Of a DNA stretch of 64,000 nt, positions 1-64,000 are shown piece after piece. The stretch is from Auanema rhodensis (lineage: Eukaryota > Animalia > Nematoda). Every line of letters begins with the position of its first letter. Position 1 is the stretch's first letter. The notes beneath the pieces were generated by a model, which was not told the origin of the DNA, searched no databases, and saw only the letters and a list, made by a program, of their open reading frames with translations. Location of the stretch: NCBI GenBank assembly GCA_964057225.1, contig OZ059897.1, positions 11,594,001-11,658,000 on the forward strand. Reading direction: 5' to 3'. The position numbers and the translations under genes were made by a program.

Positions 1-753
1 AATATATAAATATATTTTCATTTTATAATTTATATAAATATAAATAAAAATAAAAAATATAGAATATTATATTATAAATCGATATACATTCATTGTTTTT
101 GGTCTTATGCTTAAAGACGTTTTACCCATATCTTTCAGGTGTACCATTCAATTCATAGATTGAGAAGGATTTAGGTTATTTTGAGTACAGGATGAACACG
201 TATGGATGAAATTCCACTTGAGAATTACTTACAAATCCACATACTTTTCATATAATCAAAAAAGGATTATAGATGTGAATGGTAAAAACAAGTTAATCTT
301 ATAGGTTTATTTAATTCTTATATATCTACTTGAACTAATCTCATGTTCTTGAGAAGATTTTGAAGATGATCAAGTGAATACTTCATTTTGTCTTAATTCT
401 CATGAACTTTTCAACACTAAAACTAAGATAAATGATTTTAAGTGAATTACATATGATATGATTGACGTTAGATTAAACTAATAAGAAAAAACAACAATAG
501 AATTCTCACACAACTTATATTATCTACAAATTCTCTTACAAATTCATAATTTGTATTACGCATTGATATCTGTCATAAAATATGACGTAACTACAACACG
601 AGAATTGAAGGAATTGTTGCGCAATTCCATTTTTTCTTTTCAGAATTCATCGATATATAGTCTGTTGTTGTACTGTACTTTGAAATTGAGTTTTACCTAT
701 TATAATATTTTATACTAAAAATGGTTACTTCACATATTATTGAATGTTTCGAA

Positions 754-3231
754 AAAAAACGAGAATAAAATAGGAACAGATGTCGGAAGACTTGAAAACT
801 CAGCTAATTCTCTTTAATGATTCTCAAGATGCAGCTTAATTGACGGTTTCATCACTCAGTAGAAGCCGTTTTGCCTTTTTTTGCGCGATTCAGTCCATAA
901 GAAGATCTTCAGTGACCTTATAAGGAGTGCCGGCTGGATTATATACAATAGCAGTTCTGACTTTTGAAGAAATGAAAGCCGCCCATGTCTTTCAGGAAGA
1001 GCTGGCATTCATTAGAATTGAGATTAAGTTAAGTATGTGTATAAATATATATATAACCGCTTTTTTACTTAATAAGAAAAAAAAAGAGTTTAAACGTTTC
1101 ACGTGAACTACTATTGGCACAATATTGGATGTGAGTGAAATTAAGGGCATTTAAGGCTTTAAGATAATTTTTCCATTACATTTCCTCAAAATATGGGGTT
1201 TGAGGGATTTTTTTCATATTCTCTTGTATAGGTTAAAATAGAGACCGTTAATTATGGCTCAAGACACATAATTGTCGATTATTTCCGGATGATTGCGTAA
1301 CAAAGTGGGCAATTCGCAAGGTACTGTCGAACCATTCATCTTCGTTTATTCTTCAACGTTTTTGTAAAGCAAAAGAAGTTTTTGTTGTCAAATTTAGATA
1401 ATATTCATTTATATGACAAAGAAAACAAGGAGATTTAGTATAATTAAAGTAAAAAGCCCAATTATATTGAAACAACACTAAACTAATAGATGTTCGGGCG
1501 AAGGAGTTTTATCAGCTAATTAAGAATTCCATATTAATGCCATCGACGGTCATATTTGGTTTATTTGGTTAGCAATATATCCTAATAGTATTATGAGTAA
1601 AGATAATGCTTTACAGTTATGGGCAATCAATATTCTATATGTCATTTAATGCTTGACATCAAATTGCTAAGGCAGGAGCCAAGAGAATTGATGCAAACAG
1701 TATTCAGAGTACTTTATGGGTGTTTCATATATGCAAACGGTAAATGATATTCTGGAAATTAAATAAAATTTAAATTTGTCTTGCCTGCTCTTCTTTCAAC
1801 AGTGGCTTTGACTGAGTGATTCATCAAATGCCAAATAAGCCACGGATGATCGAGCCCAAATCGATTACAATTCATGAAGGAATGAGTAGGTCAACGAACG
1901 ATCATTCACAGACAAGCGCTTGTCTCTATAAGAGCTACAACCATCACGATTCTCCAAGAGCAGAGAAAGTCACTAGTGCAGGTTGTCACATATGTGGGAT
2001 ATTCCATGTGAAAGAAATCATAGAATTCAGAAGCGGGTTTATGAAGAATATATAAGATATGCCTCATTTGCTCTTTCAGTTTTATGTGTAGATGCCATTT
2101 AAATTTAATAATATCTTCAAATACTCACTTATCTAGTTATATCATAGTGGATTAATTATATTTAGATTCTCACCGTTAACAAACCGTTCTGTATACAGTG
2201 TCAAGATATAAATCTGCTGATCAAATATGAAGATGAGTGGAATCAGTAACTATAATTGCATAATGACAGTTATATAACAGTAACTCCATGACGTGTTGAA
2301 ATGTCAATATAGTGGTTACTGTAAATGCGATGAAGACTGGAAGCTGCCAGTAGTAGTGAATAACAAAGTTTACTAATACTGACCTATGTTCCGGTTGCAG
2401 TATACTTAGGACAAGCTCAGTAGATATAATCGGGCGATTTGAGGTAAAGATGAGCCGTCATTCCTTAGAGGAATATGCTCTGATGCCATCTAATTGTCAC
2501 TGTGGGTGGTAGGCGGCATTACAGTCAAAAGTCATTGAAAGAAGAAGCGCCACGTACGTGTGATGGCGTCATTTACTTCTACTGGAGTTGAAGCCTTCCA
2601 AAGTGGCAACAGATGTACGTAAATACTTGCTTCATAGTTGGATCTGTGTTGAGGTCGACGTATGTGCAAAGCACCTCAAGTGCTATTCCTGTGCCAACAG
2701 CTTGATATGGTATATGGTGACAACCAGCCATCAATGGTCAGAATGGTTAAAATTTTAAGCAATTTTCTCACATTAGTTACAACTTGAACGTTTTGACAAG
2801 GTGATGAGATAGCTAGAATCACTTGTTGATGTACTACATATGGACATCAAGTGTTAATTAGTATTATATACATATAGTTTATATAGTTAATGACATTAAT
2901 TGAATGAAATGTCCAAAGTGTTACCATCTGCCAAATCAAAAAGTTGCGGCAAAAAAGGAAAAATGACTACCATGAAGTGAATTTCATGTTAAGCCACATT
3001 CGAAGAAAACAATGACCTTGTCCTCTGACCAACTAATTAACATTCATTTTTCGGCATTTCTCTTTATTCATAATAGATGTAGTGTCAGATTTACAATTTT
3101 ATTTAATTATATTCATCTTGATGTTATAATATCTTGGAAAAACAAATGAAAAATAGAAGAATTGATTGAACATCAGTGATTTACAACATTCACTCTACTA
3201 TCCTTTATTACATTTCAATCCGACATCCTTT
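754..3231. repeat. Inverted repeat 1, left arm (2478 bp)
   Basis: Position x pairs with 7190-x. ORF 1816..2055(+) is mirrored exactly by 5135..5374(-). Both boundaries were checked by eye; the spacer is 3232-3958. Confidence 0.95.
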
Positions 3232-3277
3232 TATGATTGTATTATCTACTTCCACCTTGTCTGATCTAAAAAGTTCG

Positions 3278-3695
3278 TTGATTTTGATGTTCGTCGGCAA
3301 GATGAGAGACGTTTACCGAAAAGGAACAGATGAAAATGCAATCTACCGTAACCTATATATGTATTCGCGCATCATTAAGAATTTGAGTTAAAAAAAAGTT
3401 GAAGCATAGTAAAGATAAAAAGTAAAATATAGTTAAAAGAAGAAAATAAGAAAAGTGGTTAGTGGATATTATGAAACAAGCGGTAAATTGAAAGATAAAG
3501 TTGTCGTAACGAATATGTTTGATTAACATAGTAAGTATAGTAAGAATGGTAGAAATCAAGTAGTTATACCTAATAAGTTGGTTAAACATGTATTTTAACT
3601 ATGTAAATATAGTTGTTAAAGGAAGCCGACGATTAAGTATAAACAAAACTGCGAATTATACCAAAATGTGGATGTAATTATCAAAATAGCGTTTC
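3278..3695. repeat. 418-bp block present three times (3278-3695 = 6633-7050; inverted at 11908-12325); hlh-14 upstream sequence
   Basis: Identical ORF translations at 3353(-), 6708(-) and 12014(+); offset 3355; ends checked by eye. Confidence 0.93.
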
Positions 3696-3958
3696 AACTT
3701 TCATGTACTCAGGATGAGACATACGACTGAAGATAATATTGGATAGTTCAATCAAGAATGTAACACCTGCAGGTTGTCGATTTAGTTTTATAAAATAGGA
3801 TGAGGTGTCTGGCAGTTTAAGCCGTTTTGAACCAGCAGGAGATCAGATGTGACAAGTCTATTCATCAATTCTGTCTAACGATTTTCTGAAGCATTTTTTG
3901 AATTTGGAAATAGTGTTTTAACATATAAAACGATCAAATAAGTTAATTATATACATAT

Positions 3959-6436
3959 AAAGGATGTCGGATTGAAATGTAATAAAGGATAGTAGAGTGA
4001 ATGTTGTAAATCACTGATGTTCAATCAATTCTTCTATTTTTCATTTGTTTTTCCAAGATATTATAACATCAAGATGAATATAATTAAATAAAATTGTAAA
4101 TCTGACACTACATCTATTATGAATAAAGAGAAATGCCGAAAAATGAATGTTAATTAGTTGGTCAGAGGACAAGGTCATTGTTTTCTTCGAATGTGGCTTA
4201 ACATGAAATTCACTTCATGGTAGTCATTTTTCCTTTTTTGCCGCAACTTTTTGATTTGGCAGATGGTAACACTTTGGACATTTCATTCAATTAATGTCAT
4301 TAACTATATAAACTATATGTATATAATACTAATTAACACTTGATGTCCATATGTAGTACATCAACAAGTGATTCTAGCTATCTCATCACCTTGTCAAAAC
4401 GTTCAAGTTGTAACTAATGTGAGAAAATTGCTTAAAATTTTAACCATTCTGACCATTGATGGCTGGTTGTCACCATATACCATATCAAGCTGTTGGCACA
4501 GGAATAGCACTTGAGGTGCTTTGCACATACGTCGACCTCAACACAGATCCAACTATGAAGCAAGTATTTACGTACATCTGTTGCCACTTTGGAAGGCTTC
4601 AACTCCAGTAGAAGTAAATGACGCCATCACACGTACGTGGCGCTTCTTCTTTCAATGACTTTTGACTGTAATGCCGCCTACCACCCACAGTGACAATTAG
4701 ATGGCATCAGAGCATATTCCTCTAAGGAATGACGGCTCATCTTTACCTCAAATCGCCCGATTATATCTACTGAGCTTGTCCTAAGTATACTGCAACCGGA
4801 ACATAGGTCAGTATTAGTAAACTTTGTTATTCACTACTACTGGCAGCTTCCAGTCTTCATCGCATTTACAGTAACCACTATATTGACATTTCAACACGTC
4901 ATGGAGTTACTGTTATATAACTGTCATTATGCAATTATAGTTACTGATTCCACTCATCTTCATATTTGATCAGCAGATTTATATCTTGACACTGTATACA
5001 GAACGGTTTGTTAACGGTGAGAATCTAAATATAATTAATCCACTATGATATAACTAGATAAGTGAGTATTTGAAGATATTATTAAATTTAAATGGCATCT
5101 ACACATAAAACTGAAAGAGCAAATGAGGCATATCTTATATATTCTTCATAAACCCGCTTCTGAATTCTATGATTTCTTTCACATGGAATATCCCACATAT
5201 GTGACAACCTGCACTAGTGACTTTCTCTGCTCTTGGAGAATCGTGATGGTTGTAGCTCTTATAGAGACAAGCGCTTGTCTGTGAATGATCGTTCGTTGAC
5301 CTACTCATTCCTTCATGAATTGTAATCGATTTGGGCTCGATCATCCGTGGCTTATTTGGCATTTGATGAATCACTCAGTCAAAGCCACTGTTGAAAGAAG
5401 AGCAGGCAAGACAAATTTAAATTTTATTTAATTTCCAGAATATCATTTACCGTTTGCATATATGAAACACCCATAAAGTACTCTGAATACTGTTTGCATC
5501 AATTCTCTTGGCTCCTGCCTTAGCAATTTGATGTCAAGCATTAAATGACATATAGAATATTGATTGCCCATAACTGTAAAGCATTATCTTTACTCATAAT
5601 ACTATTAGGATATATTGCTAACCAAATAAACCAAATATGACCGTCGATGGCATTAATATGGAATTCTTAATTAGCTGATAAAACTCCTTCGCCCGAACAT
5701 CTATTAGTTTAGTGTTGTTTCAATATAATTGGGCTTTTTACTTTAATTATACTAAATCTCCTTGTTTTCTTTGTCATATAAATGAATATTATCTAAATTT
5801 GACAACAAAAACTTCTTTTGCTTTACAAAAACGTTGAAGAATAAACGAAGATGAATGGTTCGACAGTACCTTGCGAATTGCCCACTTTGTTACGCAATCA
5901 TCCGGAAATAATCGACAATTATGTGTCTTGAGCCATAATTAACGGTCTCTATTTTAACCTATACAAGAGAATATGAAAAAAATCCCTCAAACCCCATATT
6001 TTGAGGAAATGTAATGGAAAAATTATCTTAAAGCCTTAAATGCCCTTAATTTCACTCACATCCAATATTGTGCCAATAGTAGTTCACGTGAAACGTTTAA
6101 ACTCTTTTTTTTTCTTATTAAGTAAAAAAGCGGTTATATATATATTTATACACATACTTAACTTAATCTCAATTCTAATGAATGCCAGCTCTTCCTGAAA
6201 GACATGGGCGGCTTTCATTTCTTCAAAAGTCAGAACTGCTATTGTATATAATCCAGCCGGCACTCCTTATAAGGTCACTGAAGATCTTCTTATGGACTGA
6301 ATCGCGCAAAAAAAGGCAAAACGGCTTCTACTGAGTGATGAAACCGTCAATTAAGCTGCATCTTGAGAATCATTAAAGAGAATTAGCTGAGTTTTCAAGT
6401 CTTCCGACATCTGTTCCTATTTTATTCTCGTTTTTT
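3959..6436. repeat. Inverted repeat 1, right arm (2478 bp)
   Basis: Reverse complement of 754-3231; no mismatch seen in the stretches compared. Confidence 0.95.
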
Positions 6437-6559
6437 ATAGATCTCAAACTATTTTTTAAATCTCTTTGTGTTACAATTTCAGTATAATTAATGCTCCATG
6501 GGGTAGTTTTCACTTTTTTTAATTAAAAATATCTCATAAACTTGAAAAACGAATTAAAG

Positions 6560-8248
6560 CAAGGTTAAAATAGAAATAAAATGAAACTATATAAGAAATA
6601 AGTAAAATAAATAAAGTGCGGTAAACGAATTTTTGATTTTGATGTTCGTCGGCAAGATGAGAGACGTTTACCGAAAAGGAACAGATGAAAATGCAATCTA
6701 CCGTAACCTATATATGTATTCGCGCATCATTAAGAATTTGAGTTAAAAAAAAGTTGAAGCATAGTAAAGATAAAAAGTAAAATATAGTTAAAAGAAGAAA
6801 ATAAGAAAAGTGGTTAGTGGATATTATGAAACAAGCGGTAAATTGAAAGATAAAGTTGTCGTAACGAATATGTTTGATTAACATAGTAAGTATAGTAAGA
6901 ATGGTAGAAATCAAGTAGTTATACCTAATAAGTTGGTTAAACATGTATTTTAACTATGTAAATATAGTTGTTAAAGGAAGCCGACGATTAAGTATAAACA
7001 AAACTGCGAATTATACCAAAATGTGGATGTAATTATCAAAATAGCGTTTCTTTTAATAATAAGTTGATTGAAAGAGATAAAGTAATCTTAACCATGCTCA
7101 GTTATTAATCTTATAGTTATCTTCATATAAAAACATCTGCTTCTTATATCATATCGTCTTGATCATCCATATAAACGATACATATGCTTTTCTTATCTGA
7201 TGAATAGTTTAAATCTATCTTACCTTACACTCTTGTTTCAAGATATGTTTGAGCAATAGTGAAAGGATTAACAAGCTTTTAAGCTTCAAATGTCCTTGAA
7301 CATCCTTATAATTCACATTTTTTCTAACCAGCTTCGTTTCAGAAACAACTTATGGAACCATCTGCTTTGCTCTCTTTTAGTCACATGTAATACCGTAACC
7401 TTAAGTTTACTATTCTTTAATTAATTGAATTATAACATTTGAATTTTCATATATTTTGATATAATATCCATCTGACTCGAATATTTAGTTTACTCAAGTT
7501 TTACAAAAAACTTGGTTTCCGCCCCTATTTGACCTTTCTCCATGCCCGACCCTCCGCCCATCACTTGCAGGATAGTACCGCCTATATGGTCTGTCAGTTG
7601 TATGTTCTAGTCTTGCGAACGTCACTCCAACATTTCATTTTTCACCTTCTTGTAATCATTCTGATGTTACTAATCATCTTATTTTTCAGAATTAATATTT
7701 CCTATATCATGTCTCCTAAGTGTAAACCAACTAAGAATGCTCAACTTCGTAGAAATGAGAGGGAACGCAAACGAGTTCATCAGGTAGACTTGTTTGACTA
7801 TCGTCCTAACCTACTTATCTCATCTAATATAGGTAAACGATGGATTTGATCGTCTTCGTTGTCGAGTTCCTAAGGCTGTAACTAACAAGAAACTTAGCAA
7901 AGCTGATACATTACGTGAAGCTGTCAAATATATTCAATATCTTCAAACTATGTTAACGAATGATTATACATCATCTTCAAATGGTATTTTTCGATTTTTC
8001 CCAATTCTCTTTTTAATTTTTTAATTTTCAGCATTCAATAGCTTGTGTCAATCTCCACGTATTTCTCCAGAACATGTTGATGATGTTTCATCTTCTGAAC
8101 ACTATTACTCTGAATCGAATGAATTATTTTTCCCTTCATCAAATTTATCGAATTTATCCAAAATATCTCCAATGTCATTCAATTATCCTTTGAACTATTC
8201 ATGTTCTTCCGTTGCATCTACCTTATCAGCATCAACATCGTCCCTTGA
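6560..8248. repeat. Inverted repeat 2, left arm (1689 bp): promoter plus 5' part of bHLH gene copy 1
   Basis: Position x pairs with 18958-x (ORFs 7529+/11109-, 6708-/12014+). One mismatch seen (A6798 vs C12160). Confidence 0.95.
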
Positions 8249-8438
8249 TAATGCTTCATCCGTAGCAACTGTTTCTGTTACTTCCTCACCGGAAAGCTAT
8301 TCTCCAAACCAATCAGGAAACAATTCAATAACAACACAATCATTGCCAGTATTTTACCAATACCAAAGTAAGTTTTTACAATCATTCGAACATTTTAATT
8401 AATCATTATCATTTTCAGTGCTCCCATCTGGAATGTGA
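7709..8438 (+). CDS. hlh-14: Achaete-scute family proneural bHLH transcription factor, copy 1
   Basis: Exons 7709-7783, 7833-7983, 8032-8367, 8419-8438 (all GT-AG). Spliced protein [63 protein letters not shown]... [13 protein letters not shown] and [14 protein letters not shown] match what I recall of C. elegans HLH-14. A TTTTCAG acceptor lies 20 nt before the ATG. Confidence 0.85.
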
Positions 8439-9125
8439 AATTGTTAACACAGATAGAATGATCTTTTATTCTTTTTTTTGGATTTTATTGTCATATTTCT
8501 ATTATATTTAAATATTTACGGGTTTCATATTTATATAATCAAATAAACATTTTTCTAATTTAACTGTTTTATTTGTTGTCTTCAAAATAATTTCTATGAC
8601 CTTAGATGCATAAATCTGGCATTAAATATATGAAAAAGCAATTAACAATATTTTATACAAGACCGTTTTTTGTTAAGGTGCTTTCAACTGGGTAATTACC
8701 TGCTTTATCCTGGATTCGTGTTTGTTCTCTCATTTTCTGTTCCTTTTCTCTCATTTGTTCATTTACTCATTAATACTCATTATGGTTCAGCCATTTCTCT
8801 CTCCCTCTCACTGCTTATTCGACCTCTCATGCTCTCTTTCTCATCATTACAGTCTTTTGGCTGTCTGACTGGAATTGTACATACATTCTTGATGCTCTTG
8901 TAGTCGTCCCAGAAGCCCAGCTGTTCCTTGCCAAAGATATTAACGCTATTAAATTTCTATTTGCCTAGCATTTCTTCATGCCACCATATTTGATTAGTTA
9001 ACGACGCTCAATACTACATTTTAAGAAGTCAAGCACATGATAAAATTTCCGCAAACAAGGTATGCTCTGCTAATTAACACTGTCCTAATTTTTTCTATCC
9101 ATTTATATAGAAAAACATTCAAAGG

Positions 9126-10172
9126 ACGACTGAAGATAATATTGGATAGTTCAATCAAGAATGTAACACCTGCAGGTTGTCGATTTAGTTTTATAAAATA
9201 GGATGAGGTGTCTGGCAGTTTAAGCCGTTTTGAACCAGCAGGAGATCAGATGTGACAAGTCTATTCATCAATTCTGTCTAACGATTTTCTGAAGCATTTT
9301 TTGAATTTGGAAATAGTGTTTTAACATATAAAACGATCAAATAAGTTAATTATATACATATAAAGGATGTCGGATTGAAATGTAATAAAGGATAGTAGAG
9401 TGAATGTTGTAAATCACTGATGTTCAATCAATTCTTCTATTTTTCATTTGTTTTTCCAAGATATTATAACATCAAGATGAATATAATTAAATAAAATTGT
9501 AAATCTGACACTACATCTATTATGAATAAAGAGAAATGCCGAAAAATGAATGTTAATTAGTTGGTCAGAGGACAAGGTCATTGTTTTCTTCGAATGTGGC
9601 TTAACATGAAATTCACTTCATGGTAGCCATTTTTCCTTTTTTGCCGCAACTTTTTGATTTGGCAGATGGTAACACTTTGGACATTTCATTCAATTAATGT
9701 CATTAACTATATAAACTATATGTATATAATACTAATTAACACTTGATGTCCATATGTAGTACATCAACAAGTGATTCTAGCTATCTCATCACCTTGTCAA
9801 AACGTTCAAGTTGTAACTAATGTGAGAAAATTGCTTAAAATTTTAACCATTCTGACCATTGATGGCTGGTTGTCACCATATACCATATCAAGCTGTTGGC
9901 ACAGGAATAGCACTTGAGGTGCTTTGCACATACGTCGACCTCAACACAGATCCAACTATGAAGCAAGTATTTACGTACATCTGTTGCCACTTTGGAAGGC
10001 TTCAACTCCAGTAGAAGTAAATGACGCCATCACACGTACGTGGCGCTTCTTCTTTCAATGACTTTTGACTGTAATGCCGCCTACCACCCACAGTGACAAT
10101 TAGATGGCATCAGAGCATATTCCTCTAAGGAATGACGGCTCATCTTTACCTCAAATCGCCCGATTATATCTA
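9126..10172. repeat. 1047-bp direct copy of 3723-4769, lying between the two bHLH genes
   Basis: Offset 5403. Starts acgactgaagataatatt and ends cgattatatcta. One substitution seen (T4224 vs C9627). Confidence 0.93.
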
Positions 10173-10606
10173 TTAATACTGTTGTATTACTTTGTATTAT
10201 TGGATATTAACAGAATATTTTTGTAGTTAAACAGTCAATCATATATGTACATGTATATATAATGTGTATATTAACAATATGTATGTCCATTCAAAATATA
10301 TTTAATTTCCTTACGCATTTTTAATACCATAAATCAAATTGCATGAGAATTTCCAACTGCAATCGAAGGAATAATTAAAGAATATTTAATTTTTCTTGTC
10401 ACGAAAACTGAAAACGACACATAGGTTTTTCATTGTATTGTTACATGAATGAACAATATTATAGTAAATATTTTATATTTTTCAAAAAAAAAATTACAAT
10501 ATTAACAATAAAACTTGTAATATGAAAAATAGAAAAATGAGATCACACCGTAATAAGTAATGTAATAAATTATCGTATTCTCTATGTGACATTATGAATA
10601 ATGACT

Positions 10607-11249
10607 TCAAAATATTTTTGAATGGTATAAATATTGGTTTGCATCGTTCGAAACAAATTGTGTGTTGGGGTGGACAGGTGCACATGATGTAGTTGTTAAT
10701 GAGGTATTCTCAAGGGACGATGTTGATGCTGATAAGGTAGATGCAACGGAAGAACATGAATAGTTCAAAGGATAATTGAATGACATTGGAGATATTTTGG
10801 ATAAATTCGATAAATTTGATGAAGGGAAAAATAATTCATTCGATTCAGAGTAATAGTGTTCAGAAGATGAAACATCATCAACATGTTCTGGAGAAATACG
10901 TGGAGATTGACACAAGCTATTGAATGCTGAAAATTAAAAAATTAAAAAGAGAATTGGGAAAAATCGAAAAATACCATTTGAAGATGATGTATAATCATTC
11001 GTTAACATAGTTTGAAGATATTGAATATATTTGACAGCTTCACGTAATGTATCAGCTTTGCTAAGTTTCTTGTTAGTTACAGCCTTAGGAACTCGACAAC
11101 GAAGACGATCAAATCCATCGTTTACCTATATTAGATGAGATAAGTAGGTTAGGACGATAGTCAAACAAGTCTACCTGATGAACTCGTTTGCGTTCCCTCT
11201 CATTTCTACGAAGTTGAGCATTCTTAGTTGGTTTACACTTAGGAGACAT
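10607..11249 (-). CDS. hlh-14: Achaete-scute family bHLH, copy 2 (same N-terminus and bHLH, different C-terminal tail)
   Basis: Exons 11249-11175, 11125-10975, 10926-10607. Identical to copy 1 up to ...STSSL, then ENTSLTTTSCAPVHPNTQFVSNDANQYLYHSKIF*. Confidence 0.8.
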
Positions 11250-12398
11250 GATATAGGAAATATTAATTCTGAAAAATAAGATGATTAGTAACATCAGAAT
11301 GATTACAAGAAGGTGAAAAATGAAATGTTGGAGTGACGTTCGCAAGACTAGAACATACAACTGACAGACCATATAGGCGGTACTATCCTGCAAGTGATGG
11401 GCGGAGGGTCGGGCATGGAGAAAGGTCAAATAGGGGCGGAAACCAAGTTTTTTGTAAAACTTGAGTAAACTAAATATTCGAGTCAGATGGATATTATATC
11501 AAAATATATGAAAATTCAAATGTTATAATTCAATTAATTAAAGAATAGTAAACTTAAGGTTACGGTATTACATGTGACTAAAAGAGAGCAAAGCAGATGG
11601 TTCCATAAGTTGTTTCTGAAACGAAGCTGGTTAGAAAAAATGTGAATTATAAGGATGTTCAAGGACATTTGAAGCTTAAAAGCTTGTTAATCCTTTCACT
11701 ATTGCTCAAACATATCTTGAAACAAGAGTGTAAGGTAAGATAGATTTAAACTATTCATCAGATAAGAAAAGCATATGTATCGTTTATATGGATGATCAAG
11801 ACGATATGATATAAGAAGCAGATGTTTTTATATGAAGATAACTATAAGATTAATAACTGAGCATGGTTAAGATTACTTTATCTCTTTCAATCAACTTATT
11901 ATTAAAAGAAACGCTATTTTGATAATTACATCCACATTTTGGTATAATTCGCAGTTTTGTTTATACTTAATCGTCGGCTTCCTTTAACAACTATATTTAC
12001 ATAGTTAAAATACATGTTTAACCAACTTATTAGGTATAACTACTTGATTTCTACCATTCTTACTATACTTACTATGTTAATCAAACATATTCGTTACGAC
12101 AACTTTATCTTTCAATTTACCGCTTGTTTCATAATATCCACTAACCACTTTTCTTATTTCCTTCTTTTAACTATATTTTACTTTTTATCTTTACTATGCT
12201 TCAACTTTTTTTTAACTCAAATTCTTAATGATGCGCGAATACATATATAGGTTACGGTAGATTGCATTTTCATCTGTTCCTTTTCGGTAAACGTCTCTCA
12301 TCTTGCCGACGAACATCAAAATCAAAAATTCGTTTACCGCACTTTATTTATTTTACTTATTTCTTATATAGTTTCATTTTATTTCTATTTTAACCTTG
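10710..12398. repeat. Inverted repeat 2, right arm (1689 bp): promoter plus 5' part of bHLH gene copy 2
   Basis: Reverse complement of 6560-8248. Confidence 0.95.
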
Positions 12399-12454
12399 AG
12401 AAAAATTGGAACAAATTAATTGAAAGTAACAAATGTTTCCAGTGCCTTACGTTG

Positions 12455-12579
12455 AACACCTGTTAAATGTCAATCGTTTTATAAAAGAATAATGATGAAG
12501 ATGTGGTGTTATGGGATGAGGTGTCTGCCAGTTCGATTCGTTTAAATCAGCAGGAGATCAGATGTGACAAGTCTATTCA
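12455..12579. promoter_or_regulatory. Conserved non-coding module with E-boxes (CACCTG, CAGATG); diverged copy of 3762-3864 and 9165-9267
   Basis: Shares AACACCTG, a 14-nt block GGATGAGGTGTCTG and a 32-nt identical block CAGCAGGAGATCAGATGTGACAAGTCTATTCA with the other copies, while the sequence between blocks has diverged. The enhancer role is inference. Confidence 0.55.
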
Positions 12580-12729
12580 ATTGACCAAATTCTATATACC
12601 TTCTTTCTATATCTTTCTATGTATATATACACATTTTATAAACCAATTTTGATGGTATTTCTTGCGCAACACTACATACATTCAATAATACATGAAAAAA
12701 TATAATATAACAGGATTTCTTAGCTTTTT

Positions 12730-15529
12730 TCATTCTTCTTGTCGATTTTTCAAAATACGTTTAATTCTATTAGCCTTGGATTTTTCAACAATATACACAA
12801 ACAATGATAGACATGCCAAAAATCCTATAAAAATATTATGGTAAATAGGTGAAAACATCTGTTACCGAGCAATATTCCCATCCAGAAAATTACTGTTATG
12901 GTCTTGAAACTGCCTGCAGTTTGTTCCCTGAATATTTGCTTTTGTAATTGCGTAATTTCAAATACAGTACTCTTGGTCTTTAAGTATAATAACAACTTTA
13001 GTTCCATCATGTGTTGTAGCTTCAATTCTTTTATTCATATCTGATAGCATTAGCTTGATTAAAAGTATATCCTTTCCATTGGGATGCAATTGCCGAGAAT
13101 GATCAAGACATTCACGGTTACTTTTCATTTCAATCTTGACTAATGATATTTTCCATTTAACCTTCAAATATATTTTAAATATTATTATTATTTTTAATAT
13201 TAAATATATAATATATACCCCGCGATCAGTATTAAATATTTTTGAATCTAATCGTATACGATAGCTTTCACCTTCACTTACCCTGAAGTGGAAATTGTTA
13301 AGATTATATTTCTATTTAGCCATAAACTTGAAGAAAGATTTTCTTTCTTTCACAGTAAGAATTGTCAGATTAACATTACTACATTCATCAGCATCTTCTC
13401 CATGTTCTTCTTCTTCAGTTTCTTCATTTTTCAAACGAATACCTTTACATTTTGCCAAAAGGTAACAATCTTTTTTTTGTGGATCATTTTGACATGATTT
13501 TTCTTCAATATACATTCCAATTCCATCATATTTTGTTATTCCATTATTTTCAAAAAATCTTCTTCTTAAATCCTTAAATAAATAAAATGAAATACTATAC
13601 TATACTTACTATATAATCACTTTTATCAAATTATTAACATCAGTTGTTTCAAAAAATGTTGAATAAACTGGTATGCCATACTCTTTATAAGGTGAAATTG
13701 TTAAAAATCTTTGAAGTGAATTAGGAGTTATCTATAAATATAAATATAATAAAATTATCTTATTCATTTATAATATAACCTCTTTTGATGGATTTATTTT
13801 CATAATAGATAAATATCCCGTTCGAACTTTTCTTGAAATCACAGATTTACTTTAAAAAAAACATTGATAATAATATGTCTTATTTGTATATATTTAACTT
13901 AATATCTAATAAATTATATTTAACCTTACCAATTTCTTGTTGAAGCGAATTGACCACATATTTCTGTTGAACAGCAACAAGCCGAGCAACAACTGAAATT
14001 TCTCCATGACACATCTATCTTAATAAAAAAAAATATTCTATTATTTAATAGTATTACAACCTTCAAATTATTGCTTACATCTTCATATGGCCGAAAGCTA
14101 TAATCCCACGTTTCCAAATTTTTAAACTTTGTTGATTTGGATTCTGTAAGAAAATTATTAATATACTAAAATATTATATACAAACCAGGATGAATATCAG
14201 TTTTCATATGATCTATATTAACTATAACACCTGTATTTATGTTTTCTTCGTCTAAATTCTGAATTAAAAGTTATATTACAGCGAAAAAAGTTGAGACTTA
14301 CAACAAAACATTGATATGTCATTCCTCCATAAAAAATTCTTTCGAATTTACTAAACAATGGTTTATCCTTGTTTTTATAAACTTGGTGGGGCATATATAA
14401 TGGTTTGCTTATCTTAAATATATCATTGTTAAAGTTTTATAATTAATAATAAAAAAACTTGAAATCGCCCTCCTCGATGATTATGTAATGGTGCATGATT
14501 AGTTGTCGAATATCCATAGTGTTCAGCTATATGTGAATTATACATACTAAGTCCTTCAAATTATTACATAGTATATTATATATAATAAATATAACTATAC
14601 CCATCTGATCTAATAATTTGTGAAGAGAAAAAAAATGAGATAATAATGGTGTTGAACCATCAGAATTTTCACGTTTAGCATCAGAATCATAATAAAATTC
14701 ACGAAGCGAACGGCCGAAATAGTTAATCATATACTATAGTATATTTCATTAAAATACCGTTTATAATCCATATAGATATTTGCAAGATGTCCAGTTAAAT
14801 TCTTGAAACACGAATAACATGGTATCTATAAATAAACAAAAATAATAAGAATCTAATCAATAGCTATGAGTACTTCATAAGGAAATTCAGAAAATTGATA
14901 CATTTGCACAATTCGCTTTCCTAGTCTTTGTTGATAGTTACTATTACATCTAAAAGCTTATATAAAAAGTTTTTTTAAGAAAACAAACTAATTTACATGT
15001 CATCTCCTGCATATTCAACTGTTCTATGTACTTTGTTTGACAATATATATGCTAAAAAACCATCAAGCTCCACAAATGATTGTTTCTGATTATGAGCCAC
15101 ATCAGTCCAATATTCAAATAGATCATCATTTGCATTGAAATAACTAATATTCGTATATTTACGAATCACAACACTTAAATATGAATTTCTTGTATATCAA
15201 TATAAAATATTATATTTTAACTCTTTATCTCCATCATCATGTAAGCTGATTGCAAAGCTTGAGCCATCAAAACGTGGAGGAAATTGATACGACATATACG
15301 TTCGGGTTCGTGGAATACGTAAAAGATCCACATGAGCATTTTGAATTTCTACGATTTGAATATAATTGAGAAAAATAAAAATGAAGCAAATTAATCGATA
15401 CCATTAACATAAGATGAAGAAACTACAATTGAATATCTGTAAATAAATAATTTATATAAAATATGTAATAAATAATCAAACATACGTTCTAAAATTTAAA
15501 AAAAGTAAACATAGAATTAATAAATTCAT
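12730..15529 (-). CDS. Cys-rich type-I membrane protein with a putative Ig-like segment (FAM187/SPE-45/SPE-51-like candidate)
   Basis: About 17 exons splice into one frame: signal peptide MNLLILCLLFLNF, ...GGMTYQCFV..., VSWRNFSCCSACCCSTEICG...RKVRTGYL...YGIPVYS, a TM segment TITVIFWMGILLGFLACLSLFVYIV and a basic tail KSKANRIKRILKNRQEE*. One intron needs a GG acceptor (14714-14757). The family call is tentative. Confidence 0.7.
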
Positions 15530-15938
15530 GTTTTAAAATATAAAATGAAATAAGAATGCTATATTCTTAATATTCTACTTATTAACATAAAGTATGCTAA
15601 TTAGAATAATATTGGCTCAGAAAGAAGAATGAAACCACCTTTTAATCTTCAAAAAACAATTTTTGGAAGTATTTGATAGAAAAATGTTTTTTTTTTAATT
15701 TATTGTGATTATTACATTGCACTATAAGTTTGTTTTCTAAGTTCTTTACTTAAAAAGTTAAATTTATGTAAAAAAATATAAATTATAAGATTATTATGGC
15801 ATAAAATATTTATTCTCATTTCATAGAGTGAACAACTTGCTTATGTATAATATTTAAAAACGTATATTTTAGCACAAATATCAACAAATAATATACAGGA
15901 CAAATGATGATGCTGAAGAAACAGAATTTCCATTAAAT

Positions 15939-18900
15939 TCATGCTAAAATGTATTGATTATTTGGTTCATACTTTGAAATCTTTTCTTACCTCTGCCATA
16001 TCCTAAGGAAACACTGTCATGAGGAACTACGACAGGTGCTACTGTTGTGGGAACTTCTGGTTCAGTTGCAGGGGCTCCATCTCCAGAATGTGTTGATTTC
16101 TGTAACATAGTTACTTTTTTCTTATATTTATCTTGAAACTTACAATTGTTACAGCTGGAGGAATTGGTTCTGATGTAGTAAAAGCTACAAATGTTGTGGT
16201 TTCTTCCATTTCATCAACAATAGTTGGTGAATCGCTTGAATGTATTGCTGGAAGTGAAGAATCGATGTCTTCTGTAGATGGTCCTTCGCTAATACGTTGT
16301 GGTTCATCGTTAGAGGATCCGTCTTCCGAGCTTCCTTCAAGCTTTACGTCCTTGTTATGAACATTAGACACATTCTCTTCGTGACTGCTGATCTTCTCGA
16401 TTTCGGGTTTATGAGTAGATGTAGGTTCTTCATATCCAGATAACACTTGTTCTGGTTTTACTTCTTCATGAACAATATCTAAAGGCTCGGGTTGATGAGC
16501 TGGGGCTCCAACAATAGTTTTTTGAGTAGTAGAAGCAATAGTTGTTTCTTCATTTTCTGCATTAGATGGAACGATTGTAGTCTCTAATTGTATATCTTGG
16601 GTGATATCTGCGGAAACTGTGGTCCATGCGTCATTTACTGAATCCAGAGTAACTGGAGTGGTTGCTACTTCATTGGGTTCAGAGGAAGGAGCTGTGTGCT
16701 CATCGACTGGAGCTTCAGAAGTGATTGGTTCGGTATGAGCCTCAGTCACGGTGTCCAAAGGAGCAGAGGTGGTTTCAGTTTCCTTTGGCTCAGATGGAGC
16801 AGCATAGCTATCTTCGGCGGATGGAGCTGTGGGCTCGTCGACTGGAGCTTCAGAAGTGATTGGTTCGGTGTGAGCCTCAGTTACGGTATCCAAAGGAGCG
16901 GAGGTGGTTTCAGTTTCCTTTGGCTCAGATGGAGCAGAATAGCTATCTTCGGCGGATGGAACAGTGTGCTCATCGACTGGAGCTTCAGAAGTGATTGGTT
17001 CGGTATGAGCCTCAGTCACGGTGTCCAAAGGAGCGGAGGTGGTTTCAGTTTCCTTTGGCTCAGATGGAGCAGAATAGCTATCTTCGGCAGATGAAACAGT
17101 GTGCTCATCGACTGGAGCTTCAGAAGTGATTGGTTCGGTATGAGCCTCAGTCACGGTGTCCAAAGGAGCGGAGGTGGTTTCAGTTTCCTTTGGCTCAGAT
17201 GGAGCAGAATAGCTATCTTCGGCGGATGGAACAGTGTGCTCATCGACTGGAGCTTCAGAAGTGATTGGTTCGGTATGAGCCTCAGTCACGGTGTCCAAAG
17301 GAGCAGAGGTGGTTTCAGTTTCCTTTGGCTCAGATGGAGCAGAATAGCTATCTTCGGCGGATGGAACAGTGTGTTCATCGACTGGAGCTTCAGAAGTGAT
17401 TGGTTCGGTATGAGCCTCAGTCACGGTGTCCAAAGGAGCAGAGGTGGTTTCAGTTTCCTTTGGCTCAGATGGAGCAGAATAGCTATCTTCGGCGGATGGA
17501 ACAGTGTGCTCATCGACTGGAGCTTCAGAAGTGATTGGTTCGGTGTGAGCCTGAGTCACGGTGTCCAAAGGAGCGGAGGTGGTTTCAGTTTCCTTTGGCT
17601 CAGATGGAGCAGAATAGCTATCTTCGGCGGATGGAGCTGTGGGCTCGTCGACTGGAGCTTCAGAAGTGATTGGTTCGGTGTGAGCCTCAGTTACGGTATC
17701 CAAAGGAGCGGAGGTGGTTTCAGTTTCCTTTGGCTCAGATGGAGCAGAATAGCTATCTTCGGCAGATGGAACAGTGTGCTCATCGACTGGAGCTTCAGAA
17801 GTGATTGGTTCGGTATGAGCCTCAGTCACGGTATCCAAAGGAGCGGAGGTGGTTTCAGTTTCCTTTGGCTCAGATGGAGCAGAATAGCTATCTTCGGTAG
17901 ATGGAACAGTGTGCTCATCGACTGGAGCTTCAGTAGTGATTGATTCGGTGTGAGCCTCAGTTACGGTTTCCAAAGGAGCGGAGGTGGTTTCAGTTTCCTT
18001 TGGCTCAGATGAGGGGACAGCATAATTGTTTTCCAAAGTTGGAACAGAAGCCACAGGATTCACAGTAGTTGGAGAAGATGTAGTGGGTATGTTGATGGCT
18101 TTGTCAACTGGATGAGTTTGAGCTGTATTATCCTCGCCATATCCCAAATCAGAAGGAGAAGAAGCTGGTCCAACTTCGGGAATATCAGTGTTATGGCCGG
18201 CTTTTCCGTAGTCTGAAGAGTCTGAAGGAGATAATTTCATTGGAGTAGTATTGAGTTTATATGGAATTGTTGTATACTTTGTGTTAGGCTTGGAATAGGA
18301 TTTTGAGGTAGCTGTTGTTAATTGGGAATGAACAGAAGTCGACTTTGAAGGATGAGATGTTGATAGCTTGATAATCTTTGTTGTTTTTGTGAAAGTTGTT
18401 TTTGATTTAGTTGGCTTTGAAGTAGCTTTTGTCATTTTTTTCGTGATTGGAAGCATCGTCGAGGTCTTTTGGGAGAAAGTTGTACTTTTGGTTGTTCTAA
18501 TGCTTGGCTGCTGGGTTGTTGTCACATTTTTCAATGTGGTAGGTTGTTTTTCGGTAGTAGAGGTGGTAGGACTAATAGTTTTAGTTGATTTAATCATAGT
18601 CGTAGTTGCTAAAGTTGTATTAGTTATATGCGAAACAGTATTTGGCGAAGAAGTTGAGTTAGAAGCAATAGTTGTACTTATTTCAGGAGTAGTAGGTGAA
18701 GCTGGTTCTGGTATTTCAATAGGAGGTATTGAAGAAGTTTGAATAGTAGGAATAGTTGAAGTACCTTGTACTTTTTCATCCTGAACTTCTCTCCTAAACT
18801 TGAAAATGTCAAGGAAGTTGTCATCGTTAATCTCTTTAATTGGATATATCCCAGTTGGCTGTAACGGATCGAACTAATACTTTCAAACATTTTCTCAATA

Positions 18901-19084
18901 CCGTATTTATAGCCAGTTCGCCATTGATAAGTTGAATCTTCTTTAACCAAGCTAACGTTTGTTCAATACGATTCCTAGATTTATAAATTGTTTTAAATCA
19001 ATCAAGTTTCGAATTCTCTTACTGAATTGGGGTAGGCGCAGCATTGATTCCTACGATGCAAACTAGTAGCAAGGTCCACCTCAT
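15939..19084 (-). CDS. Secreted mucin-like Thr/Ser/Pro/Glu-rich protein
   Basis: Signal peptide MRWTLLLVCIVGINA right after a TTTAG acceptor. Two short introns, then a long exon including the 828-aa ORF with a Thr/Lys-rich part and acidic repeats. The last exons end ...SLGYGRA* (3' end less certain). Confidence 0.85.
16680..18012 (-). repeat. Coding tandem repeat, about 10 x 135 bp (45 aa SAPSEPKETETTSAPLDTVTEAHTEPITSEAPVDEHTVPSAEDSY)
   Basis: Period 135 measured from agaatagcta at 16936 and 17071; 10 units counted in the translation. Confidence 0.95.
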
Positions 19085-21927
19085 TCTAAATATGAATTTA
19101 TTAAATTATACATTAATAATGTAATATAGATAGTATTATCATTAGCTGATATAATATGAAAATATTTTATATATGAAGCAAATTAGAACGATAAGCTGAA
19201 TAAAAGGAACTATGAATGTTAATAAAGCGGTTATGATTTCTGCTTTTATAGATAGGCATTGAGTTTTTTTGGATAAGGACATAAGGTACCCTCCACCCCC
19301 TTTCGGTTCAGCTTGTATCATAGCTTAGTTTGGATTTGGATGAAACCTGATGTAATTTTTTATTTTCACAACTTAAATAAGAATAACGTTATCGATGTAC
19401 ATATGTATATACATATATAGATATAAAGATATAAAAAAACTGTCATATTTTATTTTTTTATGAAATTACAAAATAGTACATGCTTTATAGAGAGAAATAA
19501 GATAAACATAACGTATATCTTGAATTATTAAAAAAAACGAAAGTGATGATATGTGGAAAAGCAAAAAAATGAGTAAACAGATGAATACTACAAAGAATAT
19601 TTAGAAAAATCGAAAATAAAACACCTATGTTGCCAAATTAGCTGAGTGTTTAGCTTTTTTGCTCAAAATGTTCCGGAAAAAAATAAAAAACACAAAATAA
19701 TCAATCATTGTTCAAGTAGTCAACTAGTTCGGAAGATCCAAAGCTGAAACTTATTGCGTACGTTATGTGACATATTTGAGGCAACTGAGAACAGATTTCC
19801 AGCGATAAAACTTATTCAAATCGCATGTCCTATATGATCTCAAACTTCGATTAATTTTTCTTCGCTTCAAACTTCTCGTACAACATTTCAAGACTACAGT
19901 TTCATTCAAGATTTGTTGTTTGAATTTCGAAAACAACAACTAACTCAGTCAGGTCTAGGCTTTCAAAAAGGCATTTCTCATATTCTTGTAAGTTTTCTCA
20001 ATTAGCTATAACAATGTTCGTTATATTATATCTAATTTGGAAGATAGGTTTCTTAACATTCAAGCCTGTTGCTAAACATATGTAAATCTCATGGTACTTC
20101 CAGTTTGTTTCTTTCGTTAAAAGCTTCCATAAAGCTTGCAGGTAATTGTAACGACCCGTAAAAAACTACAGATAAATTAGAAAGTGATCTAGTTTGATGT
20201 ACTTCCTAACGCAGCTTTTTTTTGAATATCCATCCACAATATTGCAGTTTTTGTGATAAGGGATAAATATAACTAAAAGAAGTAAACACTGAAAGCAAAT
20301 CATGAATGTTTTAAGAAGTAAAGCAAAAAATTTAATTTCATGACCATCTTATTATTATTATTATTATTATGCCATCAAAATCATATATACTTTTATTCAA
20401 TATCTTTCACATAAAACAACCTGAATACATGGATAGATCAGGGATAAAAGTGACAAAAAGGGCAATGTCCTAACCAGTTCGGCGGGTTTGAAAAAAGACG
20501 ATAAGCAAGGAACATTTCTTTTTATTTCGTTAAACCTGCCAAACATTCGCATGCTTTCACGTATTAAGTAATTAGCCATTTCAGTACAATTATTATCAAA
20601 AAAAGAAGTTTTACTGAAGTAATTCAAGAGCGATAGTTTCTTTACACTAATAAGAAAATGAAAATTCTTTTTATACTTCATAATAATTAGCTTTGATGTT
20701 GAACATAATGTACAAGCAAAAATTTAATTTGTATCGTCAGATAGAAAATAAATTAATCGCAATTTGATGTGTCCTTCAGATTGCAAGGATCCTGAGTGTG
20801 AATTTCATTCCTGAAATAGAGGATGTATATAATTTTTATTTATTTCTTGGTTTAAACTTTCTGAATAATATAAGACTCGATTAGCTCTTCTGTATCTTAT
20901 TACGATATCATCTATAGTGAAATGAATCAGAAACAATATTATACATTTGAAGCTTTCTAATCGTCATTCAATCAAGCTTGAAATAAATTTTTTTGTTAAG
21001 GAAGCGCAGCGTAGGCAGGAAGTTCTCTTACAGAAAGACAACTGGACAACCGACTGTTTTTATACTTATACAGATCGAATAGATCGTTATCTTTTTGCTT
21101 ATACCCATCAAATAAATGATGGCACTTATATATCGGAATTAGTAACTTGTCACAGTTATCGTAATGCGTTTATTAAAAAGTAAAAAACCAATAAAATATA
21201 ACACTAACTTTACCGTATATTATATATTTTCTATTATATAATTATAATTAATATTATAACAAATATATATAATGTTTAATAAATAATGTTTTGTAAACTT
21301 CATGTATACGCAATTAAACGTGCCAATTGAAAACGCCATGCCACAGGTTTACTATGCATTCGTTTTGCAAATATATTTTGATATGCTTATGTTATATTAG
21401 GTATTACGGTTAATTTTTGTTCAAAGTAAGCGATTTTCCTGATTTCAACTCAAGAAAATGTTTTCAATTGAATGATTTAGACACCAGTTCACAGGGAGTT
21501 GACTATTTAAAAAACGAGAGAAGAAATGATTTCAAAAATTTCGAGAAGCACGTGCGTTTCTTTGAACTAATGTCATTCTTGTATTGCATTCACCAACTGT
21601 TTAACAAATTATATCAGCAATCTTGACCATTTAACAGGCGGTTTATTAAACTATGGTGTTAGAGAAGTCTGTTAACCAGACCTTACGTCTAGCACATGTG
21701 AGTGCTTCGACCTATCCAATAGGCTCTCTTGTATTATTGTATTTCAATGTGTTTTAGTTATTTTGTTCTGATAATGATCCGTTCATTGCTGTATCGTCTC
21801 TCCTAAAAAATAATTGAGCTGCATGTTGTTTTGACAATTATTTTGTGAATGAAAATTACTTCTCAGTTAGAGTATTTGTACTTTGAAGACATTATGTTAA
21901 ATCACACAAAAGTAATCGAACTTTAGA

Positions 21928-23485
21928 ATGGCTGCACAAAAGCAAGAGTTTGAAGGTGTCCATGAAGCCTTGAAAAGTTTATCAGGAGAAACGCATGATG
22001 AGACTTACCGCATTTTATACGGAAGAAAATACCCGTAGGAATTTTTGTACCTTTTGAAATGTAGTTTATGGTTTAGTGATCTTGTGATTGCCCCCGAACT
22101 TCAGGAAATCGCAGAGAAGAATAACTTCGAAATTAAAGGATATACTGTAGAAGCTCAAAAAGAACAGCTTCGTGCTCCCAAATTGGTCAGCTTGGTTTAA
22201 CACGTACTTTCATGAAATACTGATAATTTAGACACGCGTGGCTGCTGTCCAAAATGCCATTGTTTTGCCTACTACTGCTCCTGTTGGAGAACAACGTGAT
22301 GCTATACACAAGAGAGTTGGACTCATGATTGAAACTGCAGCTCAAGCTGGCGCAAACATTATTTGCCTCCAAGAGGCTTGGAGTAAGCTTTTCTTAAACG
22401 AAACGTTGTCTATTTTTAATTTAGCAATGCCATTTGCGTTTTGTACCCGGGAGCGACTTCCATGGACCGAGTTTGCCGAATCCGCTGAACATGGTCCTAC
22501 CACCATGTTTCTTTCAAAGGTGATTAAAATTAGAGAAAAAGTTTACTACTTCAATCGTATAGATAGCCCAGAAGTATGGAGTTGTTATAATTTCCCCTAT
22601 TCTTGAAAGAGATGAAAGCAAAGATGATGTTATTTGGAACACAGCTGTAATCATTTCACATACTGGAAAGGTTTTCGGAAAGAGTAGGAAAAACCATATT
22701 CCTAGAGTAGGCGATTTTAACGAGGTTTGCAACTTAAAGTAAACATTAGTTTTACAATTTTTTTAGTCTACTTATTACATGGAATCAACTCTTGGACATC
22801 CTGTTTTTGAAACTCCTTTCGGAAAAATTGGAGTCAACATTTGCTATGGACGACATCATCCACAAAACTGGATGATGTATGCTTTAAATGGTGCTGAAAT
22901 CATATTTAACCCCTCTGCTACTGTTGGCGGATTAAGGTTTGAACGGAGTCAAATTGCATTTTTGAATTTTAACGTATTTTAGTGAGCCACTATGGAGCAT
23001 TGAAGCTCGTAATGCTGCTATCGCTAATCATTGCTTCACTGTAGGTATTAACCGTGTAGGTACAGAAGTCTTTCCTTATGAGTTCACTTCGGGAAATGGA
23101 CAACCAGGTTTTTAAAATATTTTTCTTGGATATGTTCTAAATTCACTTATTTAGCTCATAAAGATTTTGGTCACTTTTATGGAAGCAGTTATGCTGCAGC
23201 CCCCGATGGCAGCAGAACACCTGTAAGTTTTGCTTACTGAAGTATTTCATTTGATCGAAATTTTAGTCTTTGTCGCGAGTTAAGGAAGGAGTCCTCATAG
23301 CTGAACTTGATTTGAATCTTTGCCGTCAAACCAAAGATAATTGGGGATTTAGAGTGCGTTAATTAACTAATATTTTTGGTACAATGTAATTTATTCAGAT
23401 GACTCAACGTTTGGATTTATACGCGGAATCCATTACTGCCGCTGCCGATCCTTCATATAAGCCAGATATCAGACGAGAACTCTAA
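21928..23485 (+). CDS. upb-1: Beta-ureidopropionase (nitrilase superfamily)
   Basis: Motifs [79 protein letters not shown]. All introns are canonical. Confidence 0.95.
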
Positions 23486-24276
23486 ATTGAACCTTCGGTC
23501 AAACTGCTAAAAGTATATTTTTATATGGTGAAAATTAAAACTAAGTCGAATTTAACAATGAAAAGTAAATAAAAAACTGAATAAGTCTGTAATATCAAAA
23601 CAGAAAAAAAAGAAAAAATGTTAGTTATACCCGTAATCGCCCTAATCACGCCTATGTAAAATCCCTGAGATTAACGATGACATAATGATTTTGGATCTTC
23701 TAGTTTTGTGTTTAACATGATTGTATATATAAAATTATTTTATTTCAGAAGTATTCAAACTTCAAACTTATTCATAAATCTGTTTTATATTATCAACGTC
23801 TATATGACTCAATGTATTTTTTCAACAAATTATTACTCTACTCTCATAGAAAATCTCAGACATCGATTCGAAACAAAAAACAGAAATAAGATTCTGATCT
23901 TAGGAATCACCTTTCTTTTCTTAAAAAATTTCATATCTTATACAACATTTAAAAAAATTATGTAATATAATAAAAATTTTATTATATCAAACGTGTTACA
24001 TACCCAATCTCTAATCATCTAAAACTTCTGAAAGAGAAAATTTAATTTTTGAGATAAATATTATATATTTTAATGTAATCCCTAGTACTAACTACTGTAA
24101 TCCCCCACAAATTGTTGATCATGCGAGTAATCTGGCAATAGGATAATGTCTCATATAATATTCTACCAATGTATGTATATCAATTTTCCCTTCATTTCCA
24201 TATAACTGCATACATGTTTTAGAATTAAAATATTATTCTTTTCTTTTGTAAAGAAAAAAAGTTTAGGCTTAGACCA

Positions 24277-25037
24277 ATGTCAGGACCACGGACAATCGTT
24301 GTTGCTTTTCTAATTCTTCAATTATCGGTTAGTATTTGAACTTTAAAATAAAACAGATCCGAAAATAGAAAACACCTCAATATATGTTATGCTTTGCAGT
24401 CATTCGTCACTCCACAAGAAGTATCACAATCACCTATTCGAGGTAAAAGTTTTGAAATATTTAAAAGAAATACATACAATGTGCATGAATTATTGATATT
24501 ATTTAGATAATGATGGATTAGAAAAAATAGCTGATGGAGTTAATACAGCCTGTATGTTCAGAAAAACATTATTTATACAAATTACACAAGTTAGCTTACT
24601 TATTCATTTTTGATTTTTAAGGGAATGGCTTAAAATCTGGTTTTAACACAGCAGTTAATACAGCATCGGATGCTTTGAATCGTTTTGGAGTTAATACTAA
24701 AAATAATAATGAAGAAGTTATTAACAAAACAAACTTTTCCGCTAATGGTGCGTCAATACCCATCAATCAACCGGGAAATGTACAAATTTTTCCTCTAGGT
24801 TACTACATTTAATTGATTAGATTTATATGAAACATGTTGCAGATGATAACAAGAATCGCCTTGACAGGAATAATAGCATCGGAAACATGATTACTGTTAC
24901 TGATCATCCAATTTCTTCGAACACGACAGAAAAAGGTTATTTTATCAATTTATGAAATAATTAACTGATATGCTATAGGATTCTTTACCAAAATAATTGA
25001 TGGGATCAAGAAAATTTTCAACCGTAGTAATAAATAA
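24277..25037 (+). CDS. Small secreted orphan protein (~155 aa) with a C-terminal cationic amphipathic helix
   Basis: Six exons with GT-AG introns give MSGPRTIVVAFLILQLSSFVTPQEVSQSPIRDNDGLEKIADGVNTAWNGLKSGFNTAVNTASDALNRFG...NTTEKGFFTKIIDGIKKIFNRSNK*. Confidence 0.75.
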
Positions 25038-25289
25038 AAATAATAATCATAACTCTTGTTTAAATTGTTCATTTCATCCTTTTTTTTCATGTATTGAGCG
25101 TTCACCTTGTGTTTTTTATTTGAAATATTTGAAGTAAAATGTCATTGTATATATTTCTTTTTTTCTTTCTCGTTAATAACAACAAAGAATAAGAGGTGTA
25201 ATTCTTGTTTGGCGAAGTCAACTGTGTGACCCACCTGTTTCTAGTGATTCAACATCACAGTCCCCACCCCAGGAACAATCATTCCAACT

Positions 25290-25730
25290 ATGGCTGACGA
25301 TATCAAAAAGGCTGGTAAACAAATAGGTTTCTTATATTTTTAATATATTTTTTTAATATTAATATGCTTTTTTACATATTTATTATTCAGCTAAAGAAGT
25401 CGAAACTGCTGTTGACAAGGGCATTAGTTCGGTCAAAACTGGAGCTTCCAAAACTGGTCATAAAATTTTAAAATTAAAATATTATTCATATAAATTGTAA
25501 TTTCAGCTGATGCTGGAGCAAATGTTCTAGGAAAAGGTATTTTACTTCACATAATACGTAGAATATACTATTTTTCTAGGAGCTGATGCTTTAAATAATG
25601 GAAAGAAGAAGTTACAAAAATCCAGTGGAAATAAGGGTAATGAGCATATGTTTTGCAATTTAATATCAATTTTCATATTCCAGGCATTAAAGGCAAATTC
25701 GAAAATTTGTTGAAGAAATTTAAAAAATAG
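25290..25730 (+). CDS. Small Lys/Ala/Gly-rich orphan peptide (LEA-like composition) with a cationic C-terminus; 5' end uncertain
   Basis: Five exons joined by phase-1 GT-AG introns give MADDIKKAAKEVETAVDKGISSVKTGASKTADAGANVLGKGADALNNGKKKLQKSSGNKGIKGKFENLLKKFKK*. A signal-like stretch at 25139 (MSLYIFLFFFL) could not be joined in frame. Confidence 0.65.
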
Positions 25731-25918
25731 TAAATCTCTATTACAAATGTCTATACATAGTGATAATATTACTTATACATATACATATATATATATATAT
25801 ATATTCATGTACATTTTATTTAAAAAATAAACATATCCCTATTGAAAAAAATATTGAATTACAACTAATAAATAAAATATATTATAATATAATTAAGATA
25901 GAAAATAAAATAATAGTT

Positions 25919-28476
<2,558 letters not shown>

Positions 28477-30111
28477 GTTGAGTACAAGACAGTATATCGA
28501 TCGTGCAGAGTTATATAGTTATCCGATTAAAATAGATAAGGAAAAAATGTTTGACCAATATCTTTATTCAAGCCACTGTTTGTGGAAGCAGTTAGAAATC
28601 ATGAACTATTCAGCAACACTTGGTAGAACGAGGAACTAAAAATAAAGTTTGAATTAGTACCTTAATAGTATTCGATGATTAAAAAATAAATGATTAAATG
28701 AATCATTTATTATATTCAAACACGTGAGGATATGAGCAATTTTAGAGAAGTGGATACCTCAACGAGATAAAAAATCAAAAGTGAAAGCAATAAGTCTTCC
28801 CCTTCACCTTTCTTCAAACCGTATTTGTTCTCTTCACCTTGTTGTATTTTCGTATTATCTGTTGCTCTCTCTTTCTATCCACTTATACTATTCCTAATGG
28901 TCAAACAATTAGCAAAACGAATTCAAAATAAATGTTTATCCACGAGGAAATGGTTGTGAGAAGTTGGTTAAACCTCCATCAGATACAGAAATGTTTGTTT
29001 ACCTTATAAACATGGCTCCTTTAATTCAATTTTATTTATGTATATGTCATTGATGAGAATACTTTTATATTTCAGTTGACTCATGAATCCTTTTCTATCT
29101 ACATATGAATTACGTTTTCTTCGAAGTTCTGCTTATTGACTGTTCTGACACAACTTATGAAAAACAAATTCTTTCCAGGGGTTAGCTTATTCAAAATTTT
29201 TCAGTTTTTGGCTTCTTTGAAAGCTAAACTCAGCTAATCAAAAATATGAAAAGAAAGTTAAACGTAGAATTTTATGAAAAATAATAAAAAATATTTGGAT
29301 GGAGAAACAGTTCTAAACATTCTTAGGAATTTTGATCAGCTAGTTTCATTCTAGTACGTTATTATCATTGAATCGAATTATTTATTACTAGAGAGAAACT
29401 ATAAATATTTAATTATAGGTTAAAAATCCAGAGAAAAAAGTTCATTTCGTATTCAGATTCAGAATTGCTAATAGAAATATTTTATTTTCTTCAAGGATTT
29501 GAAGGAATTAATAACTGGAAATTCAAAATATATATTTATATATGTATATTATACGTAAACGTTGATTTGTGTAAATAGATATACATGTACATAGTTTGTA
29601 CTAAACCAGTATATTTACTAAGTTATAATCGATGTTCTTGAAATATGTTATTGGAAAAACGTTGCAAACAACTAATATCTTTTAAATAATTTGAATGCAT
29701 ACTTCATAATAATCTTAGTCTATTCTCGAAAATATTTAATTTTAATAAAACGGTATACACATAGGTAATAAACTTTTACTTAAGTCTTTGGCATCGTACA
29801 CAATCCTTACAAGGAAGTTATACAAAAAGATTATATTCGGTATAAAGGAATCTTTGGAAAAACAAGCTTATCAACAGCGTCTATGTTATGCAAGTGAATT
29901 GAGAAACATGTAAAATAGAGGAATGCAGAAATATTATGTAATTTGTTAGATACCTTCAAAGCAGAAAACTGAAAAAGAGTCAATGAAATTAGCTGCACTA
30001 ACGGAAAAATGAGCACAGATGTATTAGAAATCTAAAAAATGACTAGTAGCTATACTTAAATGACTAAACCTCATGAAAGAACATTAATATTATGGAAAAG
30101 GAGAACTGAAT

Positions 30112-33100
30112 TTATACGATTGTATCTTCGCCTACGGTTATATAAGTGACATTATTAGCCCCTTGTACCACTCGGGCTCCGTGTATTGATGAGTCATGCT
30201 GAAAATCGTTCTATTTATATCAAAAATGAAAGCAAAACCAACAGATTCCAGGGGTTCTGGAGAATAATCATCATCTGCACGAACAATTGTTACATCTCGT
30301 CCAGAATGCTCATCCCGAATAGAAGCGGTTCTTCCACCCAGTTGTCGATCAAAACTATGTTTTGATGGCCTGAAATATGTTCATTAAACTTTCAGCCAAA
30401 CAAGCCTTAAAAGCCAAAAAAATATTGAAGCATTACTCCCGGATAAAGCATAGGTGAAAAATAAAACAAATAAAGACCAACTACGCAACTAAGGATTGAA
30501 AACAAAATGAAAACACATGCTTACCCATTTAAACCCTTACTAGTTGGTACATATGCTCGAGCATGATGAAGATCTGTTGGAGGAGTAGTGTTTCGGGAAA
30601 GCTTTCTGGAAGGTATCTGGAAAGATCACCGTAAACATGAATACAAAATGCTTGTACTTACTTCAAAAGGAATGGGCTTCTGAAAGGGAACTTCTTTTTG
30701 CTCATGATAAGCCGAAGAATTATGTCCTAAACTTCTAAAACTGCTAGTTGCACCTCGAGCGGGGTCTCTGGGAATTCTGGAAATTACCTTCGTAATATAT
30801 TTTAGTTATTATATTTCTACAAACCCTGGCTGAGGAGTTTTGGAGCCAACCGGAGGCTTGGGCTTTTTCTTCCGAGAATATGGGGATCTACTGCTTGCTG
30901 AAAATAAATTATGAGACTTTTTGTATTAATTTTATTCCACATTCAAAGGAGAAATGTAATTTAATTTAGCACTCTTGAGGAGAATGCGTTTTCAATCTGC
31001 GTTCATGCAATGAACTTTTTTTGCTAATAATAAAGTGATATCCCAAAACATACCATGAGCCACACTGTGTCTAGACTGTATTTCGGATATTTCTTCTCTA
31101 ATAGAGCATAAAGGCTTCATTAGTATGGGACCCAAATGCTTAGTTGGTCTCTCAGGTAGATCAGTCTCCCTCGGTGGAGGAGGAATATGTAATTTATCGC
31201 TCTGAAATTCGTGACAGTGAGATAAAATAAACTCAGAAGACTGACTTTAAGTTTGGTCAGCGTTTCATTCAAAGATAAAATAACGGCATCATCTGAGAAC
31301 ATGAAGTTTTCCGCAATTCTAATTTGAATAAATTCCATAAAAGTATCTATTTGTAAAGTTTTAATCATCCCTAGAATATATATATATTTTTAAAATATCA
31401 GATCAAGTACGCTTACTTTCATGCATTTTCATGATATTTAGAGCCATAGCTATAAGTATGCTTTCACCTTCCAATAGATATACATCCCAAACTCTGAACC
31501 AGACATGCCTCAAAAAAAAGGAAAAAAGATTATCACCTCAAAGCAAGAGCAAATGGAATACGATCTAAAAAACATCCAAACCACCATTTCGTTAAATATA
31601 TGTACGGAATATCTTGTTTTTCCTGACAAAGCATTGAAAATGAATATTTTATGAACGAAAGAATTACCAAATGTTTATAGATTCGAGGCTTGTACTTTTT
31701 CAGTACTTTCTTGAAGTGAGCTTCAAACCGAGTTAACTTAGGAAAACCAGGTACAAAAAACCCTGCAAATTAAGAGAAAATGATCCATGTTAAAAAGTTT
31801 ATAATATTACCGTGCATCAAATGTTTTTCATTCACCATTAACGAGTGAAGACACCAAAAAGTATCTTCTTCATCTAAATACATCAGGAAAAGAGCAGCTA
31901 ATTGACTCATGCCTGCAAATTTTTTTAATAAATCTCGAGTCCCATAGAATAAAAACCTTGGCAATATCCAACTTCTGTATTATACATGGAATAAGCAGCT
32001 AAAACATTTAAAAGAGATTGTTGCCTGAATAGAATTAGTATCAGAAATTAAATTATGGAAAGGATAAGTTACTTCACACTATAGCGACGTCGGAAAGCCT
32101 CATGGTCTCTATATGTTCTGTTTATATCCAAATCAATTTGTTTAATATCTTTGCTAACCAATCTAGCACGAAGTAACAAATTCTGAAATTCAACTTTTCC
32201 GAAAAATAAAGTAATTATACATACTGCATATGCATCTTTGTTTTCATTCTTCATTTTGTGGATGCCGAGAAGACGTGGCCATATCTAGATTGAGAAATCA
32301 TAAAAATGAACTAATAAAAACGAAACTACTTTTGTTCTATACTCAGGCGGTATACCCTTCCAAGTTCGTTCTGTTAATTTTTTGGGGATGGTTCCGTTTT
32401 GTAATGCCTTGAATAAAGTCGAAAATAAAAATATTCAACAAAGAACAATGAAACCTCTTCCATTATTCTCCACTTCTTGACTCTTCGCATCTTTTGTTCA
32501 AGTTGTCGCTTTCGTAATCTTTCAGCATCACTAAGCTCGCTTTCATTTTTACTTCAAAAAAAAATTGAAATTTTGGACTATGAATAAAACACTCACTGTA
32601 AAAAGCCAAACCTATCCATTTTTTTATAAAGATCAGAATTTGGATTCTCCCAGTCATCAATATTGGTACCATCAGGACCCTGAAAACACTCATGCATGTT
32701 TAATAATCATAAAGCTTTAGTCTGTTCACCTCTAAATATTTCTTAATGATGGCTTCCCTCTCCTGAATTTCGACAAATTGAGGATCATCTGCTTCTTCCT
32801 CACTGGTATATTGGTTATCATCATCTAAAATTGCAACATAAAGAAGAGTTTTATGAAGAGAGTATATGAACCTATATCATCTTTATTCCCATTTTCCTTA
32901 CCGTCCATTATTAACCGCGGAATACTTTTACAACTTCTACTTAGTTTACCCGCGGCTTTTAACGGATCACTCAACGTGCTTTGCAACTGTTCTTTCATTC
33001 GAAGACTTGCATGCCTTATAAGAGGGCTCAGTTCATTACTGAGAAGAACATTTGATGTCTCTTTGGCTTTTTCTAAGCCACGTCGGAAAGATGATGTACG

Positions 33101-34707
33101 TGAAATAGATGGGGAAGATCCAACAACTTCTTCAACAACTATTTGCCGTCTTCTTATGACAGGACTACATTTGTCAGAATCGTCGGCCATTGAGATATCA
33201 CAAGGCCTATCACAGAAGAAGTTAGAAAGGAAAACTCAAAAAGATGGAAAAGTGAAAACAACACGACTGAGATAGAGCAGAATATAGATCAATTCAAATT
33301 CGCTAACTCATGGATTCATCGTGAGAAATATAGTTGCGACACGGAATGAATAGAAAAACTATAGAGCGACCACATAGATGAAGTAAATAAGTAGGAATGA
33401 AATATAGAAAATTTGGCAAAGAAAGATAAGCTGCATGCCATACGATGAATAATTCGGGTAGTCTATGGCCAACTTGGGTCATGCCCCTCTTAGATCAAGA
33501 TGACATTTATTAGACATAGAAGGATATATTAGGATTACCACATGATTGAACGAAAAAAAACTATCAATGAACTTCTGCAAGTGCATGAAGACGTTATAAT
33601 TAAAAAATATGAAAACGGAAGATGTATTTTTCATCACTATATTTGATATAAGCTGTCACACGAAGCCTAATCCTAGTTTCCGAGACAAAATATAGAAGAT
33701 CACCATGGACACAGCTTCGTAAGAAGGATTTGTGGCCAGTAAAATGTTTAAAAGAAAGAAATTAAAAGAAAGAAAGAAAGAAAGTGGTTTAACAAAATAA
33801 ACTTTTCAAACTTTGAGGTGTTATGAATTTCTGAAGAAAAAAAACACTAGTTGGATATTAGAAAAAAAAATATTTAATGAAGGAAAGAAGCATGTTCACA
33901 CGGGGGGGATTAAACGAAGAAAATCGAATTTTCTTATTATGACCCGCCTCTCTTTAAAAGAAAATGAGAAATATTGAATGAAAGCTCCACCTGCAGTTCC
34001 GGGCTGATAAATATCCGCCTGAGAATCACTTCCGTCGTCTAATATATCAGTTTCTTTATAATCATATTCCTCGGGGACATTAAAGTAATTTTGCTTATCA
34101 GTGTCATACAGTTCTCTTAAACAAGCATAATTTTCATAAATTTCTATTCTTCGCGGTTCTAATAATCTTACCTGTTAGTGCAAGAATAGGAAACTGAAGA
34201 AATGTCATCATCCCTATTTCTTAGTCCATTCTAAACATCTAAATATATCATGTTTATTTGCAATGAATACCTGATAGTCCTGTGACGTGTAATTTTGGTT
34301 ATTTGCAGGGAGTTCAACTCTAAAACAAGATATATTATTCAAATATACTAACTAAAGATAAATTAAATTTACCTAGGTCTTCGATCAAGTACGCTTGATG
34401 ATATAGAACGCGATTGATTTTGGTGAACCTGTAAATTACATGAGTAATATTCCCTTTATAAATAATACGAACAGCTATGTTATCATGATTACTCCCATAC
34501 TGAATATCAGAGAATGGTACATGCACGCGTTGCCGATCGTTTATCGTTCGATCGTCATTGGGAGGATGCACTTTGATGTGACCAGCACGCCTTGAAAAAA
34601 AAAACTTAATTTTATTTTTCCAACATTCTTATTTACTCTCGCGAATTCGCAGTGGAATCATCATTATGCCACTGGACAGACACGAGCCTCGCAGTGCTAT
34701 TATCCAT
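30112..34707 (-). CDS. tbc-17: TBC-domain Rab GTPase-activating protein, USP6NL/RN-tre type; alternative first exon starting at 33190
   Basis: Dual-finger motifs [13 protein letters not shown] and GYCQGMSQ, plus EEDTFWCL and [13 protein letters not shown]. Both 5' exon sets end in phase 1 and splice to the exon at 32825. The exact 3' end is approximate. Confidence 0.85.
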
Positions 34708-35472
34708 TCCAACTTATCCGGACATAGATGTTCTGAAAAGTTTGATTAATTTGATAATTCATAAGAATAGCATAGTGGTGGGCAAATTCAGAAAATGTTA
34801 TCTAATGGTTGATATACATGAAATGGGAACATATATTTGAAACCAACAGGAAGAATGAAAGATTTTAATGAAAAAAATAAGATATGTTGGAATTAAATAG
34901 AAATAACGATTATATGGGTGTATCAGCTTAGAGGAGAGGCGAAGGATAAAAAGCGAGAAAATATGAAGTAGCAATTTAATCAAATAAGGAATCAGTTTTA
35001 GTTTTTTTTAAAAAATGTTACAGTAAAAATATTAATAATTACAATTATAAAAAAGAAATAAGAAATATAATCAACCAAATAACAAAAAAATTACTGAAAT
35101 ATTAGAAATAGTTGCAAATTGATAACTACAATATTGGGTGATGACGATAGGACGTTGGTCACAAAGTCAAAAATCGGAAAAACAAACACTCACAGAGAAA
35201 ACATTGCACGACGTAAGAAAATATATGCATGTTATCGTGAACTCACAGAAAAGAAGTAAGTGAAAACGAAACGTAAAGTTATAAAAGTTCAAATACGTGA
35301 TTGGAGAAACAACCAAGATCCTGAATTAAATATTCGTTTAAAAAAGATTTATGCACATCAACTAACAACGTATTCACCCTGCTCACCGACAACGGTTGGA
35401 ACAAGAAAAAACAACTAAACAACATCAGAAAAACAAAAAAAAAACTATATTAACAAACTAGATCACACACTA

Positions 35473-37244
35473 TCACTTATTTATTGATAAACTCTGTTCT
35501 AAACGTTTAGTAAGGTTTTCTAATTTCTCTGAAAGAGGCTTTTTCTGTTCCTCATTTCTTCCAGTATTGCTTATAACCATAAGGATCATTAACAAAGGCA
35601 GGTACAACAAACTGTAAAATATAAAATAAATTAAGAAGAACTTTTGAATAACCTGAAGAAGAAAAGTCGTCTAGAATTTTGAGCATCTGGGGTTTTGTAG
35701 AACTTGTACGATAAATAACAGAGATAAGCATTAAGCGGTATCGAATCTGAATTTATTGAATCTGAATGACAAAAGAAAAAATCTTACCAAGAGCAAAAGT
35801 AATGGTTGTTAAATCAGTTAAGGGCGCTGCGATAGAGCATAATCCCACAAGAGCAAGTGAGTGTCTTAATGAAGTTACTCGACACAGTTTTTCGTCTGTT
35901 ACGCACATAACACGGTAGCCAGCCTAGAAATGCTTTCGATAAAAATAATATTGAGTTAAAAGAAATTGGATTTAACTTATAAAGTATAATAAGAGCTGAA
36001 ATATAATGATATATTTGATAAGTAAACGAAAGTGTAAATGATGAAAACAAATCATTTTAAAACAAAAGAAGTTACAATTTAAAGAAAAACATGTGCATAT
36101 ACAAAAATATATACATGTTGAAATATTTGATTCCGTTAAAACGGCTCACAGAATAACAAATTCAGTTATAAAATAGAGAATATGAATAAAAAATACTCAC
36201 TTTGCTGTAGTCTCCTCTTAAATTCCAACTTAATCCATTAAAATGAGGAAATTGCCAGGAGTAGAGAATTACAGCTAAACAAGCTGCAGCCCAATCCAGA
36301 GTACCAGCCGCCGCTGCATAACCCATCATGGGAGGAATAGCGCCCACCTGAAAGTTAAGAAATTTTTAAGAAGATGATTGCTTATTTCATACAACGGCAC
36401 CGGCCCATGTGCATCCAATGTGCATTCTTTTCGATGGAGTGTAGACACCAGCATATAAGAAAAGATTCAAAGCACCCAAGGCTGCAGTTAATGGGTTACA
36501 AAAATAATGCAAAATTCCGTATCCTGTAGCTGAGCAAACTCCAGCGAATGATAAAGCGTGCAAAGGAGAAAATCTAAATATACAGGGTTTTATATAGAAA
36601 GAAATACTTCAGAAATGAAACCTATGAACAACAAGAACGCGACTTTGGGTTCGCTTCATTTGGGCATCATAAGGAGCCTCCAGTAGCTGATTACAAGCAT
36701 TAGCTGCCGATGATAGCAAGGCAGTTCCAGCAGTACAAGCAGCTAACGAAGTCAACGATATCGAAGCAGGAGTCATATAACATCCAGCAACAGCTTAAAA
36801 AAATTAATCTAATATAATTGAAAAAAACGTCTAGCTACCAGTCGATGTAATAAGTAAAGTAAGTTTTGACTTTGACAATTGTAAATAAGCTGACATTAGA
36901 CCTTTTGGTTCCATTTTCGCCCATTCTTTCAAATGTGTATCACCAACTTAATAATAAACTGATGAAACAATAAATAGAAAACAAAATACCTATTAGATTT
37001 ACTTCCTTTTTTCTAGGTCTTTTCTTACTTAAATCGAGTAACGGAGGAGAAACCGATTGTTGAGTACCCGATAAGGGCATCTCATCTATGTGAGGTTTAG
37101 CCTATTAATAGTTAAATTAGGCCAACAATTATACTTTTTTAAAGTTACTTTAGGTAGTCCATTTCGAGAGAGAGAACTATGGATAGCTGCAGTACTAGTA
37201 GAAGGATAGACTAACGTTCTAAGAAGAATATTTCTCCCTAGCAT
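35473..37244 (-). CDS. cox-10: Protoheme IX farnesyltransferase (heme O synthase)
   Basis: Motifs [87 protein letters not shown]. The N-terminus looks like a mitochondrial targeting peptide. Confidence 0.95.
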
Positions 37245-37522
37245 TACGTCCCTGCTATGCTTATCTCTATATTTCTAAAGTTCAACACTTCTTTCCCAAC
37301 ATTTAGAGGATTTCACCTGCAAAATTAAAGAAATATTAAAAACTCTAAATTAACTAAAAAGACAAAGCATATGCAGCTGTATAAAAAAACAATATTGGTT
37401 TTGTTGCAAAGCAAATTACGTACAAAGTTTTCAATTGTACGTGATTTTTTTTAGAATAGAATTTTTTTGATAATTAAATTAAGTTATTGGATTATTTTTG
37501 TTATATTTGATATTTTTTGTAG

Positions 37523-39307
37523 ATGAAGGTGAAAGTGCTTTCAAGAAATCCTGATGATTATCAAAGAGAAACCAATAAGGATATTCACAAGCGTAAGGAA
37601 ACTGAACTAATCCACCACAATTTATTTTACCATTATTTGCAGTTGTAAGAAATTGGAATGCGCCTGAAGATCCTTTTCGTGCTCAAACTGAGTATACACG
37701 TGCAATGAATGCAACAAAATTAGAACGAGTTTTTGCTAAACCGTTTGTTGCTAGTTTTGATGGACACATGGAAGGAGTTCACATCTTAGCAAAACATCCA
37801 GGTACTTTTTAACCTGCAAATATATTATCTATTAATTCTCATTTTCAAAGATCGTCCATCTATTGTTTTGTCTGGTGCTCGCGATGGGCAAGTTAAAATA
37901 TGGTCACTTCCCAATCGGGAATGTTTATCAACAATACAAGCGCATCATGGAAATTTGAACGGTATTTACCTTTTTTAGTCTCAACATTTATTTTAAATTT
38001 TTAGGGATATCTGTTGATGTTGCTGCTGGTAACGGATTTGTTACCGTTGGATTAGATGAACAAATCAAGTATTGGAATCTTGGTCATCCAGTAGAATCTA
38101 AAGTAACAGAACCGTTGCATTCTATTCCGCTCGGAGGTAAATATTAACAACTTTGTCAGTTGTAGTATTTTTTATCAGGGGTTGCTTACACTGTTTCTCA
38201 TTTGGCCCAGTCTTCGGATTTTGCAACTTGTGGAGAAGGAGTCAGTGTTTGGAAAATCAATAGGTTTTTTATTTTTAAGAAAATTAAATATTTTAGTATA
38301 TTTCAGAGACTCACCAGTTCGTCATTATGATGTTGGGCCTAACACTGTCCACGCTATGAAAGCAAACCCTATTGAAGAAGCCGTTATTTTAGGAGCCACC
38401 AGTGATCGCTCCATCTTTGCTATAGATACTCGTCAGAAAACTCCACTGAAAAAGGTAAGCTATATTTCTTTCATTTCATGCCTTATTCGTTTAGGTTACC
38501 ATGAAATTACGACCTAATGCATTTGCATGGAATCCAATCGAAGCATATACATTCGTTGTAGCTAGTGATGATTACAAGTCAGTATTTTTATATTTTTGTT
38601 TTGACATTTTTGTTTAGTTTATATACTTTTGATATGAGATATTTGTCGCAACCCAAATATATGCACAATGGACATACATCTGCAGTAGTTGATGTTGATT
38701 ATGCTCCTACTGGTCAAGAGTTTGTATCAGGATCCTTCGATAGAACTGTTAGAATATATAGAGCTAGTGAAACTCGTTCTAGGTATGTTGCAATTAAATA
38801 TTCAATGTTTTTAATAAAAAAATTTTTAGAGACATATATCATACTAAGAGAATGTCCAATGTTCTCTCTGTATTGTGGTCGATGGATAATAAATTTGTAT
38901 TTTCTGGTAGTATTGAAATGAACGTTCGTATTTGGAAATCAAAGTCTGCAGAGAAGATAGGACCGGTGAGATCTACAATACAGTACTGAGAAAATAATTA
39001 TTTTTAAGCTTGCACCACGTGAGAAAGCTGCGTTTGAGTACAACGAGAAATTACGCGAGCAGTACAAAGATCATCCAGAAATTCGCCGTATTGCTAATCA
39101 TAGACCTGTTCCCAAGAGTGTTCTCAGGTTGAAACATTTATTCTTTCTGTACATATTAAAATTCATTTCAGTGCACGTCGGGAACATGAGATTATTCGCA
39201 AATCTCATTCAAGAAAGGAATACAATAGAAGGAAGTCTACAAATAAAGACGAAGATGTAGAATTTGTTCCAGCTGTTAAGAAATCTATGGTAACTCCGAT
39301 AGATTAA
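37523..39307 (+). CDS. dcaf-13: DCAF13/SOF1 WD40 U3-snoRNP protein
   Basis: MKVKVLSRNPDDYQRET, EYTRAMNATKLERVFAKPF, DYAPTGQEFVSGSFDRTVRI, IYHTKRM, HPEIRRIANHR. Confidence 0.95.
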
Positions 39308-39479
39308 GAATGATCTTATGTACATTTTGTTGCTTATATTTGTTTTTGTTATGTTTTGTTGTTGCACAATTTATGAAATCTTGAAGAAACTAATAAATGC
39401 CTTAATGTTAGTATATCTTTTATTGTTACATCACAGAAAGTTTTCCGAAGTGTATTTCACTCGGTCACATTTTATATTT

Positions 39480-40834
39480 CTACTGTCGAGCTTTTGTACA
39501 AAATTCCGGCAAGCAATCTTTCAAAGACTGTGGAATAGATGTTACATAATCCTAAAATAAATTGAATTAAATTTCTCTAGCTTAATGTATATTTTTTTAC
39601 TTGATGAGAGACCCAATTAGCGGTAGCTAAAACGCCACCAGTATTGTTCTTTTGAACGTTTTGGTTGTATACTATTTTTCTACCAGAAATATCTGATAAT
39701 CTTCCACCTTAAGTAGGGTGATATTAACGATTAATATGGGCAAACACACCTGAAGCTTCAAGTACTGCTTCAACTGCACAAGTATCCCATTTTTTACATC
39801 CTGCACTAGCAAAAACATAAGCAGCACATCCTTCAATAATCTTTATTACCTGAAAAACAAACTCAATATCATTTTACAATTTAAAAAAACCTTATATCCA
39901 GCACCGCCGACTTTAAGAACTTGATCAGCCAAACCTTCTGTTTTCAGCGCAGTTAATGCACTTAGCACAGATTCTGACAAGTGACTTCTAGTTGTTACCA
40001 CTATTTTCTCTGATTGAGCTAAAATCACTCGATCATTCGTTGCAATAATAAACTCAAAGTACCAGCAGCGGGTTTAATTCCATGCACACCACATCCTTCA
40101 ATTGCCCAAATAGTTCTACCTATTTGATTAAAATAGGGCTGGTGTATTATACCGGCAATAGGTCTTCCCTGGTAAGCTACGCCGATCAGAACAGTTACTT
40201 GTTCCAATAAAGCTGAAATCGTCATTATAGCAAATTTCATTCAAATAATATAATTTAGAGATGGTTGATATTCACCTGCGTTTTTGTTCTTTAGAGCTAA
40301 TGCTACTTCTGAAGTGCCATCCAGAGGATCTACCCAGACTACTACCTGTAAATATTTATATAAAAAAAAGTAAAAACAAAGAAAACAACATCTTCTTCTT
40401 TTATAGAATTTATTTCATCAGAACAATTGAGTTGGAGTGGCTTGGCATCAAATGTTGCCTCTATTTCAGGGCAAGCTGTTGTAATGTCCTAAACTAGAAC
40501 ATTAATTATTAAAAAACAAAACAATCCTATACCTCTTCCCCAATAATTTTTATATTAGAAAAGTGTTTTTGAAGTGACTGTACTATGCAAAACTGAGCTC
40601 TTCTATCTGCTTCAGTTTGAAGATCAGCAGGTTGTCCTGCTTCACTTTTATCAATAATTTTCAAATCACCTCCAAGCATCACATTCTGGAGTAAAAATTA
40701 TATGGAAAACTAAAAATTATAATGTATACTTTAATTATGCCTCCTGCAGCTTCGGAGATCTTTATGGAAGAAGCCACAAGACGTGGAACAAAACTTGCAC
40801 TAGTCCACAATGCCATGAGTTGATCGTCATTCAT
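39480..40834 (-). CDS. bpnt-1: 3'(2'),5'-bisphosphate nucleotidase
   Basis: [63 protein letters not shown]. An alternative start is possible at 40816. Confidence 0.93.
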
Positions 40835-41304
40835 TTGAGAATGTTATTGATTTGTTGTTTACCTGTTAACATTAGTAGTAAAGCTACACGAATATCAGCT
40901 CTCGTGAACGGTTATTGATGTAGAAAGGAAACAGAAAACAGAGAGTAGAGAAATTGTTGGGAAGAGAAACAGAGAGTAGAGAAATCAAACTATTCGAAGA
41001 CGTATAAAAATCATGAACACGGATGAAAGGATGGCGCATTCGCGGTGCTCTTTTCTCATTGTCATAAAGCTAGTTATCAAAGTAGAACCAGTAAGCAAAT
41101 CTTTAAATTGTTATGTATAACACCAAAATCGATATGTTTTATATTATAGAAAACCTCTTCATGCATATTACGTAATCGTGGTGTTGTTGTATAAACAAGT
41201 TAAGCGCATGCTTCTATTCCATTTAGTTTAATACAACATAACAAAAATGTTTATTTTAATGAACAAGAAGAAAAGTATTCAAGAAAACATGTTTATTTTG
41301 AGAT

Positions 41305-43309
41305 TTAAATAGGGTGGTTGAGAAGGAATTGTTTGATAGCATAATGCATTTGAGGAGCACGCCACTGAGGAGCCATATGTCCAGCACCACGAACTGAAAA
41401 AAATGAATAAGAACAACTATTTTTCTTTTTTTTTTTACTTGTAATGAATGTGAGACCATTGAAGAGGGTTTTGAAACCAGCAATCTGGCGATCGAACTTC
41501 CATGGAGTTTTTCCAAGAGTTCTCTGAATATGTTTATCAGATTCGTATCATTATTAAGCTAAAACCTTAATTCCAAGTTGATCAGCAAATTGTTGTCCCA
41601 TCATAAAGTTGCAAGCCATGTCAGTATCTCCGTAGTAGAGAAGAACGCGAACATGAGCGGAGAGGATTTTCTGTAAAAACGTTAAACATTAACGTAAAAA
41701 TGTTTACGAAAACAAACTCTGATGAATGGAGCCATATCAGTGTATTGTTTCTCATATGTAGTTGTAACCTTATCACTGAAAACCGTGAATTAATAAAGCT
41801 AGAAAACCAAGTATAAGGAACCTGCAGATATCCCATTTTGGAAGATTGAATGGAATATTGAGAGCGTGGCGAACCTTAGCATTGTTCATGTACTGAATGA
41901 TATTAGAGTCATTAAGGCATGGAGCATCTCCGAAGAGGGGTTCTTTGCTCTGAAATGTTAAAATTATTTTATTTATAACTGAATCAACCACTAACGCGAA
42001 GCCATTTAAGAAGATCTCCCTTCTTGGGGCTCTTATTGTTAAGACGCTTGCTGAATCCTGGAGCTACTCCTAAAGCAAACCAAGTGAATAGCGAGGACTT
42101 ATTCGGATAGTTTACCTCTGAGCATATGGCTCATTCTATCTCCATTGAAATCTGGGTTGGGATCACAATCTCTGTAGAGATCGTATGGGTTGAGTCCACC
42201 TCCCCAGAGGAATTGGAAAATATCTTCGACCATGGTAGCGCAATGTCCTTCAACCTAAAAAAACACGAAGCCTGTTATATATTTTAAATATTATGGATAT
42301 TCATTACCTGAGTGAAGTCACAGCTATCAATACATCCAGAGCAGCAATCTCTCTCAAGGGTATTCCATGTTTTCTCATCAATAATTCCGTGACCATAGGC
42401 GTATCTGTACAAGAAAAACATTACAATCAAAGTTTTTTTGGAATTATTCTAACCTAATAGAAGTATCAATATTCAACTTCTCGTTGACATATCCATTTCC
42501 AAGAGCCATACCCTAGAAATCATGTATAATCAAGACGTTTAAGAAAGTTCCTAATACCTTAAGGTTGATTGGGAAATCATCTTGTCCATCTACAATTCTA
42601 GCAGTCAAAGTTGGAACGTAAACTCCTCCATATGATTCGCCCATAACGTAGGTAGCATGATGACGGAACTTAGGGAATCTCTGTAAAAGGTTTTGAGTAA
42701 GTGGTTTCAAGTAGTTTGTAAGATGTCTGCCACAATATTTGCCTCAGCTGTTTACTAATGTTTTTAAATCTTACAGTGAAGAATCCCTTTACAGCTTCGT
42801 AGTTTTCCAATGAAGTTTGATCGTCATTGGTTGTGATGTTTCCGTCCAAAGAATAGGAGTATCCAACACCAGCTGGTGATTCGATGTAAACAATGCTAGC
42901 AAACTACAATACTTTCAATAAAAAGTATGAAAGCAGAAAAAATCCAACCTTGTTCCATGAGAAAGGATTCTTGTTCAAAGTTTTTCCATCCTTGTCGGTT
43001 GTGTATGGTCCCATTTCGTTCAAAAGACCGTCAAGAGAAGAGCATCCTGGTCCACCGTTGAACCAGAAGATCAGTGGATCGTTAGCTGGGCTGTTTTGGG
43101 ATTCAACGAACCTTTAAAGATAATTTAAGGTTATTAAGCGTAACTGCATATATATAGAATTACCAGTAATGAAGAAGATGAGTATCAGATACTTGGAAAA
43201 AACCCGAATAATGCTTGAAATCGAGATCAAAGTTGACACCAGGTAAGTTCTTGATCTCATCCACGGCTGTGGAAACGGCCAACAAGGCCGCTAAGCAGAA
43301 CCAAAGCAT
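41305..43309 (-). CDS. ctsa-1: Serine carboxypeptidase S10 (cathepsin A-like)
   Basis: Signal peptide, [21 protein letters not shown], catalytic [14 protein letters not shown] and GAGHMAP. Confidence 0.93.
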
Positions 43310-44413
43310 GGCTGAAAATGAGGTATTGAGAATCACAATTTTCAAAACATTCAAAGAGCAACGATAGGGTAAACCTCCTGCAAGAGGGAGCCATGTGAGA
43401 AATGATTTTCACACTACCACTATATATCTAGGGGCGGGGCTAATCCTGGCAGAGGGTACAACATAATGGTCAATAAATTAATTGTCGTGAAAGTACAGTA
43501 GGAAATTTAGTAAAACTATTTCTAACTAAAATAAAACTAAAAAATGATCTTATACCAATGATAGTGAATATTATTATATAAACAAAACATGATATTAACT
43601 ATGACATCGCTTAAAATTTAATACTGTTAAAGCTGATAACTAAATTTGTATAAAATTGTGAGTATTTTTCATTTTAAACTGAAAAAAAAATTTTTGAGAA
43701 AGACAATTTCATTTATGGTGTGAGATTTTAGAAAGTATTGTATAATACCTGTATCGCGCCAATACTTTTATTACTCTATATAGGAACAAATCAATGACAA
43801 GAAGCTTTTGTATTTTGAACCTCTCTTTTTCTATCGCTATTATATATATTTGATATATGAGAATCTTATTTTTTTCTCAAGAGGTCAGTTTTTTTTTCTA
43901 TTTTTTGAGTTGAAAATTGTTAAAATTTTGAAAAGGTCGCTGCAACATCATGGGCATAGTCCGGTACCAACTGGCACCAATTAATCAAAGAGTCTTATAG
44001 AAAATCGTTGTAATCAACATATGTTTGAACTGGATATCTTCCATAAATCATGTTTCATTTTGCACCTCAAATCGGGCATTCATACGCGTTGTTTGACTGA
44101 TATGTGAACATCTTATAAATCATAATATCACATATCAATTTGAAAAAAAATCGTTTATTGTATTCACAGAACTGTGAGCTTATTAGCTATTGTGCTCCGA
44201 TTTGTAGCTATTTATAGCTAAAATTAATTACACATCACAGGCATATGGCTCCACTTTTTGTGTATCATCCGTTTTTGCAAAACTGCCCTTTTCTTCCAAT
44301 TTGCTCAAAAAACAAAAAAAATCGAAGAAAATTTGAAACGTTTTTATATATAACAAATAAGATAATAACAGAAAAAAACACTTGATCCTATAACAACCTT
44401 TTAAAACTAATGA

Positions 44414-45445
44414 TTATTCGCTTTTTTGGGAAATATGAGTAAGGGATCCAACCAATTCATTACCCACCGCTCCTAATGTTGAAGGGATGCTGTTAAGCTG
44501 CATTGATAAGATCTGGACAGTATCCGCTCGAAGAGCCTCAATATCTTTGTATTGAGCAAGTTCTTTTACAGTATCAATTGATAAAATTCTATTATTTACG
44601 ACAACAGCTGAAACAAAGTAATTGAAAAGAAAATGAGAACATTTTTACCTAAAGGAGCAATCCAATTAAGTTTTGACGTTTCATTAATTATTGTTGGAAT
44701 ACAACTCATATCTTTACCAAATAAAAATGCATTTGATCCAGTCAAAATAGGATCAAGCGACTGCATAGGAGTACCTAAACATCTTCAGTATTAAAGAGAA
44801 TCCGAAATACTAAACCTTCAATAACTTTCTTCATAACTTTGTTACCATAATTACGGAACTCCAATCCCTTTGATCGGAGTCTAAACAGAAAATTGAATAT
44901 TGATATGACTACAAATTCTTACTGGTTTTTGGCTAGCCACAATGTTCTTCCATTAATAGGAAGGAATTGGCATACAGCAACAACGGTATACTCCTCATCC
45001 GCAATCCATTTCTTTACCAACTTGGATAATGCTAGTTCAACATCCATATACTAAACAAATATGCAATGTTATCATAAAAATCAGAATTAAATTTGAGCCT
45101 TTCTTATTTTTAGTTATTTTCAATTTAAAACTTAAAAAATACAGCTGTGATCTACGTTTTCAATAATAAAATACTAATCTAAAAAAAAGCTTACTTCATT
45201 GGCATTGTCAATATTTCTTTGATGAATAACGTTTGGACCAACACATGATTGGATTTTTTTTGGCAAAATAGGTTTCAAGCTTTCTTCGAACAGTCTCCGA
45301 CTAAACAATAAATTCTTATTACTCATAATTTTGATAAAACTAGCTTATATGGACGCGGAAATGGACGAGGATATTTTGATGATACAAATCGTGAAGATGG
45401 TTTAACAGCACAGGTTACCCGTTTAAAAATTTGAGAAGGCAACAT
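44414..45445 (-). CDS. mrpl-10: Mitochondrial ribosomal protein uL10m
   Basis: SSKYPRPFPRPYNRRLFE..., YMDVELAL..VKKW, CQFLPINGRTLWLAKNQLRSKGLEFRNYGNKV. The first intron is GC-AG. Confidence 0.85.
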
Positions 45446-45659
45446 TCTACGTGCTCTTTTTTATTCCTTAGCTAAAAATAAACATTAATATAATAACAAA
45501 TAAATTAATTCAAATTGGGTCTGTAAGATTTAGGCGTGCAGGCGAAAATGTTTTTACATTGGAAAATTTTACATATTTAAAGAATTTCTGTCTTTGTTAA
45601 AGTTTATACTTTTTTTTATTGTATTTTAATAAAATATACTAGTGATTGTTTTTAGAGTT

Positions 45660-46773
45660 ATGGGCAAAATAAAAGGAGCAGCTCCAAAACTTGAATTGTC
45701 TTCTGTATCACCCTCTTGGAAAGTTTTACAAATGGTACACTTGATATGATCCCTATATTATCATTTTATTTTAGAAAATCAATGAAGAAAAAGCAGATAA
45801 AGAAAGAGAAGCTGCTTCCAAACCAAAGAAAGAATCGCAGGTAGACTAAGTTGCAAGGAATTTAATATTTTTAGATTTAGAATAAAAATGGACGTAAACG
45901 AAAACTAGCAGAAGCTTTGAATGAAGTATCAAAATCTCCAAAAGAACCAAAAATGGACAATTTTTCAAAAAAGTGAATTCTTATATATTTCTTGTTTAAC
46001 TCTCATATCGTAGGGATAATCTGTTAGCCTTGGATTGCGAATATGTTGGTGGAGGATATCAAGGAGCAGACGACATACTAGCTAGGGTATCTATTGTTAA
46101 TTCGGTATGCTTATTCATATGATCTTATTCAAGCGCTTGCTAATTTTATTTGTTAAGGAAGGAGAAGTTGTATACGATAAATACGTTCAGCCAAGGGATA
46201 AAATTACCGATTTCAGAACAGCCGTAAGCGGTATACGTCCTGGAAATTTAATTAATGGTATTACTTTATTATTAATTCTGTAGTCTATTTGATCTTGCTT
46301 TAGCTACTCCGTTCCAAACTGTACAGTTTGAAGTTGCTAAGTTGATTGAAAACAAAATAATCATAGGTCATGCCATTCACAACGATTTCCGAGTATGTTT
46401 CAATTAACCTATTGTTTCTCATTAAAGTATTGAAGGTTTTGAATATATCTCACAGCAAAAAGAATACAAGGGACACTGCTAAATGCAAACTATTAAGGGA
46501 TATGGCGAATTTTCAAGGAAGGGTAAACATTTTTTTTGAAACATCGTTCATTATCATGACAAAAATAGATTCCGTCGTTGAAAAAGTTAGCTGAGGCAGT
46601 TCTAGGAATCGACATTCAGAAAGGAGAACACGATTCAGTGAGATTTGAAACAATTTTAAATTATTGTCTCAATCGTAATAATTCAGGTTACTGATGCCCG
46701 GGTAGCGTTGCGCCTCTATGACATAGTAAAGAAGAAATGGGAAGCGGAGATTAAACGTTTCCATCGCAAATAA
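45660..46773 (+). CDS. REXO4: RNA exonuclease 4 (DEDDh)
   Basis: LALDCEYVG, LARVSIVN, ITDFRTAVSGIRP, IGHAIHNDF, PSLKKL, GEHDSVTDAR. Confidence 0.92.
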
Positions 46774-47492
46774 TTGTTTTTTGTTATTGTTGTTGTTATG
46801 TTTGCTTTGTTACAAATTATTATACACGTTTCTTTGCCAAATATATCTGTATGGCTATCCAGATGATGTCTATGTTATGAATTTTTTTTAACCAAATCTA
46901 TGGGTACTGACATTGCCTTAAATATTCCGCTATATGGTTTCAATCTGATGGTAATCCTGAAACTGCAGATTATTCGTGCATATATTAAAAGAATCTGTTT
47001 TGAGAGAGAAAATGTAGTGGTGGACAAGTTGGAAAGACCGTCATTATTCTGAGTCTTCTATTCGTATTGTACACAACAAAATTTGCTTGGCGTCGCACTA
47101 AAAGCGGCTCTATACAGAGGAATTGATAGACTATTAAAGAGTGCGAGAGTCAGAGAGAAGAGAGACAGTTTGCCTGACTAGACCTCCCTCTTTTTTGTTG
47201 TTGCGCCTTTTGAGTCTTCTATCTAGTCCTCTAGACGGTCGAAAAGAAAATAGAGAAAGGGTCGATTAGACAGCAGGCTCAAGTTTTTCTTCTCCTAGTT
47301 TTTAAAACGTGTTGCTATTGCTTATTTGATTATTAATATTTTAAAATTATTGAGTTTTCCATATCAGTTTGTGCGCCATTTGAATGAATCGAATTCGAAA
47401 TCGTTTTCATACGTTGATATTATTCTTGTATTGAACAAGAGAACCATCTTTGATTGAAATATTTTAGATGGTTCTAGAGCAAATTTTTTAAA

Positions 47493-50400
47493 ATGGATGC
47501 TAGTGCAATATTCGACGCATTTGTTTCTGCTTCAACATTCCGTACTATTCAACAAACATTTCTTCAACTATGTCTTGCTTTAGAAGTTGATCCCTCAGAT
47601 GGCAGTAGTATATATAAAGGGTTAAAGCTTAATTTGTTTGTTTTTATTGTTTAATTTTCTTCTTTTAGTTTGCGTCAATTGAAAGATTGGAAAGCCGAAA
47701 AGTTATGGAAGCTCCTGGATAAAAGGTTCAATCAAAAAGAATATTTACAACAGAAGGCAGGAGAGAAGCTTACAACTTTAATTATTGGAGCCGGTTTGTT
47801 CTTTTGTATGCCAGTTGATTATGATTTTTTTTGGAATTAAGGTCCATGTGGGCTACGTATGGCAATTGAATGTGCTCTTCTTGGAAATAGAGTTATTGTT
47901 GTGGAACAAAGGGAAAAATTCAGTAGAAACAATGTTTTACACCTCTGGGAATTTGTAATTCATGACATTAAAGCATTAGGAGCAAAGATGTTTTATCCGA
48001 AATTCTGCACAGGAAGTATCGAACATATCAGTATGTTATATTGTCTTTCATTATTACATTTTATTTTATTTCGTTAATTGTTTGAATACCAAATATTATT
48101 CCAGGTATACGGCAATTGCAATGCATTTTGCTGAAAGTAGCTTTATGTTTTGGTGTACAGGTACATGAAGGAATTACATTTAAAGAAATAATAATTCCTT
48201 CTGAAGAAACTAGTTTGTTTATCAATGCATTTATGGTTCTTTAAAATATTGTATTCTAGATACAGGCTTTAGAGCTGCTTTTGAACCATCTAGTCATATT
48301 CTAACTGAATTAGAATTCGATATTTTAATCGGTGCTGATGGGAAGAGGAACACTGTTCCTGGTTAGTCTTATGATAACACTTACTAAATATCTTTCTTGC
48401 TCTTTCAGGGTTCAGACGTGATGAGCTGAGAGGAAAACTGGCAATTGCCATCACTGCAAATTTTATTAATAAGAAAACTCCTGAAGAAGAGAAGGTTCCT
48501 GAAATAAGGTTTCCTAAAACATGTTTAAGTATATAATCTGAAATTATTGTTATAGTGGTGTTGCATATATCTTCAATCAATCGTTTTTCAAAGAAATGTA
48601 TGAAAAAACTGGGGTAGACTTGGAAAATATTGTATATTACAAGGTATAGAATAAGTTTGTAACTATTGACCTCACTGATATCTTATATTTAGGATGAAAC
48701 ACATTATTTTGTTATGTGTGCTAAGAAACAAAGTTTACTTGATATGGGTGTGCTCAGAAAGGTTTATATGCTAATTTAAAAAATTAAAAAATTAAATGAT
48801 ATAGGATTGTGATGACGTCATTGCTCTTCTCTCTTCCGCTAACTTAGACAAAGATGCTCTTTGTTCTTATGCAGAGAAAGCTGCAATGTTTGCAACAAAA
48901 GGTGAGGATAATTTGGAAGGAAAAACTTGATCAATTGATGTATTTTCTAAAGGAGCGCTTCCGTCTCTTGATTTTGCCGAAAATCATCGTGGTGAAAAAG
49001 ACATAGCCGCTTTTGATTTTACCAGTCTTTATTCTGCGAAGCATTCCGTTCGTCTCTTAGAGAGGAGAGGAAAACGTCTTTTGATGGGAATTGTTGGAGA
49101 CTCACTTCACGAGGTTATTTCTTGATTTATGAAAAAAAAAAAGTTTTAATTCAGCCGTTTTGGCCTACTGGTTCTGGTTGTGCAAGAGGATTTTTAGGTG
49201 TTTTTGATACTGCATGGCTTATCAGAGATTATGGTATCAATCAAAAAGGTTAACTTAATGTTGTTGGTTGAAATATATTTTGAATCTTCAGGCCCTTTGG
49301 AAATGATTGCGGAAAGGGAGAGTGTGTATCGGCTTCTTGCTCAGGTAACAAAGGACAATATGCATAAAATGATCAGCAAGGTATGAGCTTTATAATCTTT
49401 TTAATTCAGGAACTATATTATTTTCAGTACACAATTGACCCTCGAACTCGATATATGCACCCTGATATGAGTCTTGAACCCGATGAAGTTGTTAGTTTAG
49501 TGATTTCCGATAATCCTCGTTCTTGTAAGTTTTTTGCAGGAATGCTATTCGAAGTATTTTGTTTTCAGTGCCTGTACATGAACCACTAGATTTAAACTCT
49601 AATGTTTCTGCTCATTTGATGAGTTCTGACTCTTTAATTAGATATTCGTTATGGAGATTCTGTACTCAAGCTCTTTCACAATATAGACTGAAAATTGTTG
49701 ACTTGGATAAGAGGTAGCATAAGTTATTGACAGTAATTCATGTACGAGTTCTAGTTGGAATGACGGTTTAGCACTTGCTGGTTTATTAGCTAAGTTTTCT
49801 CAAAAAACTTTTGATTACTTCAATATTTTATCGATGAAAGATATAAAACAACGCTTACAGGTAAACAATATATAAAATTCAAATGCTTTTTTTCTTTAGA
49901 CTTGCTTTGAAGCCGCAGAGAACAACTTCAATGTTCTAGAACCTTGTGATCCTCAAGTTTGGGAATATCTACGATACCACAGAAAAATCGATTATATTAA
50001 ACGTATTGTGGATAATATAAGGTTTTCCCAATATTTTTTATTTATTTTTTTTATTTTTGTTTTGTTTAGGAAAGATATAAAACTTGTACAACGTTGTCTT
50101 CTCACACCTCGGTCAATGAAAAGAAAGGTAGCTGAAAAACCACGACCTCGTAATACTCGAAGAGCAACTCAGCCAATAGAAAAGTTAGCAATGGATTTAT
50201 TGGAATCATTCAAAGGAGAGGATTCGAAGAAGGTTTTTGTTTCTGTGATATATCTTACACAGTAAGAATGTATTTACAGTTGTTCAAACCACATAGTACG
50301 AACGATTTTGCACGAAGGCCAGATAGCGATGTTCACAGAGTCTCTTTAGTCCGAAATTCTACAACTTCCTTTGAGAATTTAGATGCTGGAGATATTCTTA

Positions 50401-53400
50401 ATAAGGTTTGTTATTATCTGTATTTATACTTTTTTAATTGTTTGTATATATTTAGACCGAACAACCAAGCAGCTCTAAGTTCCAGGAAAAAGTTAATGTG
50501 AACCCAGTTAAGTATTCGACTTCTTTCAATTCTCAAGTTGGAAGGACACGGGTATATTTTCTTGGATATATATGTTTAATGTATATTTATTTTAGGCTAT
50601 TAGTGATGCTAAATCTGGAGATTATTATAAGGATATAAGTGCTGGAGATACTGTTACTAAATGGCGTTTACCTGGTAAAGCTGATTCTAATGGAGGACTA
50701 TTTCTTAGATCGAATGAGAAGGAAAATGGAAATGCTGAATTCAAGGTAAACCAATATCATTTTAATAATATTTAACTGATTTCAGAATACAACTCCGCTC
50801 AAGAGACATTCAGTGCCTGTAATGACAGCCGATAGTCTTAACGTTCATCGCCAGATTATGTGCGACTTGTGTGAAAAGGTAACAATAACATGTTCTATCT
50901 GTTTATTAATTTTGTTGTTGCAGGTTGTCTATTTAGCAGAAAGGGTTCAAGTTGAGAATGTCTTTATTCATAAGAATTGCTTCCGCTGTTCTTTCTGTTC
51001 TCAACCGCTCCGTTTGGGAGAATACGGCAAAGATAAAGAACTGGATAGTACATACTCTAAAAAGTAAATTCCTTCTTAAAATTAGATTCATCATGTTATA
51101 TGTTTTATAGATTATTCTGTAATGTTCATCTACGGGTTCCATTACGTGAAAAGATTAGTCAGATTGAAAGAATAAGTCGACGTAACAACCGTCTATCTGC
51201 CACTGTGGCACCTATTCCTTCAGCTGTCGTTTCTCCATTACAATCTGGAAACAATTCTCATATTCTGTCTGCCGTAGTTACTCCAATACAGTCTACTAAT
51301 AACTTGGCTTCATACACGTATATTCATAGTGCTATTCTTTCTATGTTATATTCATAATTTCAGTTCATCTAACGAACGTCATCACTATCACGCAACATTA
51401 TCAACTCCTCAACAATCTAGAGAGTCTCGCTCTATCATATCTCCTATATCTGAACTAACAAATGAAGACGATCGTACACCTGAAAGAGCTGAATTCGGAA
51501 GTCACATTCGCCCTAAGTCATCGGCGGTTTGTTTAATGATAGTTTTGCGCCGAATCATGTGAGATGTTTAGCCGTTCAAACTAGAAGCTTCAGAAAGCGA
51601 AGACGAAGATTTTAATCAGTGCGCTGCTAATGGTTTGATTAAAATTTCTATTTTTAACTGTTCATAACTTTCAGAAAATAAACCTGACAGTGATGAGGAG
51701 CCCAGCTTCTCTGATTGCGAAAACCTAGAAGAAGGAGATTTAGATGTTTTCCAAAAATCAGTTCTGCAACTGGACGATGAAAATCCCGAAAAACCAGTTA
51801 CGGATGAGCAAGTATATTTTGAGTATTAAGACAAGTCTAAATATATGTATGTTCAGCTTGTTTCTATTATTGATAGGATGAATAGAAGGCGTCGTAGCTT
51901 GCTACCCGGAACACCTAAAACGGATGATTCTCTTTTCGTAAGTTATCTTCATTTATGAACCGAAAACAATTTGTAGCCTTTCAGGATACTGAAAATATGT
52001 TCACATCGGATGAAACAAACAATATATCATCAACGAATTCAGAAAGTGCTGCGCAACCAGATCCATTAGCAACTGCTCCGTTGGAATCAGAATTTTTAGA
52101 TTGTAGAAGTCCTCTCGATGAAAATATCAGAAAAGTATAGTGATTCTATGTTTATTCCATTAGCTTAATCTTTCAGCAAAAAGCTCAAGAACTTGCAAAC
52201 TTACGTTTGGAATTGAGAAAAAAGGCTCAATTAAAAACAGACTATGAATTAGGAATAGGAAGTAATTTATCAGAGAGTAAACATGCAATACCACAGCATG
52301 CTGATTCCTCAACTACTTACCAAACACCTGTGAGGGAAAATAAAAGTGTAAGTTTATAAGTGCAAATTTATTTCTTTTGTTCTTTACAACATTACAGACT
52401 CGTTCGAACTTGTTGCTTAATGACATGCCCTCATTGAAAAGAGATACAGCTCCCCCCACAGTATCTTTAGAATCTATCCAGGTTTTTTCTAGTTTAATTC
52501 TGTTATGATTGAACATTTTAGCCTACAAATCTGTTTACACCTGAAAAAAATGTAAAGAATGAGCCTATAACATCTCCACCCAAAACTTCTGAATTACTTA
52601 TTCCTAAGTTTTCATCCGATACTTCAAGTCGAGAATCTGTATTTCAATCGAATCAACTTCATATTGAAAGTAAAAAGGAGACTGGTCTGCTTGGAAAACC
52701 ATATCACCGGATTAAACAGCGGAGAGAAACGAATTCTCCTACTCAATCAAACTCCATGAATATTTCGGAAATAACAGTAGCAACTGATCTAAGAGTGGCT
52801 GCCATACCACCTTCTCCACGAGTTATAAACGGTATTTACGCGAAACAGTCTAGTTTATCAAGTTAAATATCGATTTAGAAAATGTAGAGGAGCAAACAAC
52901 ACCCACTCATATATCAGTAGACCCAGTTACTCTAAGGCAATTTCATAAAAAGGCTGAAAAGATTAAAAGGTATATTTTCTTGATCATTATGTTTTAATAA
53001 TTCCACATTTTTCAGACAACGTGATCAGGGATTGAGCCAACACGCTCAAGAACTTCAACTGACAATTGAAAGAAACGACGTTCGTTTATTGGAACTCAAT
53101 TCCTTAATACAGAAAAAAGCTGCTATTCTTGAAGAAGGTTAGTCATTCATTATTTTTTTTTCTTGTTTGTTTCATGTTTATTTCGTGTTTAAGATCCCTA
53201 CAATCAACTTGAACTGATTTCATGGCTCGAACTGATAAAGGAAAGAGATTCATTGAGTTTTGTAAATAAAGGCAAAGTCCTTGAAATACAAAAAGTTAAA
53301 TTACATGTTAGATATCGTGAATTAAACAGAAAGTGTTTTGATGCCGAAGAAATGGCCGAAGTAGGGGTTACGAAATGTCAATAAGCAGTAAATTATCACT

Positions 53401-53635
53401 TTATAGACCGTAACATTAGAAGAAATGCTCAAAACTGTTCGAGACAAAGAAGAAGTTGATAATCAGCTGAATAATTATATCAAAGAAAGTCAGCGAAGGT
53501 TTGTTTTATGATAAGAAATATTACCCAGTTCAAAAATTTTATTTTAGTGTTGTACGTATTGAAGATGTTCTGAGAAATAAGAAGTTCAATTTTAAAAATT
53601 TTGAGAAAGACTATAAGCTCGTTCCCGCTTCTTAG
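47493..53635 (+). CDS. MICAL: MICAL F-actin monooxygenase (MO, CH, LIM, C-terminal coiled coil)
   Basis: [106 protein letters not shown]; CH motif SWNDGLAL; [16 protein letters not shown]...[10 protein letters not shown]...FCNVH. Confidence 0.95.
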
Positions 53636-54018
53636 CTAACGTTAAGTATTAATACTTTTTTTCCTGTAGATGTTTGATTCTTGCAATATTGCAAACATTC
53701 CTTTTTTTCCTTTCTTTATCTGATTCGTTACTTAAAATATATGAAATGTGGCTCTTAGCCTATATTTGTTTTTCAAAGGCCTAATTTTGGTGCTTTGCGT
53801 TGTACTTTGCTCTAATTTAAATACGGTATGTTCTCAAGCTCTAATTTTACTCTAGTCATCATTCCAGTTATTAGATTGTCAAAACTAACTTTGTTTTGTT
53901 TTTCTTATCAAATTACAGTTTTAATATACTTTTAAAGATTATAATCAAATGTTCTTTTTCAAGATCAATATTTGCTTTAATCTATTATGTTTGCATATTT
54001 TTCATATTCTTAGTTATT

Positions 54019-57000
54019 ATGAAGAGAAAACATAGTGAAGCGTGCGAGTCTACTGAAACTTCAACAGGTAACACATGCTGATGAAGGAGTGTGTATAGGT
54101 ATAGTGGTTTTAGATGGGCTACATTCTACACTGGATCCGGATGTTTTGCACGAAATAGCTCGAACTTTGGAAAAAAAATCTATACCAAGTTTATTAAGGT
54201 ATTTAAGGGTATTGTGAACGGATTAACAAGTATAATTCAAGATTTCGAGGCATTAACCAAACTTGTGCAGACATCGGTTCAAGAGTTTTATCAAATTCTT
54301 CTGAGAAAATAGTGGATGTAGGAGCGGTTTTTTCAAACAGAGTTTAGTTATAATGTGTGCACGAAAATAACTATTTGTTCAGAATCCTTTTATATTACGG
54401 TTTTATGAAACAGGCAAAAGAGGAGAACAGCTTAAGTTTCATAATGATGTTCGTCAATTAGTAACCCTTTTGGAGAAATTAGCTAAGTCTTATGGAAGAA
54501 AAGATCTAAACCTTGGTAGTTCATTTTTCGTATATATAGTTATAATAAGGATAATATTAGCAAACTTTAATCTGGAGTCTATTTCATGGATGCCCAAGAA
54601 AAATAATATCATTAAGCGATGCCCAGCATTATTGCAAAAAAGAATAGTTAAACTTATGAAAACTTACTTTAAAGGGTAAATCTTACATATAATTTATTTA
54701 GAATTTATTTAATTTATATTAGAACTACTTCGTACGAGTATCCAAAACATTTTTTACGTCCTTCACGTTTCTTTTCCATAATATCTCGACAGTTGAATAA
54801 TATCACCTGTTTGGACTTAGGTGATATCAATGTAAGTTACCTTTTCAATAATATTTTTATTATTTTTGTTTTTAGGCAACTGAAGCTCTTGATTTAGGAA
54901 ATTGTGTATTTCCTGCTTTAAGCAATCTAGAAACTTTTGCTTGGCACAAAGCTGAAATGTGGTTTATTGAAGTCTGAGATTTGTCCTAAACATATATTCA
55001 TTATATCAAATTACAGGCATTACCTAACCCACATAAGCTTAAAAATATTTCACTCACCTTACGCCGAGGACAATTCACATCTGAAAGTATCAGACCTCTA
55101 CTCAATTGTCAAGCATTAGAACGATTATATTTCGGATTTAGAGTTCCTGAACATGCGTATGCTTTTCCATATTTGTTTTCCAATATTCGGATCATGATTT
55201 AAGAACTCGCTTTGATTTGGAAGTTTTACTCAACACATATCAGGCCTTTTGGAATAACCGAAATTATTATCCTGCTGAATGTTTGAAAATTTCTGGGTTT
55301 GATCCTATTAAAATTGAATCATCTGAGGTTTCTTATCAAAATAGCACTTGTTCTGTATATATTTTTTTCAGGGAAGCTCTAAAGACTTCTGTTATCGAGC
55401 TTTTCCGGCGTTAACTCACCCTTGTTTCTGGAATTGCCCTACTACCGTAAGAAATCTTTATGACTTCCAAGTTTTATGGTTCATTTACTTTAGCTATTCA
55501 TCATTCTGGCAAAGAAAAAATATTTTTACAAAACTTTACAATTTGGTCAACTTGATCAATCTTTATCTCGTTTGTGCTCTATTGATTCATTCTTACAAGT
55601 ACAGTTTCTTAAAATATTTAAATTATCTTACTATTTAGGCTTTATTCTCATTCGATCCCTTAGTACAGCCTGGATATCTTTTTACAAACAATTTGAAAGT
55701 GAGACCTTCAAAAAGTTTCCAAAAATGTTAAAAAATCTATTTAGCTTTATCTTCACGCGATGCCTGTAGTTAGCTTAGACTATTATCTACCTCAAATAAT
55801 GACTGCCCTAGGAGATGTATGATTTTTCATATATCATATGTTTTAGAAAAATATTGTTTTAAGATTTTCGCAGAAGTCAGCTCCATTGATCTCTTTATTA
55901 AATGTTCGTTTGATGCCACTATGCCTTCTAGTTGGCTGTTAGATAGTAAAAGACCTAAGCATCCTAATTCAAAATTCTTGAAACTCTCGAAATTTTCATT
56001 GCATATTGATAATTTTTGTTTGGTGAGTCTGTATTACATTGTTTCTTAATCTGATAATATTTCCAGCTTGATGATTTGGACATTTATTTGCCAGATACTC
56101 TAACACATCTGACATTATCTTTCGTAGTACCTCCTGAGAAAAAGAAGCATTTTTTGGCTTCGTTGTTCAAATTTATTAAACATTTTGAAAACACTAACAG
56201 GTTCCCTGATTTAGAAGAGTTCCATATACAGGTATTCATATAATTGTTGAAAACAATTTTACAAGATAATTTTTTAGATATATGGAATCAGATGTTTTGA
56301 AGCCGTTTTTAACCATGTTATTGATGTTATACCAGATTTACAAAAGCTTTCTGTACTGTGCATGCCTGTTGAACAAAAAAGGTTTGATATTCATCAAATT
56401 CTTTATCATTTTTCAAATTTATTCAGAGATTCTCTAATTGATCTTTGCGCTCATGCAATGAAAATTTGTAAAAAATTAAAAGTATTGAATTTGTGTCCGG
56501 ATTTAGTAAATCTCCTCATGGGAGTAAGTGAAGTAAAACAGCAAAGTATGTTTCCATTTCTTAATATATAGGCTTTTTCAAAATTTTCAGATTATTTCTC
56601 TTGGCAATGTGATTTTGAAAAGTTTTCTCATGAAAATAAACTTTTAACGGAAAGATGTGAACTCGCTGTATCTCAGTTACCATTATGTGAAGGATTTGAT
56701 AGTTATGTAGTTGAGCCCGTGTACCCGGATGCAAATTCTTCTTTGACTGAAGAGATAGATGATGATGCTGTACGGTTTATTTTTGAAAATTTGTTCTGAG
56801 ATAATCGTTTAGTCTTCTGAATCCGATTCGAAAACTGACGATGAAGATGAAGTATCAGATGAAGAAGATTCCTTTATTGTCGATGATGATGAGAGAGAAT
56901 CGAGTGAAGATGAATTAGATATATTAGAGAAAAAGCTTGCCGCAGAAAGTGATCGTCGTCATCAAAGGGTAAAACACCTACATTTCTTAAGTTTGCAATT

Positions 57001-57465
57001 GATGTTGTTAAGGATCAGAAGAAACGTAGGCGAATATTATCAGAAAATGAAAGCACTGAAGAAGAAAACGATGATGATGTCGTTGTGTTCCGAGGAAAGA
57101 AACGTGATGATGACGAAGAATCAGATGAAGAAGATTTTGAGGATGAAGAAGAGAGCAACGATGAAGATAGAAATTCTTTCTTGGATGACATGGCAGAAGA
57201 AGATCATGGTGATCCGGAAGAAGAAGAGGATGACACAGAAGAAGAGCCCGAAGATGAGGATGATGATAGCGATACCGGTAGTTATGTGGTAATTAGAATT
57301 GTAACTAAGTTATTATCTCATTCAAAATATTTCAGCGTCAATCAATTGAAATTGTGAATTCAAGATCGAATAAGCCTGCACATAAAAGAAAGAAAATTAT
57401 AGGTTTGAAGATATTATACTAATCTAGACTTAATTAATAATATTCTAGAATCAGATAGCGAGTAA
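54019..57465 (+). CDS. F-box-like/LRR (RNI-like) protein with a long Asp/Glu-rich C-terminus
   Basis: N-terminal LDPDVLHEIARTL, repeated LRR-like motifs (ITCLDL, FPALSNLETF, LPDTLTHLTL, FPDLEEFHI, CKKLKVLNL), an acidic tail and basic HKRKKI near the stop. The domain call is tentative. Confidence 0.7.
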
Positions 57466-57620
57466 ATATGCAGACTGCCTGTTATTTTTTATATCCAATC
57501 ATTTGTTTTTTTCTTACCATTACCTTGTTGCATATGTTGAAAATAAAATTCGACAATACAACTGTTCTCAGTTCTACATTTTACATTTTTGTTTCAAACA
57601 AGTTAAGTTTTTTATTCATA

Positions 57621-57641
57621 CAGCTGTTAAAATGCCAGCTG
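57621..57641. promoter_or_regulatory. Paired CAGCTG E-boxes upstream of the PDZ-ZM gene
   Basis: CAGCTG at 57621 and 57636. This is the HLH-1/MyoD-type site; its function here is inferred. Confidence 0.35.
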
Positions 57642-58470
57642 TCTAGATTTCTTGCACTCTCGAGATCTCACAATGGCATCTAGAGATAATATCTTCAACA
57701 GCCGCGAGAACAATCATGTATAAACAACTGTTCATTAGCTTTTTGAAAAACTGTGTATCGAATGGTGTTTGAAAATTGAACCGAACGTCAGTTATTTAAT
57801 TATATGATCCTTATCAATAAATGTATTATACATATATGATGTTATTCAAATAACATAGTTGTATAATTATAGAAAAACAATCTTAAACATCTGTAAGTAA
57901 TTTTAAATTTGATTACAAGTTGACATCTGGATTACGTTCTTTTTCTTACGTTTACAATCTGTCCAGCATTTAAAACTGTTTTTCTGATTCGAATTTCATG
58001 TAATCATCGAGTTCCATAGGTTGAATGAACCGGAACAAACTTTTCTGAATATTCATTAATATTCTTCATTTAATTTATTTATAATTGATTTCTTTTTTTT
58101 TAAACATAAACAAATGCTGCTAAAGTTTACGAACCCAAGCTGATAATGCAGGAAGAAGCTATTTTTCGAATGTTGTACCATCAGTTGTCCCTATTTCAAA
58201 AATCAGTTGCTGATGGATAGACGTTTGGCAAAAGCTAGCAGTCATGTAATTCACTACCAGCGTTTCTCCACCTCCCCACCCCTGTGATCTCTTCCCACCT
58301 CCACAACTTAGGTTCATAGTGCTTAAGCAACAATCTCTGTTTTGCTCGATGGAGTCTAGAATTTTCTTTCAATCTTAGAATTATTGTTTTCATAGAATGA
58401 ACGTTGTAGTATCTTTTAAATTATTTCATATATTCTTAATTTTTCTTTTTAAAGTTTCTTTTATTTAAAG

Positions 58471-60195
58471 ATGTCTTACGAAACAATTTCGGTTCGAATG
58501 AACCGTAGCGATACTACTATTCGCTGGGGCTTCTTATTGTCGAAATCAGGAGATCGCCTCATTATTCAAAACGTATCAAACTAATTTCTATAGTTTTCGA
58601 ACTTATAATTGTTTTAATTTTAAGCTTGAGCCTGAATCTTTATCCGAAAAGGCAGGACTCCGTAATGGTGATTTCGTAGAATCTATTTGTGGACATCCTG
58701 CTCGTTCACTTGGAGTACCAGAGGCAAATCAAATAGTTGATCAAGCCCGATATGAAGTTTTCTTCACTCTCCAACGGTAAATCTCAATATATGTTTGCCC
58801 CCAGTTGAGTTAGAGTCACAGATACGTAACTTCACATTCCTGTTTGCCATGGACATTATCTGAGAAAGATAATAAGTTGGTAGTGGACGAGATTCGCCCT
58901 GGATACGGAACTGGGTTCACCCACAACGCTTTCAACCAAAAGTCATCCTCCTTTGGCAATCCAGCACCACCAGCACCAGCTATGAATACTTCTAATTATT
59001 CTTCAAACCAAAAATATAGGTATTGATATGTTTTATTGAGTTATAATAATATTTGTTATGTTGTATAGAAATGATAAAGATGTAGGATCGTTAGTTGATG
59101 ATTATATCAAATTTTTATTTTTTTGGTTTTCTTCATTATAATCGAATATATTACTTTTTTGCAGTTCAAGTGTTCATAGTAGTTCTAATAATCAATCATA
59201 TAATTCTGGAATTCCTCGTACTCATGAGCATAACTTACAAAACTCTATTCATCCAACTCAGGCAAAGTTCGAAGTTGAAACGTTGTTATATGTTGCTTGT
59301 TATTTAGAACAACTTCACATCTGGCAGCCGATATAACACTTCAAATTATACTTCTGGAACAGCATATCCATCTCCTCCTGTTGTTGCTGCCCCTGCTCCT
59401 CCCGCTCCTTCTCAGTTCTACAATGCCCAAAATGACAACAGAAGTGGAATCTTCAACTCGAATGCCGCAGTCAGAAACCATTCGGTAAAATTTGTTGATG
59501 ACAACAGCGGTTCTAAGAAACCAACAGGTTATGCCAATGGAAATGTAAACAGGTTCGAAAATAGTTTTTATTTTATTTTTTTATAACTTTTTGAGATTTC
59601 TAGCTTTGGAGGTACTACTCCTTCTAAAACAGATGGAAGTCTTCCAATGAATCAGCAACCATTCATTCAAACATCAATGCCTAATACTGATGGCTTTAGC
59701 AGCAGAAGCAAGAGTAGCCTTTCACCTGGTAAACACATACTGAAAACTGGCTAACAATTGGTTAACTTAGGTGGTTCAAGAGTTCGATATCATTCTCCAT
59801 CAAGTCGTTCTCGACGAGACTTGTCTCCAAATTCGTCTGTTGAACATTTGCAGTACAATTCACCAATGAATATCTATTCACCTGATACTGTGGCTGAACA
59901 ATATGCTTTACAAACTGGAAAAGCGCTTGAGTAAGTTACAACTTTGGGATAGTTTAATTGTATTTTTGTAACATTTTTAGAGGACAACGGTCCCAAAACA
60001 ATACACCTGCTTACTTGAATTCAGAGACCAAAAAGGTTTGTCATACTTTTGTAAAAAACAATAATTAATCATTATATATTATTTGTTTAGTATATTGAAG
60101 AAGTAGAGGGGCGCATGCACAGAGGACTATCACCTTCATGCCAAAGTTCATCATTCAAGAGAATTAGTCAAGCTGTTGGAGCTCCATGCAAGTAA
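58471..60195 (+). CDS. PDZ + Zasp-like motif (ZM) protein, ALP/Zasp family, no LIM domains
   Basis: MSYETISVRMNRSDTTIRWGF...SLSEKAGLRNGD (PDZ), HLQYNSPMNIYS (ZM), PAYLNSET, QSSSFKRI. Confidence 0.85.
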
Positions 60196-60925
60196 CATAC
60201 ACACATCATCATTAAGAAGAGAACTAGATAATTTTCTGAATCTTACCCTTTTCATGAATATCCCATCAACAATACGGAATAGATATATACATAACAGAGA
60301 GCGTCAGTCTCATAATTTCAGGCTTTAATGCTTTTCAAATATAAAAAGGCTTTATCATTTAAAATGTTATTGTAAATTATATATGAAATCTACATATATA
60401 ATGATAATATTTTATTTTTTCTTCTTAGATTTATATGTTAATTCATTAATTTTATTATTATTATTGTAATATTAAATACGAAGTATTACTGTATAGTTTG
60501 TAAGCGAATATATTTAATGATTTCTCTATTACATAAGTGAAAAATGAAAGAAAACTAATGATCTAGACGAGATATCCTGGTAATTCTTCTGTTGTAGTTG
60601 TGGATCTGTAATGTTAAAAGCATTTATGATGAAAATAGAAGGGATATTAGTTGAAAATGTATAGAAGAATTGAAAAGAAAAACGGAAAAATTAAAGAGTT
60701 TCCACCATGCAGATGGCTATTTAACTATGCTAAACTACATGCACTCTTTAAAATCTTATGAATTACGAAATAAAAATCCTTTAATTCAAATAATTTTAAA
60801 ACTAAATTCTCACAATATATTAAAAGAATCTAATTATATATACATATACATATAAATATGTATATATATATATATATATAAATTTATATAAAATATTTCA
60901 AAAATTGAGATAAAAATTAAAAAAT

Positions 60926-62212
60926 TCAAGAATCGATTTCTACCAACTTTGTATTATTATCCGATGGTGAAACATAAATATTAGATTTTGGGAAAGGCTG
61001 TCTAAAAACGATTACAAATTAGTTTTAAGAGAAAATTCTGTAATACCTTTTGAAGTTGTTCAATTCAACTCTTTGTCTGGCTGATTGCATCATTGAATTG
61101 TCCTTGATACAAGCTGACCAAGCATAAGTGAAGATGGCAAAGATAAAGGGGAAAAGATCAATTAAGATCATTAAGACGACAGAATAAGTTGGGAAAAGGG
61201 AATTTTTAATTTTGGGGATGCAAGCTTGCTGAAAACAAAAATTTAAAATTTAAATGAAAAGTTTAATATTCACTTGTAAATCGAATTGAAGTAATGTTTC
61301 ATGTGGATGAAACTCGCAAGCATAAGAATTTTGAATATCAGCAATCTGATATTCATCTCTGGGATATGCTTCCACAAATAATCGATCAATCATCTAATAT
61401 AAATATATTTAATTAATAAATTTATAATAAAAAGTAAAAACCGATGGAAATTGTGCAGCACTCCAGAGAAGAGGATGTACCAAATATAGGAATTGTCCAA
61501 TGCAGAAGATTAAAGAGATCAAACAAGCAACCTTAAACAGAGTTAATTCTTAGAAATCGAAAATGAAAGAAATAGAAATTACTCTGTAAATCATTTTTAC
61601 TAAGTTTCCTTCAGCAATATTGCAATGAGCAATAACAAGAATTGGACTTAATAGAACACAGAAAACAATATTCCAGATAAATAAACTCCAAATAGTATCA
61701 TTACACTAAATAAATAAATAATATTATCTATTGAAAGAAGAAAAAAGAAAATACTTTTTCCAATAGATAAGCATCACTTTCAAGCTCTTCAACTGTCATC
61801 CATTTACGTCCATGAACATCAAATCCTGTACTGTTTTCTTTTGGATAATTTTCATCCATTGCAGATTTAAGCTCCTAAAATATTTTTTTTTTCTTAAAAA
61901 TTCTAAAAAATAAAAATTACTTTAGCTATTTGATGAGTTCGATTAACATATGTTGTTAATTGTGAATGAACACCTTTATGAATAACTCCATAAATACTTA
62001 GAATAGAAGCAATAATAAATAAACAAAAGAAGATACATATTCCTAGTCGTCCATCTAATTTTGTTTTATATTTCTTAATACTCTGAAATTATTTTAATAA
62101 AATAACAATTTTTGTCATCTTTTCTTCTTCTTTTTTTTTTGAAATAAAAATTTAATTTTTGAAAAATAATAATAATGTATCTATCTCATACCACTGGATT
62201 TTGATTGTTCAT
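60926..62212 (-). CDS. Four-transmembrane (tetraspanin-like topology) protein of unknown function
   Basis: Eight exons splice in frame. There are four hydrophobic segments and a loop with two Cys (YACEF, QACIP) before TM4. Confidence 0.75.
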
Positions 62213-63600
62213 TATAAGAAACGGTCTAAAAAACTAAATAAAATTGTTTTTTTTTATTAAAAATAAGATAATTAGATAAAAAATAAAAGAAAAATATAAT
62301 TATTATAAATTATTCTTAAAATTAATAAAAAATATTGGTTAATAATAGATCTAAGAATCAAGGATAGTTCGAATGAGAAGTTAATTTCTTCGATTTGGCC
62401 GTAGTAAACTTAAGGTCGAAAAACGAAAGATCGCTTAAAGACACTTACGATATGAAAAGAATCATTGATTATGTGAGTATTATCCAAAAACAACGGAAAA
62501 AGAAGAAAATAAATCCAAATAATCATAAAGAAAGTCTTGAAAAAATAAATTTGAAAATAAAAAAATGGGAAAAATGAGCAATGAAGCGTTTGAATTTCAG
62601 TTATATTGAGAAAGACATATAGACATAAAACATTGTTCAGGTTGAAGTTGTTTTTGTTTGAAGTTTTTAAATTAAAACAGTAGCAAATTAGAACGAACAA
62701 GTTTTATTTCCAAATAAATATATAACAAGTACATTGTAATCATTTCAATTAAAATGTAACAATATACTTTTTGTTTTGTTTTTTTGTTTTAAAAGAATAG
62801 AAAATATTTCCGATTGAATGATTAAGTTTATAAAATATAATAGTTATTAACATTTTATTTTATAATTAAAATTAAAAATTATTTATAAAAATTGATTTTG
62901 ATGATCAAGGAAACAGAAGAAAGTTTCATCAGAAACTGACTAGGATGTTTAACTGAGCCGATATTACAATTGTTGAGATCAAGACATCGGCGAGAACACC
63001 ATAGAAACTGCTTAGGTAAATACTGTTAAGAATCTTCAATGTTCTGATATTATGAGAGCTTTAAGTATGTTTCAAAGAACAATAATATAATCTTATTACT
63101 TATTTAATTAAAATTAAATAATTTTAAATCAATTATAATATATTTTATAATATTATTATTATTATAAATAAAAGATTAATTGATTGTTTTAAATAGTTTT
63201 AATTAACTGAAAATGTATATGTTTTCTTAATTCTTCTTCAAATATTTGTGTAAATACATGTATGCTGTCGATTATATGAAGTTGAAAAGAAAAAAGAAAT
63301 ACGGGGATGGTTCAAGAACACTCTTAGAAGATTAAGATTAAATATATGAACTAACAGGTCATATGTTTAAGTTTTGAACTTTTTCATTAAATATTTCCAA
63401 AAAAAAACATTTTCTAATATAAAAGTACAAAAATGTATGTTCAAGTATTGAGTGTGAATGTGAAACTTTGAAAAGAACTGAAAAAAAAAAGTTAAGTGTA
63501 AGAGAAGAGAATAGAATTTGATTATAACGTTGAAAACAAAAGAGAAAGAAAAGATAAACTTCAACTAAATGAACATTCGGCGTAGAGTCATGATGTCAAT

Positions 63601-63710
63601 GGAGAGAAAGAAAAAGGGAGAGAGAGAGAGAGATAAAGAGAGAAAGAGAGAGAGAGAGAAGAGGGAGAGGCAGAAAGATAAAGAGAGAGAGAGAGAGAGA
63701 GAGAGAAAGA
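63601..63710. repeat. Imperfect (GA)n purine tract
   Basis: Visible directly in the sequence. Confidence 0.9.
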
Positions 63711-63770
63711 AAAATAAAAAAAAGGTTAACATTCTAAGAAATAACAGTTTAACAAGAAATTTTGTATTTA

Positions 63771-63956
63771 TCATTCTTCGTTATTGTCTATATATTGGTT
63801 CATCTTGTTCAGATAAAAACAAATCAATGAAAACGATGAAACTAACCGGAGGATTTTTAGTAAAAACCTTCTGAACTCCACCTCCAGTTAAGCTACCACT
63901 TCCACGATGATAATCTCGGATAGAATTTGGTGAATCAGATCCCAAAGACACAGTTC
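63771..63956 (-). CDS. Last two exons of a gene that starts beyond the window
   Basis: TVSLGSDSPNSIRDYHRGSGSLTGGGVQKVFTKNPP, a 43-nt GT-AG intron, then MNQYIDNNEE*. Confidence 0.55.
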
Positions 63957-64000
63957 TTCAAAAACTTTTATTTTTTCAAATATCGATGTGTTTATGAAAG

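Follow-up and report, generated by a model that had tools for sequence, protein, structure and literature searches.

A 64,000-nt stretch of the Auanema rhodensis genome (contig OZ059897.1, positions 11,594,001 to 11,658,000; hereafter the window) contains two copies of the gene hlh-14, which are convergent, tail to tail, functional-looking paralogs within a 5.8-kb palindrome (palindrome B). The pair represents half-gene homogenization or partial duplication in a well-defined form, though one not without precedent, and is set among very young rearrangements. The reading that we prefer, to which we assign about an even chance, is that the genes are older paralogs, the heads of which were overwritten by non-reciprocal transfer.

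Architecture and identity of the hlh-14 pair

The arms of palindrome B, at 6560-8248 (forward strand) and 12398-10710 (reverse strand), are inverted copies of one another. The first-pass annotation had reported 1689 bp of inverted identity with one mismatch; we found the same tract independently and confirmed it in a base-by-base comparison, in which the sole difference is at 6798/12160. For hlh-14 copy 1, arm 1 comprises 1149 bp of upstream DNA, exons 1 and 2, introns 1 and 2, and 217 nt from the start of exon 3; arm 2 is its mirror and bears the head of copy 2. The shared content thus includes the promoter, two introns, and the bHLH domain, as described earlier, and the first two thirds of exon 3. 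Near-identical inverted arms around a unique 2461-bp spacer (8249-10709) identify the locus as a palindrome. Within the spacer lie the unique ends of both coding sequences and both 3' UTRs, together with a spliced transcript expressed at a low level and a 1047-bp copy (at 9126-10172) of 3723-4769.

Copy 1 (CDS 7709-8438, forward strand; exons 7709-7783, 7833-7983, 8032-8367, and 8419-8438) encodes 193 aa and copy 2 (CDS 10607-11249, reverse strand; exons 11249-11175, 11125-10975, and 10926-10607) encodes 181 aa. Identity ends abruptly in mid-exon and both frames remain open beyond it, as had been claimed: the junction codon in exon 3 is GAT versus GAG, and past 8248 the pairing of the arms breaks at 8249, 8253, and 8255. 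The products differ at the C-terminus because the arm boundary cuts an exon. Tail 1, the unique coding end of copy 1 (8249-8438, forward strand), is interrupted by an intron at 8368-8418 and encodes 46 aa in the present gene model, instead of the 49 aa first proposed; tail 2 (10607-10709, reverse strand) has no intron and encodes 34 aa, a length that stands.

A Pfam HLH domain (PF00010) was identified at residues 13-63 (E = 8e-20; 70.8 bits against a cut-off of 20.7), and the sequence of the bHLH domain is the same in both copies. In phylogenetic reconstruction, the protein grouped with homologs from Auanema sp. JU1783, Heterorhabditis, C. bovis, the Caenorhabditis HLH-14 clade, and strongylids, outside of the group containing C. 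elegans HLH-3 (support for that group, 89/94). Its bHLH domain is 64% identical to that of HLH-14 and 55% identical to that of HLH-3. As judged from protein sequence, and in a tree that left out the paralogs hlh-4, hlh-6, and hlh-19, the two genes are predicted to be hlh-14 orthologs of the Achaete-scute group rather than orthologs of HLH-3. In C. elegans, hlh-14 is known as a single copy and is a key proneural gene of neuroblast lineages. A literature search returned no paper pairing hlh-14 with Auanema.

Tail 1 carries the motif SYSPNQ, with the counterparts SYSPTQ and NYSPPQ in Caenorhabditis HLH-14, and the S-Y-S-P-x-Q motif of nematode HLH-14 is absent from tail 2. Copy 1 also has two more Ser-Pro sites than copy 2. 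A functional difference between the copies is possible, and could involve, for example, the additional Ser-Pro sites and the SYSP motif of copy 1; the two ends may act as two effector or degron tails. Two versions of hlh-14 with a shared promoter and DNA-binding domain and differing C-termini represent a natural experiment on the function of Achaete-scute tails, which is little understood.

Transcription and copy number of the two genes

Both hlh-14 copies are transcribed and spliced, from identical upstream DNA. A cDNA contig from run X13 comprised 7688-7781, 7831-7982, 8031-8367, and 8419-8519 of copy 1 with GT..AG joints, confirming both the continuation of exon 3 into tail 1 and the extra intron at 8368-8418. 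A cDNA contig from run X12 joined the spliced shared exons to 10709-10546 (joint 8248/10709, on opposite strands) and extended 61 nt beyond the tail 2 stop. All introns were removed at GT..AG in the cDNA of both junction-specific mRNAs. Tail 2, the expression of which the first-pass annotation had singled out for checking, therefore belongs to an mRNA, which leaves the earlier proposal unrefuted on this point. The X13 assembly retained tail 1 alone and the X12 assembly retained tail 2 alone.

One reading of the palindrome, which we regard as unlikely, is that it represents an old, conversion-maintained module common to the Auanema group, the tails of which are used differentially between samples. 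The closest relative sequence is one contig of 1321 bp containing the JU1783 ortholog, which begins near the homologous arm boundary and ends inside the coding tail; under such a reading, these ends are as expected of a collapsed two-copy repeat. If true, the module would combine a single DNA-binding specificity with two C-terminal outputs that are each subject to regulation.

The k-mer depth in DNA run X8 was ~1700-1800 in the arms, ~800-1300 in unique parts, and 3155 in a three-copy segment, with the same ratios in run X9. These ratios fit the presence of the arms in two copies. Reads were analyzed on one arm plus the spacer, and all runs were available as short-read contigs. Pieces from run X8 (8220-8489 and 10541-10738), a DNA run that is not marked as the source, cross both inner junctions, and both junctions also occur in cDNA from a different study. 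It is very improbable, in our estimation, that the pair is an assembly artefact or a product of mis-joined haplotypes, in which the assembly merged two alleles or incorporated a fold-back chimeric read. The evidence does consist of short-read contigs, with no single long read across 6.4-12.6 kb, and a 2:1 depth alone is also compatible with haplotype-specific tails. However, the recovery of both inner junctions from DNA and from independent cDNA argues against an artefact, as do 1x, 2x, and 3x depth steps that agree with the copy numbers of the assembly in two studies, and a fold-back would not yield a new in-frame tail that is present in RNA. The flanks of the copies are unrelated on both sides, unlike those of alleles, which excludes tails 1 and 2 as alleles of one another. 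DNA runs labeled as other organisms showed no differences at the hlh-14 locus.

Relationship between the two tails

The first-pass annotation considered the two tails to be unrelated. This is probably wrong, given their matching composition and an in-register similarity past the junction (p ~0.01-0.05). Tail 2 (A.37, C.26, G.09, T.28) closely resembles tail 1 (A.35, C.27, G.10, T.28), and directly after its stop codon C falls to.10. The C content of tail 2 is reached by 2.7% of local 103-nt windows, and 0.2% combine it with an equally low G content. In-register identity of the tails past the junction was 15/30 and 25/60 (p = 0.02-0.05 against in-frame, composition-matched nulls), and the similarity stays in register for ~30 nt. 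Anchored collinear DNA alignments of the tails yielded p = 0.028 and 0.013, a level reached by none of 78 real-sequence controls. In protein, the first 7-15 tail residues were similar in register (p = 0.007-0.045), and the DNA end of tail 2 is similar to the 3' end of the JU1783 ortholog (p = 0.017). These tests were many and mutually correlated, and the positive ones are all marginal. Local alignments of tail 1 with tail 2 were not significant (DNA, p = 0.05-0.08; protein, p = 0.23), nor were a three-way gapless test that included the JU1783 tail (p = 0.085) or an anchored protein alignment of the tails (p = 0.15).

Searches beyond the pair were likewise negative. Composition-preserving shuffles revealed no dependable similarity between the tails and six ortholog tails; one nominal match in 12 tests, that of tail 2 to C. 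auriculariae (p = 0.0115), was not relied on. A word-indexed search for closer kin of exon 3 plus tail 2 returned no matches, and an exhaustive phmmer search with the same query returned one unrelated low-complexity protein of 1781 aa. Tail 2 is unique within the window. A match of its end to 19044-19143 (100 nt, 67%) left one short shared motif upon alignment and was dismissed.

We lean toward deriving both tails from the same ancestral last exon, with strong divergence since. The hlh-14 duplication would then predate the identity of the arms, because the tails read as diverged forms of that exon. In the preferred history of overwritten older paralogs, a 1689-bp head spanning the upstream element through the middle of exon 3 would recently have been overwritten in one copy by the other. 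Such non-reciprocal transfer could represent gene conversion over a long tract, or repair in which one inverted repeat served as template for the other, with its endpoint (8248/10710) within diverged but homologous coding sequence. Its direction is putative, and it may have been a single recent overwrite or part of recurrent arm-to-arm conversion. We lean to this history because of the exon-like composition of tail 2 and the in-register similarity past the junction, which lend modest support to the earlier proposal of older paralogs with homogenized heads.

Several observations count against overwriting. The tail-homology tests are marginal, with several failing, and the outer arm boundary shows no residual in-register similarity (9/30 and 15/60). 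A template switch that exploited imperfect microhomology could instead account for the short similarity adjacent to the junction. Gene conversion tracts reported for C. elegans paralogs have a mean of 117 bp and a range of 12-2958 (PMC3966223); next to that mean, a 1689-bp tract, 1.1 kb of it non-coding, is long.

Duplication, neighboring copies, and known systems

The tail 2 evidence must also be weighed against a very recent partial inverted duplication that generated a chimeric gene, which we consider a serious possibility, although at somewhat below an even chance. An inverted copy of the 1689-bp promoter and head would have been placed 2.4 kb downstream, where it reads into pre-existing unrelated DNA, and the 34-codon open tail would have arisen by chance. 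Open reading frames of at least 33 codons arise by chance at 10-15% of positions. The sharp boundaries throughout and the single mismatch in the arms favor such an event, as does a boundary within an exon 3 codon with an open reading frame that is finished by the non-duplicated tail 2. Sensitive blastn likewise recovered no significant homology past either arm end. In each of two more distant relatives, C. bovis and N. brasiliensis, a single hlh-14 copy was present within 10 kb either side, which favors a recent duplicate and counts against overwriting. However, the composition of tail 2 is unlike that of local non-coding DNA, and its in-register, collinear similarity to tail 1, and also to the JU1783 tail, makes a joint coincidence unlikely.

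The surroundings of the pair bear on the same question. A second palindrome, palindrome A (754-6436; arms 754-3235 and 3954-6436, spacer 3236-3953), lies 123 bp from palindrome B, and its arms align over 2483 bp with 0 mismatches and 1 gap. The two palindromes have 100%-identical pieces in common. The center of palindrome A holds a copy of the hlh-14 locus without its gene (3278-4769, forward strand), in which 3278-3695 equals 6633-7050 and 3723-4769 equals 9126-10172, the two parts meeting at a joint 7050/9126 with 27 nt of filler between them; this gene-less copy corresponds to the palindrome B locus minus the gene body (7051-9125). An upstream element at 6640-6735 (forward strand), conserved in the JU1783 ortholog, is present in triplicate, with further copies mirrored at ~12223-12318 and at ~3285-3380 in the gene-less copy. 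The locus is a mosaic of copies that are at least 99.9% identical, and the filler of the gene-less copy is typical of replicative template switching; both favor a chimeric duplicate, which may have arisen in the same template-switching burst as palindrome A and the cross-copies. The locus-wide, 100%-identical, sharply bounded copies are best read as very recent duplicative events, and those next to the pair count against overwriting. Palindrome A and the cross-copied segments were absent from the first-pass annotation. Rfam and tRNA scans of 1-14000 returned no matches.

Young C. elegans duplicates in the surveys of Katju and Lynch are reportedly 1-2 kb in typical length, with many of them inverted and many partial or chimeric. 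The hlh-14 pair resembles them, in favor of a chimeric duplicate, in its ~1.7-kb length, inversion, breakpoint within a gene, recruitment of a unique 3' end, and near-zero divergence; it differs in that tail 2 resembles hlh-14 coding sequence rather than an arbitrary flank. Primate sex-chromosome palindromes undergo arm-to-arm conversion, span tens to hundreds of kb, and have documented persistence across species. They likewise have near-identical inverted arms, a unique spacer, and mirror gene pairs, whereas the hlh-14 palindrome is kb-scale and known here from one species.

The hsp-16 modules of C. elegans (hsp16-1/hsp16-48), as cited in a review (PMC3966223), form a near-perfect inverted repeat. 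They too are a nematode pair around a short unique spacer, with identity that includes introns and flanks, and are taken as a product of duplication and gene conversion. Unlike the hlh-14 palindrome, in which the arm edge cuts an exon and the spacer is 2461 bp, they have whole genes within the arms and a 416-bp spacer. Interlocus conversion between adjacent Caenorhabditis paralogs such as col-12/col-13 and fog-2/ftr-1 (PMC3966223) also involves non-reciprocal partial homogenization with endpoints within genes and introns included, but the tracts reported are mostly 50-200 bp, whereas the candidate hlh-14 tract is 1689 bp and includes the whole promoter. In compact form, the locus exemplifies half-gene homogenization or chimeric gene birth in a rearrangement hotspot. 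These classes of mechanism are already well known, and what the locus offers is a clear case open to testing, not a new principle.

A further segment at 12511-12643 (forward strand), 113 bp outside arm 2, is 71% identical to 9198-9325 and 3795-3922. It is probably the element that had earlier been called a diverged copy of an enhancer next to the arm, but the segment resembles the spacer and not the arm. Its k-mer depth suggests that it belongs to a dispersed repeat.

Inverted arrangement of two hlh-14-type genes

A repeat search detected an inverted repeat at 6560-8259 and 10699-12398, and a base-by-base check revealed that 6560-8248 pairs with 12398-10710 over 1689 bp with one mismatch (6798/12160), the first mismatches past 8248 occurring at 8249, 8253, and 8255. 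This pairing far exceeds chance and bears out to the base the coordinates that the first-pass annotation assigned to this palindrome (palindrome B; arms 6560-8248 and 10710-12398, spacer 8249-10709). Each arm carries the head of a bHLH gene (Pfam HLH, E = 8e-20). The gene models comprise copy 1 (+ strand; exons 7709-7783, 7833-7983, 8032-8367, and 8419-8438; 193 aa) and the convergent copy 2 (- strand; exons 11249-11175, 11125-10975, and 10926-10607; 181 aa), and both intron positions within the head are common to the homolog in Auanema sp. JU1783.

The closest database relative was the JU1783 protein (58% identity), followed by homologs from Heterorhabditis, strongylids, and Caenorhabditis HLH-14. 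In a maximum-likelihood reconstruction that left out the remaining C. elegans achaete-scute paralogs, the window protein grouped with these same homologs and fell outside the C. elegans HLH-3 group (support 89/94). Because of this placement, the label hlh-14 is reasonable for both copies. No further bHLH genes were identified within the 64-kb window.

The 5.8-kb mirror arrangement is based on the assembly, the inner junctions, and k-mer depths, the reads being represented by short-read contigs. Both inner junctions were recovered in contigs of X8, a public DNA run not flagged as source of the assembly (8220-8489 and 10541-10738). Depth in X8 rose stepwise with assembly copy number, from about 800-1300 in unique parts (one copy) to about 1700-1800 in the arms (two copies) and 3155 at 9362-10172 (three copies), and X9, a DNA run from a different study, yielded the same ratios. 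It is thus very improbable that palindrome B is an artefact of assembly.

Transcripts and predicted proteins

Four public runs were compared with 6400-10740, which covers one arm and the spacer. Two of these, X12 and X13, are cDNA since their contigs lack introns. A single X13 contig spans 7688-7781, 7831-7982, 8031-8367, and 8419-8519, corresponding to the copy 1 mRNA and confirming the intron at 8368-8418 that is extra in this copy. A single X12 contig spans 7688-7781, 7831-7982, and 8031-8248 and then switches strand to 10709-10546, corresponding to the copy 2 mRNA with its unique coding end (tail 2; 10607-10709) and a 3' UTR of at least 61 nt. Tail 2, on whose expression the earlier interpretation had been made to depend, is therefore carried by cDNA.

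Among assembled cDNA, X12 contained only the path into tail 2 (10546-10709) and X13 only that into tail 1, the unique end of copy 1 (8249-8519), at equal contig depth (17.5 and 17.6, respectively). These contigs, which give no abundance, hint that tail ratios differ by sample; the recovery of one tail per run may stem from copy usage that is specific to the sample or from chance in the assembler. Both cDNA contigs start at 7688, beside a consensus TTTTCAG acceptor (within 7683-7690) that lies 20 nt 5' of the ATG, a position that would fit trans-splicing of the two mRNAs. Both cDNA runs also contained a spliced transcript from the spacer (8895-9128; + strand, 8897-9057 joined to 9109-9128, GT..AG) with weak coverage (depth about 2-3) and a longest ORF of just 37 codons, which may represent either non-coding RNA or a copy 1 isoform with an extended 3' UTR.

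The two proteins have in common the bHLH domain and the 72 residues that follow (Ala76 to Leu147). Copy 1 retains an SYSP-type family motif and has six Ser-Pro sites (two extra), and copy 2 has four Ser-Pro sites without the SYSP-type motif. The identical promoters predict co-expression. The activity of vertebrate Ascl1 is tuned by multi-site Ser-Pro phosphorylation and, by analogy, it is plausible that the copies differ in regulation or stability.

Rearrangement of the locus and origin of the pair

Self-comparison of the window placed a second palindrome (palindrome A) 123 bp to the left of palindrome B. Its arms (754-3235 and 3954-6436) align over 2483 bp with 0 mismatches and one gap, are separated by a 718-bp spacer, and yielded no clear ORF, Rfam match, or tRNA match. 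Positions 3278-3695 are 100% identical to 6633-7050 and show a single difference from the arm 2 copy, in agreement with the 12160 site; 3723-4769 matches 9126-10172 with one mismatch; and 2421-3235 is an inverted copy of 9357-10172. The 7050/9126 joint, with 27 filler letters between, is carried by contigs in two DNA runs. When the shared pieces are considered with this joint and its filler, the centre of palindrome A (3278-4769) duplicates the hlh-14 locus, except that 27 nt stand in place of the 2075-bp gene body (7051-9125). The 418-bp piece contains a ~100-bp upstream element conserved with JU1783, and this element is therefore present in three copies. Every boundary of the shared pieces and palindromes is abrupt. 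Very recent duplicative rearrangements are concentrated at this locus, which makes it a hotspot, and their patterns resemble those of replicative template switching. At 9627, where the collapsed X8 and X9 contigs have T, the window has C; of the three copies of the segment, only the one in the spacer carries this variant.

The first-pass annotation described the tails as unrelated. This agrees with a sensitive blastn search beyond the palindrome B arms (nothing significant), local alignment of the two tails (DNA p = 0.05-0.08, protein p = 0.23), and a three-way test that included the JU1783 tail (p = 0.085), but not with composition or with in-register and anchored similarity. The tails have an unusual and near-equal strand-asymmetric composition (C.26, G.09 in tail 2 versus C.27, G.10 in tail 1); C content falls to.10 straight after the tail 2 stop codon, and 2.7% of local 103-nt windows were as C-rich as tail 2 and 0.2% also as G-poor. 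Past the junction, identity in the continuing register was 15/30 and 25/60 (p = 0.02-0.05, in-frame, composition-matched nulls), and the first 7-15 residues exhibited in-register similarity (p = 0.007-0.045). The junction-anchored alignment exceeded codon-shuffled nulls (p = 0.028 and 0.013) and 78 of 78 real-sequence controls. The end of tail 2 (YLYHSKIF) resembles that of tail 1 read unspliced (YQYQSKFL) and that of JU1783 (YLYQNNIL), with p = 0.017 in a DNA test against the latter. Each of these putative homology signals is weak and they are mutually correlated; a template switch that exploited imperfect microhomology could also account for the resemblance adjoining the junction, and a chance open frame of at least 33 codons occurs at 10-15% of positions.

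The tail evidence favours a reading, to which we assign about an even chance, in which the paralogs predate the identity of the arms. On this reading, non-reciprocal transfer would have overwritten their heads and stopped within coding sequence that is homologous but diverged. That a chimeric gene was made by fresh, partial duplication in inverted orientation is a real possibility, albeit short of an even chance: the boundaries are sharp with a single mismatch, there is no similarity beyond the outer boundary, a mosaic of fresh copies lies all round, C. bovis and N. brasiliensis are single-copy, and conversion tracts in Caenorhabditis are usually short (mean 117 bp, range 12-2958; PMC3966223), whereas tail composition and weak collinear similarity argue instead for older paralogs. 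The two readings could be partly reconciled if one head of an old convergent pair was rewritten in a recent burst, which would have been templated repair that also built the rest of the mosaic.

The JU1783 gene lies on a 1321-bp contig (CALQYR020003349.1) that starts ~50-80 nt inside the homologous outer arm boundary and ends within the coding tail with no stop, an extent that would fit a two-copy repeat collapsed into one contig. In C. elegans, many young gene duplicates are inverted, partial, and chimeric. Nematodes are also known to have gene pairs arranged as almost perfect inverted repeats and neighbouring paralogs that are homogenised over part of their length, among them the hsp-16 modules, col-12/13, and fog-2/ftr-1 (PMC3966223). 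The hlh-14 pair is like these and belongs to a known class, its interest being mainly that of a clean, expressed, and testable case at a proneural gene.

Other features of the window

A 134-bp element is identical at 9198-9325 and 3795-3922, with a 71% copy at 12511-12643, and looks like a dispersed repeat. The k-mer depth of 9155-9299 in X8 (4987) is above that of the three-copy segment, so further genomic copies are probable. At 16111-18597 (- strand), an intron-less ORF of 828 aa, rich in Ser, Thr, Pro, and Glu, contains a tandem array (16678-18011) of approximately ten 45-residue repeats (135-bp period, 92-97% identical), and its predicted product resembles a mucin-like secreted protein.
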